From: Nitrosopumilus sp.
Lineage (GTDB): Archaea; Thermoproteota; Nitrososphaeria; Nitrososphaerales; Nitrosopumilaceae
Length of the DNA: 64,000 nt
Direction: 5' to 3'
Assembly (NCBI GenBank): GCA_965218695.1
Contig: OZ244651.1
Location: 2,112,001-2,176,000, forward strand
This document shows, one piece after another, positions 1 through 64,000 of the stretch. Numbering within the stretch: the first letter of the stretch is position 1; each line of letters opens with the position of its first letter. A program made the position numbers and the translations under genes. The notes under the pieces are model-generated. The model was not told the DNA's origin. It worked only from the letters and a program-made list of their open reading frames with translations, and searched no databases.

Positions 1-1
1 C

Positions 2-841
2 TGGGTCTGGGGAGGAGGCTACATAGGAGGAGGCTCGTTAGACCTCAATCCGGACCTATCTCCATCGTACGCGCTGGACTTTGCTGGTGGTACTGTCGTA
101 CACATATCTTCAGGATTTGCCGCACTGGCAGGTGCCTTGGTACTTGGCAGAAGGCTCGGATATGGCAAGATTCCAATGGAACCACACAACGTCCCACTCG
201 TAGTCCTCGGCGCAGGAATACTGTGGTTTGGCTGGTTTGGTTTCAACGTTGGAAGCGAGGTTCAGGTCGACGGAATTGCAGTAAGTGCATGGACGGTTAC
301 AAACACCGCAACAGGCATGGCTGTAGTTACGTGGGTTCTGATGTCTTGGGCCCATACCGGAAAACCAAGCATTGTAGGAGCTGCGACAGGGGCAATATCT
401 GGACTGGTTGCGATTACACCCGCATCCGGTTGGGTTGGCCCGATGGCTGCAATCATTATAGGCATTGCAGCCGGCACCATCTGTTACGCGAGCATCGCAT
501 TCAAGAATGCTCGCAAATGGGATGACGCACTCGATGTGTGGGGAGTCCACGGAATGGGCGGTCTCACAGGTGCAGTCCTGACTGGTACCCTTGCAAGTCC
601 ACACATCTGGGACACTGGCGATGGTATTGGTGCATGGACAGGCACTCCGGAAGGAATGGAGCAGCAGGCAATCAGCATTCTCGGCGCCGCAATATCCATA
701 GCATACGCCTTTAGCGTTACGATCGTAATTCTGAAGGTAATGGACGCAGTATGGCCTGGCGGAATCAGGGTCACTCCAAAAGAAGAGGAGATCGGCCTCG
801 ATCTTGCACAGCACGGCGAGAGAGCATACGTCAACGAATAG
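2..841 (+). CDS. amt: Ammonium transporter (Amt family), 5' end outside window
   Basis: Frame open from base 2: WVWGGG, DFAGGTVVH, LWFGWFGFNVGS, GLVAITP, DDALDVWGVHG, EEEIGLDLAQHGERAY. Confidence 0.95.
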   Translation, partial: WVWGGGYIGGGSLDLNPDLSPSYALDFAGGTVVHISSGFAALAGALVLGRRLGYGKIPMEPHNVPLVVLGAGILWFGWFGFNVGSEVQVDGIAVSAWTVTNTATGMAVVTWVLMSWAHTGKPSIVGAATGAISGLVAITPASGWVGPMAAIIIGIAAGTICYASIAFKNARKWDDALDVWGVHGMGGLTGAVLTGTLASPHIWDTGDGIGAWTGTPEGMEQQAISILGAAISIAYAFSVTIVILKVMDAVWPGGIRVTPKEEEIGLDLAQHGERAYVNE

Positions 842-915
842 AAAATACACTTTTCTTTCCTTCTTTTTATTATTTCATGACAAAAAATTTAGATGCGTCC
901 ACCACATACCGACGC

Positions 916-1686
916 ATGCTGGCATCTGTTGCAGAACTCTCCTCAATTCTTGAGGATCCTGATCTTCTGGTTGTCGATACCCGCTCCTTTGCCGAGTACT
1001 CGGCGGGTCACATTCCGGGAGCCGTAAACCTGGATCTGTTTGCGTTTCACTGGATTGATACCACCGCAGACGGAATCAGAAACTTTGGAAGGCAGGCAGC
1101 AGCCCTGTTCTCTGCTGCCGGCGCGGATGGCCGGAAGGTCGTCCTTTATGACAATGTCTCCGGGATGCTGGCAGCCAGGGGACTCTGGATGCTCATGTAT
1201 CTGTCACATCCTGATGCCGTGATGCTGGATGGCGGAATCACAAAATGGCGCAGGGAGGATCTCCGAATCGAGACTGGAACAAACGGGTTCAGGCCATCCG
1301 GGTTCTCCGGAAGGGTGGACCGCAGCCTGATCATCGGCTTTGAGGAGATTCGCGACAACCTAGACTCTCTGGTGGTCGTGGATGCCCGCTCTCCCGGAGA
1401 ATATGAAGGGAGCGTAATCCGGGCTGCTAAGGCAGGCCACATACCTGCATCGCTTAATCTTGACTGGAACCTCAACCTGTCAGAGGACGGTACCTTCAAG
1501 AATCCGGATGACCTGTCCGTGCTGTATCGCATGCCAAGGGATTCCCAAATCGTGACATACTGTCACGGAGGCTACAGAGCCGCACACTCCTTTCTTGCCC
1601 TAAGGAGAGCAGGATTCAAGAATGTCCGGGTGTATCCTGGGTCATGGGGCGAGTGGGGAAACAACATGGATCTTCCAGTTGAATAG
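916..1686 (+). CDS. Tandem-domain rhodanese / thiosulfate sulfurtransferase
   Basis: VVDTRS..EYSAGHIPGAVN, LDGGITKW, active-site YCHGGYRAA, YPGSWGEW; ATG 916 preferred over the ORF-track start that overlaps amt. Confidence 0.9.
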   Translation: MLASVAELSSILEDPDLLVVDTRSFAEYSAGHIPGAVNLDLFAFHWIDTTADGIRNFGRQAAALFSAAGADGRKVVLYDNVSGMLAARGLWMLMYLSHPDAVMLDGGITKWRREDLRIETGTNGFRPSGFSGRVDRSLIIGFEEIRDNLDSLVVVDARSPGEYEGSVIRAAKAGHIPASLNLDWNLNLSEDGTFKNPDDLSVLYRMPRDSQIVTYCHGGYRAAHSFLALRRAGFKNVRVYPGSWGEWGNNMDLPVE

Positions 1687-1766
1687 AGGAACACACTGAT
1701 CCCAGGATGGTAAATTCTGCAAATAATCGTGGCCCGGTTTTGGCAGCAGAACACTCCGAGGGAATG

Positions 1767-3866
1767 TTATCTCCTCTTCCAGACGAACTGGTTGTAGATG
1801 AGCTCCGGTCTTATCTGCCTGAACTGCGGTGCGCCTCCCACATACCACTTTGTAAAGAACTCGTACAGGTGCAGCCTGAGCGACTGGATGTACACGATCA
1901 GCCCCTCAATCATCATGATTCCAAGGTTTCCGCCGATGATCATGGCTATGGCTGCTCCGGACTCGATACCGCCCAGTGATGTAAATGCGTTGTTTACAGT
2001 CAGCAGCAGGGCCGCATGCACCAGCAACATGATGCCCAGCCGGGCGTAGCTTATCGTATGGGCAAGGCTCTCGACGGTCTTTCCTAGGAACACCTCCATG
2101 ATAACACTTGCCGGGTCGCTTCCGTCCTCTGGATGCCTCTTTGCGTGCATGATTCCCCCAATCATCATTATGACCATTGACGCAATCACGATCACTACTG
2201 CAATTCGTGTGACTATCCACACCTGGGCCCACTCTCCCAGAAATACCGTAACCCATGGAACCGCCTCGGTGTGGGCCCTAGAGTACATGTTGATTACATC
2301 GTACTGGGAGCCTATCGCGCACATCATGATGACTACGATTCCGCCGTACAGGGTAAGGTTTGGAATGGACTCCATGAACACTGTCATCCTGTGTCCCTCC
2401 TTTAGGAGCCTGATTATTCTCAGAGTCATTGCCCACACCAAGTGGACGATCCCCAAGAAGAGCGATACCTTGAGTATGTCAATTACCTGGTCAAATGTCA
2501 GTTCTGCAACACTGAGTATTCCGACTATCCAACTGACAGAGTACAGTGCCCCGCCCTCCTCAAGCAGGCCTTCAAAGGGTGTCAAGTGATCCAGATGGTA
2601 GCCAAACGCCTCTCCTGCACCAACTCCGGCTATTGCAGCCGATGCGCCGGATATGGCAATGAGCATCCCCCATCTGGACAGCTCGCCCTGCCCCTTCATC
2701 TTGAAGAGCAGGCCCATCCCCATGAGGAGCAGCCCGTGGCCCATGTCTGCAAACATAAGTCCGTAGAAGATTGGCCACATCAGTGCAATCATCGGAGTGG
2801 GATCCGGTTCCCCGCGCTTTGGAATCCCCTGGCTCTTTGTAATGACTTCGAATGTTCGGACAAACCGCTTGTTGTCAAAGAGCGTTGGAATCTGTTTTAT
2901 CTGGTCAGGTTCCGTGACCTCCTCCACCACGGACATCCACTTCTTTGTCAGATCTGTAAACTTTGACTCCATCTTTTTTGGGATGAAGCCCTGGATTAGT
3001 GCAAAATTCTTGGTGCCGCCGGGCTTTCTCAGGGTTTCAAGGACATCCTTTGTCACCATGGCCTTTTCGTGAAGGGCAAGTATGTCGCGTCTGAGCTTCT
3101 TTGCAAGTCCTGCCAGTTCTTTTGTCATTGCAGCCTTGCTTACATCCAACTCCTTGATCTTTGCCTCTACCTGGCCGTAGGCCTGGCTTGGAACCTGTGG
3201 GAATCCGTCTGGAATCCTGAACGGGTTTGAGTTAAAGTTTCTTAGAACCTTGAGAACCTTCTCAGAGTCTGCCGCACCCGCAATTACCACTACTGCTGAC
3301 TTGTTCTTGCCTTCCAGCTCGTATCTGGTGAGTGCTACCCTGTCAAGGGAACGGTCTATCTCCTCAAAGTCCTGCGTTTCAATCACAAAGAGGCCTGTAA
3401 AGAAGTGCCTTGTAAGGCCGAATCCCGAAAGATCGATATTCATCCTCCTGACCACCTCTAGCGTCTCCTTGACGGCTTTGTACTCCTCGATGGACGATCT
3501 TGTAGAATCTATGTCCTTTAGCAGTTTTGCAGGCCTGTCAATGACCGACGGGACCTCGCCCTCTATCCCTGAGACCATCTCTGCAACCTCCCCAATCTCA
3601 TAGTCCTTCTTTTTGATTACCGTGCCCTTGAAGAGAATCTCCATTATGCCCACAGTGGAAGGAATGTTTATGCCCTTGAGGACCTCGTCAATCGACTGGA
3701 ACGACTGCTGCGCCCTTAGCAGGAGATCATCTATCTCAGGCGTCACCCGGTCATCCGAGGAATCGACCTTGTGGAACCACTCAAATTCAGTCAATCTTGA
3801 AATGGCCTTTGGCGATTCGCCCCTTGGTAGGATGACGGTTCCCAGTCGTATGTCTGCAGTTGCCAA
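1767..3866 (-). CDS. atpI: A-type ATP synthase subunit I (a)
   Basis: 699 aa, soluble N-half and hydrophobic C-half; DPTP..WPIFYGLMFADMGHG, HTISYARL, IQSLRLHLYEFFTKWY. Confidence 0.95.
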   Translation of the reverse strand: MATADIRLGTVILPRGESPKAISRLTEFEWFHKVDSSDDRVTPEIDDLLLRAQQSFQSIDEVLKGINIPSTVGIMEILFKGTVIKKKDYEIGEVAEMVSGIEGEVPSVIDRPAKLLKDIDSTRSSIEEYKAVKETLEVVRRMNIDLSGFGLTRHFFTGLFVIETQDFEEIDRSLDRVALTRYELEGKNKSAVVVIAGAADSEKVLKVLRNFNSNPFRIPDGFPQVPSQAYGQVEAKIKELDVSKAAMTKELAGLAKKLRRDILALHEKAMVTKDVLETLRKPGGTKNFALIQGFIPKKMESKFTDLTKKWMSVVEEVTEPDQIKQIPTLFDNKRFVRTFEVITKSQGIPKRGEPDPTPMIALMWPIFYGLMFADMGHGLLLMGMGLLFKMKGQGELSRWGMLIAISGASAAIAGVGAGEAFGYHLDHLTPFEGLLEEGGALYSVSWIVGILSVAELTFDQVIDILKVSLFLGIVHLVWAMTLRIIRLLKEGHRMTVFMESIPNLTLYGGIVVIMMCAIGSQYDVINMYSRAHTEAVPWVTVFLGEWAQVWIVTRIAVVIVIASMVIMMIGGIMHAKRHPEDGSDPASVIMEVFLGKTVESLAHTISYARLGIMLLVHAALLLTVNNAFTSLGGIESGAAIAMIIGGNLGIMMIEGLIVYIQSLRLHLYEFFTKWYVGGAPQFRQIRPELIYNQFVWKRR

Positions 3867-4000
3867 GACAAGTTTGGGGTATTTCCATTGTGTTTAATAC
3901 CTTTCTGATTTTATGACTGAGGCCGGGGTGGGGGAGTGGGGATCTTGAAAGAATCCAGATCTTTCCAAACATTAAAATCTATTATGACTCAACGCCTCCC

Positions 4001-4600
4001 ATGACGCCTGATTTGGCACTGGAGGTCACGATCGACAAGATTTTGGCAAACACCGACAAGGAGATCATCTCAGGCACTAGATCCGTGTATGAAAAGTCCC
4101 TCCAAAGACTCGACGACGCAGCCAAGATGCTTGAGGGAGAGTACGAAAGGATAATCTCTGATGGCAATAGGGAGGCTGACAAGATCTCAAGGCAGATCAT
4201 TGGAAGCGCCGATCTTGAGGCCAGAAACCAGCAGCTGATAACAGTCGAGGATGCAGTGGTTAGGGTGTTCTCCCAGGCACTTGACGGAATAGCCGACGCC
4301 AAACGGGATAAAGAGTACGAGGGTCTGATCAGGACCCTTTTGAGGGAGACCGTCGAGATTATGGGAACCTCGGATATTACAATATTTACAAATGAACAGG
4401 ATCGGACCGTGGTGCAGTCCGTACTCTCAGAGTTTCCGGGGATCGAGCTGTCCTCTGATGTGGTAGAGTGCCTTGGAGGTATTACTGCAAAGTCACAAGA
4501 CGGCTCCATGACCTTTGACAATACCATTGATGCAAAACTAAAACGTCTGAAGCCTTTAATAAGGAAAGAAATTGCATCCAAATTCGGAGTAGGAGATTAG
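4001..4600 (+). CDS. atpE: A-type ATP synthase subunit E
   Basis: Coiled-coil N-terminus, C-terminal GGITAKSQDGSMTFDNT; first gene of the E-A-B-D run. Confidence 0.88.
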   Translation: MTPDLALEVTIDKILANTDKEIISGTRSVYEKSLQRLDDAAKMLEGEYERIISDGNREADKISRQIIGSADLEARNQQLITVEDAVVRVFSQALDGIADAKRDKEYEGLIRTLLRETVEIMGTSDITIFTNEQDRTVVQSVLSEFPGIELSSDVVECLGGITAKSQDGSMTFDNTIDAKLKRLKPLIRKEIASKFGVGD

Positions 4601-4603
4601 GAT

Positions 4604-6382
4604 ATGGTAGCTCAGGGTAGAATTGTTTGGGTTAGCGGTCCGGCCGTGAGGGCTGATGGCATGTCCGAGGCAAAAATGTATGAGACTGTGACCGTAGGCG
4701 ATTCCAAGCTGATAGGTGAGGTGATCCGGCTTACCGGTGATGTTGCATTTATCCAGGTGTATGAGTCGACCAGCGGACTGAAGCCAGGTGAGCCTGTCAT
4801 AGGTACCGGAAACCCGCTCAGTGTAATGCTGGGACCGGGAATCATAGGACAGCTGTATGACGGGATTCAGAGGCCTCTCCGGGAACTCTCGAAGGCATCC
4901 GGTTCGTTCATCGGCAGGGGCATTGTCACCACCCCGATAGACATGACCAAAAAGTATCATTTTGTTCCAACTGTAAACAACGGTGACGAGGTGACAGCAG
5001 GAAACGTAATTGGAACCGTTCAGGAGACGGATCTCATAGAGCACCATATCATGGTTCCACCGGATCATCCGGGCGGGCAGATCTCAGGGATGGTGCCTGA
5101 GGGCGATTATGATCTAGAGACGGTTCTTGCAACGACTCAGAAGGACGGCCAGAGTACGGATCTAAAGATGTATCACAAGTGGCCCGTCCGAAAACCCCGT
5201 CCATACAAGGACAGGTACGATCCGACAGTGCCGCTACTGACAGGGCAGCGTGTCATTGATACGTTCTTTCCAATAGCAAAGGGAGGAACGGGTTCGATTC
5301 CGGGAGCGTTCGGAACCGGCAAGACTGTAACCCTTCACCAGATTGCCAAGTGGGCCGACTCGCAGGTGGTCGTGTATATCGGCTGCGGTGAGAGAGGCAA
5401 CGAGATGACTGAGGTGCTTGTGGAGTTCCCACACCTGAAGGATCCGCGAAGCGGAAAGCCGCTCATGGACCGGACAGTTCTTGTGGCAAACACCAGCAAC
5501 ATGCCGGTGGCTGCAAGGGAGGCTAGCATCTACACGGGTGTGACGATTGCAGAATACTATCGGGACATGGGCAAGGACGTAGTGCTTGTAGCAGATTCCA
5601 CCAGCAGATGGGCAGAGGCACTCAGGGAGATGAGCGGAAGACTCGAGGAGATGCCTGCAGAGGAGGGTTATCCGTCATACCTTGCATCAAGGCTGGCAGA
5701 ATTTTATGAGAGGGCAGGCCGTGTAAGGGCCGCCGGCAGTCCTGACCGCGACGGTTCTGTAACCCTGGTAGGTGCAGTGTCCCCATCAGGCGGCGACTTT
5801 ACAGAGCCGGTTACGACTCACACCATGAGATTCATCAAGACCTTCTGGGCTCTGGATGCAAATCTTGCATACTCTAGACACTACCCGTCAATCAACTGGA
5901 TGAGCAGCTACTCGGGGTATCTTGCAGATGTCGCAAAGTGGTGGGGCCAGAACATCCACGAGGACTGGCTTAACCTGCGAAGCGAAGCGTACGGCGTCCT
6001 GCAGAGGGAGGAGACCCTAAAGGAGATTGTTAGGCTTTTGGGTCCTGAGGCGCTTCCAGACGAGGAGAAGCTGATACTTGAGGTTGCAAGAATGATCAAG
6101 ATCGGACTGTTGCAACAAAACTCGTTTGACGATGTGGATACATACTGCAGTCCTGAAAAACAGTACAAGCTCCTCAAACTGATGGTGGACTTTTACAAGA
6201 GTGGCCAGCATGCACTCAAGGAGGGCGCCAATCTTAACGACATCAAGAACCTGCCGATCCAGTCCTCGCTTCTCAAGGCGCGAATGGATATCAAGGACGA
6301 TGAGATCTCAAAACTCGATCAGTTTGAAGTGCTGATGCAGGAGCAGTTCGAGAGTATAATGGGAGTCAAGATATTAAGTTGA
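4604..6382 (+). CDS. atpA: A-type ATP synthase subunit A
   Basis: [44 protein letters not shown]; no intein. Confidence 0.98.
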
Positions 6383-7764
6383 CGGCGCAGGGCGGAGTCC
6401 AGTACAGCAAGATTGCAGAGATCAAGGGTCCACTGGTAGTAGTTGACGAGGTTGAAAACGCCGCCTTTGACGAACTGGTAGAAGTAGATACCAACGACGG
6501 CCAGAGGAGACTCGGCAAGGTGCTTGAAGTGGGAAACGGCAAGGCCATAGTACAGGTCTTTGAGGGAACCACCGGACTGTCAATTGCCGGAACAAGCGCA
6601 AAATTCGTAGGCAAGGTAATGGAGATGCCCGTATCCCGGGAGGTATTGGGCAGGGTCTTTGACGGACTGGGCAGGCCAAAGGACGGACTTCCCGATCCAA
6701 TAGCCGACAAGTTTATCGATATCAACGGGGAGCCAATGAATCCAGAACAGCGCCAGTATCCAAAGGACTTCATTCAGACAGGCGTCTCGGTGATCGACGG
6801 CATGATCACACTTGTCCGGGGGCAGAAGCTTCCAATCTTTTCAGGCTCTGGAATGTCCCACAATCTGCTTGCCGCACAGATAGCACGGCAGGCCAGTGTG
6901 GTCGGCACCGACGACGACTTTGCCGTGGTGTTTGCAGCCATCGGCGTGCAGTACAGCGAGGCCGAGTACTTTAGAAGGAGCCTTGAAGAATCCGGCGCCC
7001 TGAAGAGAAGCGTACTGTTTCTCAATCTGGCAGATGATCCTGCCATCGAGAGGATCATCACGCCCCGTGTGGCACTTACCGTCGCAGAGTATCTGGCATT
7101 TGAGCTTAACATGCACGTACTGGTAATCCTGACTGACATGACAAACTATGCCGAGGCACTCAGGGAGATCAGCGCAGCAAGAGAAGAGGTTCCGGGACGA
7201 AAGGGGTATCCGGGATACCTGTATACCGATCTCTCCACAATATACGAGCGTGCCGGCAAACTGGAAGGCAGGACGGGAAGCGTTACCCAGGTGCCAATCC
7301 TCTCAATGCCCTCTGATGATATCACCCACCCGATTCCGGATCTTACCGGATACATTACAGAGGGACAGATAGTGCTGGGACGGAATCTCTTCAGACAGGG
7401 AGTCTATCCGCCGGTAAACATACTGATGAGCCTGAGCAGACTCATGAAGGACGGAATAGGCAAGGGAAGCACAAGAGAGGAACACAGCGAAATATCAAAC
7501 CAGAATTATGACTTCTACGCTAGAGCACAGGAGGTTCGGGCACTGGCAGGAATCGTAGGCAAGGCCGGACTGACTGAGATTGATCTACAGTACATGGATG
7601 CAGGGGATGCCTTTGAAAAGGAGTTCCTCTCACAAAAAATCGACGAGAACCGCACAATCGACGAGACGCTGGGCATACTCTGGAAGATTGCCTCAAAACT
7701 GCCAAAGAATGAACTGACAAAGGTTAAGGACAAATACGTAGAGCAGTTCTATCAGGACAAGTAG
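6379..7764 (+). CDS. atpB: A-type ATP synthase subunit B
   Basis: [48 protein letters not shown]. Confidence 0.98.
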
Positions 7765-7766
7765 AC

Positions 7767-8399
7767 ATGTCGTTTGGACAAAATGTGGCTGCGACCAAGA
7801 TCGAGCTGTTCAAGTACAAGCGTTCCCGCCAGGTCGCAATCATGGTGCAGAAGATTCTTGACGACAAGCGCAAGGTGCTTTTAAAGAACATTGAGGAGAT
7901 GATCGTAGAGGCCTCCAAGGCAAGGGGCGGAATCTGGGATCCGCTCCAGGACATCTACAAGTCTGTAAACGAGGCGTATCTTTCCCTAGGTACAAGCACC
8001 GTAGACTCTGTTGCAGAGTCCACCCCGCCCGTCATGGAAGTCGACGTCAACGTGCGAAGGGTAGTCGATGTCAAGATTCCGACACTGTCAGTAACCGAAA
8101 GCGATACCCGCTCCATGCCGTACGGCTTTGCCGACACAAACTCGTCGATCGATAGGGCATCAAAGCAGATAAAGGAGCTGCTCCCGAAGATCTGCAAGGC
8201 TGCCGAACACGAAAACTCCATATTCAGTCTTGCAAAGGCACTGGAGAAGACACAAAAGCTCCTCAACGCACTTGAAAACGTCATTATCCCGCAGTACAAG
8301 GAGAGGATCCGGTTCATCCTTGCGACCATAGAGGAGAGGGAGCGGGAGGAATTCGCAAAGTTAAAAAAAGTGAAGGCAAAGATGGAGAGCAAGAAATAA
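7767..8399 (+). CDS. atpD: A-type ATP synthase subunit D
   Basis: ATKIEL..K, LNALENVIIP, EEREREEFAKLKKVK. Confidence 0.95.
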   Translation: MSFGQNVAATKIELFKYKRSRQVAIMVQKILDDKRKVLLKNIEEMIVEASKARGGIWDPLQDIYKSVNEAYLSLGTSTVDSVAESTPPVMEVDVNVRRVVDVKIPTLSVTESDTRSMPYGFADTNSSIDRASKQIKELLPKICKAAEHENSIFSLAKALEKTQKLLNALENVIIPQYKERIRFILATIEEREREEFAKLKKVKAKMESKK

Positions 8400-8530
8400 T
8401 GGCAAAAGACGAGATTAAGAGGCTGATTGAGGACTCCAAAAAGGCACTGGGTGCAGACTATGACGCCTTTGAGAAGTCCATTAAGGAAGATCTGGCCTCG
8501 TTCAAAAAGAATGCACTGGATCGAATCTGA
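8399..8530 (+). CDS. 43-aa helical protein coupled to atpD (MAKDEIKRLIEDSKKALGADYDAFEKSIKEDLASFKKNALDRI)
   Basis: Translated by hand; TAATG stop/start overlap with atpD; charged amphipathic composition. Confidence 0.65.
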   Translation: MAKDEIKRLIEDSKKALGADYDAFEKSIKEDLASFKKNALDRI

Positions 8531-8774
8531 CTCCCAGCCAGGATCCTATAGTGCGGTCCTGTGAATATCACCATTGTGCAGAGCCGATGTCTGCCATCAG
8601 CAGTCCGTGGCACCTGTAGGATGACATCTTGCGCTTGACTGCCAAGACGGCATGATTCTTGGACAATACACTAGGCAGCAGATCCTAGACGAGAATGTAC
8701 GGACTCGTCGTCCAATACAGTCCTAGGCACGAATTTGCAATGAATTATGCCTGTGGTTATAATGGATAAGTGCG

Positions 8775-9990
8775 GTAAGCGTTCACGTCCCCCCCTCCTT
8801 GACACTGCACCCACTCCATGCCAATCATCCTAATGCACAGGCATCAAACAACACAAACCAATGAATGAATTTTTTCCAAATCTGTGCTTAAAATGACAAC
8901 GCATGATTCAGTAAACGATGAATCCACATGAAACATGCGCGTCAATATCCATGCACGGAATCAATATTTAAAAAAACCGATCCGGCATCCACGGGATGCC
9001 ACGGGCAGGTGTCCCTTTAGGCATGACCCCCCCAAAATCTGAAAAACTGATCCTGCAGGCGGAACTGCGCCGCGCATGGGGAGTGGTGGATTGTCTGATC
9101 GGGGTGGCCGTTTGTGGCAGACATGTACCGTGGAGGCAACGCCTTTGGGGGAGAGTTCCAGTCGTGCTTTGTGCACGTGAACCGCAAGAGCGAGGGCCTG
9201 GCCATTCGTCACGGCACCGGCTCGTTTGAGTACGTCCTGTACGTCATGATGCGCCGCATATACCATGACGCCAAGGCAGCAGCTGCCAGGACGCTCGAGA
9301 TGGCCGGGGGACCGGCACGGTCTGCCTGCGACATCGGCACCGCCGTCAGGACCGTCCCGGGACTGGCAGAACACGTCGAGTCAAGCCGGTCGGCCCTGCT
9401 CAAGCGCCTCCAAAAGGTGGCCCATGCATACCGGAACGGCGCAGTCTCTGATGATGACAGCCGCAAGTTTGCAGACACGCTTGAAAACGCCATCCCGCAC
9501 CTCCTCACGTTCATCGGACATCCCGGGATGGAAGGCAGCACCAACGCCTGCGAGAGGACCATACGCGGGTATGTCGTAAGGCCGCGCAACATACAGCGCA
9601 TACTTCCGAACTGGCGCGCCGCAGACAACCTTGCCACGCTCCAGACGATCCACGCCACGTGCGCAAAACGCGGAATATTCTCAGGCGACGCGGTCACCGC
9701 ATGCGACTCGTGGAACATGTTCGAGGCCGGGACGCCGCCGCCGATATTTCAGAATCTCAAATAATCGCGCCACGACATCCCGCAGATCCTAGTCGTTGCC
9801 GCACCATCTTGGCAGGATGCGTTGCAGATCATGCCACAAAAAGCCCCAGGCCTGCCTGCAGGATGACATTGCCATGCATTTTCACACCGACGTGTCTTCT
9901 GGTGGATGCTTCCATGATGGAGTCAATCACATGCCCATGTATGACATCCCAACTAACGTGGAATTGGCAAGGGGGGAGGTGAACGCGTAC
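8775..9990 (+). mobile_element. IS66-family element with internal deletion (1216 bp)
   Basis: Ends GTAAGCGTTCACGTCCCCCC / GGGGGGAGGTGAACGCGTAC; 8-bp TSD TAAGTGCG at 8767-8774 and 9991-9998. Confidence 0.92.
9023..9764 (+). pseudogene. Truncated IS66 transposase (N-terminal stub joined out of frame to the C-terminal part)
   Basis: Matches the start (PKSEKLILQAELRR) and C-terminus (ADMYR..Q.CFVHV.RK, TNACERTIR) of the 20571-22289 transposase, with ~1 kb missing. Confidence 0.85.
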
Positions 9991-10020
9991 TAAGTGCGTA
10001 CCATGAGAATTCTACCATGA

Positions 10021-10028
10021 TTTAAATA
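10021..10028 (+). promoter_or_regulatory. TATA box of atpK
   Basis: TTTAAATA about 27-34 nt upstream of ATG 10055. Confidence 0.5.
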
Positions 10029-10054
10029 TGGATCTGAACGAGCCTCAAACATCA

Positions 10055-10357
10055 ATGAAAACTATAGCCTTGTTACTTTTGGTAGCATCAGCGGTTTCAA
10101 TTCTGGGCTCTACCGGAGTTGCATTTGCACAAGACGATGCATCCAGCGGTGACTCTATGAAGCTTCTGGGTGCTGGTCTGGCCTTTGGTATCGCAGCCGG
10201 GGGAGCTGGAATAGGTCTTGGTCAGGTGGGTGCAGCAGGTCTTGCAGTCATCAGTGAGAATCCGGCACTGCAGTCCAAAGTATTCATCTTCGTAGGCATG
10301 GTTGAATCCATCGCAATCTACGGCATAGTCATGATGTTTATCATACTGGGACAATAG
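10055..10357 (+). CDS. atpK: A-type ATP synthase proteolipid subunit K (c) with signal-like leader
   Basis: LLGAGLAFGIAAGGAGIGLG..ENP..GMVESIAIYG with the ion-binding Glu. Confidence 0.95.
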   Translation: MKTIALLLLVASAVSILGSTGVAFAQDDASSGDSMKLLGAGLAFGIAAGGAGIGLGQVGAAGLAVISENPALQSKVFIFVGMVESIAIYGIVMMFIILGQ

Positions 10358-10393
10358 TTCTGACTAGATATTTTTCAACTCAAAATTTTTATC

Positions 10394-10855
10394 CTAATTA
10401 TATCTCAACTGGTCTATATCCAGTATTCTTGCACAGTACCTGCATCTGAGCACCCTGCCCTCCCTGTCCACCAGCTCCATGACGGATTCGATGTGTTCTT
10501 GGCTGTTTGTTATGCAGCCCGGATTCGGGCACTTGAAGATCCGCTCTATCTCGTTTGGAATGGCGACCCTTCTCTTCTCCATAAGCTTGTAGTTCCTTAT
10601 CATATTGATGGTGGCGCTAGGGGCGATCACTGCCAGCTTGTTTGTATCGTCATCCCTGAGGAACCTGTTCTCCACCTTGATAATGTCCTTCTTTCTGAAC
10701 TTGCCGCTTGGGACGTTGAGGGCGATGGTAATCAGACCTCCGTCCCCGTCGTTGAGCCCCAGCGCGTCAAGAACGCGAAGGCCCCTGCCTGCATCAATAT
10801 GGTCAATCACGGTCCCCTCACGGATTCGTCGAACCAGAAGCTCGGACTCTTCCAT
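10394..10855 (-). CDS. pyrI: Aspartate carbamoyltransferase regulatory chain
   Basis: IREGTVIDHI, KKDIIKVE, CPNPGCITN, RCRYC. Confidence 0.96.
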   Translation of the reverse strand: MEESELLVRRIREGTVIDHIDAGRGLRVLDALGLNDGDGGLITIALNVPSGKFRKKDIIKVENRFLRDDDTNKLAVIAPSATINMIRNYKLMEKRRVAIPNEIERIFKCPNPGCITNSQEHIESVMELVDREGRVLRCRYCARILDIDQLRYN

Positions 10856-10895
10856 AAAAATACTTGTATAGCCACTTGTATATATCATTGAGAAT

Positions 10896-11825
10896 ATGAA
10901 CGAGTTTTACGGGAAGGACATAATCTCAATCAAGGACTTTACCCGGGAGAAGCTTGAAGAGATCTTTGGCGCAACCGACCGACTGATGGAACTTGACCCG
11001 TCAGTCCGGAGCGAGATCTGCAGGGGCAAGACGCTTGGATACCTCTTTTATGAGCCCAGCACCAGAACCCGGCTGAGCTTTGAGGCGGCAATGGCATCGG
11101 TGGGCGGAAGCTCCATTGGAATATCTGATGCCTCCTCATCATCAATCCAGAAGGGCGAGAGTCTCTCTGATACAGTGCGGGTCACGTCGATCTATTCAGA
11201 CGTGCTGGTACTGCGGCACACCCTGGACGGCTCAAGCAGGTTTGCAGCCGAGATCTCCGAAAAGCCGGTAATCAACGCAGGCAGCGGAACCGAGGAACAT
11301 CCCACCCAGGCAATCCAGGATCTCTTTACGATTAAGAAGGAAAAGAGAAAGATCGACGGCCTCAGGATTGGGATAGCAGGCGATCTAAAGTACGGAAGGA
11401 CCGTATACTCCCTGCTGTACGGATTGAGAAACTATGATGTCGACGTGCACCTCTTCTCCCCGGAGTCCCTCAGGATACGGACCGACTCAGTCTATGAGAT
11501 TAAAAAGAAGATGGATTTTACCGAGTCCAACGACATCGAGGATCACATTGACGAGCTTGACGTCCTTTACGTGACAAGAATCCAGAAGGAGAGGTTTCCC
11601 GACGAGGAGGAGTACCGCAAGGTAAAGGGAAGCTACACGGTGGGACTTGACACTCTCAGGCAGATGAAGGATGATGCAGTCATAATGCACCCCCTTCCCC
11701 GAATCGATGAGATCTCCCCTGAGATTGATGCGACCAAAAACGCCAGATACTTTGAACAGGCCGAATACGGCATGCACATCCGCTCTGCCCTGCTGGGGCT
11801 GATCCTGAATCCGGACGGCTTCTGA
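10896..11825 (+). CDS. pyrB: Aspartate carbamoyltransferase catalytic chain
   Basis: FYEPSTRTRLSFE, HPTQA, GDLKYGRTV, YVTRIQKERF, MHPLPR. Confidence 0.98.
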   Translation: MNEFYGKDIISIKDFTREKLEEIFGATDRLMELDPSVRSEICRGKTLGYLFYEPSTRTRLSFEAAMASVGGSSIGISDASSSSIQKGESLSDTVRVTSIYSDVLVLRHTLDGSSRFAAEISEKPVINAGSGTEEHPTQAIQDLFTIKKEKRKIDGLRIGIAGDLKYGRTVYSLLYGLRNYDVDVHLFSPESLRIRTDSVYEIKKKMDFTESNDIEDHIDELDVLYVTRIQKERFPDEEEYRKVKGSYTVGLDTLRQMKDDAVIMHPLPRIDEISPEIDATKNARYFEQAEYGMHIRSALLGLILNPDGF

Positions 11826-11909
11826 TTCGGCATCAATAGACCTTATGGCGGGTGGGATTAACATGCGTACATAAGATCTAATATATCCTGATGCGTGCCA
11901 GTATGACTG

Positions 11910-12599
11910 TTGACAAAGACCATACCGATATTCCCGCTGGATCTGGTGCTGTTTCCAAGACAGAACCTTCCACTGCGCATATTCGAGCCCCGCTACAGGC
12001 AGCTGGTTGATGACTGCATGCTCGGGGACGGACAGTTTGGCGTATGCCTGACAGACAACACCCGTACCGTCAGTGGATGGGAATCTCCAAGATCCGTCGG
12101 AACCGTTGCCAAGATCACCGAATGCAAGGATGTCGGGCTTGACGGGGCACAGCTTCACATTGAGACTGTCGGCAGGAACCCGTTTAGGATCAGAAGAATA
12201 ATTCCTCCGTCGCTTCCCCGGCCTGCAGACTATGATCCGCAATCCCCAGAAGGAGTCTCAGGTATGCGCACGGATACAACCGACACCCCGTACATACGTG
12301 CAGAGGTGGAGATGATACCTGAGATCGACCAGGATATAACCCTGGGCAGATGGAACAGAATGGTTGATCTGTGGAAGCGCAAGGTTGCCGCAGAGGCACT
12401 GCCGCAAATAATCGAACCCCGCGCACTTGACCACCTTCTGAAGCAGTATTATCTTGTAACTGAGACCCCCACCATGGACTACGTCTATTCGCTGGCAGCC
12501 CTTGGCGCAGGGAGTCCGGACGAACTTCAGCCGATCCTGGAGGCTGCATCCGTAGACGATCTGATCGACAGGATCGAGGATCTGCTGACAATAAAATAG
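11910..12599 (+). CDS. Stand-alone Lon N-terminal substrate-binding-domain protein
   Basis: IPIFPL..VLFP..LPLRIFEPRYRQLVDDC; no AAA+ or protease domain. Confidence 0.85.
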   Translation: MTKTIPIFPLDLVLFPRQNLPLRIFEPRYRQLVDDCMLGDGQFGVCLTDNTRTVSGWESPRSVGTVAKITECKDVGLDGAQLHIETVGRNPFRIRRIIPPSLPRPADYDPQSPEGVSGMRTDTTDTPYIRAEVEMIPEIDQDITLGRWNRMVDLWKRKVAAEALPQIIEPRALDHLLKQYYLVTETPTMDYVYSLAALGAGSPDELQPILEAASVDDLIDRIEDLLTIK

Positions 12600-12601
12600 A
12601 T

Positions 12602-13993
12602 GTGATGGAGATGATGATGCCGCTACCGCTACCGCTGTTCAAATCATGTGTTGTTCTGGCAGCAGCCTGCATGGTTCTTGTTCCGGCAGGCGCATACGGA
12701 CACGGGCTGGACCTGGACCACATCCGCTCAATAGACGTGCAGGGAACGGACATAACCGTGTCAGTTGCAATGTCCCCCAATATCGGGCCAAGCGATGAGA
12801 GGCGACTCACACTTACGGCAACTGAGGATGACACAAGGGACAATGCCAGTAACGTAACCTTTCTGATCGGCATGTTTGACGGGGGCAAGATGCTGCTCAG
12901 GGACTACTTCTTTGCCCCTGACGGAGTCCTGCACATTGACATCGCACCCTCACAGGGCGAGCTTGAGATTCATGGGGAGCAGGATGATATTCTCAGGGCG
13001 TGGCACGGAACCGAATCAAACCCTGTCCTGATAACCGGTCCGATATTTGACTCGGGAGGCCTGTACACCTTTGAGATTGAACTGAGGACCATAGACGAGC
13101 CCACCAACATAATAGACGACTCCCAGACACACAATGCCGATCTGAGTATCGTGGACACGGCACTGCATGTGGTAGCCGATGCGCAGGGGAACGATGTTGA
13201 GTTTGGGACAAAGTCGTACTTTGATAGTGTGTCTGAATTCGGATACGATCCACAGACTGGCCAGGTCACCGTCAAGATGCCCTTTGACTGGAGTGAGAGC
13301 GTAATGTCGCACATTCCGGTCCTTCACGTGGAGGTCTCCTTTCCGGACGACTTTGAGGAGTTTGTCTCCCCAAGCTATACCGGAGTCGCAAACGGGATAG
13401 ATCTCTTCAAGGCATCAGTAATAATCGACGACTATACGGCAGACGATTCAAGGATAGTCCACCTAGTTTTGTTGCAGGATCATCTGAGGTTCCTAAAGAA
13501 CAATATGAAAAAGTCCGGCGAGCCGCTGCCTGACGCCATTACCTTTACCATTTCCTCCAACCAGAACCTGGCATTTCCACTTAGTGCCTACACCAAGAGC
13601 GAGGACTTTCTGGTGAACCTTTCATGGGAGCCGATAGAACCCGAGCCTGACGTCGCAACAACATTCGTCTTTACCATCCGGGAGAGTGCAACCGGCGAGC
13701 CGCTGAGAAATTCAGAGTACACCTTTGTGGTGGTTCAGAACGGCCAGGAGATACACCGGACATCCGGACTGGCCCAGATTGGCGGCCACTTTGAAAAGTT
13801 TACCTTCGGGGAGGGACAGACCGGCCCCACAATCATAAGATTTGAGAACATCCGGAATACGGGACAGGAGACCGAGTTTGGAATGGTGGTGGTTCCTGAG
13901 TTTGGCCCGGCCATCCTGCTTGTGCTGGCAGTCTCCATTGCAGGAGTTATCGTCGCATCCCGAAGGATTGGTTACGTTGCAGTGACCGGCTGA
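12602..13993 (+). CDS. Secreted PEFG-CTERM protein (paralog of 27809 and 31307); start uncertain
   Basis: Signal peptide ending AYG-HG; MPFDWS..VLHVEV block; C-terminal VPEFG + TM + basic tail. Confidence 0.8.
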   Translation: MMEMMMPLPLPLFKSCVVLAAACMVLVPAGAYGHGLDLDHIRSIDVQGTDITVSVAMSPNIGPSDERRLTLTATEDDTRDNASNVTFLIGMFDGGKMLLRDYFFAPDGVLHIDIAPSQGELEIHGEQDDILRAWHGTESNPVLITGPIFDSGGLYTFEIELRTIDEPTNIIDDSQTHNADLSIVDTALHVVADAQGNDVEFGTKSYFDSVSEFGYDPQTGQVTVKMPFDWSESVMSHIPVLHVEVSFPDDFEEFVSPSYTGVANGIDLFKASVIIDDYTADDSRIVHLVLLQDHLRFLKNNMKKSGEPLPDAITFTISSNQNLAFPLSAYTKSEDFLVNLSWEPIEPEPDVATTFVFTIRESATGEPLRNSEYTFVVVQNGQEIHRTSGLAQIGGHFEKFTFGEGQTGPTIIRFENIRNTGQETEFGMVVVPEFGPAILLVLAVSIAGVIVASRRIGYVAVTG

Positions 13994-14014
13994 TTATGCC
14001 ATCATCCTGCTGCA

Positions 14015-16825
14015 TCACGTGGGTTCATCTGCTGATGGGGCAGTCTCGGACTCTTGCTCGATCATGCCGTTGATCCTTCTCTTGTCGTGAACGGATTTTA
14101 CGTAGAACAGGGCAGACGCAATGATTCCTGCTGCTATTAGCGGCGAGGCGATCTCAGAGTATGCCAGGCTCGAATCTCCTGATGATGCCGCCTGCTCTGC
14201 TACCACCGGAACCTCCGTGATCTTTACGGTTCCAAGCTTGTTTGATTCCTGCTCTGCAAACCAGATGTTGGAATCCCCGTCTGCTGTCATAAACTGGATC
14301 CACGATGTCTCGCTGGGAATCGGAACCTCCAGAAGATCGTTGTTGTCAGGATCAAATACTGCTATCTTGTCAACCGTATGCAGCGCAAACCAGATGTTGT
14401 CGTATCGGTCCTGGGCCATTCCAAAGGGAAGTGACTCCGAGTCTGGAACGGGAACGCTCTCAAAGGTCTCCAGGACGGGGTCGAACCTGGTGATTGCAAG
14501 ACCCGTATGCTCTGTGATCCACAGGTTTCCCTCCCCGTCAAAGAGCATGGCCTCCGGACCCTTCAGAATACTGTCAGTTGGTATCTCTACTGCTCTGCCT
14601 GTTGCAGGATCCACGTATCCTATCTTGCCGGTGCCGGTGGTGCTGTACCACACCCTGCCTGACTGGTCCACTGCAAGCGCAAACGGCAGCGTCTCCCTTC
14701 CATCCAACACAATCTCCTCAAACACGCCGGACTCTGGCAGATACTTTACGATTCTGTCCTTGTTGATTACGGTCACCCAGATGTTGTCGTCCTGGTCTGA
14801 CTGGATGGAAAATAACACGTTCCTTGATATTGTGGGATCCAGGTGCGGAACCGATATCGTCGTGATGTTTCCGGTGCTGATATCGAGGTATCCTATCTGG
14901 TTTCCAGGACCGTCTGTAAACCAGACTCTTCCCATGTTGTCCAGTGTGATGAATATTGTGGCACCCCCCTCATACGAATGCGACGAGAACTCCTGCGTCT
15001 CCAGAGAAAACTGCCACAGCCGGGGGGCAGACGGATCGCTTATCCATATGGAACCCTGACCGTCATAGATTGGCTGCAGGGGCGTTGCTGCCTCGGGAAG
15101 ATCGTACTCGACTATCTCGACTCGGATGTCTGAGAGCCTGGGCTTTACAGACAGATCCAGTATGACTGACTCGCTTGCATTCTCCGTTCTCTGGGCGGTA
15201 ACCTCCATGAGCCACTCCCCGGAGAACCCCAGAGTCATCTCGCCCTGAAATCCGGTATCTCCTGTCTGCTCCATCGGAACCTCGATGGGGAAGATGTTTC
15301 TTGACGGGTTTGATATTTTTACCTTGATGCCGTCCAGATCGTCCAGCGGATTCCCGTCAAGATCCACTATGCTGACTGAGACCGTGTTTGTCCCGCTGGC
15401 GAATGGAAACATCTCAACTTCAAATCTTGCATTCTCCGTAAACTCTATGGTCTCATACCCGTAAATCGTCTGGCGTGCCTCCGTCCTCTGAATCTCCCCT
15501 GCAGGCAGCGTCCCGTTGGTCAACAGTGCCACTATTCCCAAAATGGCAAATCCCAGCACAATGTCTGTCTTGAGCATCTTTTTGATCTTCCTGTGTACTG
15601 TTGCTCTTCCTCCTCCGGACAGGATACTCCTCTCGGCTCCCCTCTGCACCTTGAACTGCATGTATCCTCCCATGCCTACCATGATTCCGGCAAGTACTAT
15701 CTTTAGGATGATCAGCTGCCCAAAGACGGATTCTGTAATCAACCCCACGTCGCTTTCGATGAGCCACATCAGAACCGGTCCGGTGACGATTACCACGCCG
15801 ACTGAGACGACAAACATCATTGAGAATCTTGGAATCATGGCCAGGCTCATGTGCTCCCGCTCCCTGTCTGCCAACTTGGATAATGCCGGAAGCAGGGTAA
15901 AGACGAGATAGAATATGCCTCCTATCCAGACTGCTGCCACCAGGTTGTGTACATAGTCCAGCGAAAGGCCGGCAATGCCGCCCAGAGACGAGCCGTGGCC
16001 TATCATGCTGGTAGTCGCAATCAGCGCCAGGGACGCTGCAAGAATTGGAACGTGTGCCCTTCCTGACAGCGTGGTTCTCCTGTTCATGGCAAACCATATG
16101 CCCAGAAGAATCACAGTCATGATCATTCTGGCAAGCCAGATGGTTCCGAAACTTGTCCCAATGACACTCAGCGGCGAGGCATCCAGCCTGACTGACTGGA
16201 CTATGATGATTAGAATGTCTGATATCAATACAAGTACAAGCCCCACCCCGGTGGTCAGCATGAACCTTCCGTGGTGAATCCCCTCCACTGCGCCCAGTCT
16301 GTCCCTGATTATTCTCTTGTTCTGCGTTCCCCATACCATGAGGGATGCGACTGTAGCACCCAGCACGATGGTCTGGCCTATGAGGCCTGGAAACTTGGCA
16401 GCAGCTCCTGCCACAAACACAATCTCTTCTGGTCCCTGTTGCTCCCGCAGCGAGGGGTCGACTATGACATCACCCACGGCAAACAGGAACGTGCCGGGCA
16501 CCAGATGTCCATCAATCTTGGATAGCACCTTGGTTGATGCAGTATAAATCCCGTCCTGAAGCGGCGGGGTAGTTACAATGAGTGACTCCTCGCCCTCGTA
16601 ATATTTCGTATCCCTGTTGTCGATCTGCTCCCCGTTGCCGTCAAAGACCTTTATCTCGCTAAAGTCAATATCCACCGCCTGCGAGAAGAGGACGATCACC
16701 TCCGTGGTGCCTACAGGCGCATTTGAGGACAGATCCGGAGTTGTCTGCTCTGTAAATGGGTGTCCCCATGCCATGGGAACCGACATTGAGAGGAGTACCA
16801 GCATGACAATCAGAGGCCGTTGCAT
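14015..16825 (-). CDS. CopC-CopD copper uptake/resistance fusion with C-terminal Vgb-like beta-propeller and TM anchor
   Basis: Signal + HPF..., KVLSKIDGH (CopC); GHG..HNLVAAVWIGGI, TG (CopD); repeated D..G.VWFT/IW propeller blades. Confidence 0.88.
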   Translation of the reverse strand: MQRPLIVMLVLLSMSVPMAWGHPFTEQTTPDLSSNAPVGTTEVIVLFSQAVDIDFSEIKVFDGNGEQIDNRDTKYYEGEESLIVTTPPLQDGIYTASTKVLSKIDGHLVPGTFLFAVGDVIVDPSLREQQGPEEIVFVAGAAAKFPGLIGQTIVLGATVASLMVWGTQNKRIIRDRLGAVEGIHHGRFMLTTGVGLVLVLISDILIIIVQSVRLDASPLSVIGTSFGTIWLARMIMTVILLGIWFAMNRRTTLSGRAHVPILAASLALIATTSMIGHGSSLGGIAGLSLDYVHNLVAAVWIGGIFYLVFTLLPALSKLADREREHMSLAMIPRFSMMFVVSVGVVIVTGPVLMWLIESDVGLITESVFGQLIILKIVLAGIMVGMGGYMQFKVQRGAERSILSGGGRATVHRKIKKMLKTDIVLGFAILGIVALLTNGTLPAGEIQRTEARQTIYGYETIEFTENARFEVEMFPFASGTNTVSVSIVDLDGNPLDDLDGIKVKISNPSRNIFPIEVPMEQTGDTGFQGEMTLGFSGEWLMEVTAQRTENASESVILDLSVKPRLSDIRVEIVEYDLPEAATPLQPIYDGQGSIWISDPSAPRLWQFSLETQEFSSHSYEGGATIFITLDNMGRVWFTDGPGNQIGYLDISTGNITTISVPHLDPTISRNVLFSIQSDQDDNIWVTVINKDRIVKYLPESGVFEEIVLDGRETLPFALAVDQSGRVWYSTTGTGKIGYVDPATGRAVEIPTDSILKGPEAMLFDGEGNLWITEHTGLAITRFDPVLETFESVPVPDSESLPFGMAQDRYDNIWFALHTVDKIAVFDPDNNDLLEVPIPSETSWIQFMTADGDSNIWFAEQESNKLGTVKITEVPVVAEQAASSGDSSLAYSEIASPLIAAGIIASALFYVKSVHDKRRINGMIEQESETAPSADEPT

Positions 16826-16919
16826 TTGCTTTGTAGACTGTGACTGATAATTTAAACAGTATACTGGTTCTGGGAATGTACCAGTCCGCATAAGAATAAT
16901 AATATCGATCAATTAGACG

Positions 16920-17558
16920 ATGAACGTGAAGATACTGGTTCTGGGAATTGCTGCAATGTTCCTGATTGGGATGATGGGCACCGAGTCATATGCCCATACC
17001 ACCGTCCATGTTGGAGAGTATGAGATTGAGGCCGGATGGGGCATAGAGCCCCCAATCGTGGGAATCCGAAATGACATAGTCATAAAGGTGCTGGAACCCG
17101 GAGAGACCCCGGGCACGGTAAAGGGCGTCACCAACGTGTTTCGTGATGCCGGGGCGACAGTAACATTTGGAGGTGCATCCAAACCGCTTGACATCAGCTC
17201 TGACCCGCGACCAGGATACTACTTTTCACCCATAATCCCAACCAAGACCGGCGGCCCGTATTCGGTGTCGATTCAGGGTGAGATTAACGGAACCCCGATC
17301 GATGTCAAGATTCCAATCGAGGACATGGAGCCTACCGGAATTCTGGATTTTCCTCCAACCAGCGGTGGGGACTCTGTGGATGTCAGTGCCATGAAGAATG
17401 CAATCTCGTCAATACAGCAGGATATCTCTGATCTGAAATCCGGCCAGACCGACATTCCCTCAGATGGCGGGGCGGCATACGACTATGCAGTGTTTGGAAT
17501 GTCAATTGCGGTGGCAGCCATTGTGTTGGCAATTGTTGCCATGATAAAAAGAAAATAA
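16920..17558 (+). CDS. Secreted, C-terminally anchored protein with predicted N-terminal His
   Basis: Signal ..SYA-HTTVH; C-terminal TM + KRK; divergent from copCD. Confidence 0.75.
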   Translation: MNVKILVLGIAAMFLIGMMGTESYAHTTVHVGEYEIEAGWGIEPPIVGIRNDIVIKVLEPGETPGTVKGVTNVFRDAGATVTFGGASKPLDISSDPRPGYYFSPIIPTKTGGPYSVSIQGEINGTPIDVKIPIEDMEPTGILDFPPTSGGDSVDVSAMKNAISSIQQDISDLKSGQTDIPSDGGAAYDYAVFGMSIAVAAIVLAIVAMIKRK

Positions 17559-17669
17559 GATATTTCCAAGTATTGGACTCTTGCAGTGGTTATGATGGTG
17601 CCTGTGATCATGACATCTATGCACTTGGCAATCCTTGTCATAATAAAAAGAAAATAAGAAAGAGAATTC

Positions 17670-18971
17670 CTAAAGTCTTGGAACCACTCTAGATTTTGCA
17701 GTCACAGCGACGATGCTTATGATCGCGACAGCCAGTACCATCATTGCAATGGTACCAAATTCTGGAATAACATTTGTGAAAGTTACCCCTTCACCTACTG
17801 GTCCTGTGAACTCTTCAGCGTCTGGGAGACCAAAACCATTGAAGGTAACCGTGATTTCTACCGGATCTGCAGATGACAGTGCTGCTGTCATGTGTGTGGC
17901 CTTGCCATCGTGTGTATGTGCACCCTCGTCATTCAGGACGATCTCGCCGTTCTGTGTTACTACTATGTCGTAGTTGACATGTTCCACGCCTCCGCTCATC
18001 ATCTTGTCGCCGTCCATCATTTTGTCTTCCATCATGGTTTCGTCCATCATTTCGTCCTTGTCTTCCATCATGGTTTCGTCCATCATTTCGTCCTTGTCTT
18101 CCATCATGGTTTCGTCCATCATTTCGTCCTTGTCTTCCATCATGGTTTCGTCCATCATTTCGTCCTTGTCTTCCATCATGGTTTCGTCCATCATTTCGTC
18201 CTTGTCTTCCATCATGGTTTCGTCCATCATTTCGTCCTTGTCTTCCATCATGGTTTCGTCCATCATTTCGTCCTTGTCTTCCATCATGGTTTCGTCCATC
18301 ATTTCGTCCTTGTCTTCCATCATGGTTTCGTCCATCATTTCGTCCTTGTCTTCCATCATGGTTTCGTCCATCATTTCGTCCTTGTCTTCCATCATCATGC
18401 TACCGTAGTTGGCAAACTTGATGAAGAGCTCCATCATCTCGCCTTCAGCTGGTGCATCGGCCCAGATTTTGACCACTGTACCGTCTGATAGCATGCCGTA
18501 GACACTTGGATCTTTCATATGCTCGCCGTCCATGCGTTCGTCGTCTTTCATCTTGTCATCGTCCATCGCGGCTTCTGCTTCCTGTACAATGATTGTACCA
18601 AACATCCATGGGTGTACATAGCAGAAGTGAGGAACCTCACCTACTTCTGTTGGTGTCCACTCAAATGATGCCCCTGGCAGTACCAGAGAGCTGTCAAATT
18701 GACCGCTTAGACCGTCATCTATGGTTCCAGCTGCAAACACATGTGCTACCACATCGGTGTTTGAGAATATTACCTTGCCACCAACATCAACTGTTGCAGT
18801 CAGTGGAGTGTAACATCCTTCATCGGTTTCTTCACATCCTGGAACGGAAGTGCCGTCTACTGGTGTTACTGTGACTTCTGCATGATCTGCAAAAGTAGCC
18901 GGTGGCATTGCAACCATTCCGACCACAAGAACAGAAAGTACGAAGAGAGAACTTATCGTTATAGTCTTCAT
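17670..18971 (-). CDS. Cupredoxin (blue copper) PEFG-CTERM protein with Met-rich repeat insert
   Basis: Signal peptide; type-1 Cu ligands AH..CYVHPWM; HVNYDI..HTHDG; IPEFG + TM. Confidence 0.88.
   Translation of the reverse strand: MKTITISSLFVLSVLVVGMVAMPPATFADHAEVTVTPVDGTSVPGCEETDEGCYTPLTATVDVGGKVIFSNTDVVAHVFAAGTIDDGLSGQFDSSLVLPGASFEWTPTEVGEVPHFCYVHPWMFGTIIVQEAEAAMDDDKMKDDERMDGEHMKDPSVYGMLSDGTVVKIWADAPAEGEMMELFIKFANYGSMMMEDKDEMMDETMMEDKDEMMDETMMEDKDEMMDETMMEDKDEMMDETMMEDKDEMMDETMMEDKDEMMDETMMEDKDEMMDETMMEDKDEMMDETMMEDKDEMMDETMMEDKDEMMDETMMEDKMMDGDKMMSGGVEHVNYDIVVTQNGEIVLNDEGAHTHDGKATHMTAALSSADPVEITVTFNGFGLPDAEEFTGPVGEGVTFTNVIPEFGTIAMMVLAVAIISIVAVTAKSRVVPRL
18022..18395. repeat. Perfect 36-bp coding tandem repeat, 10 full units + 14 bp (DEMMDETMMEDK)n
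   Basis: Unit TTGTCTTCCATCATGGTTTCGTCCATCATTTCGTCC repeated without mismatch. Confidence 0.97.
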
Positions 18972-19016
18972 TAGGATTCTTAAATAGAGCGGGACATAAA
19001 AACCTGACTAGAATTT

Positions 19017-20308
19017 CAGTCTTCCCAGAAGTACCTGAAAACAGCCCAAAATCAAAACAGATCAATTAGGGCAATCTCAGAAGGTCATCGAACTACCAAT
19101 GAACCAACTGAGACGCGACTTGCTTAACAACCCACGCATATATCAAGATGTTCTGGACACGGTAGGGGCAGGCATGTCCCCGTGCATCATGGTCTCACAC
19201 AGGCACAATGCCATCTACGGCACCGAGGATTTTCACAGAAGCATGGCAGGCGCATGTGCGCACGGCAGGCAGGTGGCCGGATGCACCAGGTCCTCCAAGA
19301 GAATCGGCGGTGCAGACGGGGACTCACGCCCAAGTGATGAGTGGATGCGCGATGCGGCATCCCGGACGCGTGGCAGCGACGTCTACAAATGCTTTGCCAA
19401 GACAGTCGTCCTGCAGCTTGACCAGATGCGCAAGATGAGACTGCTCAAGAAAGACCAGGAGATTGACTTGGCAATCGACATGCACCTGATACCCAGATAC
19501 GACAAGAGCTACGGGGCAGAACTGGTGCGCTCAAAGGCCAAGGACGGGACACACGTCTTTGAGAGGTACATCACGATACAGTCCACGGTTCAGAACCTTC
19601 GCCTCGTGTTAGGCGTCCTGAACATGCCGTCACTTGAGGATACTGCCGATTTCGTGCGTAAAATCATCGGCTCTGCACGGGACGTGGGGGCCTGCATCGG
19701 AATGGCGATGCTGGACAGGGAGTTCTTTACGGCAGACGTAATGGGGACGCTTGGGGACATGGGCATCAAATATCTGATACCATGCAAGAATACGGATACT
19801 GTGGTGGATGCCATCGCAGAGTTTGCTACAGGCAGGCGCGGCCGCGTCTCCAAATCCGTCATCGTCGGGGGAGATGGCAGGGAGGTGTCGTATACGATGA
19901 CCATCACAGAAAGGAAGAAGAGGAAGAAAAGAAAGGACGACGACGAGCTGCTGCCGCACGAGAAATACATCGGGTTTGCCACCAACGTCCCCGACGTGGA
20001 TCCGGACTCGTACGGGAACAGGTGGGGCATAGAGACTGGATACCGGATGATAGAAAACACAAGGGCCAAGACGCACAGCAAGAACCCGATGGCGCGACTT
20101 TTGTGCTTTGTGTACTCTGTAGCCGTCTTTAACGCTTGGGTAATGGCAAACGCAACGCTGATGCACGTTACCGGGATTTATCCCACGGATCCCCCGATCA
20201 CCCAACAGGATCTCAGGGACATGCTGCTGTTGCTGATCGTATTTGGCTACAAAGAGCCGCCGGAGCCCCCGCCGCCGGTGCTACCCTGAGCTACTTCTGG
20301 GAAGACTG
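19017..20308 (+). mobile_element. ISH3-family (IS4-like) element, copy 1, intact
   Basis: 17-bp TIR CAGTCTTCCCAGAAGTA; 5-bp TSD AATTT at 19012-19016 and 20309-20313. Confidence 0.92.
19099..20289 (+). CDS. ISH3/IS4-like DDE transposase
   Basis: AIDMH, MLDREFF, YGNRWGIETGYR (Y-2-R-3-E signature). Confidence 0.92.
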   Translation: MNQLRRDLLNNPRIYQDVLDTVGAGMSPCIMVSHRHNAIYGTEDFHRSMAGACAHGRQVAGCTRSSKRIGGADGDSRPSDEWMRDAASRTRGSDVYKCFAKTVVLQLDQMRKMRLLKKDQEIDLAIDMHLIPRYDKSYGAELVRSKAKDGTHVFERYITIQSTVQNLRLVLGVLNMPSLEDTADFVRKIIGSARDVGACIGMAMLDREFFTADVMGTLGDMGIKYLIPCKNTDTVVDAIAEFATGRRGRVSKSVIVGGDGREVSYTMTITERKKRKKRKDDDELLPHEKYIGFATNVPDVDPDSYGNRWGIETGYRMIENTRAKTHSKNPMARLLCFVYSVAVFNAWVMANATLMHVTGIYPTDPPITQQDLRDMLLLLIVFGYKEPPEPPPPVLP

Positions 20309-20328
20309 AATTTCAGTCTTCCCAGAAG

Positions 20329-22520
20329 GTACGCGTTCACCTCCCCCCTCCATTTGGTGCGACACTGTTGAGCCTTTTGGCACATATGACAATTGGATGG
20401 GTCAGAATTTACAAACAAAATTAGATTTTTTAGATTAGGTGATTAAAACGGCTGCACGTGAGATGTGAATTACCATGACCCACACGCACGTGCGCCAATA
20501 TACACACGCAGAATCCGTATTTAAGAATGCAAACTGCACGGCGTCGCGGCGGATGCAGGTGCAGTCCTGAATGGTTGTCCCGAAATCCGAAAGGATCATA
20601 CTGCAGGCAGAGCTGCGCCGCGTGTGGGGAATCGTGGAGATCCTGCTGGGCCTGGTCGCAGCCTCTCTGGGAACCACCGGAAAGACGCTGGCTGTCGTTA
20701 TCGAGGAGACGGCGCACCAGGCAGAGGAGATCCGGACCCTGAAGGCAGAGAAGAAGCAGCTGGCCCGGGAACTTTCAGTCCACGAGAGTTGGAACCATTC
20801 ATCCAGGGGCGCCGTGCTGTTTACCCGGAAGCGAAGAGCCTTCAAAAGTGATCCGCAGGTAAGGGCAGACACGGGCGATGCCCCAGATACGGGCAAAAAG
20901 CCCGGACACCGGCCGGGTCAGCCGGGAGTCTCCCACGGCCGCAGGCCGGCTGACATCAGGATGTGCAGTGCGCCCATGTGCAAAAACTGCGGCGGCACCT
21001 ACATGCTGCCCGAGGATGCCTTTTGGAAGACGGTGATAGATGTCACCGAATCCGGCAAGCCAGTCTGTTATGCCGAGATGATCGCGCCCGGGTACTGCCT
21101 CACGTGCCAGGCAGTCACGTATCCTGACGCGGACTCGATTCCCGGAACGTGGTTTGGCCCCAACCTGAGAAAGAAGATTGCCAACATGCACAGGGTATCG
21201 GTTTCGCTCAGAAGCATGCAGTACCTGCTGGCATCAAACCACGGCATCAGGGCATCACTGGGGTGCATATCCCACGCCCTAGAGGCAATAGCAACGCGCG
21301 GCAGCCTCGGAGACGCCCCGAGGCTGCCGGAGCCAAAGGAGGACATGCCGTCTCCCTTATTCGGGGCGCCGTTCCCCACGCCTGCGCGCCCCGAACCCGA
21401 CGCCGGCGGCCATACCGCATGGAACGGCCTGATGAGGCGGCCGCTCATCACGCAGATAACAGAAAAGATGAGCATGGCGCCAAGCGTGTCCGAAGACGAG
21501 TCCGGCGAAAAGGTCGCAGGAAAGAACGTGCAGGCCATACTACTGATCTCAAAATACTGCGTGCTGGTATGCATCAGGCCTGACAAGACCAAGGAGACCA
21601 TGAGGGACGTGCTTTGGATGGTGCTGAACAGGCCGTTCGTGGCAGACATGTACCGTGCCGGCAACGCCCTTGAGGGGGACTTTCAGACGTGCTTTGTCCA
21701 CGTGGTTCGCAAGTGCGAGGGCCTGGCCATACGCCACGGAGTCAATTCCTTCGAGTATGCGTGGTACGTGACGCTGCTCAAGATATATCGGGACGCCAAG
21801 ACCGCCGCAAGGAATGCACTCGAGATGGCCGGCAGGGCAGAAGAGTCGGCCTGCGACGCAGGCCGACTCGTCAAAAACACCCCGGGACTGGAAGAATACG
21901 TCAAATCAAGCCAGGATTCCCTGCAAAAACGCATCCTGACGCTCGTCGATGCCTGCCGCAACGGATGCGTCTCAGACGAGAAGAGCCGCGATTTTGCAGG
22001 CTCGCTTGAACGCGCCGCGCCATACCTTACAGAGTTTATCAGGCATCCTGGAATGGACGGCAACAACAACGCGTGCGAGAGGGCCGTACGAACGCACATC
22101 GTAAGGCCGCGCGACATACACCACGCGTTTCCCAACTGGAAGGCAGCCGACACTTTTGCCAAACTCCAGACGATTCACGCCACGGCAGAAAAGCTTGGAA
22201 TGTTCTCGGGGGACGCGGTGACTGCCGATGCCTCGCAGGACATGTTCGGGTCCGGAATACCGCCCCCGATATTTCCGAATCTCAAATAACCGTGCCACGA
22301 CATCCCGCAGATCCGGATCGTTGCCGCACCATTTGGCTTAGGCAGGATGCATCGCAGATCATGCCGCAAAAAGCCTCAGGCCTGCCTGCAGGATGGCATT
22401 GCCATACATTTTCACACCGACGTGTCTTCTGGTGGATGATTCCATGATGGAGTCAATCACATGCCCATGTATGACATCCCGACTAGCGTGGAATTGGCAA
22501 GGGGGGAGGTGAACGCGTAC
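20329..22520 (+). mobile_element. IS66-family element (2192 bp) inserted in the ISH3 TIR
   Basis: Perfect 20-bp TIR GTACGCGTTCACCTCCCCCC; 8-bp TSD CCCAGAAG at 20321-20328 and 22521-22528. Confidence 0.93.
20571..22289 (+). CDS. IS66-family transposase (572 aa)
   Basis: Coiled coil, KPGHRPGQPG, CxxC..CxxC zinc finger, EDES, ADMY, QTCFVHVVRK, NNNACERAVR. Confidence 0.88.
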   Translation: MVVPKSERIILQAELRRVWGIVEILLGLVAASLGTTGKTLAVVIEETAHQAEEIRTLKAEKKQLARELSVHESWNHSSRGAVLFTRKRRAFKSDPQVRADTGDAPDTGKKPGHRPGQPGVSHGRRPADIRMCSAPMCKNCGGTYMLPEDAFWKTVIDVTESGKPVCYAEMIAPGYCLTCQAVTYPDADSIPGTWFGPNLRKKIANMHRVSVSLRSMQYLLASNHGIRASLGCISHALEAIATRGSLGDAPRLPEPKEDMPSPLFGAPFPTPARPEPDAGGHTAWNGLMRRPLITQITEKMSMAPSVSEDESGEKVAGKNVQAILLISKYCVLVCIRPDKTKETMRDVLWMVLNRPFVADMYRAGNALEGDFQTCFVHVVRKCEGLAIRHGVNSFEYAWYVTLLKIYRDAKTAARNALEMAGRAEESACDAGRLVKNTPGLEEYVKSSQDSLQKRILTLVDACRNGCVSDEKSRDFAGSLERAAPYLTEFIRHPGMDGNNNACERAVRTHIVRPRDIHHAFPNWKAADTFAKLQTIHATAEKLGMFSGDAVTADASQDMFGSGIPPPIFPNLK

Positions 22521-22540
22521 CCCAGAAGTAGCTCAGGGTA

Positions 22541-23628
22541 TAGTGTCAATCAAAAGTCTTCTACGTCAGTCTGAGCGTAACATTTTTTGATCACTCCGCA
22601 CTACCGCCCACATGGATGAAAAAAGCAAAAAGCTGTTAATCCAGGCCTACAAGAAAGAGAAGAGGGGAACCATAAAGGACAGGATCCACGCCGTCTGCAT
22701 GGTCAAGATCAGGGGGCTGGGCGTATCCGAGGTGGCATCACTGTGCTTTTGCGACCCGCACACTGTCACAAGCTGGGTCCGGCATTTTGATAGCGAGGGT
22801 CTTGCAGGCCTGGAAGACAGGCCCCGCCCGGGCAGGCCGCCCAAGGTCGGGCTTGAGAAGATTGCGGGGCTTGCAGCAAGGACTGGCAGCATCACAACTC
22901 CAAAGCAGCTCAAAGAAAACATACGCAAAGAATTCAAGGTGACATACCACATTTCAAACGTCACAAAGATAATGCACAGGCTTGGCCTGTCTGCCAAGAC
23001 GGTCCAGCGCATCCACGTCAACAGGCCAGAGATCAAAAAGATCAGGCAGTGGCAGCGCAACGCCAAAAGGCGGATTTCACGCCTGCAAGAGAAGGGTTTT
23101 CTCCCAGTCGTCTTTGACGAGGCCATATTTGTAGACGATCCGGCATCGGGCGTAAAGTATTGGTCGCCAGAAGGCGAGCCGATTGTCACGACATACAAGG
23201 GACGGCACGGAAAGGTGGTGGCATACGGTTCCATTGTAACAGACGGCAGGCAGTTCTTCAGGACGCATGAAAAATTTGACAAGGAGACGGTCCTGCAGTA
23301 TCTCAAGGATCTGGTCAGGCATTTTGGAAAGGTGGTCGTAATCATGGATAATGCGCCACAACACAAGTCAAGGATCGTGATGAAATTTCTAAAGGAAAAT
23401 CCCGACATCAAGGTCATGTGGCTTCCAGCTGCAACGCCCGAGCTTAGCGGCGTGGAGGAGTACTGGCACCAGGCAAAACGTAACGTGCTGGTGTCCGAGT
23501 ACTATGCCACGATAGTGCAGATGCGCAACGCGATGTCGGAGTATTTCAGGACCGCGCGTCCAAGGATTGACGTAATGGAGTTTATCTGTAGAAAGTCCCT
23601 AAATGTAAAAAACTTTTGATCGACACTA
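22541..23628 (+). mobile_element. IS630-family element (1088 bp)
   Basis: TIR TAGTGTC(A/G)ATCAAAAGT; TA duplication at 22539-22540 and 23629-23630. Confidence 0.93.
22612..23619 (+). CDS. IS630-family transposase, single intact ORF
   Basis: HTH + RPGRPPK, FDEA, MDNAPQH, PELSGVEEYW. Confidence 0.93.
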   Translation: MDEKSKKLLIQAYKKEKRGTIKDRIHAVCMVKIRGLGVSEVASLCFCDPHTVTSWVRHFDSEGLAGLEDRPRPGRPPKVGLEKIAGLAARTGSITTPKQLKENIRKEFKVTYHISNVTKIMHRLGLSAKTVQRIHVNRPEIKKIRQWQRNAKRRISRLQEKGFLPVVFDEAIFVDDPASGVKYWSPEGEPIVTTYKGRHGKVVAYGSIVTDGRQFFRTHEKFDKETVLQYLKDLVRHFGKVVVIMDNAPQHKSRIVMKFLKENPDIKVMWLPAATPELSGVEEYWHQAKRNVLVSEYYATIVQMRNAMSEYFRTARPRIDVMEFICRKSLNVKNF

Positions 23629-24813
23629 TAGCACCGGCGGCGGGGGCTCCGGCGGCTCTTTGTAGCCAAATACGATCAGCAACAGCAGCATGTCCCTGAG
23701 ATCCTGTTGGGTGATCGGGGGATCCGTGGGATAAATCCCGGTAACGTGCATCAGCGTTGCGTTTGCCATTACCCAAGCGTTAAAGACGGCTACAGAGTAC
23801 ACAAAGCACAAAAGTCGCGCCATCGGGTTCTTGCTGTGCGTCTTGGCCCTTGTGTTTTCTATCATCCGGTATCCAGTCTCTATGCCCCACCTGTTCCCGT
23901 ACGAGTCCGGATCCACGTCGGGGACGTTGGTGACAAACCCGATGTATTTCTCGTGCGGCAGCAGCTCGTCGTCGTCCTTTCTTTTCTTCCTCTTCTTCCT
24001 TTCTGTGATGGTCATCGTATACGACACCTCCCTGCCATCTCCCCCGACGATGACGGATTTGGAGACGCGGCCGCGCCTGCCTGTAGCAAACTCTGCGATG
24101 GCATCCACCACAGTATCCGTATTCTTGCATGGTATCAGATATTTGATGCCCATGTCCCCAAGCGTCCCCATTACGTCTGCCGTAAAGAACTCCCTGTCCA
24201 GCATCGCCATTCCGATGCAGGCCCCCACGTCCCGTGCAGAGCCGATGATTTTACGCACGAAATCGGCAGTATCCTCAAGTGACGGCATGTTCAGGACGCC
24301 TAACACGAGGCGAAGGTTCTGAACCGTGGACTGTATCGTGATGTACCTCTCAAAGACGTGTGTCCCGTCCTTGGCCTTTGAGCGCACCAGTTCTGCCCCG
24401 TAGCTCTTGTCGTATCTGGGTATCAGGTGCATGTCGATTGCCAAGTCAATCTCCTGGTCTTTCTTGAGCAGTCTCATCTTGCGCATCTGGTCAAGCTGCA
24501 GAACGACTGTCTTGGCAAAGCATTTGTAGACGTTGCTGCCACGCGTCCGGGATGCCGCATCGCGCATCCACTCATCACTTGGGCGTGAGTCCCCGTCTGC
24601 ACCGCCGATTCTCTTGGAGGACCTGGTGCATCCGGCCACCTGCCTGCCGTGCGCACATGCGCCTGCCATGCTTCTGTGAAAATCCTCGGTGCCGTAGATG
24701 GCATTGTGCCTGTGTGAGACCATGATGCACGGGGACATGCCTGCCCCTACCGTGTCCAGAACATCTTGATATATGCGTGGGTTGTTAAGCAAGTAGCGTC
24801 TCAGTTGGTTCAT
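23626..24813 (-). CDS. ISH3 transposase, copy 2
   Basis: 3 amino-acid differences from copy 1; last residue lost and stop codon supplied by the IS630 end. Confidence 0.92.
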   Translation of the reverse strand: MNQLRRYLLNNPRIYQDVLDTVGAGMSPCIMVSHRHNAIYGTEDFHRSMAGACAHGRQVAGCTRSSKRIGGADGDSRPSDEWMRDAASRTRGSNVYKCFAKTVVLQLDQMRKMRLLKKDQEIDLAIDMHLIPRYDKSYGAELVRSKAKDGTHVFERYITIQSTVQNLRLVLGVLNMPSLEDTADFVRKIIGSARDVGACIGMAMLDREFFTADVMGTLGDMGIKYLIPCKNTDTVVDAIAEFATGRRGRVSKSVIVGGDGREVSYTMTITERKKRKKRKDDDELLPHEKYIGFVTNVPDVDPDSYGNRWGIETGYRMIENTRAKTHSKNPMARLLCFVYSVAVFNAWVMANATLMHVTGIYPTDPPITQQDLRDMLLLLIVFGYKEPPEPPPPVL

Positions 24814-24842
24814 TGGTAGTTCGATGACCTTCTGAGATTGCC

Positions 24843-26165
24843 CTAATTGATCTGTTTTGATTTTGGGCTGTTTTCAGGTACTTCTGGGAAGACTGAATTT
24901 CTTGATCTTTTTTGCCTGTTTCTATACAACATTACAGTTCCAAATACCGGAGATCCTACATACATTCCAAGATTCAGCAGTACTATGGAGACTCCATAAC
25001 CTAACATCTCCACTTCAGAGTCGATATCTGCATGATTCAGCAGAGACAGAGATGCCAGCATCGGAGTCAGTACTATTCTTACCGTCTCCCTGAACACGGG
25101 ATGTTCCCTTTCCAGATCAGCTATTGCAGGAGAGAACGAATAGTACACTTGGTTGAATCCTGACATGAATGCAGCGCCTGACATTGTAGACAGAACCGTA
25201 TTGTCCCTAAGCTCCCTTAACTGCTGTACCTGCGGTGCAAGCTCCGAGCCGTATGCGGCAGTTGCAATTAGACAGCCCCCGTTCGGTGGGGGGTCTGGTC
25301 GTGTGGTGTTTGCTTGTGTGGTGTTTGCTTGTGTGGTGTTTGCTTGTGTGGTGTTTGCTTGTGTGGTGTTTGCTTGTGTGGTGTTTGCTTGTGTGGTGTT
25401 TGCTTGTGTGGTGTTTGCTTGTGTGGTGTTTGCTTGTGTGGTGTTTGCTTGTGTGGTGTTTGCTTGTGTGGTGTTTGCTTGTGTGGTGTTTGCTTGTGTG
25501 GTGTTTGCTTGTGTGGTGTTTGCTTGTGTGGTGTTTGCTTGTGTGGTGTTTGCTTGTGTGGTGTTTGCTTGTGTGGTGTTTGCTTGTGTGGTGTTTGCTT
25601 GTGTGGTGTTTGCTTGTGTGGTGTTTGCTTGTGTGGTGTTTGCTTGTGTGGTGTTTGCTTGTGTGGTGTTTGCTTGTGTGGTGTTTGCTTGTGTGGTGTT
25701 TGCTTGTGTGGTGTTTGCTTGTGTGGTGTTTGCTTGTGTGGTATCTGGCACACTACCTGCAACAATCGCAAAAGATGCTGTCTCTGTTGGGATAGGCTGG
25801 AACAGTATACCCTCAACCTCGATATCCATAGTGTATTCCCCATCACCTTGATTAAACTCGATTGGAATCTTTACCGAACCCTCAGAAGTATGGATCAACG
25901 GAGTCGGACCAAATACCTCTTCGATACCCTTTGAGACTGTAACCCTATAATCGATATGCACCTGAATTTTCTGCGTCGTCGGATTGATAAAGTCGATACC
26001 TATCCTCGTCTGATCCCCTGATTCTATTGCATCGTATGTCAACTTGATATCCAGCGTGCCGTCCTCTGTAGGAAGGGTCTGGGTCTCTGCAAATGCAGGT
26101 ACAACCAGCACCGGAATCATCAACAGCAAGGCAGACATTAGAAGCCTCATGGCATATGTTGTCAC
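24843..26165 (-). CDS. Secreted CFI-box-CTERM protein with TTQAN repeat linker; current C-terminus runs into the ISH3 end
   Basis: Signal peptide; Q.HIDYRV..HTSEG domain; GGCLIATAAYGSELAPQVQQLRELRD; TM. Confidence 0.85.
   Translation of the reverse strand: MTTYAMRLLMSALLLMIPVLVVPAFAETQTLPTEDGTLDIKLTYDAIESGDQTRIGIDFINPTTQKIQVHIDYRVTVSKGIEEVFGPTPLIHTSEGSVKIPIEFNQGDGEYTMDIEVEGILFQPIPTETASFAIVAGSVPDTTQANTTQANTTQANTTQANTTQANTTQANTTQANTTQANTTQANTTQANTTQANTTQANTTQANTTQANTTQANTTQANTTQANTTQANTTQANTTQANTTQANTTQANTTQANTTQANTTQANTTQANTTQANTTQANTTQANTTRPDPPPNGGCLIATAAYGSELAPQVQQLRELRDNTVLSTMSGAAFMSGFNQVYYSFSPAIADLEREHPVFRETVRIVLTPMLASLSLLNHADIDSEVEMLGYGVSIVLLNLGMYVGSPVFGTVMLYRNRQKRSRNSVFPEVPENSPKSKQIN
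25303..25737. repeat. Perfect 15-bp coding tandem repeat x29 (TTQAN)n
   Basis: Unit GTGGTGTTTGCTTGT, 435 bp without mismatch. Confidence 0.97.
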
Positions 26166-26272
26166 CCAGCAAATAAAAATCGTACCTTGTAGAAATTATG
26201 ATTTGCCGGCGGTCCAAATTCATAATCCCACATGGCATCATTCCAGGCATTACCAATCTACCTGAAACTAAA

Positions 26273-27798
26273 GTAAGTGTTCACGTGGTTTAACTCATTT
26301 TTAGGCGTATTTTGCAATCTCCGCCAAGTAATCCAATTTCTTGTTTTTCCATGTCATTACACATGAAAAGAAATTCGCCATCCACGTCATCGTCTCCTCT
26401 GCCCTTATGCTGCCCCGTATTTTTCTGTGCACGACTATCTCGCGCAACCCGCGTTCTGCAGCATTGTTTGTAGGCGGGATCTTTGGGTTCAGCACGAACC
26501 GGAACAGGTCGCTGCCAGCATTGCTGATCTTGACCATGAATTTTTCCAATATTGGATCGTCGGCGTACCTTGCAACGATCTTTTCGATGCATGACGTCAG
26601 CATGGCAGACGCGTTGTCCCGGAGAGAGCGCGAGCGTTTCCTGCTTGCCCTTCTGGCATAATCATAGATTATGCGCAGGTGCTTCAGGACGTTGCGCGCG
26701 CCTGGGCAGTCCGGATTGCGGTTGCAGATGTCCCTGGCCTCGCGTATTATGTGCGACCAGCAGCGCTGGACGCGGTATTTTCCGTACGCCGTCCAGCCGT
26801 CGCACACTAACGTGCCGTCCCAACCCCCAAGCGCTTCTTTCAGAACCTTTGCCCCCCGGCTGTCCCGTATCACGTACAGCGCGTGCCCGGTCAGCGGATC
26901 GTGCAGTATCCACACCCAGACGTTGCGGCCGTTTAGGTGAATCGATGTCTCGTCGGCGTGCAGTATCTTGGCCTTGCGTATCATGGCGGCAATGGCTGCC
27001 GCAGGGGCGCCCAGCGACGTTCCCAGCCTGCGCATTATGTTGTGCGCCGTGCCCGAGGAGAGTGTAATTCCGTACCGCGACATGCGGTCTGCGATCATCC
27101 TAAACGGCATGCGACACACGTAATCGTCTGCAACATCAGTCGTTATGCTCGGATCGTAGCTGCCCTTGTCTGGAAGGCCGGTCTCGGGCTTGATGTCCAC
27201 CAGACCGCAGGAGCAGCGACACGTGTTTATGGTGTGGCGCGTGGTGATGACCTTTATCGTGCGCTCCACTCTGGTAATGTCGCGTTTTTCTGACTGCACT
27301 ATGGAAAGGCTACCCGAGCCGCATTCGGGGCAGGCCTCCGGGGTGTGTTCCTCAAACTCGGTGGGTTTTGGCTTGCGGGTGCGGCCCATGTGGCCTTTTT
27401 GCCCCCCGCGCGACTTCCCGCTGCCGGCCGCATCCACGCGGTCCTTTTGATCCCGGGAGGCTTTTGTGGATTTATTGTAGGCATTCTTTTCGTCGCCTTT
27501 TCCCTTTGTGTCAGGCCATCCGGGCCCCCTTTTTTGTGATGACGGGGTGTTGTAATTGTCATGCCGCACCAGCCTGCGCTTAAGATCAGCAACTGCCAGA
27601 TTCAATTCCTCAATTATCTGCCCTTGCATCTCAATCGTCTGCTTGAGCTTGATGTTCTCAGTCTTGAGATCCGTGTACATCTTTTTGAGTTCAGCCTGGC
27701 TTTTCACATTGGGTTTGGATTACCATCCTATTTGGATCTGTGGTTTGCACAAAATTTACCCAAGAGTGAACTGAATTAGGCACGACGTGAACACTTAC
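26273..27798 (-). mobile_element. IS66-family single-ORF (ISBst12-like) element, copy A (1526 bp)
   Basis: TIR GTAAGTGTTCACGT; 8-bp TSD AAACTAAA at 26265-26272 and 27799-27806. Confidence 0.94.
26301..27707 (-). CDS. IS66 transposase
   Basis: GGQKGHMG, CPECG, HADET, VCDGWTAY, QRCWSHIIR, PTNNAAERGLR. Confidence 0.95.
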   Translation of the reverse strand: MKSQAELKKMYTDLKTENIKLKQTIEMQGQIIEELNLAVADLKRRLVRHDNYNTPSSQKRGPGWPDTKGKGDEKNAYNKSTKASRDQKDRVDAAGSGKSRGGQKGHMGRTRKPKPTEFEEHTPEACPECGSGSLSIVQSEKRDITRVERTIKVITTRHTINTCRCSCGLVDIKPETGLPDKGSYDPSITTDVADDYVCRMPFRMIADRMSRYGITLSSGTAHNIMRRLGTSLGAPAAAIAAMIRKAKILHADETSIHLNGRNVWVWILHDPLTGHALYVIRDSRGAKVLKEALGGWDGTLVCDGWTAYGKYRVQRCWSHIIREARDICNRNPDCPGARNVLKHLRIIYDYARRASRKRSRSLRDNASAMLTSCIEKIVARYADDPILEKFMVKISNAGSDLFRFVLNPKIPPTNNAAERGLREIVVHRKIRGSIRAEETMTWMANFFSCVMTWKNKKLDYLAEIAKYA

Positions 27799-27808
27799 AA
27801 ACTAAATT

Positions 27809-29524
27809 ATGGCGTTGTTCAGCTTTAAATATGGTTTTTGCATAATTCTTTTGTTGTATTATCTGTCTGGACTGCTTGCGGTGGTGGTCGGCGTACTTGC
27901 AATTTCTGTTGCTCTTCCAACTGCCTTTGGACACGGACTGGGAGGTGATCAGGCTGAGCCCATCAGCTTTGAGGGCATGGAAGTTACGGTACGCACTGAC
28001 ATCACCCCGGCAGACCTCACGATCGGAAGTATTGATGATGTCAACCTGAAGATTAGGTTCTTTGATCTTTTGACAGACAATACGCTGGATCAGGTGACAT
28101 ACAGGGTGGAGGTCTGGAAGACTGAGGATCTGCTTGCAAGAAACCTCTTTTATGATACTGACGGTATACTCTACGTAGAAGTTCGTCCAGACAGTGATTG
28201 TGACGAGGCAGACCTCGACAAATGTACCATTTACGGCGGTTCCCAGCATGTGAGTTCCCCGGGAGCGCTTTTTGTGCAAGGGACTGAATGCAATGATGAA
28301 AATGTCGATATATGTGCCAGACCAACTATTACCGGACCCGTATTTGACAGGGGCGGTCTGTACAACATCAAGATAGATATCGAAGGTGCAACCAGCCCAA
28401 AGGTACAGGTTGCACAGAGATTAAGCTACGATACATTTGTCAGCATCGCACAGGAACAGGACTTTTTAATCAGTACGGCACATGCACAGGAAGTTCCCGT
28501 GGTTGTCAAGACATACTACGACGATGTGAAAAACTTTGCATTTGATACCTCTGACAACTCCATCACGTTTGACATGCCTTTTGACTGGAGTCCAGACTAT
28601 GTGAATCTGGTCCCTGTGGTGCACGAGGAGATTCAGATTCCATCAAGCTTTGCACCCTATGCCGAAGGAACGCAGTTTACGGGATATGTCAACGGGATTG
28701 AGCTTGGCCAGAGGGCACTGCTCAACGATCCATACTCCATGGACGACACAAACATCATTCATTTCCTAGTATCCCAGACCGAACTGGTAAAGATCAATGA
28801 TGCCTTGGGTTCGGAGCATCATGCCAACAAGAACATGAACTTTAGACTGGTTCCATCAGACGGGGCCTCGAAGAACTTTGCCGAGTTTTATCTTGTGGAT
28901 TTGAAGGAATTTGAGCCAACCCCGACTACCGTCCAACTCTCATGGGACGGCACATACGGTGCAGGCCAGACAATTCCGTTCGAGTTTACATTCTTTGATG
29001 CAGACAGACAGCTGATCCAGGATGTCTGGTACGCATATTCTGTGTTTGATGGATCCGGGCAGGAACTGTTCTCGTCTGTAACTCCTGAAAATCCTGCAAT
29101 CCTCTCCTCTGAGGGAATCGATGTACAGGATATTCATATCCAATCAGAGGGCCTGTTCAGGATCGACGTTAGGGTGGTAGGAACCGGACTGGACTATGAT
29201 CCCACCTACTCGGGAATCGGCTCTGCACATGTAGAGATAGGTCCCGGCCAGCTTACGTCAATTCCGGAATGGGTAAAGAACACCGCGGCATTTTGGGCAG
29301 ATGGCACGATTGATGACACCGCCTTCATAGGGGCAATCCAGTTTCTGATTCAACAGGGCATCATAGATCTTCCCCCAACCGAATCCGGTGACGGCTCCGG
29401 CTCAGACGAGATTCCAGAGTGGGTAAAGAACACCGCGGCATTTTGGGCAGATGGCACGATTGATGACACCGCCTTCATAGGGGCAATCCAGTTTCTGATT
29501 CAACAGGGCATCATAGTGGTTTAA
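27809..29524 (+). CDS. Secreted protein with two C-terminal thaumarchaeal P-x-W-x-K-N-x-A-x-x-W domains; start uncertain
   Basis: Signal ..AFG-HGLGGD; KTYYD..MPFDWS..VVHEEI; [15 protein letters not shown] twice. Confidence 0.8.
29270..29516. repeat. 97-bp exact direct repeat (29270-29366 and 29420-29516)
   Basis: Both C-terminal domains are identical at nucleotide level. Confidence 0.9.
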
Positions 29525-29583
29525 TCCATTTTCATGTGCTCTGCATTATTGTCATTTACACAGCCTACAGATGACCCGACTGC

Positions 29584-29645
29584 GTAACTGGTTAGGTTCA
29601 CGACTGGATTTTGAGGTCAACAGACAGCGAACCTAACCTTTTACC
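29584..29645. mobile_element. MITE-like element (~62 bp)
   Basis: Imperfect TIR GTAACTGGTTAGGTTCAC / GCGAACCTAACCTTTTAC; flanking direct repeat CCCGACTGC at 29575-29583 and 29646-29654. Confidence 0.65.
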
Positions 29646-29693
29646 CCCGACTGCATGTCATAGGTTTTTAAGGAAATTCTACAAAGCCCTGAT

Positions 29694-29900
29694 GTGAGAG
29701 ACATCAATGAAATAATGCCCAAGGTTCCAAACATGCGATGGGGAGCACTGATGAATCGGCGACCTACCAGTGAGAGGATCATGGAGATGAACAGACTCTT
29801 TCCGGATAACGGCAGATGGCATACCGTGTTTGAGGAAAGCGATCAGGTCACCATCGACGGCAGGCAGATCCGAAAGGCGGATCCCCAAAGATGGACCTAG
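29694..29900 (+). CDS. Small hypothetical protein
   Basis: 68 aa, protein-like composition, TTTTTAAG TATA-like element ~25 nt upstream. Confidence 0.65.
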   Translation: MRDINEIMPKVPNMRWGALMNRRPTSERIMEMNRLFPDNGRWHTVFEESDQVTIDGRQIRKADPQRWT

Positions 29901-29953
29901 CATGTCCTGTCCGGACGACATGTCAGAGAGAGCCAGATTAACAATACCGTGAT

Positions 29954-31261
29954 CAGATAACCCAGATGTGACGCATACAGACAAACTTTCAATGCAAACA
30001 GATCAATAAGGTACACGCCCCAGACGACCTTAATGCATCACCAAAAAAGTCGCCTGGGACGCGACATGATGAACAATTCTAGGACTATCAAAGTATTGTA
30101 GACGAGACTGACAAGATTACGTCCTGCGTCAAGATCTCCAAGAGATACAACGCAGTTTATGGATCCGGCGACTTTCACGATATGGCGATGCGGGCGGCAT
30201 TGGCCAATTCCTACATATCAGGATCCGCGTCTGCCGTGCGGCGGGCGGCATCATCAGACTGCGGCCCCGCAAGGTCGGCGCACCGCATTCCCACAGACGA
30301 GTGGTACAGGAACATCCTTTCTATGATGGATGACGGCGAGGTATCCGAATGCATCGGAGACGCCATATCATCACAGATTGACAGGCTGCGCCGTATGGGA
30401 AAGACGCCTCCGGACGGCATGACCATTGCCATTGACGCGCACTTGATACCATGCTATTGCAAGGACCACGGAGTCTAGCAGATACGCTCAAGATCCAAGC
30501 AGGGGACGGATCGTTTCATCAGGTACGTCACGGCGCAATGCGTGGATCGGGGCGCCCGCCTGACGCTTGCCGCCATACACATGCCCGCACTCGAATCCAT
30601 GTCGGATTTCGTGCGTAAACTCGTCGATTTGGCCAGGCAGGCAGGCGCGAACATCAAGCTGGTGCTGCTGGACAGAGAATTCTTTGCCACCGACGTAATG
30701 AGGACGCTTGACGGCATGGGCGTCGGATACCTCGTGCCAAGCAGGAATACTGACACGGTAGTCAACGCCCTTGATGAATTTGCAGCAGGCAGGCGCGGTG
30801 CCGTGTCCGAACTGGACATAACAAACTCCGACGGTGCCTCCTTTACGTACACGATACTCATCATGGAACGAAGAGAGCGAAAAAAGGATTCCAAGGATGA
30901 GTCCAAAAACAGGTACATTGGATTTGCCACCAACATGCCAGACATTGACGTGGCCGTGTACGATCAGAGGTGGGGGATAGAAACCGGCTACAAGATGCTA
31001 GAGGCGATGAGGCCCAGGACGCGCAGCCAAAACATCGCTGCAAGGAATTTTTGTTTTCTGTACTCTGTGGTGATATTCAATGCATGGGTGCTGGCAAACG
31101 CGATGCTTGCAAGCTGCCCGGCAGGAATGGGTCAGAAGGGCACTGCAATCACCCAGACCCATTTCAAATTCATGATAGAAAGCATGCTTCTTTTGCTAAG
31201 CATTATACCGCCCGAACCGCCGCCAGATCCTGTCGCGCCGTGAGCACATCTGGGTTATCTG
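29954..31261 (+). mobile_element. Second, divergent ISH3-family element (1308 bp)
   Basis: 17-bp TIR CAGATAACCCAGATGTG; 5-bp TSD GTGAT at 29949-29953 and 31262-31266. Confidence 0.92.
30033..31243 (+). pseudogene. ISH3 transposase pseudogene
   Basis: Homologous to the 19099 ORF (AIDAH, LLDREFF, YDQRWGIETGYK); frameshift near 30085 and in-frame TAG at 30476-30478. Confidence 0.88.
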
Positions 31262-31306
31262 GTGATGCCTTTAGATTTTTAATGGACGCACGCAGATTCA
31301 AACAGA

Positions 31307-32851
31307 TTGAAACAGCTTTGCATGTTGGCATTCCTCTCGCTGGGAATCCTTCTCCTTGTGCCCGGCAGTGCGCATGGCCACGGAGATCCAACCGAGGTCT
31401 TTCCCCCGGTAGAGTTGGACGGCAGGTTTGTCACCCTAGAGATATCCTCCGACCCAGTTACCGATAACGATGATCAACGCATCTCAATTTCCATGATTGA
31501 CTTTGATTCCAAGATTACACTGCGGGATGTCACGTTCCTGATAAAAGCCGAACGGGGGGAGACGTTCCTGTTCGAGCAGGAGTTTCGGGCAGACAGCGGT
31601 TCCATAATATTCAACTTTGTATCCGAAGATACTGATTCCGTCGTGGTGCAGGAGGCAGAAGGGGGCCTTTTTGGTTCCCTGCTGGGACTTGACAACTACC
31701 TGTTTCATGTAAAGGGGCCGAACCTCAGCAAGGGGGGACTGTACAAGTTTGATGTAGCCGTACTTGCGGCAGACGGCTACTCCAGAACGCTTGCCAAACC
31801 ACTGGTATTCAACGGTGGAGTCTCAATTGCACAGAATACGACACATGCGATTGCTGATCCAAACTTTGGGGACCAAATCATTAACGTAATTACATACTAT
31901 GACGAGATATCCGGCTTCGAGTATGACTGGGAGTCAAAGGGCATCAGATACTCTATGCCATTTGAGTGGAGCCAAGAGAACATCAACCAGACATCGGTGG
32001 TACACGAGGAGATCTCCATTCCGTATACATTTGGCGATCTGCTGGTGTCAGGATTTACCATGTATATCAACGGGGTTCAGATGCCTGAAGACGTGGTGCA
32101 AGTTGATGATTTTTTTACCGACTGGCGGACTGTCCATTTTATCATACCCCAGAGAATCCTGTTTGAGATACTTGAGGACAACCAGAACCCTGACGGGATG
32201 GATTTTGTGATCCTGCCGGATCGCAACTACCCGCACATGAGTTTGGTCACAGAAAACGTCCAGTTTCGGATCCTTCTACAGTGGGAGCCTGAAGATCTCA
32301 GATCCGGTTCTGATGCAAGGATACTCTTTGATGTTACCGACATCTTCCTCAAGAACAGGCCGGTTGCCGTAAGCTACGAGTTCTCAATGACCCAGAATGG
32401 CAGGACAATCTTTGAGCAGAAAGGTACAAGTTCAGACTCCCGGGAATCCCACAACATTGCAGAGTTTGTCATCCCGGAGGACGTCTCGGGGATAGTGCAT
32501 CTCAACTTTGAAAACCTTGCAGGCAACGATTTTGCAAAGACGACACTTCCGGTGGTGGTGGACAGGGTCATGCCCCAGAGTGATCCTGTGCAAATCCCTA
32601 ACTGGATAAAAAATAATGCACTGCTGTGGTCACAGGGACAGATTGATGATGGTACATTCATCGGCGCAATACAATATCTTATCCAGAATGACATTATTAC
32701 AGTATCCCAAACATCGCAGGATGATGGATCGCAGGGTATTCCAGACTGGGTCAGAACCAATGCTGCATTGTGGGCAGATGGGCAGATTGACAATGGCACG
32801 TTCATCTTGGGACTGGAGTTTCTTATCCGGGTGGGGATAATCACTATCTGA
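31307..32851 (+). CDS. Secreted protein, paralog of 12602/27809, two C-terminal PxWIKNNA domains
   Basis: Signal ..SAHG-HGDP; ITYYD..MPFEWS..VVHEEI; IPNWIKNNALLW, IPDWVRTNAALW. Confidence 0.8.
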   Translation: MKQLCMLAFLSLGILLLVPGSAHGHGDPTEVFPPVELDGRFVTLEISSDPVTDNDDQRISISMIDFDSKITLRDVTFLIKAERGETFLFEQEFRADSGSIIFNFVSEDTDSVVVQEAEGGLFGSLLGLDNYLFHVKGPNLSKGGLYKFDVAVLAADGYSRTLAKPLVFNGGVSIAQNTTHAIADPNFGDQIINVITYYDEISGFEYDWESKGIRYSMPFEWSQENINQTSVVHEEISIPYTFGDLLVSGFTMYINGVQMPEDVVQVDDFFTDWRTVHFIIPQRILFEILEDNQNPDGMDFVILPDRNYPHMSLVTENVQFRILLQWEPEDLRSGSDARILFDVTDIFLKNRPVAVSYEFSMTQNGRTIFEQKGTSSDSRESHNIAEFVIPEDVSGIVHLNFENLAGNDFAKTTLPVVVDRVMPQSDPVQIPNWIKNNALLWSQGQIDDGTFIGAIQYLIQNDIITVSQTSQDDGSQGIPDWVRTNAALWADGQIDNGTFILGLEFLIRVGIITI

Positions 32852-33000
32852 TCCGGCACTGTTTGAATGACATACCCGCACGGTAACCATGAATCGTCCT
32901 CATGTACTGCCGGGAGAATCAGAACCGTTCAGTCACCGGCGCGCAGTAGCCATCCCAAAGGGATATCATATTAAGGCAAAAGATCCTCTTGATAGATTAA

Positions 33001-34233
33001 TTGAAGACCGTACACTTGGCCTGCCTTGCAGGCATAGTCATTACAGGACTGCTCTGCACAACCCTCCTTCAAATGGCAGATGCCCAGGTGGTCATACCAT
33101 CAGACGAGTATCTGGGGTACCATGACGCCCTCGGAATCTATACCGTGGTGGGCAATGTCAAGAATGAAGGCGACTTTGCAGTGATTCCGACCATTACCGT
33201 CTCCGTGACTGACGGCTCCACGATTGTCTCTGAGACGATGAGGTACGTCCCGATACCGTCAAAAGGAGAGATCCCGTTCAAGGTAAAGTTTCCCCATCTT
33301 ACCACCAATGCCCCAATCCTTGGGGAACCGATAGTCACGTTTGAGAGGACAGTTGCTGACAGGGTTCCAATTGACGTACTATATGACAGGACACTGATAA
33401 AGCACGAGGACGGCCACCTAACCGGACGAATCCAGAACAACGGTGATCAGACCATCCACTATCCCAAGATCTTTGCCGTGGTTCACGGGTATGATGCAGT
33501 ACTGGATATCGCCCAAAACATCGAGTTTATCGAAAAGATCGAGCCCGGCGAAATCGTAGAGTTCTCCATGTATCCCGATCCTGCAATTACCGAGGATGTC
33601 TTTTACTACAGCTGCTTTGGACCAGTCGATACCACCGTGGTTCCGCTGACTGCCAAGAAGAACGGCGGAGACTTTAACTTCAGATACGACTCGGGTTCGC
33701 AGTATTCCGGGCCGATCTTTGACGAAGAGGGAACCACAATGACCCTTCAGGGCTACAACAGTTTTGCCATTGGAACCTATGTCAACTTTGAGCTTCCACC
33801 CATATCTGGAAACGAAGAGTTTGCAGTCACCGTAAACGACCAGCCCATAGACTTTATCCAAAGCAAGGACGATCTGGGGTACTGGCATATTGCATTCTCC
33901 GTCGAGCCCATCTCACAGGACATCGTAAGGATATCGGGGTTTGAGAAGGGACTTCCACCAGATCTGCCGCGTGTACCTGAGTGGGTCAAACTTGGTGCTA
34001 CGTGGTGGGTTGCCGGAGAGATATCTGCAGGCGAGTTCCTTGAGGGAATCAATTTTCTGTTTGAAAAGGCGATCATATCGGTCCCGTCGCGGAACATTGT
34101 TGCAGAGTCACAGTGGACGGTTCCCTCGTGGGTGACAGCGCCTGCCAAACTGTGGTCAGAGGACAGTATTACCGATGATGAGTTTCTGGCCATGATGGAA
34201 TACCTTGTGGAAAAGGGCATAGTCGTAGCGTAG
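33001..34233 (+). CDS. Secreted protein (FxLYD-like Ig domains + C-terminal PxW domains)
   Basis: Signal peptide; VVGNVKN and LTGRIQNNG repeats; VPEWVK..WW. Confidence 0.7.
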   Translation: MKTVHLACLAGIVITGLLCTTLLQMADAQVVIPSDEYLGYHDALGIYTVVGNVKNEGDFAVIPTITVSVTDGSTIVSETMRYVPIPSKGEIPFKVKFPHLTTNAPILGEPIVTFERTVADRVPIDVLYDRTLIKHEDGHLTGRIQNNGDQTIHYPKIFAVVHGYDAVLDIAQNIEFIEKIEPGEIVEFSMYPDPAITEDVFYYSCFGPVDTTVVPLTAKKNGGDFNFRYDSGSQYSGPIFDEEGTTMTLQGYNSFAIGTYVNFELPPISGNEEFAVTVNDQPIDFIQSKDDLGYWHIAFSVEPISQDIVRISGFEKGLPPDLPRVPEWVKLGATWWVAGEISAGEFLEGINFLFEKAIISVPSRNIVAESQWTVPSWVTAPAKLWSEDSITDDEFLAMMEYLVEKGIVVA

Positions 34234-34314
34234 GTTTTGTGATCCAGGTTAGGCCATACCCTGATACAACAGGTTCAAAAAATCTTATTATACAAATTTT
34301 CACCATGCAGTATC

Positions 34315-35094
34315 ATGTTCCCTCTGCGCGATGAGAATCCACATCCTCCCGGATTCAAGCCGAGGGTCACGTATGCCCTGATGATAGCCAACATTGCAGT
34401 ATTCTTCATGGAGGTGGCATACACGGGCCAGTTCTTTGATTTTACAAACAGGAACGCCTTTGACCTGTTCTACAGCTGGGGTGCTGTTCCGTACTGCGTT
34501 ACAGGCGGAGATATCATAAGGATCGACTTTGGAGCAGGTCCTATATCCGTATCATGTCCTGCCATGCCATATATCTCCCTGATAACCTCCACATTCCTTC
34601 ACGGAGGCCTGATGCATCTGGGGGGCAACATGCTGTTCCTGTGGATCTTTGGCGATAACATAGAGCAAAAGTTCGGGAAGCTAAAATATCTTGGAATCTA
34701 TCTTATGTGGGGAGTTCTTGCAGGGCTGGTTCACATATATGGCGATACCGCCAGTGCGACTCCTGCAGTCGGTGCATCCGGGGCCATCTCCGGAGTGTTG
34801 GGTGCATACTTGATTATATTTCCCAAGGCAAGAATACAGACATTCCTGATGCTGGGATTCTTTTGGAGAATGATACACATTCAGGCAAGATGGTTCCTGC
34901 CGTTCTGGCTGGTCTTCCAGAACCTGCTTCCGTTCTTTATAGGAGGGTTTGGAGTAGCAGGTGGCGGCGTGGCGTACCTTGCCCACATCGGAGGATTTGT
35001 AGTAGGTCTTGCAACCGGGTACCTCTACAAAAAGACGCACAGCTCCGAGAGCCTGTACGGGACGCGATACGGCTACAGGTCTGACTACCGGTAA
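34315..35094 (+). CDS. Rhomboid intramembrane serine protease
   Basis: FLHGGLMHLGGNMLFLWIFG, GASGAISG, AHIGG. Confidence 0.95.
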   Translation: MFPLRDENPHPPGFKPRVTYALMIANIAVFFMEVAYTGQFFDFTNRNAFDLFYSWGAVPYCVTGGDIIRIDFGAGPISVSCPAMPYISLITSTFLHGGLMHLGGNMLFLWIFGDNIEQKFGKLKYLGIYLMWGVLAGLVHIYGDTASATPAVGASGAISGVLGAYLIIFPKARIQTFLMLGFFWRMIHIQARWFLPFWLVFQNLLPFFIGGFGVAGGGVAYLAHIGGFVVGLATGYLYKKTHSSESLYGTRYGYRSDYR

Positions 35095-35125
35095 CTAAAA
35101 ATTCCGTATTCTGCCCCTAAATGTA

Positions 35126-35302
35126 ATGCCGTTAATTAAAGTATCAATGTATCCTGGCAGGACTCAGGAACAGAAGGATGCGTTTGCAAAGGCCGTGACA
35201 AGGTCTGCTGTAGACATTCTCAAGACCAAGGAGAGCCACGTAATCGTCATCTTTGAGGACAATCCCCGGGAGAACTGGTTTCTTGCAGGAGACCGACTCT
35301 AA
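35126..35302 (+). CDS. 4-oxalocrotonate tautomerase family protein (58 aa)
   Basis: Hand translation MPLIKVSMYPGRTQEQK...ENWFLAG with catalytic Pro1. Confidence 0.88.
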   Translation: MPLIKVSMYPGRTQEQKDAFAKAVTRSAVDILKTKESHVIVIFEDNPRENWFLAGDRL

Positions 35303-35393
35303 TTATTTTTAAGCTACAGATGAATCCATTCCTGCGCGACTATGGCCTTGGCACCGGCAGATTCTTTTTATTGCAATCCGACAGACATTCCTT

Positions 35394-36200
35394 GTGAAGG
35401 CAGCAGTAGTCCAGTTCAAGGCATCGACTGACAAGGCAGCCAACCTCAAGAGGATAATCTCGTTTATCTCCAAGGCCGCATCAGACGGTGCCGCGCTGTG
35501 TGCGTTTCCAGAGTTTATGATGTTTTATACTGACTCATCACAGACGCCAGGACAGCTTGCAGCCATGGCCGAGACTGTTGACGGAGACTTTGTAACTGCC
35601 CTCTCAAGGGCTGCCCGGGAGAACCGCATAGACGTAGTAGGATCGTTTTATGAAAAGAGCGCAAGGAGGAACAGGGTGCATGACACGTCTGTCATAATAG
35701 ACAGAACCGGCAGAATCGTCTCTACATACCGCAAGATTCACCTCTATGACGCTCTGGGATTCAAGGAGTCCAGAAAGATGACACCCGGTTCTGAGATTGC
35801 AAGACCTGTAAGGACGTCTGTGGGAAGAACAGGCATGATGATCTGCTACGATCTGAGGTTTCCCGAAATGTCCCGCTGGCTTGCAGCCTCCGGCTCGGAG
35901 GTTATTGTAGCGCCGTCTGCATGGGTTCAGGGGGATATGAAAGAAGAGCACTGGCTCACAATTAACCGGGCGCGTGCAATCGAGAATGGATGCTATGTAA
36001 TCGCACCAGACCAGGTAGGCAACATCTACTGCGGAAGAAGTCTAGTAGTTGATCCGTTTGGCAGAATACTGCTTGACATGGGACAGAGACAGGGCATAGG
36101 ATATGCCGATATTGACATGCAAAACGTGCAGAAGACAAGGAGGATATTGCCACTGCTTAAGAACAGAAGAACCGATGTGTACCGCTCCCCGGACTGCTAG
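35394..36200 (+). CDS. Carbon-nitrogen hydrolase (Nit-like)
   Basis: FPE, YRKIHLYD, ICYDLRFPE triad, RARAIEN. Confidence 0.93.
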   Translation: MKAAVVQFKASTDKAANLKRIISFISKAASDGAALCAFPEFMMFYTDSSQTPGQLAAMAETVDGDFVTALSRAARENRIDVVGSFYEKSARRNRVHDTSVIIDRTGRIVSTYRKIHLYDALGFKESRKMTPGSEIARPVRTSVGRTGMMICYDLRFPEMSRWLAASGSEVIVAPSAWVQGDMKEEHWLTINRARAIENGCYVIAPDQVGNIYCGRSLVVDPFGRILLDMGQRQGIGYADIDMQNVQKTRRILPLLKNRRTDVYRSPDC

Positions 36201-36865
36201 ATTCTGCTGCTGCATACAATGTTTGAGCACTGTCTTGTCCAGCTCTGGATTCTTGTGTACCTGAAGATTATTACCGGCCACCTGCAGACATCGCATCTGT
36301 TCTTTGTTGCCCGGAGCTTTGCCTTCTGCAATAGCGGTGAGGATGCCTTGCATCCGCCGTAAAAGTTCGAACATCCCATGAACCGCTTTCCGGTTGTTCT
36401 TGATCTGATTATCATCAGCTCACCTAGCCCGCATTCGGGACACTGTACAAGTCCCTTCTTTGGAAAGTTTGTCCCTAGAATCATATACTTTTTCTCCCTT
36501 GGGGACCATGACAGGTATCCTGTTGGATCCAGATACTGCTGGATCTCCTTCTTGAAGCCTTCTGTTCCGGTCTTTGTCATCTTTACAGTGTGCCTGGGAA
36601 CAACTCTGGGAGTGGTCCGCACCTTTGGTTTCTTTGTCATGGTACCTGCTCTGGGAGTGGTCCGCACCTTTGGTTTCTTTGTCATGGTACCTGCTCTGGG
36701 AGTGGTCCGCACCTTTGGTTTCTTTGTCATGGTACCTGCTCTGGGAGTGGTCCGCACCTTTGGTTTCTTTGTCATGGTACCTGCTCTGGGAGTGGTCCGC
36801 ACCTTTGGTTTCTTTGTCATGGTACCTGCTCTGGGAGTGGTCCGCACCTTTGGTTTCTTTGTCAT
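36197..36865 (-). CDS. Topoisomerase-I-type zinc-ribbon protein with repeat-expanded basic N-terminus
   Basis: CPECG..L.I.RSR.TGKRFMGCSNF..C, second CxxC..CxxxxC; N-terminus is 6 repeat units. Confidence 0.8.
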   Translation of the reverse strand: MTKKPKVRTTPRAGTMTKKPKVRTTPRAGTMTKKPKVRTTPRAGTMTKKPKVRTTPRAGTMTKKPKVRTTPRAGTMTKKPKVRTTPRVVPRHTVKMTKTGTEGFKKEIQQYLDPTGYLSWSPREKKYMILGTNFPKKGLVQCPECGLGELMIIRSRTTGKRFMGCSNFYGGCKASSPLLQKAKLRATKNRCDVCRWPVIIFRYTRIQSWTRQCSNIVCSSRI

Positions 36866-36871
36866 GGTACC
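36604..36871. repeat. Perfect 45-bp tandem repeat x~6 (MTKKPKVRTTPRAGT)n
   Basis: Unit CTCTGGGAGTGGTCCGCACCTTTGGTTTCTTTGTCATGGTACCTG. Confidence 0.96.
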
Positions 36872-36916
36872 GATACTGCTAAAACGATTTTTATATGGAC
36901 TCCGATCAGTGGCGAT

Positions 36917-38071
36917 GTGGAAAAGGTTTGCGTTCTTGGTGCAGGCAGCACCAAATATGGAAAGCTTAACGACAGCATCGCCGATATTACGACACAGGCA
37001 TCGGCAATGGCAATCGAGGATGCAGGCATTGATCCCAAGGAGGTCAAGGCAGCATACATCTCAAACGTCTTTGGTGTTGCAGACAAGCAGGTGCATCTTG
37101 GCCCGGTTCTGATGAGCAATCTTGGAATCTCGGATAGGCCGTCATTGTCCATCGAGTCTGCCTGCGGAAGCGGCTCTGTCTCATTTAGGGAAGCATACGC
37201 AAACGTTGCAGCCGGCTTTTATGATTGTCTGGTAGTTACCGGGGTGGAGAAGGTGACCCACACTGGAACCGAATGGACCACAACATACTTTTCATATTGT
37301 TCGGACTTTTTTTACGAGGGACAATCAGGTGCATCATTTCCGGGGCTGTTTGCCTCGATGGCACGTGCATACCTGACTGAGTTTGATGCCACTGAAGAGG
37401 ATCTGGCACTGGTCGCAGTAAAGAATCACAAAAATGGCATGCTCAACCCAAAGGCCCACCTGCAAAAAGAGATCACACTTGATGACGTAATGAATTCGCC
37501 GGTGGTTGCAAGCCCGCTTAAGCTTTACGACTGCTGTCCCTTCTCTGACGGGGCTAGTTCTGTAATACTCTGTTCTGAAAAATTTGCAAGGGAGCAGGGA
37601 GGTAGCTACATAGAGGTAATAGGTTCTGGCAGGGGAGGTTCGCCTGCAGCCCTACAGGGCCGGGATCGCCTGACTACAATTCCAAGTACAAAGATCGCAG
37701 CGGAGGCTGCATACAAGATGGCCGGAATAACCCCTGGGGATGTAGATTTTGCAGAGGTACACGACTGTTTTACAATTGCAGAGGTGGTGGACACTGAGGA
37801 TCTGGGGTTCTTTGAGAAGGGCACAGGCTTCCAGGCGGTCCGCGAGGGCAAAACCGACCTGAACTCGGACGTATCGATCAACCCGTCTGGTGGTCTCAAG
37901 TCAAAGGGACATCCGATCGGAGCGACCGGCGTGGGTCAGGTAGTGGAGGTGTATGATCAGCTGACCGGGAGGGCAGGCAAGAGAACCGTCAAGGATGCTA
38001 GAATCGGTCTTACTCACAACTTTGGCGCAACCGGGGCAAGCTGTGCAGTCCATCTGTTCCAAGGAGTATGA
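36917..38071 (+). CDS. Archaeal (SCP2-type) thiolase / acetyl-CoA acetyltransferase
   Basis: ESACGSG, NPKAH, DCCPFSDGA, EVHDCFT, NPSGGLKSKGHPIGATG; GTG start at 36917. Confidence 0.93.
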   Translation: MEKVCVLGAGSTKYGKLNDSIADITTQASAMAIEDAGIDPKEVKAAYISNVFGVADKQVHLGPVLMSNLGISDRPSLSIESACGSGSVSFREAYANVAAGFYDCLVVTGVEKVTHTGTEWTTTYFSYCSDFFYEGQSGASFPGLFASMARAYLTEFDATEEDLALVAVKNHKNGMLNPKAHLQKEITLDDVMNSPVVASPLKLYDCCPFSDGASSVILCSEKFAREQGGSYIEVIGSGRGGSPAALQGRDRLTTIPSTKIAAEAAYKMAGITPGDVDFAEVHDCFTIAEVVDTEDLGFFEKGTGFQAVREGKTDLNSDVSINPSGGLKSKGHPIGATGVGQVVEVYDQLTGRAGKRTVKDARIGLTHNFGATGASCAVHLFQGV

Positions 38072-38072
38072 T

Positions 38073-38438
38073 ATGTCCATAAAGGAGAGTCTTATTGAGA
38101 ACGCAAGACAGGGAAATATCCTTGTCCACAAGTGCACTGCATGTGGCAACCTGCATCTCTCTACTGTCTATTTTTGCCAGGGATGTGGTAGTAAGGACTT
38201 TGAGGATGTCATACTGGCAGGCACCGGCTCTGTTGTTACCTATACGATAATCACCGTGCCCCCTACAGGCTTTGAGGAGTATACCCCGTATGCCTTTGTC
38301 GTGCTTGGGCTGGACGACTCTGATCTGAGAATATCTGGATTCATGGCAGGAATAACGACACCTGCGGATCTTCCGGTAGGGACCAGAGCTAGGGTTGTAG
38401 GTTATGATCAGCGTGGCATTCTGATTGAAAAGCAGTAA
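38073..38438 (+). CDS. DUF35 (zinc-ribbon + OB fold) thiolase partner
   Basis: CTACG..CQGCGS, G.VVTYT, PY; directly after the thiolase. Confidence 0.9.
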   Translation: MSIKESLIENARQGNILVHKCTACGNLHLSTVYFCQGCGSKDFEDVILAGTGSVVTYTIITVPPTGFEEYTPYAFVVLGLDDSDLRISGFMAGITTPADLPVGTRARVVGYDQRGILIEKQ

Positions 38439-38507
38439 AATTATTTGTCCTGATTATTAAAAAGAATTAGATCAACTTTTAATTATTCCAGGCATGCGAT
38501 AATTCTC

Positions 38508-38669
38508 ATGTCAATAGAGATTACATGTGGCAAGTGCGGAGAACAGATTGTGCGGATGAAGATGCTAAAACCGCTCAAGAATATTCTGAATTCGTCAGGG
38601 GGAAAGTGTCCTTCATGCGGCCAGAAACTCTCCACATCCGAGTTTTCTCTTGACATCCAAGATGCCTGA
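38508..38669 (+). CDS. Small zinc-ribbon protein (53 aa)
   Basis: Hand translation MSIEITCGKCGE...KCPSCGQKL. Confidence 0.75.
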   Translation: MSIEITCGKCGEQIVRMKMLKPLKNILNSSGGKCPSCGQKLSTSEFSLDIQDA

Positions 38670-38749
38670 TACCATTCCCTAAAACCCCTGTATTCTCTGT
38701 CAAAATGAATTGACATTATGTTTATTTACTTTCACATCAAGATACTCTT

Positions 38750-40855
38750 ATGGACGACGACGCCGAACCGAAGCGGAGTGGCATACTCAAATCCACCTCA
38801 AAGCGTGTAAGGATGATCTTCTCTGTCATGGCAAGTCCCAACCGGATCGATATTCTTCGGATTCTTAACTCCAAGGGCCCCCTGACTTACTCTGAACTAA
38901 AGTCGCTTGCCGGGTTCAAATCAAAAAAAGAGAGCGGCAAGTTTGCATACCACCTGAGAAAACTGCTCCGGCAGTCGCTTGTGGCACTCAACAAATCCGA
39001 AAGACGTTACACCATTACCAATCTGGGAAAGCTGGTGCTGAGCTTGGCACGGCAGATCGAGGAGAGATCCATCATTGAGAGCGGAAAGATGTACGTCAGG
39101 ACATCACACAACTCGTTTGAGGAGTTTAATCCCTACAAGATAGTCCAGTCGCTGGTTCGCGAGGGGAACCTTCCACTGGAATTGGCTCAGAAGATTACCG
39201 AGGAAGTGGAGAACCGCATCTACAAGTATCAGACCACCTACCTTACAGGCTCGCTTATCCGAGAGCTGGTCAACTCCGTCCTGCTTGAGCACGGCCATGA
39301 GGAGTACCGGGGCAGGCTTGCGCGCATGGGCATACCGCTTTACGACATAAATGAAATGATCTCCAATCTGGAGGGAATGAACAACGGCGTAGAGGATCTC
39401 CAGTTTGCCATAAGCCAGAAGGTTCTTGCCGAGCAGCTTATCTCCAGCACACTGCCCAAGGATCTGGCAGACTCGCATCTGTCTGGCGATCTGCACATTA
39501 CCAATCCCGGAGCCTGGTCGCTGATTCCTGACATCGTCTTTGTCAACATCAAGGAGATCTTTGAGGACGGAGTAAACCTTGGCGGCAAGTATCTTGATGT
39601 GTCTAGGGTTCCATCATCCAGACAACTCGGCGATCTTGCAATCTCGCTTTCAATCATGATATCCCTTCTCTCAAAGGAGGCGTCCCGAGAAGTAGTACTT
39701 GACGGATTGGTCGCGCTGTTTGCCAGTCACATCTCCGCCCCAGATCTAGAACAGAACATTACCAATGCGTTTGTGGCTGCATCCCCCACATCAAAACATA
39801 ATGACCCAGGCACTGTAGTCTCAGTCAGACTTCAGCTGGGCTCTGACCCAGAGACGACTGCTGCCATAATCGGTGCATACAAGAACTATACAAGGATTAC
39901 ACCGACTCCAAAGATAGGTCTCATAATTGACTATGGCAAGGAGACAGTTTCCGGCATCTCCGGTCAGATATCTGAGATAATACTGCTCGGGGGACGGGTC
40001 AGTTTTATCAATGGACACATGTCAAGCTCCGGACTGGCCACCGGCTCCAAAAGGAACCACGGACCGGTATCAGTAGCACTCCAGTCTATCTCGATTAATC
40101 TTCCAAGGCTTGCATTCGAATCAAACAAGGATGAGACCTACTTTCGGGCAAGACTTGCGCTGCTGATGAAGCCGGCTCTTGCGGCAATGGCGCTAAGAAA
40201 GAAGGGCATTCTGGATCTTACCCGGAAGGGACTCCACCCAATTCTTGCACAGAACATCCAGTTTATGCAGAGGAATTCCGTGTCCCTGATCATAAATCTG
40301 GTCGGACTCAAGGAGGCAGTATTTGGTATTCTGGGACACAAAAACGACAAGGAAGGCCGTGAGATCCTTCAAAAGGTAATTACGACTGCAGTAGATGTGG
40401 GCAACAAGAGCGGCAAGGATCTGGGCGATCCAGTCTTTGTATGCATGATTGATACTGACAGCTCGGCGCGTTTTGCAGGGATGGATGGCGAAAAATACGG
40501 CAAGAATTCAGTCATTGGCACCCCAGAGGATAACTCCTACTCCCAAGGAGTGACAATCAATGCATCTGAAATCCACCAGTACACCAGCAGAAGCGAGCCG
40601 GTATCCGAATCCAACAGGTTCTCAAGATTCCTCAATGGGGGCGTGTCCATTACACTGCAGATTGACAGGGATGCCGGGTACGAGGCAGTCAAGGATTCCA
40701 TAGAGAAGATGTCAGAGCTTGTCTCTCACTTTCGGCCCGTCAAGGACATCGTAATGTGCAACGAATGTGGCTTTAAGGATGAGCCGTTTGAGGACAGGTG
40801 TCCAAGATGCAATTCCCGTTACACCACCTTAAACCAGAATGATTTCGGAGATTGA
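38750..40855 (+). CDS. ArsR-like wHTH + ATP-cone + degenerate class III RNR (NrdD-like) fusion
   Basis: ASPNRIDILRIL..LTYSEL..FAYHLRKL; VRTS..EEFNPYKI..LIRELVNSVL; HLSGDLHI, SINLPRLA, C-terminal CxxC..CxxC; no glycyl-radical motif. Confidence 0.82.
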   Translation: MDDDAEPKRSGILKSTSKRVRMIFSVMASPNRIDILRILNSKGPLTYSELKSLAGFKSKKESGKFAYHLRKLLRQSLVALNKSERRYTITNLGKLVLSLARQIEERSIIESGKMYVRTSHNSFEEFNPYKIVQSLVREGNLPLELAQKITEEVENRIYKYQTTYLTGSLIRELVNSVLLEHGHEEYRGRLARMGIPLYDINEMISNLEGMNNGVEDLQFAISQKVLAEQLISSTLPKDLADSHLSGDLHITNPGAWSLIPDIVFVNIKEIFEDGVNLGGKYLDVSRVPSSRQLGDLAISLSIMISLLSKEASREVVLDGLVALFASHISAPDLEQNITNAFVAASPTSKHNDPGTVVSVRLQLGSDPETTAAIIGAYKNYTRITPTPKIGLIIDYGKETVSGISGQISEIILLGGRVSFINGHMSSSGLATGSKRNHGPVSVALQSISINLPRLAFESNKDETYFRARLALLMKPALAAMALRKKGILDLTRKGLHPILAQNIQFMQRNSVSLIINLVGLKEAVFGILGHKNDKEGREILQKVITTAVDVGNKSGKDLGDPVFVCMIDTDSSARFAGMDGEKYGKNSVIGTPEDNSYSQGVTINASEIHQYTSRSEPVSESNRFSRFLNGGVSITLQIDRDAGYEAVKDSIEKMSELVSHFRPVKDIVMCNECGFKDEPFEDRCPRCNSRYTTLNQNDFGD

Positions 40856-40896
40856 AGCATCATTATAATTGGATTGTTATGAGTTTAGTGATAGTA

Positions 40897-40939
40897 TTAC
40901 CACCTATATGGTATCCGCCATCTACTATATTTGGTAGAT
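40897..40939. promoter_or_regulatory. Two adjacent imperfect palindromes, candidate operator
   Basis: TTACCA-CCTATA-TGGTAT (40897-40914) and ATCTAC-TATATTTG-GTAGAT (40920-40939). Confidence 0.4.
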
Positions 40940-41228
40940 AGATTTACATATAAACCTAATATATAATTATACCCAATTCTTATATTATTTTTTGTACTGA
41001 TACGATAAAAATTGGATCGGTGCATCTAGAACCAATAATACCCCAAATTCGTGCCTAGATCCAGCCCACTGCCCTGACTGTGCCTTGACTAGGTTCGTTA
41101 AAGTGAGCAGTATATATCTGTGTCCAATAAGTACTCATATGCGAATTCATCTTTTTCTTAACTTGGTGTGTTATGCATTAGAATCAAAAATTTATAACCA
41201 TATAGATCCAAGGACTTGTGATGTTTCG

Positions 41229-43880
41229 ATGAATAATTCTCAGATAGAAAATTCTATATCCCAAATCACGAAGCGAAGCGGAGCCGTTACTGTGTTCAAT
41301 AAGAACAAGATCTCAAATGCCATATACAAGGCACTGGATGCCACCTCCAAGGCCGATCGCAGTCTGGCCGATCAGCTTGCAGACCGGGTTGTAGCCAAGC
41401 TGGCCGAACAGGGATTTACAAAGTCCCATACCCCAACAGTGGAGCACATTCAGGACATTGTCGAGATGACACTGATTGACCACGGTCACAGTGACATAGC
41501 CAAGGCGTATATCGTATACAGACATGAGAGAAGAAAGCTCCGGGAGGAGAAGATGAAGGTTCTGAATCTGCGTGCGCTTGATCCGGTCTCAAAGAAGTTT
41601 GATCTGAACTGTCTGAGGGTGCTTGCATCAAGGTACCTGATGAGAAACGACAGGAATGAGATTATCGAGTCCCCTACACAGATGTTTGAAAGGGTTGCAA
41701 TAGTGGTGGCAATAGGGGATCTCATGTATGACTCTGCCATATTTGACAGGGCAGGGGGCCATGTTCAGAACACGGACGAGGCAGCGTCATACCTTCAAAA
41801 ACTGAACTCGTTTGACTACAAGTTCAAGATAGGGCAGTACTACCTCAACAAGTATCACTTTAGATCACTGATCAACCTGTATGTGGAACTTGGCAGACGG
41901 GAGCAGATGAGGATCAGTTTCAAGGCCTTGTTGATGTTGCTGGTAGGCAAGAAGCTTGACAAGTACGCCGACCGTGTTACAGAATATTTTGAGCTTATGA
42001 CATCACAGGACTTTCTACCAAACTCGCCTACGATGATGAATGCAGGAGGGAGGCTTGGACAGCTGTCTGCATGCTTTGTTCTGGGAATGGATGACGGCAT
42101 GGAGGAGATCATGAAGTCTACATCGGATGCGGCACTAATCTTCAAGTCTGGAGGTGGTGTCGGAATCAACTATTCAAATCTGCGAGAAGAAGGCGATATA
42201 GTGGCCTCTACTTCGGGAGTCGCATCAGGCCCTGTCTCATTTATGAATATAATCAATACTGTGACTGAGGTAGTCAAACAGGGAGGGAAGAGACGTGGGG
42301 CCAACATGGGCATCATAGAGTCGTGGCACCCTGATGTCGAAAAATTCATCACCAACAAGACCGAACCCGGGGTGCTGGAGAATTTTAATATTAGCGTTGG
42401 AATATGGGAGGATTTTTGGGATGCGCTGGTAAATACAAAGGACGGTAACTATGTCCTGCGCAGTCCTCGTGACAAGACCCCTGTCAAGGAGATAAACGCA
42501 CACCAGCTGACTGACCTGATTGCGCTGTCTGCATGGAAGAGTGCAGAGCCCGGACTCATATTCTTTGATCAAATCAACAAGTACAACGTATTTGCAAAGG
42601 CCCGGAAGGCCCCCCTGAGGGCAACCAATCCGTGCGGCGAGCAGAGTCTTTATCCGTACGAGTCATGCAATCTGGGATCCATCAACTTGGCAAACTTAGT
42701 CAACAGGCAGGCAGACGGATCCTACAAGTTTGACTGGCAGCGGTACGAGGAGATGATCAGAAAGACGACAAGATTCCTTGACAATATAATAGATGTCAAC
42801 AACTACCCAATTGAAGAGATCAGTAAGGCGTCAATAGAGTCTAGAAGAATAGGGCTTGGCGTAATGGGGGTGGCCGATCTTTTGTACAAGCTCCGCATTC
42901 CGTACAACTCCGAGGATGGCTACCGGATGCAGGCAAGGCTCTCTGAGGCCCTGACATACTATTCCATGGAGGAGAGTGTTGCACTTGCACGATCCCGTGG
43001 CGAGTTTCCGCTGTGTTCAAAGACAGAATACCCTGACGGAAAGATCCCCGTTGCCGGATACTATGAGAAGCCAAAGGAGCAGCACTCGTATGAGTGGGAT
43101 GCCCTGATTGAGAAGATCAAGACACACGGCATCCGAAACGTCCTGACTACCACCGTGGCGCCCACAGGAACCCTCTCCATGATTGCAGACTGTTCCAACG
43201 GAATGGAGCCTGCCTTTGCGCTGGTCTTTGAAAAAAGGGTCACCGTTGGAAGATTCTTTTACACAAACAAGGTAGTCCAGGATGCACTCAAGGAGGCCGG
43301 GCTTTACAATGACCAGATTCTTGCCAAGATCGCAGACAACTACGGTTCCCTGAAGGGAATTCCAGAGATTCCTCAGTGGATGCAGGATACGTTCGTGACT
43401 GCCATGGACATACACTGGACTGATCATCTTATGGCACAGGGTGTATGGCAGGACTGGATTGGAAATGCCATTGCCAAGACCATAAACATGCCGTATGATG
43501 TAACTGCTGAAGATGTAAAATCCGCATACCTGCTGGCCCATGAAATGGGTCTCAAGGGAATCACAGTATACAGGGACGGCTCCAGACACACGCAGGTACT
43601 TCACATGACAAGCCAGAATGCAGAGAAGACATTCGAGGTCAGGCCCAGCCGGTTTGTTACCGAGTTTATAGAATCCAACATTACAAACCCGTACGTCAGA
43701 TCCCATGCGATTGCAGCACTTGCGCTAAAGCCCCATGACAGTGAGATCAAGACCGAATCCCAAAAACCTGAGAATATACCCGAGGATCAACTGTGTCCCA
43801 CATGCAAGAATCGTCTTGCCTTCATGGAAGGTTGCAGCATCTGTATTGAATGTGGACACAGTGGCTGCACACCCGGATGA
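41229..43880 (+). CDS. nrdJ: Adenosylcobalamin-dependent (class II) ribonucleotide reductase with ATP-cone
   Basis: ITKRSG ATP-cone, PNSPT, QLSACFV, TNPCGEQ, CNLGSINL, VAPTGT, KGITVYRDGSR, C-terminal Cys cluster. Confidence 0.95.
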   Translation: MNNSQIENSISQITKRSGAVTVFNKNKISNAIYKALDATSKADRSLADQLADRVVAKLAEQGFTKSHTPTVEHIQDIVEMTLIDHGHSDIAKAYIVYRHERRKLREEKMKVLNLRALDPVSKKFDLNCLRVLASRYLMRNDRNEIIESPTQMFERVAIVVAIGDLMYDSAIFDRAGGHVQNTDEAASYLQKLNSFDYKFKIGQYYLNKYHFRSLINLYVELGRREQMRISFKALLMLLVGKKLDKYADRVTEYFELMTSQDFLPNSPTMMNAGGRLGQLSACFVLGMDDGMEEIMKSTSDAALIFKSGGGVGINYSNLREEGDIVASTSGVASGPVSFMNIINTVTEVVKQGGKRRGANMGIIESWHPDVEKFITNKTEPGVLENFNISVGIWEDFWDALVNTKDGNYVLRSPRDKTPVKEINAHQLTDLIALSAWKSAEPGLIFFDQINKYNVFAKARKAPLRATNPCGEQSLYPYESCNLGSINLANLVNRQADGSYKFDWQRYEEMIRKTTRFLDNIIDVNNYPIEEISKASIESRRIGLGVMGVADLLYKLRIPYNSEDGYRMQARLSEALTYYSMEESVALARSRGEFPLCSKTEYPDGKIPVAGYYEKPKEQHSYEWDALIEKIKTHGIRNVLTTTVAPTGTLSMIADCSNGMEPAFALVFEKRVTVGRFFYTNKVVQDALKEAGLYNDQILAKIADNYGSLKGIPEIPQWMQDTFVTAMDIHWTDHLMAQGVWQDWIGNAIAKTINMPYDVTAEDVKSAYLLAHEMGLKGITVYRDGSRHTQVLHMTSQNAEKTFEVRPSRFVTEFIESNITNPYVRSHAIAALALKPHDSEIKTESQKPENIPEDQLCPTCKNRLAFMEGCSICIECGHSGCTPG

Positions 43881-44362
43881 TCAAATCCTGCAAGATTGCC
43901 GTGTCAAAACAGTAAACCTACACTGTGATCAGACCCACGCATATGCCACAGGGTTTTCAGACATGGGTGCGGCATCCGGCGGGCATGTTTAGGACACATA
44001 CAGTTGCCAATGATTAACCATGATCATGTATCCGCGCTTTTCTAGTGGCACGGATTCCCAAAAGTATGATGGGATTCCTGGCCCCTAAAACATGTGGAGT
44101 GATATTGAAAAAACCGATTTACAATTCAAATCAGAGTTGTCTTGTTTGTTTATCTGTTTGAACACAATAGAATTCTTCCACATTTACAGGTATTTCCAGT
44201 TGCCTTTTCGTGCGCTATGATGCTTCATTGGGAACAGATTTTTCGGTTTTTGTTGTTTTTTGAATTTAGTGCATCAGCAAATCCATAAAAATTCCACTAA
44301 TCCGGACATTGTATTTGCGGATCTGATTGATATGTGTCCTCTGATTTTCCGTGTAAGATTTG

Positions 44363-45888
44363 GTAAGTGTTCACGTGGTTTAACTCATTTTTAGGCGTAT
44401 TTTGCAATCTCCGCCAAGTAATCCAATTTCTTGTTTTTCCATGTCATTACACATGAAAAGAAATTCGCCATCCACGTCATCGTCTCCTCTGCCCTTATGC
44501 TGCCCCGTATTTTTCTGTGCACGACTATCTCGCGCAACCCGCGTTCTGCAGCATTGTTTGTAGGCGGGATCTTTGGGTTCAGCACGAACCGGAACAGGTC
44601 GCTGCCAGCATTGCTGATCTTGACCATGAATTTTTCCAATATTGGATCGTCGGCGTACCTTGCAACGATCTTTTCGATGCATGACGTCAGCATGGCAGAC
44701 GCGTTGTCCCGGAGAGAGCGCGAGCGTTTCCTGCTTGCCCTTCTGGCATAATCATAGATTATGCGCAGGTGCTTCAGGACGTTGCGCGCGCCTGGGCAGT
44801 CCGGATTGCGGTTGCAGATGTCCCTGGCCTCGCGTATTATGTGCGACCAGCAGCGCTGGACGCGGTATTTTCCGTACGCCGTCCAGCCGTCGCACACTAA
44901 CGTGCCGTCCCAACCCCCAAGCGCTTCTTTCAGAACCTTTGCCCCCCGGCTGTCCCGTATCACGTACAGCGCGTGCCCGGTCAGCGGATCGTGCAGTATC
45001 CACACCCAGACGTTGCGGCCGTTTAGGTGAATCGATGTCTCGTCGGCGTGCAGTATCTTGGCCTTGCGTATCATGGCGGCAATGGCTGCCGCAGGGGCGC
45101 CCAGCGACGTTCCCAGCCTGCGCATTATGTTGTGCGCCGTGCCCGAGGAGAGTGTAATTCCGTACCGCGACATGCGGTCTGCGATCATCCTAAACGGCAT
45201 GCGACACACGTAATCGTCTGCAACATCAGTCGTTATGCTCGGATCGTAGCTGCCCTTGTCTGGAAGGCCGGTCTCGGGCTTGATGTCCACCAGACCGCAG
45301 GAGCAGCGACACGTGTTTATGGTGTGGCGCGTGGTGATGACCTTTATCGTGCGCTCCACCTTGGTAATGTCGCGTTTTTCTGACTGCACTATGGAAAGGC
45401 TACCCGAGCCGCATTCGGGGCAGGCCTCCGGGGTGTGTTCCTCAAACTCGGTGGGTTTTGGCTTGCGGGTGCGGCCCATGTGGCCTTTTTGCCCCCCGCG
45501 CGACTTCCCGCTGCCGGCCGCATCCACGCGGTCCTTTTGATCCCGGGAGGCTTTTGTGGATTTATTGTAGGCATTCTTTTCGTCGCCTTTTCCCTTTGTG
45601 TCAGGCCATCCGGGCCCCCTTTTTTGTGATGACGGGGTGTTGTAATTGTCATGCCGCACCAGCCTGCGCTTAAGATCAGCAACTGCCAGATTCAATTCCT
45701 CAATTATCTGCCCTTGCATCTCAATCGTCTGCTTGAGCTTGATGTTCTCAGTCTTGAGATCCGTGTACATCTTTTTGAGTTCAGCCTGGCTTTTCACATC
45801 GGGTTTGGATTACCATCCTATTTGGATCTGTGGTTTGCACAAAATTTACCCAAGAGTGAACTGAATTAGGCACGACGTGAACACTTAC
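44363..45888 (-). mobile_element. IS66-family single-ORF element, copy B (1526 bp)
   Basis: Near-identical to 26273-27798; TSD AAGATTTG at 44355-44362 and 45889-45896. Confidence 0.95.
44391..45797 (-). CDS. IS66 transposase
   Basis: One amino-acid difference (R/K) from the 26301-27707 product. Confidence 0.95.
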   Translation of the reverse strand: MKSQAELKKMYTDLKTENIKLKQTIEMQGQIIEELNLAVADLKRRLVRHDNYNTPSSQKRGPGWPDTKGKGDEKNAYNKSTKASRDQKDRVDAAGSGKSRGGQKGHMGRTRKPKPTEFEEHTPEACPECGSGSLSIVQSEKRDITKVERTIKVITTRHTINTCRCSCGLVDIKPETGLPDKGSYDPSITTDVADDYVCRMPFRMIADRMSRYGITLSSGTAHNIMRRLGTSLGAPAAAIAAMIRKAKILHADETSIHLNGRNVWVWILHDPLTGHALYVIRDSRGAKVLKEALGGWDGTLVCDGWTAYGKYRVQRCWSHIIREARDICNRNPDCPGARNVLKHLRIIYDYARRASRKRSRSLRDNASAMLTSCIEKIVARYADDPILEKFMVKISNAGSDLFRFVLNPKIPPTNNAAERGLREIVVHRKIRGSIRAEETMTWMANFFSCVMTWKNKKLDYLAEIAKYA

Positions 45889-46187
45889 AAGATTTGTATC
45901 ATTAATTATGATATTTTCCCTTGTTTTAGAGACTCTTCCCATCTCATACCCTCGATCCCTATTGTGGTGCAGTGTTTTATCCGGGTTTGTTTTCTGATGT
46001 AGTGGGAATGGCCGTTCTGCAAGTGCCGTCTTGCCAGAGCCTGCGATGCCTGTCATGAAAATCACTTCTGTGATGTGTTCGGGACAGACTAGAAGATAAT
46101 TCTTGATGTGTTTGTGACTTTTTGACTACATCCCTGCAGAGCCAAACACCACAATGATTTTTTACCTGTTCTTTCTTTTCAGCATAT

Positions 46188-47339
46188 GTGAAACGATGGA
46201 TTCCGGGAATAGCTGCAGGCGCAGCTGCTGCAATTATAGTATTGGTTGTGGTAACAGTGTCAGAACCGGATGCAGTCGACCCGGTTACATCTGTACCAGA
46301 TGTAACTGTTCCTACACACAATGACAAAATCGGCTTGGTGGTCAACACGCCAAGCAAGGCAGTATCGCTTAAACAGGTTGACAAGGCATTTCTGGACGCC
46401 TCATCCACCGGGATAGGAAGAACCAACATGTATCTCTTCTGGAATATAATAGAGCCCAAGCAAGGTGAATTTGACTGGAGCCAGTCAGACATACTTATGG
46501 GACTAAGTGAAAAGAATGATCTCGGGGTGACGCTGTTCTTCTCTGTAATAAACGGCAAGATACTCGGGCCGTTCCCAGACTGGATGGAACAGCCATCGCT
46601 TGGCTCCATAGGGGAAGACAACCTTGCCAATGTTCTTGATGCGATTCTTCTCCGGTATGACATAGTGGATACTGTCATCATAGGCGGATCCACAGAGTCC
46701 CAGTTTCGTTACAACGAGCAGAACATCCCTGCATACAGGGATCTGTTTGTCGGGGTTTATGACATACTCAAGGAGAAACATCCGGATGTGATGTTTGGAA
46801 ACTCGTTTGCACTCCACCACGTGATAAACAAGAACCTGGATCATATGGTAGGCGAGCTTGCAGTGGGTGATCTTGTGGCATTTTCGTATATTCCTGTTGA
46901 CAGCCTCAACGACATAGTCAGGACGCCTGTAGAGGCAGCAGCCGATCTGGACAGGGCCATCGAGCTTGCCGCAGGAAAGCCGGCAGGATTCCTAGAGGTA
47001 AGCTGGGGCACATCGGACTTTGTGGGGGGCAGCAATGAATCCCAGAGGGAGTTTGTAGAACAGATGTTTGGGTTTTATTCTGAGAACGAATCCGGAATAG
47101 AGTTTCTGACATGGGCCAGGCAGCATGACAGGCCGGAGGGAACCTGTGTCACAGAACAGCAGGACATAGGTTCAGAGAGGATCACCGTGGGAGGCAACTC
47201 CATTCTTGGCACCAGCGAGTTTGTTATCGAACGGCTGGATCGTTACGTCTGCAGTTCCGGACTTGTAGATGTGGATGGAACTCCCAAGCCTGCCTGGAAC
47301 GAATTTAAGAATCAAATAGAGATGATCAGCACAGGATGA
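46188..47339 (+). CDS. Membrane-anchored glycoside-hydrolase-like TIM-barrel protein
   Basis: N-terminal TM; WNIIEPKQGEFDWS, GKPAGFLEVSW, GLVDVDGTPKPAW resemble clan GH-A motifs. Confidence 0.6.
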   Translation: MKRWIPGIAAGAAAAIIVLVVVTVSEPDAVDPVTSVPDVTVPTHNDKIGLVVNTPSKAVSLKQVDKAFLDASSTGIGRTNMYLFWNIIEPKQGEFDWSQSDILMGLSEKNDLGVTLFFSVINGKILGPFPDWMEQPSLGSIGEDNLANVLDAILLRYDIVDTVIIGGSTESQFRYNEQNIPAYRDLFVGVYDILKEKHPDVMFGNSFALHHVINKNLDHMVGELAVGDLVAFSYIPVDSLNDIVRTPVEAAADLDRAIELAAGKPAGFLEVSWGTSDFVGGSNESQREFVEQMFGFYSENESGIEFLTWARQHDRPEGTCVTEQQDIGSERITVGGNSILGTSEFVIERLDRYVCSSGLVDVDGTPKPAWNEFKNQIEMISTG

Positions 47340-48004
47340 TCTCGTTGGTTCTGGCAGAGTCGTCTCTGGAGCTGGTACCTGCGGAAATTCGGTCCCACCC
47401 GTCAGTAGTCCGGCATGCCAAGAGGCTTGGCAGGATGCCGTCTGAGATACTGCTGGACAACTCATGGCATTTTGCTGCAATGAGAAAGATCGACTGCCAG
47501 ATCAAGCGGGGACGGCCAGACCTAGTCCATTTTTCAATACTTGAGGCAGTCACAACTCCGCTGTACCTGCGGGATCATCTGAAACTGTACATCCACACCA
47601 TTAACGACAAGGTAATACGATTTGGATCCGGCGTCCGCATACCAAAGTCATACCACCGCTTTGAGGGCATCATGGAGAGGCTGTACCGAGACAGACAGAT
47701 TGCAGCAGACGGCTGCATGCTGCTTGAGCTTGCAGACGTAACCCTGCCGGCACTGCTTGAACAGATTAATCCTGCAACAACGATAGGGCTGTCCACCAAG
47801 GGAATGCCCTCCACATACGAGGGCATTGCAACAGAGATTCCGGATAATGCCTGCATTGTGATCGGGGGGTTCCAAAAGGGACATTTTTCTGATTCTGTTC
47901 AGAGTCTGTTTGATGCAGTATACTCTGTAGGGGACATGTCTCTTGAGGGCCATGTGGTGACTGCCAGAATGCTCTACGAGTATGAAAAGACCATTTTTAT
48001 TTAG
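47336..48004 (+). CDS. nep1: rRNA pseudouridine N1-methyltransferase Nep1
   Basis: LAESSLELVP, LLDNSWH, RGRPDLVH, RIPKSYHRFEG, IGGFQKGHF. Confidence 0.92.
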   Translation: MISLVLAESSLELVPAEIRSHPSVVRHAKRLGRMPSEILLDNSWHFAAMRKIDCQIKRGRPDLVHFSILEAVTTPLYLRDHLKLYIHTINDKVIRFGSGVRIPKSYHRFEGIMERLYRDRQIAADGCMLLELADVTLPALLEQINPATTIGLSTKGMPSTYEGIATEIPDNACIVIGGFQKGHFSDSVQSLFDAVYSVGDMSLEGHVVTARMLYEYEKTIFI

Positions 48005-48026
48005 GCATCTGAATCCGCATACTGTC

Positions 48027-48100
48027 GCAGTCATAGTATAGCCTGGTTAGTATTCGGGGTTTCCAACCCTGCCACGCGGGTTCGAATCCCGCTGACTGCA
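48027..48100 (+). tRNA. tRNA-Gly(TCC)
   Basis: Acceptor GCAGTCA/TGACTGC, anticodon arm CGGGG-TTTCCAA-CCCTG, T arm GCGGG-TTCGAAT-CCCGC; no intron, CCA not encoded. Confidence 0.95.
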
Positions 48101-48170
48101 CTCTTATGATACCATACGGATGTCTGCATACGGCGCAAACCAATTTTTAGGCGCATCCCGGAGCAGTGTC

Positions 48171-48473
48171 GTGAAACCTGCAGTCCGGAGGGTGGCATTG
48201 GAGAGGATGGAGATTCTTGTCAGAACCGCAATCTCCAATGCAAGATCGGATCCAGGCCTTGCCCGACGCCAGGCGATGCTGGCACGCAGAATCAGTACCC
48301 GGCACAGGATACGAATGCCATACCACCTCCGAATGGCATTCTGCAAAAAATGCAAGTCGTTTATCGCACCGGGAATTGGCTCCCGTATCAGAGTAGGACG
48401 ATCCCCCGTCAAGTCGATCAGGATCTCCTGCCTGCTGTGCGGGCACACGTACCGTAAAATTATATCTCAATGA
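48171..48473 (+). CDS. rnp4: RNase P protein Rpp21 (component 4); start uncertain
   Basis: ALERMEIL, FCKKCK..PG..RIR, CLLCGHTYR. Confidence 0.9.
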   Translation: MKPAVRRVALERMEILVRTAISNARSDPGLARRQAMLARRISTRHRIRMPYHLRMAFCKKCKSFIAPGIGSRIRVGRSPVKSIRISCLLCGHTYRKIISQ

Positions 48474-48504
48474 TTTATAAGACGATTCACGATTTTCTGT
48501 CTTC

Positions 48505-48957
48505 ATGGCAAAGGTCTATGACGTACCTGCAGATGTATTGATTGAACAGATGGCAGAGATTCTAAAGGGCGAGGACATTCCCGCCCCGTCGTGGATTCCG
48601 TTTGTCAAGACCGGGGCACATGCAGACAAGCCCCCGCAGAACAGGGAGTGGTGGCATACAAGATGTGCCTCCATACTAAGAAAGATCTACCTGTACGGTC
48701 CTGTTGGCATTAACAAATTACGACACAACTATGGCGGCGGCAGGCCGTCAGGATACGGTGCTGCACATCACAGGGATGCCGGGGGAGCGATCATCCGCAA
48801 TGCCGTACACGGGCTGGAGAAGCTTGGCTATGTCGAGAAGATCGACAAGAAGGGCAGGATGGTTTCCAGAAACGGCATGCAGAAACTTGATAGGCTTTCA
48901 ACTGAGATTCTTAACGGAATGATCGCCCAGAACCCCCAACTAAAGGTGTACTCCTAG
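48505..48957 (+). CDS. rps19e: 30S ribosomal protein S19e
   Basis: VYDVPAD, FVKTG, WW..RCASILRKIY..GPVG. Confidence 0.97.
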   Translation: MAKVYDVPADVLIEQMAEILKGEDIPAPSWIPFVKTGAHADKPPQNREWWHTRCASILRKIYLYGPVGINKLRHNYGGGRPSGYGAAHHRDAGGAIIRNAVHGLEKLGYVEKIDKKGRMVSRNGMQKLDRLSTEILNGMIAQNPQLKVYS

Positions 48958-48964
48958 ATTCGCG

Positions 48965-49237
48965 ATGAGCTTTCCTGAACCCAACGAACAACCCCCGAAC
49001 AATGAGGTAGCCGCCCAAAAGGAACAGATTCTCAAGCAGATTCTCTCCCCGGAGGCCAGGATGAGACTGGGTAACATTAAGATGGTAAGGCCGGAGATGT
49101 CCAACCTTGTAGAGCAGTATCTCATTGGGATGGCAACCAAGGGGCAGATTCACGGGCAGCTCACAGATGCCCAGCTCAAGCAGATCCTGCTCTCCATCCA
49201 GCAACCCAAACGCGACTTTAAGATAAACCGTGTCTAG
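48965..49237 (+). CDS. PDCD5-like DNA-binding protein
   Basis: ILKQILSPEARMRLGNIKMVRPE; usual position after S19e. Confidence 0.92.
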   Translation: MSFPEPNEQPPNNEVAAQKEQILKQILSPEARMRLGNIKMVRPEMSNLVEQYLIGMATKGQIHGQLTDAQLKQILLSIQQPKRDFKINRV

Positions 49238-49464
49238 CAGCGTTGGGAGTTCTCACAGGTGCTGCGTGTGACGCATTGCCTGAATTGCCCCCCCATTACC
49301 ACATACCAGAATGACTCTGCAGGACAGAACCCCTTGAAAATCATGCACGAATTGCCAATGTGGCCCGTACATGCTCAGGTCCCGATTGGTTCTAGGCACA
49401 AATTTGTAAGCAGTTCCGTATTTTCACGCCTACGCCGGCAGTAGGTCAGTATGTGCTGGTGCCC

Positions 49465-49557
49465 GTAACTGTTTAGGTTCGTACGTAAATTTCAGGATTG
49501 GTAGGCGTGAACTTGATCCGTTGCAAACTTGGCGTAGGCGTGAACCTAGACAGTTAC
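49465..49557. mobile_element. MITE-like element (93 bp), same family as 29584
   Basis: TIR GTAACTGTTTAGGTTC / GAACCTAGACAGTTAC (15/16); flanks CTGGTGCCC / CTGTTGCCC. Confidence 0.7.
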
Positions 49558-49606
49558 CTGTTGCCCACTGATAAAATATAATTATGGGTAAATATCCGCT
49601 TTAAGC

Positions 49607-50686
49607 ATGAAGGCAGTTGTATACAGCGAATATGCGTCAGATGACGACTATGCCCGTATACTCAAGGTTCAGGACATTGATGACCCAAAACCAAAACCCA
49701 ACGAAGTGGTCTTTGAGGTAAAGACAGCAGCCCTTAACTATAACGACATCTGGGGCATGAGGGGCCAGCCGGTTCCTGTACCACTGCCACATGTTTCAGG
49801 TTCTGATGCGGCCGGTGACGTTGTTGCAGTAGGCGAGGATGTAAGGAACATCAAGGTGGGAGACAGGGTAGTGTCCCACTCCAACATGTCATGCAGGGTC
49901 TGCAAGGCGTGTACCGACGGAAGAGAGTTTGACTGCATCCACAGGACAATCTGGGGATTCCAGACGGGTCCCACCTGGGGAGCCTATCAGGAACTGACCC
50001 ACCTGCCGGAGGTCAACATCTCAAAGATTCCCGAAGGGGTATCCTATGACGACGCGGCTGCCGCGTCAATGACAATACTTACATCATGGCACATGCTTGT
50101 GGGAAGGGCAAGGATCACACCCGGACAGACTGTCCTGATTATGGGAGGCGGTTCCGGGGTAGGAAGCTTTGGCATTCAGATTGCCAAGCTGTACAACTGT
50201 GACGTGATAGCAACTGCCAGTCCGGACAAGCTTGACAAGTGCCTTGAACTCGGTGCAGACTATGCAGTTGATCACAGAAAGGACGATTGGCACAAGGAGG
50301 TTCGGGCAATCACAAAAGGCATTGCAAAGAAAAAGGGAGAGGCACCAGGAATCGATATCTCCTTTGATCACATAGGCCAGACCCACTGGAACAAGCAGCT
50401 CACCCTACTCAAATACGGTGCAACACTTGTCTCATGCGGAGCCACCACCGGATATGACGCCAAGACGGATCTTAGACATGTCTTCTTCAAGGGTACCAAC
50501 ATTCTGGGATCCACACAAGGCACCAAGGCCGAACTGGATCAGGCACTCTACTGGATGGGTCAGGGCAAGATAAAATCTGCAATAGATTCTGTATACTCTT
50601 TTGAACAGGCAGCAGAGGCGCATACAAAGATGCTGACAGGAAAGGGTCTGTTTGGCAAAATCTTAATGAAGCCCGAAGGCGCCTAA
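49607..50686 (+). CDS. Zn-containing medium-chain dehydrogenase/reductase (candidate acryloyl-CoA reductase of the HP/HB cycle)
   Basis: LPHVSGSDAAG, C-x2-C-x2-C-x7-C, GGGSGVG; specific function inferred. Confidence 0.8.
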   Translation: MKAVVYSEYASDDDYARILKVQDIDDPKPKPNEVVFEVKTAALNYNDIWGMRGQPVPVPLPHVSGSDAAGDVVAVGEDVRNIKVGDRVVSHSNMSCRVCKACTDGREFDCIHRTIWGFQTGPTWGAYQELTHLPEVNISKIPEGVSYDDAAAASMTILTSWHMLVGRARITPGQTVLIMGGGSGVGSFGIQIAKLYNCDVIATASPDKLDKCLELGADYAVDHRKDDWHKEVRAITKGIAKKKGEAPGIDISFDHIGQTHWNKQLTLLKYGATLVSCGATTGYDAKTDLRHVFFKGTNILGSTQGTKAELDQALYWMGQGKIKSAIDSVYSFEQAAEAHTKMLTGKGLFGKILMKPEGA

Positions 50687-50693
50687 CCGCTTC

Positions 50694-51551
50694 ATGACGC
50701 AGCTCTTTCGCAGTCTCATATTTGTCCCCGGAAACAATCCAAGGTTTCTAGAAAAGGCAAAATCATTCCAGGCAGACATCATGTGTCTTGATCTGGAGGA
50801 CTCTGTACCGGATGCAGAGAAGGCAGGAGCGCGAGGGCTGATAAGGAATGCCCTTGAATCGCACAACTCATACAAATCCACCCTATTTGTCCGGACAAAC
50901 TCTCCGGCATCCGGGCTGGTCCGAACTGATCTTGAGGAGACAGTCGGGGAAGGTTTGGGCGGGATCGTGGTGCCAAAAGTCGATGATACAAAGGCCTTGG
51001 AGGACATAGCAGGGATTCTGTCCGGGCTTGAGGAGGCAAGGGGAATTGAACCGATTCGGATACTCCCCTCAATAGAGTCGGCCAAGGGTGTGGTCAACAC
51101 GTACCAGATAGCATCCTTTGGGACAAGGGTGCCTGCGGTGGTCTTTGGCGTCTTTGACCTGCTCAATGATCTGGGGGTAGAGTACGCCAAGGACGTGCCT
51201 GGCATTGCGTACTCCCGGGCAAAGATTCCAGTGGATGCGCGCGCTGCAGGCGTTGCTGCAATTGATGCAATATGGCAGGATCTTCGGGATTCAAAGGGGC
51301 TTGAGGACGACTGCCAGGCAGGCAAGAGCCTCGGATACTCTGGAAAAAGCATAATACACCCGGATCAGATCGAGACTGTCCACAGGCTGTTCTACCCGAA
51401 CCCGTACGAGATCATGTGGGCCCGAAAAGTTTGCAGGGCATACCTTGAATCGGCAAGGGGCGGGACAGGCGCCACCACCGTCGACGGCAGAATGATAGAC
51501 GAGGTCCACTTCAAGCAGGCAAGGGCGCTTCTTGATCTTGTAGGGGAATGA
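50694..51551 (+). CDS. CitE/HpcH-family CoA ester lyase
   Basis: RSLIFVPG, DLEDSVP, VPKV, IES, GKSIIHPDQI, GRMIDEVH. Confidence 0.92.
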   Translation: MTQLFRSLIFVPGNNPRFLEKAKSFQADIMCLDLEDSVPDAEKAGARGLIRNALESHNSYKSTLFVRTNSPASGLVRTDLEETVGEGLGGIVVPKVDDTKALEDIAGILSGLEEARGIEPIRILPSIESAKGVVNTYQIASFGTRVPAVVFGVFDLLNDLGVEYAKDVPGIAYSRAKIPVDARAAGVAAIDAIWQDLRDSKGLEDDCQAGKSLGYSGKSIIHPDQIETVHRLFYPNPYEIMWARKVCRAYLESARGGTGATTVDGRMIDEVHFKQARALLDLVGE

Positions 51552-51614
51552 ACAATCACCCAAAACGGCTCCTTCCAGATAGATTAAAGACTGTCCACTG
51601 TCCACACATGTGTA

Positions 51615-52319
51615 ATGGTCAATCTGCTTGATCCCACAAACGTGATTACCCGCATGTTCAACGCACAGAAATACGACGAGATGTACAGCTACTGCAAGGA
51701 CCTGCTTGAAAAAACGCCTGACGAGATGGTGGCCCTGCAGAACATCTCCCTTGCCCTTGTCCATCTGAAGAGGTATCCAGAGGCCATAGAATACTGCGAC
51801 AGGGTTCTGAAGATAAAGGATTCGGACATGTATGCGCAAAAGAACAAGATCTACTCCCTGGAATGTCTGCACAGGAATGCAGAGGTTCTTGAGATCTGCA
51901 ACAGAATCCTCCAGACCGGCTCTGCTGACACTTGGATACTCAACAGCATGGGCCTCTCCCTCAACGAGCTGGATCGGCATTCTGAGGCCATTTCATGCTA
52001 TGATCGCTCGCTCGCTATCAATCCCGATGATGTCACTGCCCTGATGAATAAGGCCATATCCCTGAGCCACCTTGGCCGGTACCGGGAGGCACTTGAGTTC
52101 TATGATACAGCACAGAGGATTGATCCGAGCATTGCAGTGATCCCGCCTGCCAAGTCACGTCTATTTGAGAAGCTGGGGATGGCAGACGAGGCATTCCTGG
52201 CAGCACAAGGGGTGCTGAACCGGGACATGGAGAGGATCGCAGCCGACGCAAAGACGAACAAGTGCACCGTATTCCACCAGTTCTGCGAGAACGAGTTTGC
52301 AGAACTTGACTCCAAATGA
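51615..52319 (+). CDS. Tetratricopeptide repeat protein
   Basis: Repeated A..YCDRVL / AISCYDRSLAINP helices. Confidence 0.9.
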   Translation: MVNLLDPTNVITRMFNAQKYDEMYSYCKDLLEKTPDEMVALQNISLALVHLKRYPEAIEYCDRVLKIKDSDMYAQKNKIYSLECLHRNAEVLEICNRILQTGSADTWILNSMGLSLNELDRHSEAISCYDRSLAINPDDVTALMNKAISLSHLGRYREALEFYDTAQRIDPSIAVIPPAKSRLFEKLGMADEAFLAAQGVLNRDMERIAADAKTNKCTVFHQFCENEFAELDSK

Positions 52320-52588
52320 CTGCGCCTGAATCATTCAATAACAATGCGTTGTTCTAATTTATGGACATTTGCCCCACCCATACTTGTACATGACTTGCAA
52401 GATGCCGCCCACTCGTGTCTGTGCAGGACAGGGCAAGAACACGTTTTAAGCGTATAAATCCAAACAGGCAAACATAATTGCCGATCTTGCATGTCGCCAT
52501 GCGCCTAATCATTGTATGACATGAAAGAAGACCCGACTTGTGATCTCATAAATAATTCCGTGTGAGAATCAAATGATCATGATCATGA

Positions 52589-53500
52589 TCATGATTCTGT
52601 GCGGATTTCTTTCTTTGTAGGCAGCATGGAAAACCAGGATCTCGGAGAACCGCCCTTACCCTCCAGTGCCACCAGCACCTCGTCTACGTGCTGGATCAGT
52701 TTGGTGGAAATCAGGTGGTCCGTTTTTGTAACCGTAATTACGAACTGGATGTTGTGTGTTTTTGACCGTTTGACCATGCCGTTGATTAATTTCATGATGC
52801 CGTCATATTGGGCAAAGAGCCACCCTTCCTCTATTACTATCACCTTTCTCGTCTCTGACGGTATCGAACTGGCGCACTGCCAAATGGCGTCCAACGCGCA
52901 AAACAACACGAAGAGTTCGGACTGTTTGGTGCCAATCGTAGGGGCCGAAAACACGCAGCCCCTCTTGATGTTCAACTTGCTGTCGGACTCGTCGTTAAGA
53001 AACTGTGCCGACAGGCGCGAAATTTCGTTCCTGTGGCGTTCTGGAACCAGTTCCAAAAACTCCCGCAAGGAAGAGGCGCGTTCGGCACACGTTCCGAGTT
53101 CGTATATCACATCGCCGTCCAGCCCTGCAAATTCGCCCAGCAGGTTGGCTATATTGAACGGATGGGAATCCCTTATGGGATCAAGCCCCAGTGACGGCTT
53201 GTCCTTGACCGATATGTTTTGTATGCTGAACCGTTCCCGTTCATATTCATACTCTCCTGTAACGTCCAAAACGAACACTACTGCCCCGGATTTTATGGAA
53301 TGCTCTATTATTGATTTGGCAATGAAAGATTTTCCGCTTCCAGATTTGCCCACGAGTGCGAGATTGCGAGTGGTTGGTTTATCTGAAACGAAGTTGGCTA
53401 AGGCCCATTCGTCAAAAACGATCGTATCTTGACTCTTTGAATCTTTCACGCATACAGACGCACGTCTGCATATAAATAAATGTACTTTTGGTTCTGCCAA
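52589..53500 (-). CDS. Orphan VirB4/HerA-like P-loop ATPase, possibly truncated
   Basis: NLALVGKSGSGKSF, VLDVTGEY, LGLDP, Walker-B-like IVIEEGW. Confidence 0.65.
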   Translation of the reverse strand: MAEPKVHLFICRRASVCVKDSKSQDTIVFDEWALANFVSDKPTTRNLALVGKSGSGKSFIAKSIIEHSIKSGAVVFVLDVTGEYEYERERFSIQNISVKDKPSLGLDPIRDSHPFNIANLLGEFAGLDGDVIYELGTCAERASSLREFLELVPERHRNEISRLSAQFLNDESDSKLNIKRGCVFSAPTIGTKQSELFVLFCALDAIWQCASSIPSETRKVIVIEEGWLFAQYDGIMKLINGMVKRSKTHNIQFVITVTKTDHLISTKLIQHVDEVLVALEGKGGSPRSWFSMLPTKKEIRTES

Positions 53501-53656
53501 ACCAAGAAAAATATGGCCGCTTCATCCTTGTATGTGACTTGGAGGACGTAGTCCACTCGTGCCTGCACAAACATCGGACACGGGTGAATTTCACGTATAA
53601 AGAACATTATTGCTGTTCATAATCATTTTATACATAGTGCCTGCCATCACCCCTTG

Positions 53657-54238
53657 ATGTTTACCGGGATAGTAGAGGGCACAGGCAGGATCATGGGCAT
53701 TACCCGCTCTGACCGGAGAAGTGCCATGAGGGTTACTGTAGATCTGGGAGCACACTCTGAGGGACTGCAGACAGGGCAGAGCGTCGCCCTGAACGGCGTC
53801 TGTCTTACTGCAACCAAACTGTCCGGCTCCGAGTGCGTCTTTGAGATGATTGAGGAGACTGTAACCAGGACGGACCTTGGCAATCTGAATGTGGGGGGAG
53901 TGGTAAACATAGAACGGAGCCTCAGGGTGGGCGACAGACTTGAGGGGCACTTTGTGCTAGGCCATGTAGACGGGGTCGGAACCATCTTGGAGATCCAAAA
54001 GAAACCCGACGAGGTCAGCGTGTCCTTTGAGGTTCCAGAGGACCTCTCAAGGTATATAGTACAGAAGGGCTCTGTTGCCATAGACGGCATCAGCCTGACC
54101 GTAGTCGATGTCCGGGATAACGTGGTATCCGTATCGCTTATTCCCCACACAGTCGATATCACAAACTTTCACACCAGAAGGCCTGGCGACAGGGTCAACA
54201 TTGAGACTGACATCCTTGGAAAATATATCCTAAAGTAG
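53657..54238 (+). CDS. ribC: Riboflavin synthase (bacterial-type alpha chain)
   Basis: MFTGIVE, NGVCLT, GHFVLGHVDG, KGSVAIDGISLT, VNIETD. Confidence 0.95.
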   Translation: MFTGIVEGTGRIMGITRSDRRSAMRVTVDLGAHSEGLQTGQSVALNGVCLTATKLSGSECVFEMIEETVTRTDLGNLNVGGVVNIERSLRVGDRLEGHFVLGHVDGVGTILEIQKKPDEVSVSFEVPEDLSRYIVQKGSVAIDGISLTVVDVRDNVVSVSLIPHTVDITNFHTRRPGDRVNIETDILGKYILK

Positions 54239-54245
54239 GGGAGGA

Positions 54246-54290
54246 TTACCATTTTAGTGGTAACTACCAGTTTTTTAGTAACCTTTATAA
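54246..54290 (+). promoter_or_regulatory. Tandem 18-bp palindromic operators abutting the ribB TATA box
   Basis: TTACCATTTTAGTGGTAA (54246-54263), CTACCAGTTTTTTAGTAA (54264-54281), TTTATAA (54284-54290). Confidence 0.6.
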
Positions 54291-54312
54291 TCAAATTGCG
54301 GAAAGTTGTATC

Positions 54313-54981
54313 ATGTCCCTTGAATCGGCACTGGAGTCGCTACGGCACGGAGAGTTTATACTGCTTTATGACTCTGTAGGCAGGGAGAACGAGATTGACA
54401 TGGTCGTTGCAGCCGAGTTTGTAACCCCCGAGCATGTTGCACGGATGAGGGTGAACGCCGGAGGGCTGCTGTGCGTAGCAGTGGATTACGGCCTTGCAGA
54501 CTCGCTTGGGCTTCGATACATGCACGAGATGCTTGCAGAATCCGTACCTGACAGGGAGATGATCATGGGTCTTGCACCGTACGGGGATCACCCCACATTC
54601 TCGCTGTCAGTGAACCACTACCGAACCTACACGGGTATCACGGACCGGGACCGTTCCCAGACGATACGTGAGATGTCTGCCATATACAATGTAGAGAACA
54701 GGCAGAAGAAGTTTGTATCATCCTTCAAGACCCCTGGACATGTTCCATTGCTGATTGCCTCAAAGGGACTGCTTGCCGCACGCCAGGGTCACACGGAGAT
54801 GTCCGTGTATCTTGCACGTGCTGCAGGACTGACCCCGGTAACTGCGATCTGTGAGATGATGGATGCCCAGACGTATGCCGCACTCTCGGTGGACAAGGCT
54901 GCCGTGTTTGCAAAGCAGAACGGAATTCCGCTGATCGATGGAAAGGAACTTTTAGAGTATGCCCGGGTGAATCGGTATTGA
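54313..54981 (+). CDS. ribB: 3,4-dihydroxy-2-butanone 4-phosphate synthase
   Basis: D..GRENEID, TGITDRDR, PGHV, RQGHTE, ICEMMD. Confidence 0.95.
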   Translation: MSLESALESLRHGEFILLYDSVGRENEIDMVVAAEFVTPEHVARMRVNAGGLLCVAVDYGLADSLGLRYMHEMLAESVPDREMIMGLAPYGDHPTFSLSVNHYRTYTGITDRDRSQTIREMSAIYNVENRQKKFVSSFKTPGHVPLLIASKGLLAARQGHTEMSVYLARAAGLTPVTAICEMMDAQTYAALSVDKAAVFAKQNGIPLIDGKELLEYARVNRY

Positions 54982-55394
54982 ATATTGGAATTGTGGCATC
55001 GGAGTTCAACGATGCAGTTACACTAAGGATGCTTGCAGTGGCACGGGAGAAGGCAGACTCGATGAACCTGAAGATAACCCACACATGCATGGTTCCAGGC
55101 GCATACGACATGCCTGTTGTTGTTGACGCGCTGCTGGAGCGGGATGATGTGGACGGGGTGGTCACTCTGGGCGCCGTGATAAAGGGACAGACAAAGCACG
55201 ACGAGGTGATATTGCACTCTGCTGCACGGGCGCTTACCGATCTGTCCTTGAGGCACCGGAAGCCAGTCTCCCTTGGAATCTCAGGCCCCGGAATGCAGGC
55301 ACGACACGCGCATGCCAGAATACAGCCGGTTGCAGAACGCGCAGTCGAGGCGGTACTAAAGATATACCAGGAGTTGCAGAGAATTCAGAGATGA
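54978..55394 (+). CDS. ribH: Lumazine synthase
   Basis: IVASEFN, VPGAYDMP, LGAVIKGQTKHD, KPVSLGI. Confidence 0.95.
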   Translation: MNIGIVASEFNDAVTLRMLAVAREKADSMNLKITHTCMVPGAYDMPVVVDALLERDDVDGVVTLGAVIKGQTKHDEVILHSAARALTDLSLRHRKPVSLGISGPGMQARHAHARIQPVAERAVEAVLKIYQELQRIQR

Positions 55395-56140
55395 TCCAGC
55401 TCAGCATCCTCAAGATCAGCGGGTATGGTCCGTGGACACTGACGCTGGGAAGCGACAGGGAGCACGAACTGCAGATGCTGCAGGCCTCCATGTACGGCAA
55501 GATTCAAAGGCTTTTCTCTGAGAGGGGCTGTCTGGTGTTTCACAACCGGGCCGATGAGTTCTTTGTAGTCTCAAACGGGCTCCTGCTCGAAGACCATATA
55601 GGGATTCAAAAGTCCCTTGAGGAGTCCTTTGATGTGCGCCTGACAATGTCGATAGGATCCGGGGAGTCGCCGTTCCAGGCAAACCTAAAGGCGCACAGGG
55701 CAAGAGTGGACGGCACAGAACTGGACCAAAGGTATCGCATCTTCGGGTCAGTTGACGACGGGTCCAGAAGCGTCTCGATCATGCATCTGGATGTGGACAG
55801 TCTTACCGCCCGCAGCCGTACCGACTCGCCGTATGAGATCACCTCTGCCATGTTTGGTCTGTACTCTAGGATGTCCGGATTCTTTTTGGAGCGGGACTCA
55901 CTTGCATTCTTTCTGGGGGGAGACAACTTTATGGTGGTGGCAAGCGATGCGGCCAAGGAGTCGGCGAGGCAGTTCATCCGGATGGTGCACGATGATGATG
56001 GAATCTCCCTTAACTGCGGAATCGGCAACGGACGGACAGGAAGGGAGGCTGCAGGGCTGGCTACAGAATCACTTGATATGATACGAAAGATCCGGGATTC
56101 TGGGGAAGGCAGCCCTGAGGTTTACGAGATGTCATGCTGA
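55391..56140 (+). CDS. arfA: GTP cyclohydrolase IIa (III)
   Basis: GYGPWTLTLGSDREHELQ, FFLGGDNF. Confidence 0.9.
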   Translation: MIQLSILKISGYGPWTLTLGSDREHELQMLQASMYGKIQRLFSERGCLVFHNRADEFFVVSNGLLLEDHIGIQKSLEESFDVRLTMSIGSGESPFQANLKAHRARVDGTELDQRYRIFGSVDDGSRSVSIMHLDVDSLTARSRTDSPYEITSAMFGLYSRMSGFFLERDSLAFFLGGDNFMVVASDAAKESARQFIRMVHDDDGISLNCGIGNGRTGREAAGLATESLDMIRKIRDSGEGSPEVYEMSC

Positions 56141-57324
56141 TTAGGAATGTTGCTGCCCTACTGGGCCCTGATCTTGAGTATGTCCCGGACACGTGCATAC
56201 GAATACGGAATGGGCGTTTTGGAGTGATGGGGTCTGGACTGAGGCCGCACGGTACGGAGAGGTCAGTTGACGGCAGCGGGTTGCTGATGATTCCGGGGTT
56301 TGTCAACGCCCATACGCATATCGGGGATTCTGTCGGTAAGGACATTACCCTTGACGGCTCAGTCGACCAGAGGATTCATCCCATGCATGGCGTAAAGTCA
56401 AAAATTCTCAGGAACACGCCTCCTGGTATACTGTCAGGATTCATGGCAGGCACGTGCGATTCGATGCTCAGACGGGGAATTACCACGTTTGTCGATTTTC
56501 GAGAGGGTGGCTTGGATGGCATAGCACTGATCAGACGGGCCCTGCGGAAAACTCCAATCAGGGCAGTCATTCTGGGCAGAGTCGAGTTTTATCAAGATGC
56601 GCACGATGTGGTAGGCAACGTACCTCTTCCGGATTCAAGGGTACGGGAGCTTGCCATGCTGGCTGACAAATGCGACGGACTAGGAGTCAGCGGCGCAAAC
56701 GAGAACAGTACATCGGTGCTCAAGAGATACTCCCGGACTGCCAATCTCAGGGCGATCCACTCCTCTGAGACTAGGCAGAGCGTGCGTGTGTCCGAAGAGG
56801 TTACAGGGACTGCAGAGACTGTCAGGGCACTGGACCTCAAGCCGCACTTTCTGGTGCATATGACCCATGCCTCACGCAGCGATCTGAGAGATGCGGCAAA
56901 AAGGATCCGGGGGATCGTCATATGTCCCAGGGCAAACTCTGCGCTGGCAGAGGGGATTCCTGATATTGGAATGATGCAGGAGGCAGGATGCACACTGGCG
57001 CTGGGAACTGACAACGTGATGATAAACCCGCCTGACATGTTCCGGGAGATGGACTTTCTTTGGAAGGCGACCATGGGGGTGTACCAAAGGAGGGTAGATC
57101 CCCGGGAGATTCTCAAGATGGCGACGGTGAACGGCGGGAGGATACTGGGCAGGGACGTGGGTGTGATTGCAGAGGGGATGATGGCTGACTGCATCCTCCT
57201 TGATACACATGTGATTGATCTGGAGCCCATGCACAACCCGCACGCCTCGGTGGTGCACAGGGCGTCTGAGTCTGCCATAAGGGGAGTAATGATCGGGGGG
57301 AAGACGGTTCATGGCAGCATCTAG
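56134..57324 (+). CDS. Metal-dependent amidohydrolase/deaminase within the rib operon
   Basis: PGFVNAHTHIGD, IHSSE, VHMTH, CPRAN, LGTDN. Confidence 0.88.
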   Translation: MLIRNVAALLGPDLEYVPDTCIRIRNGRFGVMGSGLRPHGTERSVDGSGLLMIPGFVNAHTHIGDSVGKDITLDGSVDQRIHPMHGVKSKILRNTPPGILSGFMAGTCDSMLRRGITTFVDFREGGLDGIALIRRALRKTPIRAVILGRVEFYQDAHDVVGNVPLPDSRVRELAMLADKCDGLGVSGANENSTSVLKRYSRTANLRAIHSSETRQSVRVSEEVTGTAETVRALDLKPHFLVHMTHASRSDLRDAAKRIRGIVICPRANSALAEGIPDIGMMQEAGCTLALGTDNVMINPPDMFREMDFLWKATMGVYQRRVDPREILKMATVNGGRILGRDVGVIAEGMMADCILLDTHVIDLEPMHNPHASVVHRASESAIRGVMIGGKTVHGSI

Positions 57325-57976
57325 GCCGCACGTGATTCTAAGCGCAGCCGTCTCTGTGGATGGAAGGATTGCCACTAGGACAGGCGACTCTGCGCTGTCA
57401 TCAGGGAATGATACTGCAAGACTGCACAGGCTGAGGGGCAGGGTGGATGCAATCCTTATAGGAAAGAATACCGTACTGCGGGATGATCCAATGCTGACTG
57501 TGCGGCATGTACGCGGGAGGAGCCCTGTCCGAATAATTCTGGACTCTGGCGGGACGATATCCGGAAACTACCGGGTTGTAAAGACTGCAGGTGACGTACC
57601 TACCATACTGGCAGTATCTGAGAGGGTGGATGCTAGGCACCTTGAGGATCTCAGGTCGCACACGGACGTGATCGTTGCAGGACGGGACTCTGTGGATGTC
57701 AGGCTTCTGCTGGAGCGACTTGCAGCGAAGGGAATCAAGACGGTGCTTGTGGAGGGGGGAGGAAGCATAAACTGGGAGTTTGTCCGGCTTGGCCTGTTTG
57801 ATGAGATGATAGTGACAGTCTCCCCGTATCTGATAGGAGGCAGTGATGCCGTCTCCCTTGTGGAGGGGGGAGGATTTGCCATGGTTGCAGACTCGCCTGA
57901 ACTGCACCTCAAATCCGCAAGGAGGCTCGGGGATCATATCGTCCTGCACTACATCCGGAAAGAACATGGGCAGTAA
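57311..57976 (+). CDS. arfC: Pyrimidine reductase of riboflavin synthesis (RibD C-terminal / Rib7)
   Basis: SVDGRIA, HRLR..DAILIG..T...DDPMLTVR, LVEGGG. Confidence 0.9.
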   Translation: MAASRPHVILSAAVSVDGRIATRTGDSALSSGNDTARLHRLRGRVDAILIGKNTVLRDDPMLTVRHVRGRSPVRIILDSGGTISGNYRVVKTAGDVPTILAVSERVDARHLEDLRSHTDVIVAGRDSVDVRLLLERLAAKGIKTVLVEGGGSINWEFVRLGLFDEMIVTVSPYLIGGSDAVSLVEGGGFAMVADSPELHLKSARRLGDHIVLHYIRKEHGQ

Positions 57977-58237
57977 TCGGACCGGCTCACCTTTGCTGGT
58001 GGCCCGGGGCCTGCATCATTCATAGGATTCAAAGGCATTCTCGACTCCCCAGCCGGCTCTGTACTTCCTGCCAGTTCCTCTTGATCACCGTGCAGATCAC
58101 GGTTTAGGACGGTGGTTGCAAATGTGTGAAATCTGGCAGATTTTTTATTACCCCCCGGCACATTTTGTTTTATTCGTTACACGCAAAATAACAAAACACC
58201 AAGAATTTTTATTATGCGCCGTTAACCAAGGACACCG

Positions 58238-59479
58238 ATGGAGCACAAATATAAAATCGTAATACTGGTTACGTTGCAAATATCTCTAATAGTTGCAAGC
58301 ACTTTAATCATTGTATATTCTGAATCAGAGATAAACCTCACTGGAAACACTGTAAATGTTGCAGGAAAAAACAGAGTACTGACCAGCCAGGTACAAATTG
58401 AACTGAACCACCTATTACTCTATGATTCAATGCACAACACTCAAGTCCTTGAGGCTCTTGAGAATCTGGAGAACAATGTTTTATTTTTAAAGCACGGCGG
58501 CCAGTTATCTGAAATAAAGATATCCCCACTTGCATCGCGATTTGACAGTGATTGGAACGAGATCTGGAACACTTTTGAGGGGTACAAGGTAGAAGTGTCC
58601 GATTTGGTAAGCCAGGAAAATACTTCGTTAGAAGGCATTGTAGACGCAGAGCAGACAGGCAATGTGCTGGTACATCTGTCTGATGTACTCACAGACAAGC
58701 TGGGCAAAGACATCGAGCAGTTGTCATCCCGTCTGATATTCCTGCAGATAATGCTTGGTCTCATTAATGTTGCAGCGCATATCTCTATGATCTCTTTGAT
58801 ATGGCGAATCTTTAACCGCCACGCTGAACAAAAAATAAAGACAGAAAAGTTTGTCGCCCTGGGCGAATTTGCTGCAATGGTAGCACACGACATGAAAAAC
58901 CCGCTGGGCACAATACGCAACTCCATGACGCTGATTCAGAGTAAGGGCGGCGGCAGGACAATACCGGAGGAGACGCAAAGAATAAATCGCGCCATTAAGC
59001 GAATGTCACACCAGGTGGAAGGCGTCTTGAATTATGTACGCACCATTCCGCTTGTTCTGGAGACGGCGTCAATCCGGGAAATAATAAAGCAGTCCCTTGA
59101 TAATGTGCAGATGCCTGACACCATAAGTCTGTCCATCCCAGATGAGGATGCCGTAGTACAATGCGATACGGAAAAATTGGAGTTTGTCTTTACCAACATC
59201 CTGCTAAATGCAGTGCAGGCGCTCGGCAATGATCACGGATACATAACGGTAAAACTTGATGATAAACAGAATGCGGTTGTGCTGTCATTTGAAAATTCCG
59301 GCTCTAGCATTTCAAAGGATGATGCATTCAGAATATTTGAACCGCTGTTTACAACAAAACTGCAAGGCACGGGACTAGGCCTTACCAGCTGCAAAAATAT
59401 CATAGAACGGCACCATGGAACCATAACTGCAAGCAATAATCCAGTAACATTTACAATAAGCCTCCCAAAGCAAGTGTGA
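58238..59479 (+). CDS. Sensor histidine kinase with PilJ/NarX-like extracytoplasmic domain
   Basis: 2 TM; VNVAGKNRVLT after TM1; AHDMKNPL, NILLNAVQA, FEPLFTTKLQGTGLGL. Confidence 0.9.
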   Translation: MEHKYKIVILVTLQISLIVASTLIIVYSESEINLTGNTVNVAGKNRVLTSQVQIELNHLLLYDSMHNTQVLEALENLENNVLFLKHGGQLSEIKISPLASRFDSDWNEIWNTFEGYKVEVSDLVSQENTSLEGIVDAEQTGNVLVHLSDVLTDKLGKDIEQLSSRLIFLQIMLGLINVAAHISMISLIWRIFNRHAEQKIKTEKFVALGEFAAMVAHDMKNPLGTIRNSMTLIQSKGGGRTIPEETQRINRAIKRMSHQVEGVLNYVRTIPLVLETASIREIIKQSLDNVQMPDTISLSIPDEDAVVQCDTEKLEFVFTNILLNAVQALGNDHGYITVKLDDKQNAVVLSFENSGSSISKDDAFRIFEPLFTTKLQGTGLGLTSCKNIIERHHGTITASNNPVTFTISLPKQV

Positions 59480-59481
59480 AG

Positions 59482-59850
59482 ATGGCAGATACAAAGAAGA
59501 TTCTCGTAGTTGATGATGATTATGATTTTCTCGAATCCTTGCAGTTGGTACTGATAAACGAGGGGCATGATGTGTTTCCGGCCGCAAATGGCTATGATGC
59601 CCTTACGCAATATCAGAAATTCAAACCGGATATCGTGTTTTTAGATGTAAAGATGCCAGGCATTGACGGGTATGAGACATTTTTGCGCATAAAAAAATAT
59701 GATGATGGTGCAAAGATAGTGTTCACCTCGAGCTACGTCCTGGATGATGCCAAATACAAGCAAGCCAAAAAACAGTCCCTTGCAGGCCTGATGAACAAGC
59801 CAATTAATCTGGACACTCTGCGCAGGATGATCAAAAAGCACATGAAATAA
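59482..59850 (+). CDS. Single-domain response regulator
   Basis: VVDDD, FLDVKMPGIDG, KP. Confidence 0.93.
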   Translation: MADTKKILVVDDDYDFLESLQLVLINEGHDVFPAANGYDALTQYQKFKPDIVFLDVKMPGIDGYETFLRIKKYDDGAKIVFTSSYVLDDAKYKQAKKQSLAGLMNKPINLDTLRRMIKKHMK

Positions 59851-59853
59851 TTT

Positions 59854-60621
59854 CTAAAAAATATTAGAGTTTTCTACTGCACGCAGTCTTTGGGCGTAAT
59901 GGTCTTTTGCTTGTTTGAAAAAATCCATATACCATCTTAGCAGCTGTTCGTCCTTGTTTAATGTCTTTTTTAGTTTTTTGGGATGTTGGTACAGCAGATA
60001 TGTATAAAACCAGTATGAGATCTGTTCTGCCAAATCAAGCTCTGATATTGACTCAATATTCCGCCTGTATTTGATGTGAATGTATGACATCAACTCGTAG
60101 AGGGGATTGTCTGCATGTGCCATTTTGGGATTGTTAAGATACAGCCCCTTTGACAGTATTTGTAGGTTGTATGCGTCTGGACCTAGAGTAGATTTGACGT
60201 CTTCCCACCTGCCAAATATTCTGGGAAGCAAATGGGAATAGCTTACAGCCATCCTGTCCATGTCTTTTTTGTCCGGTTGCAATGCATCAATGCAGTACAG
60301 TATGCCGTATAAGGAAAGGCTGTACTTTGCGTATGGCTTTGCATTCTTGTTCCTAATTACAAGACCGATATCCAGTATGCCGCCAGAATGTCTTTTTCTA
60401 TCCGTTCTTCCAACTAGCAGACGCCTGTACGTTTTTTCCTGTTCTCTTACTGCAGATACCTTGTGCAGCATGGTCTTTGCCATATCCCATGTAGTGCCCG
60501 CACCATTAACGAACAAAATATGTAGCAGTTCATGCACGTTTTGCTGGTGCTTTGATTTTTCTGTTCTGGCGTTACCGTACCGCCTGTGTGCTTCTGGCCT
60601 GACGTAGAACTTGTATGACAT
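59854..60621 (-). CDS. Hypothetical protein, possibly winged-helix DNA-binding
   Basis: Long ORF; TTWDMAK..YRRLL..GLV..YSLSLYGI pattern resembles a wHTH. Confidence 0.6.
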   Translation of the reverse strand: MSYKFYVRPEAHRRYGNARTEKSKHQQNVHELLHILFVNGAGTTWDMAKTMLHKVSAVREQEKTYRRLLVGRTDRKRHSGGILDIGLVIRNKNAKPYAKYSLSLYGILYCIDALQPDKKDMDRMAVSYSHLLPRIFGRWEDVKSTLGPDAYNLQILSKGLYLNNPKMAHADNPLYELMSYIHIKYRRNIESISELDLAEQISYWFYTYLLYQHPKKLKKTLNKDEQLLRWYMDFFKQAKDHYAQRLRAVENSNIF

Positions 60622-61319
60622 TAAATTACCATACACGGGTGTATCATTCAAAGGCATACCGCAAGTCATTATCAATCGCTATATAATCATATGCCATACC
60701 GACTAGTAATGATGTGGAAGAACGCAGAACCGATCTTGCCAGCATTTGACGAAGTAGATTTTGCCTATGAATTTACTTGCAGTAATGCATGTAGGGTGGC
60801 AGAAGCAGAAAAGATTACATCACTTGCAAGGACAGTCTATTATGCCGAAATTTTAATAGACAAATTAGTGGGAGAAGATGCCACTGGCTGGTAACGCATT
60901 ATCTTGCAATTAGGGGGGCGTGTGTCTGGCCCCCTTTTTATTAATATTATGTTTATAGTATGGATTAACAAGATTTACATCGATTGGCATGTCCAAAATA
61001 GATAATATGATTACAAACCCAACGAACTTACGTCATGGCACAAATCTAAAGCGTATTTGGTAGTAAATATCTCGCCAATGACAGGCATAATCCAAGATGA
61101 GAGGAGTCAACAGGATTACTTCAGATGATGCAGAGGGAATAACATCCCTGTACACAAAACACTACCCCATAACATGGTCTGACGAGGACATGTCCTGTGG
61201 GAATCATGAACCCCAACCTGTATCTTGAGGATCAAGGCGTTCCCGACATTTCACTCGGTATGCACCGCCGAGCCTCCCCGTCACTATCTAATACACCAAA
61301 ACCGATACTTAAGGAGTAG

Positions 61320-62711
61320 TCATTCTACATAGTGGTTGTGCACCAGGTTGTCATAGAACCTGACTGACTTTATGTTTAGAAACTCCAGCATCCCATACCT
61401 TGAGAGCTCCCTTCCAAACCCGCTGTGCTTGATTCCGCCAAACGGAATCCTCGGATCCGAGACCACCACATTATTGACACTCACTATACCTGACTCTATC
61501 TGTCTGGACATCCTCTCTGCCTTTGTGAGATCCCTTGTCCAGATGCTTGCGCCTAGGCCAAACTCGGTGTCGTTGGCCATCCTTATGGCCTCCTTTTCAT
61601 TCTCCACTATCGTAATCGGGGCCACCGGCCCAAAGGCCTCCTCCCTTGCAATTCTCATGTCAGGCTTTATGTTGGAGAGGATTGTCGGCATGTAAAAGAA
61701 GCCGTTGCCATCCATTCTGTCGCCTCCGAGCAGGACCTCGGCACCCCTGCCCTTTGCCTCCTCTACCATCTCTGATATGTTCTCAAGACCCTCTCTGTTT
61801 GAAATGGGTCCGATGTCAGTCTCCATGGATGACGGGTCTCCGACCTTCAACTGCGATGTCATTTTGACAAACATCTCGATGAATTCCTTTGCTACATTCC
61901 TTGTGACAAAGAATCTCTTTGAGGCTACGCAGCTCTGTCCGCAGTTGATGAACCTGCCCTTCACTGCCCCCTCTGCTGCCTTTTCAACGATTGCATCATC
62001 AAGCACTATGAAGGGATCGCTCCCACCAAGCTCCAGAACGCATTTTTTCAGGTTTGATGCGGCCCTTCTTCCCACTTCTATCCCTGCATTTGTGCTTCCG
62101 GTAAATGTGATGGCATTGGTGTTTGAGTCAATCAGGTGGTTTGCAGACTCAACGCTTCCCACTATGGTCTGGAACACACCCTCAGGCACGCCAGAACTGA
62201 CGAATGCCTTTTCAATCTCGATTCCAGACTGCATTGTCACCCTTGAAGGCTTCATCGCGATTACGTTTCCGGCCATTAGACATGGGGCTGCAAACCTCAG
62301 CGCTTGCCAGTACGGAAAGTTCCACGGCATGATGGAGCCGATAACACCCAACGGCTCAAACGTCAAAAAGCTCTTTCTTGCATCCGTGTTGAGCACCTCG
62401 TCAGTCAGAAAACTGTCTCCATGGTCTGCATAGAACTCTAGGGCCCATGCACACTTTTCGACCTCACCGACTGATTCCTTGATGGCCTTTCCCATCTCTT
62501 CTGTTGCAACCTTTGCAAGTTGCATCTTGTTCTTCTTGAGGTGCTCTACCAGGTTGTAGATGTAGCTTCGGCGCTTCTCATAGTCGCCCTTCCACTCTGG
62601 AAACACCCCCTTGGCCTTTCCCACGATGGCAAACACCTGATCCCTGTCCATGGCCTGGTATGTAGCAATGCATTCACCGGTTGCCGGATTGACCGTCTCT
62701 ATCTGGTTCAA
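61320..62711 (-). CDS. Aldehyde dehydrogenase (succinate-semialdehyde dehydrogenase-like)
   Basis: MPWNFP, FTGS, LELGGSDP, NCGQSC, EEAFGP, PFGGIKHSGFGRE. Confidence 0.95.
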   Translation of the reverse strand: MNQIETVNPATGECIATYQAMDRDQVFAIVGKAKGVFPEWKGDYEKRRSYIYNLVEHLKKNKMQLAKVATEEMGKAIKESVGEVEKCAWALEFYADHGDSFLTDEVLNTDARKSFLTFEPLGVIGSIMPWNFPYWQALRFAAPCLMAGNVIAMKPSRVTMQSGIEIEKAFVSSGVPEGVFQTIVGSVESANHLIDSNTNAITFTGSTNAGIEVGRRAASNLKKCVLELGGSDPFIVLDDAIVEKAAEGAVKGRFINCGQSCVASKRFFVTRNVAKEFIEMFVKMTSQLKVGDPSSMETDIGPISNREGLENISEMVEEAKGRGAEVLLGGDRMDGNGFFYMPTILSNIKPDMRIAREEAFGPVAPITIVENEKEAIRMANDTEFGLGASIWTRDLTKAERMSRQIESGIVSVNNVVVSDPRIPFGGIKHSGFGRELSRYGMLEFLNIKSVRFYDNLVHNHYVE

Positions 62712-63127
62712 CGCGTATCTCTGTAAAACCTCTCATAATATTCGGCGACGCCTGCAAGCATCCCTGCGTATGGATTAATCAACACATGCACGGATTCGTC
62801 ATAGAGCTTCATGTATGTGATTCTCATTCGGGTGTACCACTTGAGATAATCGTCAAAGTCATCAACATGCTTGATCCACATGTCAGTCATGCTGTCTGCA
62901 TACGGCCGTATGTACTCCAGAAGATCCTGCAGAGGAAGCATCCTTTCAAAGGTATTCTCTGCCATTATGCACGTACCATACACGTCATCAAGCGTGTGCA
63001 GATACTCCTTGTACATGTCTGAATACATTTGAAGATGCACAGGCAGGTGCATCTCCATCCTGTTGATTACCTTGGACATGTTGTCCTTGTACATGTTGCA
63101 GACTGATGGGGTCTCTTGGACTGACAT
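62708..63127 (-). CDS. Helical hypothetical protein coupled to the ALDH
   Basis: 139-aa ORF with 4-bp overlap to the ALDH start. Confidence 0.6.
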   Translation of the reverse strand: MSVQETPSVCNMYKDNMSKVINRMEMHLPVHLQMYSDMYKEYLHTLDDVYGTCIMAENTFERMLPLQDLLEYIRPYADSMTDMWIKHVDDFDDYLKWYTRMRITYMKLYDESVHVLINPYAGMLAGVAEYYERFYRDTR

Positions 63128-63393
63128 TACTACGCGTCTCTACAGGCTCTATATCTTTATTTTGCATGTGACCTGCCAGATTCTGCCAATGGTGCAATTC
63201 CATGAAATATCCTATCCGGATGCACACCATCTTCACTGCAGACGTGCATGCACCTTGTGTGTCATCCCTGCAACAGACGTAGCTACAAATGATCATACCC
63301 AGATACCTGCATGCCCCATACTAGGATACCCGTTGCGAATCCTGTCTGCCCTCCCCCTGTGTGATTATAATTTATAACAGAAGGTTGTCTGGA

Positions 63394-63915
63394 ATGTGGT
63401 TGGTAGACAAATACGAGGATCCATTTGTCAGAATCGCTTCCATGATTGGAGGGGACGAGTATCTCAAGGTTGCAAGATCCCTGCTCAAGGCTGAGGATGC
63501 CACAGACGAGGAGATTGCAAGCTCGACTGGTCTTAGAATCAACATGGTGCGGAAGGTTCTCTATGACCTGTTTGGCAAATCACTCATTACCGGAATCAGG
63601 GTCAAGGACGAGAGGAAGGGATGGTTTGTCTACAGGTGGAGAACCAGAAGGGACGAAGTCGAGCATTTTATCGAGAATCAAAAGAAGAAGATTGGGGAGA
63701 GACTGCAGCAGAGACTAGACTATGAGAACGCCTCTGACTTTTACCATTGTGGAAACGAAGACTGTCCAAGGGTGGCCTTTGAAGATGCCCTTGAAAGCAT
63801 GTTCAGGTGTTCCTCGTGCGGAAAGGTGTTGAACCTGAAGAAGAATGACAGATCAAAGAAAGCCTACTCCAAAAAAATCGACGAGATCAAAAAAGACATA
63901 CAACAGGTATTCTAG
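63394..63915 (+). CDS. tfe: Transcription factor E alpha (start 63394 or TTG 63400)
   Basis: ATDEEIA..LRINMVRKVLYDL, GWFVYRW, zinc ribbon C..C..FRCSSCG. Confidence 0.93.
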   Translation: MWLVDKYEDPFVRIASMIGGDEYLKVARSLLKAEDATDEEIASSTGLRINMVRKVLYDLFGKSLITGIRVKDERKGWFVYRWRTRRDEVEHFIENQKKKIGERLQQRLDYENASDFYHCGNEDCPRVAFEDALESMFRCSSCGKVLNLKKNDRSKKAYSKKIDEIKKDIQQVF

Positions 63916-64000
63916 GTCAAGTGGGAACCTTTGCTTATTCTAGTCCCAGAAGAACCCAATTCCGGGGTTACTTCTCCACGATCACGTTCTTGCCGCTACC

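Follow-up and report, generated by a model that had tools for sequence, protein, structure and literature searches.

A putative transcription factor descended from a class III ribonucleotide reductase and encoded beside nrdJ in an ammonia-oxidising archaeon

Background

The transcriptional control of DNA-precursor synthesis in Archaea is essentially unknown. MocR/GabR regulators consist of a winged helix-turn-helix (wHTH) and an aminotransferase fold, and ROK repressors consist of a wHTH and a sugar-kinase fold. NrdR is the master regulator in bacteria and represses ribonucleotide reductase operons. Its mechanism is nucleotide-controlled oligomerisation, according to the available parts of PMC9110341 and PMC12176259. 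The class III ribonucleotide reductase (RNR), NrdD, carries its thiyl-radical cysteine in a finger-loop motif, MGCR or MCCR (available part of PMC9669993), and a substrate-triphosphate motif, HxHD (available parts of PMC11226230 and PMC4493059). In the NrdD of T. maritima, the effector is read by Gln161, Gln218, and Gln210 (PMC4493059, same part).

In the present study, we analysed a gene for a 701-residue protein that lies directly upstream of nrdJ in a 64,000-nucleotide stretch of a Nitrosopumilus genome (the window). A preliminary description of the locus, made from the letters alone, regarded the protein as a dead class III RNR that had become a nucleotide-sensing regulator, and knew of no characterisation. 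We also found no publication on its family in the literature searched; the available parts of PMC3019208, PMC9531940, and PMC9669993 contain nothing on it. Judging from sequence comparisons, the protein is probably a previously undescribed regulator of DNA-precursor synthesis.

Results

The open reading frame was confirmed in the window and codes for 701 amino acid residues (Table 1). Its domains agree with the preliminary description, which had listed an ArsR-like wHTH, an ATP-cone, and a body with NrdD landmarks; all of these were recovered with Pfam and in the translation. The N-terminal domain matched HTH_20 at residues 27-79 (32.6 bits, cut-off 27, E 8e-8) and DUF7347 at residues 23-97 (40.7 bits, cut-off 27.6, E 2.8e-10), and it matched the metalloregulator model NF033788 (NCBIfam HTH_metalloreg) at 23.5 bits, under the cut-off of 55. 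The ATP-cone model PF03477 gave 34.5 bits with the protein (cut-off 25.8) and 38.4 bits in the genome search, and the NRDD domain gave 73.8 bits (cut-off 26.2). The landmarks are HLSGDLHI (residues 243-250), SINLPRLA (448-455), ARFAGMDGEKYG (near 572-583), and the CxxC pairs at 670-673 and 684-687. Orthologs with 69-97% identity have the same four Pfam domains; one ortholog from a cultured strain is the Nitrosopumilus adriaticus protein NADRNF5_0252.

The complete class II RNR that had been claimed just downstream is also present. It scored 716 bits with TIGR02504 (cut-off 400), covered the barrel domain PF02867 in full (1-523 of 523), and has an ATP-cone of its own (81 bits). Its true start is probably Met49 of the listed open reading frame, at window position 41229, where homology begins across 77 related loci.

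Table 1. Features of the regulator-nrdJ locus, in window coordinates
Feature	Position	Strand	Basis
Promoter region of the regulator gene	38671..38749	.	sequence
Gene for the 701-residue protein (wHTH, ATP-cone, dead NrdD-like body)	38750..40855	+	ORF, profile domains
Winged helix-turn-helix, ArsR/HTH_20 type, DUF7347, residues 23-97	38816..39040	+	Pfam
ATP-cone, residues 114-186	39089..39307	+	Pfam, 34.5 bits vs 25.8
Alpha/beta-barrel body derived from NrdD (about residues 200-660), catalytic residues absent	39347..40729	+	hhalign, Foldseek
C-terminal Zn ribbon, Cys670/673/684/687	40757..40810	+	cysteines aligned to E. coli NrdD
Intergenic region 5' of nrdJ, candidate regulatory region	40856..41228	.	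sequence
nrdJ, class II (B12-dependent) RNR with own ATP-cone and Cys-rich C-terminal tail	41229..43880	+	profile matches

The homology of the protein to NrdD is far beyond chance. Alignment with canonical NrdD by hhalign gave a probability of 100 and an E value of 7.2e-61 over 621 columns, including the ATP-cone and the whole barrel, and the family profile matched solved NrdD chains with E values from 1e-40 to 2e-30. In Foldseek, the PDB structures that best matched the AlphaFold model (pLDDT 91.1, pTM 0.83) were class III RNRs (E 2.6e-21 and below). The alignment with E. coli NrdD and the structure prediction, both proposed in the preliminary description, showed an NrdD fold from which the catalytic residues and the glycyl-radical domain are gone. 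A phmmer search of the solved structures with the single protein gave a best E value of only 0.17, for T. maritima NrdD; profiles were therefore required to see the homology in the structure database. In a FastTree phylogeny, one branch with a support of 100 separated the family (102 rows) from 13 canonical NrdDs. Judging from this tree, the family has a single origin.

The catalytic apparatus of NrdD is missing from the protein. In the alignment of the family profile with PDB NrdDs, the finger-loop MGCR falls on S427-G428-L429-A430, and in the hhalign mapping the position of E. coli C384 is a gap. The whole protein has only five cysteines, at 565, 670, 673, 684, and 687, and none in residues 1-564. 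The beta-A cysteine (C175 in E. coli, C125 in T. maritima) is replaced by Ile262; across the family this column reads T 33, E 15, and S 14. HxHD reads H249-I-T-N252, and the family column of its second His reads S 24, P 14, and N 10. The loop-2 motif QTPF/Y is also lost. The protein stops 14 residues past Cys687 with no glycyl-radical domain or RxxGY, and the C-terminal tails of close orthologs vary in sequence and stop just as early. The NCBIfam NrdD model TIGR02487 gave 68.3 bits (cut-off 326.35). What was kept is the NLPR motif, with Asn in 100 of the 102 family sequences, and the Zn site, whose four cysteines correspond to C644, C647, C662, and C665 of E. coli. The initial reading that the glycyl-radical loop and the active-site cysteines are absent is thus correct for this protein; in the family, RxxG[YF] is present in 2 of 102 members, and a cysteine in the finger-loop thiyl column likewise in only 2 of 102. 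On the aligned columns, nearly all family members are as catalytically dead as this one.

The activase is also missing. The lack of NrdG, first noted for the window, extends to the whole 2.63-Mb genome, where no NrdG-type activase reached a curated cut-off, and to the 61 genomes of the same taxonomic family, none of which has NrdG above the cut-off. The best candidate in the genome gave 41.5 bits with TIGR02495 (cut-off 131). We considered this QueE-like radical-SAM gene as a hidden activase and rejected it; it lies below the cut-offs of TIGR02495, TIGR02491, and TIGR02826 and scores higher for QueE, although its best-scoring, QueE-like model is, as are all the others, below cut-off. As the catalytic cysteines, HxHD, loop 2, the glycyl-radical domain, and NrdG are all missing, the protein cannot be an RNR.

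An enzyme of some other kind, or an RNR with unrecognised radical residues, would fit the retained barrel fold, NLPR motif, and Zn ribbon, and the NrdD of T. maritima once seemed to have no positioned cysteine and is nevertheless active (PMC4493059, in the part available). However, that enzyme does have an SCCR motif and Gly621 (same part), whereas the present protein has only Cys565 and the Zn-ribbon cysteines and neither a glycyl-radical domain, a triphosphate motif, nor an activase. In addition, its body is the least conserved part. We regard a surviving enzyme as very improbable.

The same losses bear on the nucleotide sites. The preliminary description envisaged a sensor reading (d)NTPs at several sites, and for the old active site this was not supported, with HxHD changed to H-I-T-N and QTPF/Y and the two catalytic cysteines lost. 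The positions of the three effector-reading glutamines of T. maritima fall in non-conserved or gapped family columns, in a mapping that is untrustworthy at 13% identity. Among the candidate sensor sites, the ATP-cone alone is clearly under strong constraint, as judged from the family alignment. R117, Y186, R187, and R192 of the cone are conserved. Its hairpin reads VRTS where canonical NrdD has KRDG (hhalign); the canonical K-R pair corresponds to T118-S119, and R117 lies one position before. Nucleotide binding is thus plausible but not assured.

The family is large. Of 301 genomes sampled from the phylum, 221 have a member, in agreement with the earlier expectation that it occurs across the lineage under an 'anaerobic RNR' label. 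Within the taxonomic family of the genome, the gene occurs in every genome sampled (43 of 43 and 54 of 54), with 58-85% identity. Identity to the protein in close, middle, and distant relatives is 94, 74, and 34% for the wHTH, 83, 65, and 47% for the ATP-cone, and 51-61, 28-37, and 15-25% for the NrdD body. The wHTH is the most conserved part in close orthologs and the ATP-cone is the most conserved part family-wide. In the 102 family members, 59 positions show conservation of 80% or more, and 41 of these are within residues 32-199. These values indicate strong constraint on the regulatory domains rather than on the enzyme body.

Lost catalytic residues and a truncated C-terminus could also mark a decaying relic of an ancestral anaerobic RNR, a pseudogene in progress with no present function. 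However, the frame is intact, the N-terminal domains are under very strong constraint, and the gene, present in every sampled genome of the family and coding for a protein modelled with high confidence (pLDDT 91), is not decaying. We give this explanation practically no chance and rejected it, as the conservation data contradict it.

The NrdD-derived body is predicted to dimerise. For residues 203-701, the homodimer prediction scored 0.83, and the best of three controls scored 0.00; at least 82% of the contacts agreed between runs, and the partner had a pLDDT of at least 83. Of the proteins solved as same-chain pairs, 20 of 30 reached the mark used, compared with 1 of 23 among those solved as single chains. 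As NrdD dimers have already been solved, the prediction may have passed through its resemblance to them, in which case it is not independent evidence.

With the modelled NrdD dimer interface kept, contacts with NrdD itself are conceivable in anaerobes with adjacent genes, and winged helices are able to mediate protein contacts. The protein could then be a nucleotide-binding pseudo-subunit that modulates or chaperones RNR or other enzymes, with the winged helix serving for protein contacts or as a nucleoid tether. Against this, the ammonia oxidisers have no NrdD partner (the only NRDD match in the genome is the gene itself), the linkage of the family extends to pyr genes, with whose products it has no fold in common, and the winged helix scores above the cut-off for DNA-binding HTH_20 and ArsR and is the most conserved part in close orthologs. 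We consider such a role improbable, although less so than an enzymatic one.

The raw counts of neighbouring genes point to nucleotide synthesis. In 77 of 80 close loci, all of them within one family and so not independent of each other, nrdJ follows immediately 3' on the same strand; two of the other three have no room for it, and the third has nrdJ about 5 kb upstream on the opposite strand. At 20 loci from deeper in the class, a class II RNR adjoins the gene in eight (three co-directional, four convergent, one divergent). Seven of 40 loci in other families of the phylum have an RNR 3' on the same strand; six are class III nrdD, two of these with glutaredoxin, and one is class II. At the same 40 loci, pyrB, pyrI, or AA-kinase genes are at most 4 kb away in 18. 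Of these 60 distant loci together, 15 have an RNR of either class and 21 have pyrB, pyrI, or UMP-kinase-like genes beside the gene; 28 have neither nearby, six of which are cut by a contig end. Many of the pyrB neighbours are convergent, which favours linkage without speaking for co-regulation.

The upstream thiolase and OB-fold pair has stayed next to the gene in distant families too (loci L141, L142, L162, L180, and L181), so part of the synteny is plain inheritance. This retention, the larger number of pyrB/pyrI/AA-kinase neighbours (21/60) than of RNR neighbours (15/60), and the second RNR elsewhere in the genome, which has no gene of this kind beside it, are what a DNA-binding regulator sensing adenine nucleotides with a broad regulon would predict; such a regulon would cover replication, the cell cycle, or general nucleotide metabolism with pyrimidine synthesis, and the adjacency to nrdJ would be largely inherited order. 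However, RNRs of either class are found beside the gene, in three orientations, a recurrence that inheritance alone hardly explains, and NrdR holds the same position upstream of an RNR in the only family in which it was found here. A broad regulon therefore seems to us unlikely, and yet the most serious of the competing explanations. We prefer a regulator of the nucleotide-synthesis genes.

Each upstream region in the window contains an inverted repeat. TGTCAA-N6-TTGACA (38698-38715) precedes the regulator gene, just 5' of an AT-rich, TATA-like TTTATTTAC assigned by eye, and ATCTAC-N8-GTAGAT (40920-40939) precedes nrdJ. The two regions have no common word of nine or more bases and share only two 8-mers. 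The corresponding region, about 200 bp long, has conserved GATCA boxes about 20 bp apart and a palindrome, TATGAAgTTCATA, at 72 related loci; neither is recognisably conserved in this window. The best-conserved blocks in these relatives lie 90-190 bp 5' of the presumed nrdJ TATA box; they might alternatively form the regulator gene's terminator. The best non-trivial words common to the nrdJ and regulator upstream sets contain GATC; no more than 36-56% of the regulator upstream regions have them. No operator was definable from the window or the 72 relatives.

The regulator gene (38765-40821) and nrdJ (41187-43871) are covered by metatranscriptome contigs that come from two runs of a single study and match the window with about 90% identity. 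These were the only RNA runs with a small part of the stretch, carried on contigs from a relative, and the occurrence of a sequence in an RNA library is not proof that it is transcribed. No contig covers 40976-41159 between the two genes, which is not readable as separate transcripts.

NrdR is scarce in the phylum. It was found in 16 of 301 sampled genomes, all from one family, where it adjoins nrdD; in that family, the three examined members of the present protein's family adjoin pyrB instead. The NrdR model TIGR00244 had no match in the genome studied here, in which only the two RNRs and the 701-residue protein have ATP-cones. The distributions of NrdR and of this family (221/301) look complementary.

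Discussion

We propose that the 701-residue protein is a dimeric transcription factor that senses ATP and dATP, controls nucleotide-synthesis genes, and works like NrdR, an explanation that we hold to be rather probable. The DNA binding, nucleotide binding, direction of regulation, and target sites are those that we infer. A dead descendant of a class III RNR would now serve as a one-component transcription factor. Its NrdD-derived body would hold it as a homodimer, as in NrdD, and the homodimer would offer two N-terminal winged helices to DNA. The ATP-cone would take ATP or dATP and so shift the arrangement or oligomeric state, and DNA binding would track the dATP/ATP ratio. The adjacent nrdJ would be the main target in ammonia-oxidising archaea, probably together with the regulator's own gene; in other archaea, paralogs would serve nrdD, nrdJ, or the pyrB, pyrI, and UMP-kinase genes. 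The protein would thus be a functional archaeal counterpart of bacterial NrdR.

A wider form of this proposal is possible, and we advance it tentatively. The protein may be the founding member of an archaea-wide, RNR-derived family of transcription factors that replaces NrdR. In this form, a duplicated NrdD would have gained a winged helix and lost all radical chemistry, retaining its ATP-cone. The dNTP specificity site of the dimer interface may have been retained as well, in which case the protein would read both the dATP/ATP ratio and the dNTP balance. Its paralogs would serve nrdD/nrdJ or pyrBI/pyrH in Nitrososphaerota, Bathyarchaeia, other Thermoproteota, and Asgard archaea.

What is new here, as far as sequences tell, is a large archaeal family in which nearly all members are dead, with constraint on the wHTH and the ATP-cone and with linkage to RNR and pyr genes in distant lineages. 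The linkage to RNR or pyrimidine genes seen in distant archaeal families, together with the rarity of NrdR, strengthens the earlier reading of a dead scaffold linked to nrdJ and without NrdG. If our proposal is true, the family fills the gap left by the scarce NrdR, and it is the first example of a transcription factor made from an RNR catalytic subunit. A widespread misannotation would then be corrected as well, the label 'anaerobic ribonucleoside-triphosphate reductase' in strictly aerobic ammonia oxidisers, which can mislead metabolic inference on anoxic life.

The likeness to NrdD is that of a homolog, with the ATP-cone and the whole barrel, the same fold, the same Zn ribbon, and the NLPR motif in common, and with dimerisation predicted through the same helices. 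Unlike NrdD, the protein has no thiyl cysteine, beta-A cysteine, HxHD, loop 2, or glycyl-radical domain, it has an N-terminal winged helix, and its genome has no activase. The N-terminus resembles the ArsR/SmtB regulators, with a score above the HTH_20 cut-off and a weak match to the ArsR metalloregulator model, whereas the effector part is entirely unlike theirs.

The protein and NrdR both combine a DNA-binding domain with an ATP-cone, presumably the sensor of ATP/dATP, and both are encoded beside RNR genes. The homology between them is confined to the ATP-cone. NrdR binds DNA with an N-terminal Zn ribbon, whereas the present protein has a winged helix; it is also about five times larger, with a 500-residue NrdD-derived body, and no operator resembling an NrdR box was identified for it. 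MocR/GabR and the ROK repressors are similar in plan, as a winged helix is joined to a former enzyme that serves as a dimerising, ligand-sensing module. In the present case, however, the scaffold is a radical enzyme, the RNR, and sensing probably falls to a separate ATP-cone, not to the old active site.

Homology to class III reductases

The gene directly upstream of nrdJ had been described as a dead class III ribonucleotide reductase (RNR) fused to a winged helix and an ATP-cone. The open reading frame (ORF) was found to be intact, and the domain assignments and motif losses bore out this description. The NRDD match of the 701-aa protein was weak yet significant in Pfam (73.8 bits vs a cut-off of 26.2), and the NCBIfam equivalog model for NrdD gave 68 bits vs a cut-off of 326. 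With the single sequence as query, NrdD was barely detected (E 0.17).

Alignment to NrdD and structure prediction, which had been suggested as checks, gave concordant answers. A profile of 102 family members aligned with canonical NrdD from end to end, from the ATP-cone through the Zn ribbon (probability 100, E 7.2e-61, 621 columns, 13% identity), and matched all solved NrdDs (E 1e-40 to 2e-30). The AlphaFold model was confident (pLDDT 91.1, pTM 0.83), and its best matches in the PDB were the class III RNRs of S. thermophilus, T. maritima, P. copri, and phage T4 (E 2.6e-21 and below; target-normalised TM-scores up to 0.65), with class I enzymes far behind. As judged from the profile and the predicted fold, the 701-aa protein is a true NrdD homolog.

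When two copies of residues 203-701 were submitted together, the prediction joined them as a pair (score 0.83, vs 0.00 for the best of three controls). Of 30 proteins solved as one-chain pairs, 20 attained the mark for this score, as did 1 of 23 with single-chain structures. Contacts agreed by at least 82% between runs, and the pLDDT of the partner was at least 83. The predicted interface consists of helices 293-310 and 339-354, which by alignment are the ones that build the dimer and the specificity site of NrdD. Because NrdD dimers are among the solved structures, the predicted pairing shows likeness to them rather than independent proof of a dimer.

Features of the window around the candidate regulator gene
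Feature	Location	Strand	Remarks
222-aa ORF	36197-36865	-	Opens with six tandem copies of the 15-residue unit MTKKPKVRTTPRAGT; C-terminal topoisomerase-type C4 zinc finger below the Pfam cut-off (29.6 vs 32)
Thiolase gene, then OB-fold/Zn-ribbon (ChsH2/DUF35-type) gene	36863-38438	+	Upstream of regulator gene
Small Zn-ribbon protein, 53-aa ORF	38508-38670	+	Two CxxC pairs; directly upstream of regulator gene
Inverted repeat	38698-38715		6-bp arms; upstream of regulator gene
Candidate regulator gene, intact ORF, 701 aa	38750-40855	+	ORF listing of window
Winged helix	residues 27-79 (HTH_20), 23-97 (DUF7347)		Pfam
ATP-cone	residues 114-186		Pfam, 34.5 bits vs cut-off 25.8
Inverted repeat	40920-40939		6-bp arms; upstream of nrdJ
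IS66-family transposase	44391-45797	-	PF03050, E 6e-40; about 500 bp downstream of nrdJ

Loss of the catalytic apparatus

Catalytic residues were mapped by two independent alignments (hhalign and HMMER), with motif definitions for class III RNR taken from passages of PMC9669993, PMC11226230, and PMC4493059. Both catalytic cysteines are missing: the finger-loop motif MGCR/MCCR aligns to S427-G428-L429-A430, and Ile262 takes the place of the beta-A cysteine (C175 in E. coli, C125 in T. maritima). H249-I-T-N252 stands where the triphosphate motif HxHD is expected, and the loop-2 motif QTPF/Y lands in a gapped, non-conserved stretch; the proposed 'multi-site' sensing of (d)NTPs is thus unsupported for the former active site. 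The protein ends 14 residues past the Zn ribbon and therefore lacks a glycyl-radical domain, and four of its only five cysteines lie in the ribbon.

The lack of the activase NrdG, first reported for the window, extends to the whole genome (99.99% complete by marker genes), in which neither NrdG above the cut-off nor another NRDD match was found; the nearest radical-SAM candidate scores best as QueE. No NrdG2 match above the cut-off occurred in the 61 sampled genomes of Nitrosopumilaceae. Judged by these residues and genes, the 701-aa protein cannot be a reductase.

Distribution and constraint of the family

A library of 50%-identity representatives contained 1153 relatives with E of 0.001 or less, 161 of them with E of 1e-30 or less. 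The 701-aa protein found a match in 221 of 301 sampled genomes of the phylum, in 97 of 121 of the class, and in every one of its own family (43/43 and 54/54). Look-alike clusters in the ESM Atlas carry the same three Pfam domains, most commonly from Nitrososphaerota, Bathyarchaeota, Promethearchaeota, Thermoproteota, and Nanobdellota. The closest relatives, at 85% and about 72% identity, come from MAGs and isolates titled Nitrosopumilus or Nitrosarchaeum, and place the window in a member of the Nitrosopumilaceae. As had been anticipated, 'anaerobic ribonucleoside-triphosphate reductase' was among the ortholog labels, together with 'helix-turn-helix domain-containing protein' and 'ATP-cone domain-containing protein'.

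Among the 102 aligned members, the Zn ribbon is kept in 76 and missing in 26, and a tail of at least 25 residues follows it in 33. RxxG[YF] and the cysteine in the finger-loop motif column each occur in only two sequences, and no sequence has both; a cysteine lies elsewhere in the wider finger-loop region in 42, and the cysteine loss thus applies to the motif position only. Almost all of this large family is catalytically dead. A FastTree analysis with a small canonical sample, rooted by assumption on E. coli, separated the 102 members from 13 canonical NrdDs by one branch (support 100), consistent with a single origin. A long relative of 1206 aa (P0266), which aligns with the query from residue 84 onward, has the canonical glycyl-radical motif SRITGYY at its end; it may represent a genuine NrdD that carries additional N-terminal domains.

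Constraint was gauged by comparing the target with its close, middle, and distant relatives. Identity amounted to 94, 74, and 34% in the winged helix, 83, 65, and 47% in the ATP-cone, and 51-61, 28-37, and 15-25% in the barrel body; 41 of the 59 positions at least 80% conserved in the 102 sequences fall in residues 32-199. This pattern is the reverse of an enzyme's, and points to a functional core made up of the modules for DNA binding and nucleotide binding. Divergence is seen in the ATP-cone, where VRTS stands in place of the canonical KRDG hairpin, but R117, Y186, R187, and R192 are conserved, which makes nucleotide binding plausible.

Gene neighbourhoods and upstream regions

The downstream nrdJ encodes a class II reductase (TIGR02504, 716 bits) that is complete and has an ATP-cone of its own. 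Since homology in 77 related loci begins at residue 46-49 of the listed ORF, its start is most likely at 41229, which would leave a 373-bp intergenic region.

A survey of ortholog synteny upheld the proposed linkage: of 80 loci of close relatives, 77 have nrdJ directly downstream in the same orientation; being kin, these loci count as little more than one observation. Two of the others have no room downstream, and in the third nrdJ is found some 5 kb upstream, on the opposite strand. Among 20 deeper loci of the class, taken one per genome, 8 have a class II RNR beside the family member (three co-directional, four convergent, one divergent). Of 40 loci from the phylum's other families (one per genome), 7 have a following RNR in the same orientation, namely six class III nrdD, two with glutaredoxin between, and one class II. 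A pyrB, pyrI, or small amino-acid-kinase-family gene, the last of which we infer to be UMP kinase, lies within 4 kb in 18 of these 40, and 23 have an RNR or pyr neighbour; neighbours were called by Pfam in 20 loci and by a BLAST panel in all. Of all 60 distant loci, 32 have such a neighbour and 28 have neither, six of the latter being truncated where the contig stops. Since a genome of some 1500-2500 genes has a single pyrB and one to three RNR genes, we reason that these frequencies lie far above those of random placement. All counts refer to the best-matching paralog per genome; many genomes hold 2-4.

The glutaredoxin-like small gene stands between the family member and a canonical nrdD, all on one strand, in loci L124 (7733-8059) and L135 (9552-9857). 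The thiolase and OB-fold pair also lies beside family members in distant lineages (L141, L142, L162, L180, L181), and this recurrence marks it as a conserved gene order unrelated to nucleotides. The coding sequence of the 53-aa ORF is conserved across an alignment of 81 related upstream regions; its family matches are all sub-threshold.

No operator could be defined in the regions upstream of nrdJ and of the regulator gene, in the window or in relatives. Common to 72 relatives upstream of nrdJ are a TATGAAgTTCATA palindrome and three (C/T)GATCA boxes spaced at about 20 bp; they connect only weakly to the promoter of the regulator gene itself, and the two upstream regions of the window share no word of nine or more bases. 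The RNA evidence consists of contigs of a relative from two metatranscriptome runs of one study, which cover both the regulator gene and nrdJ.

Relation to known nucleotide-sensing regulators

In agreement with the preliminary description, our search of openly available literature found no account of an NrdD that is catalytically dead or fused to a winged helix, nor did the available passages of RNR phylogeny papers contain one; an earlier passing mention may exist in print. Comparative genomics of the family and its neighbourhoods strengthens the reading as a nucleotide-sensing transcription factor, apart from the multi-site part. This reading is the best available, and the function is one that we infer.

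ATP-cones in the same genome occur only in the two RNRs and the 701-aa protein. The second RNR large-subunit gene, outside the window (G000:C1:624500-627900; loci L183, L184, L186), lies within an open frame of 1242 aa that includes an ATP-cone of its own; the Pfam match to the barrel falls into two stretches separated by about 950 bases, a split suggestive of an intein or a large insertion.

Of the 301 sampled genomes of the phylum, 16 had a match to the NrdR model, all from one family (f12, 16/16 genomes). There the NrdR gene adjoins canonical nrdD (for example, at G148:C2:113579-116100), as in bacteria, and the three relatives of the 701-aa protein examined (L134, L137, L158) adjoin pyrB, not RNR. 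Outside this NrdR-bearing family, it is the relative of the 701-aa protein that holds the position upstream of RNR.
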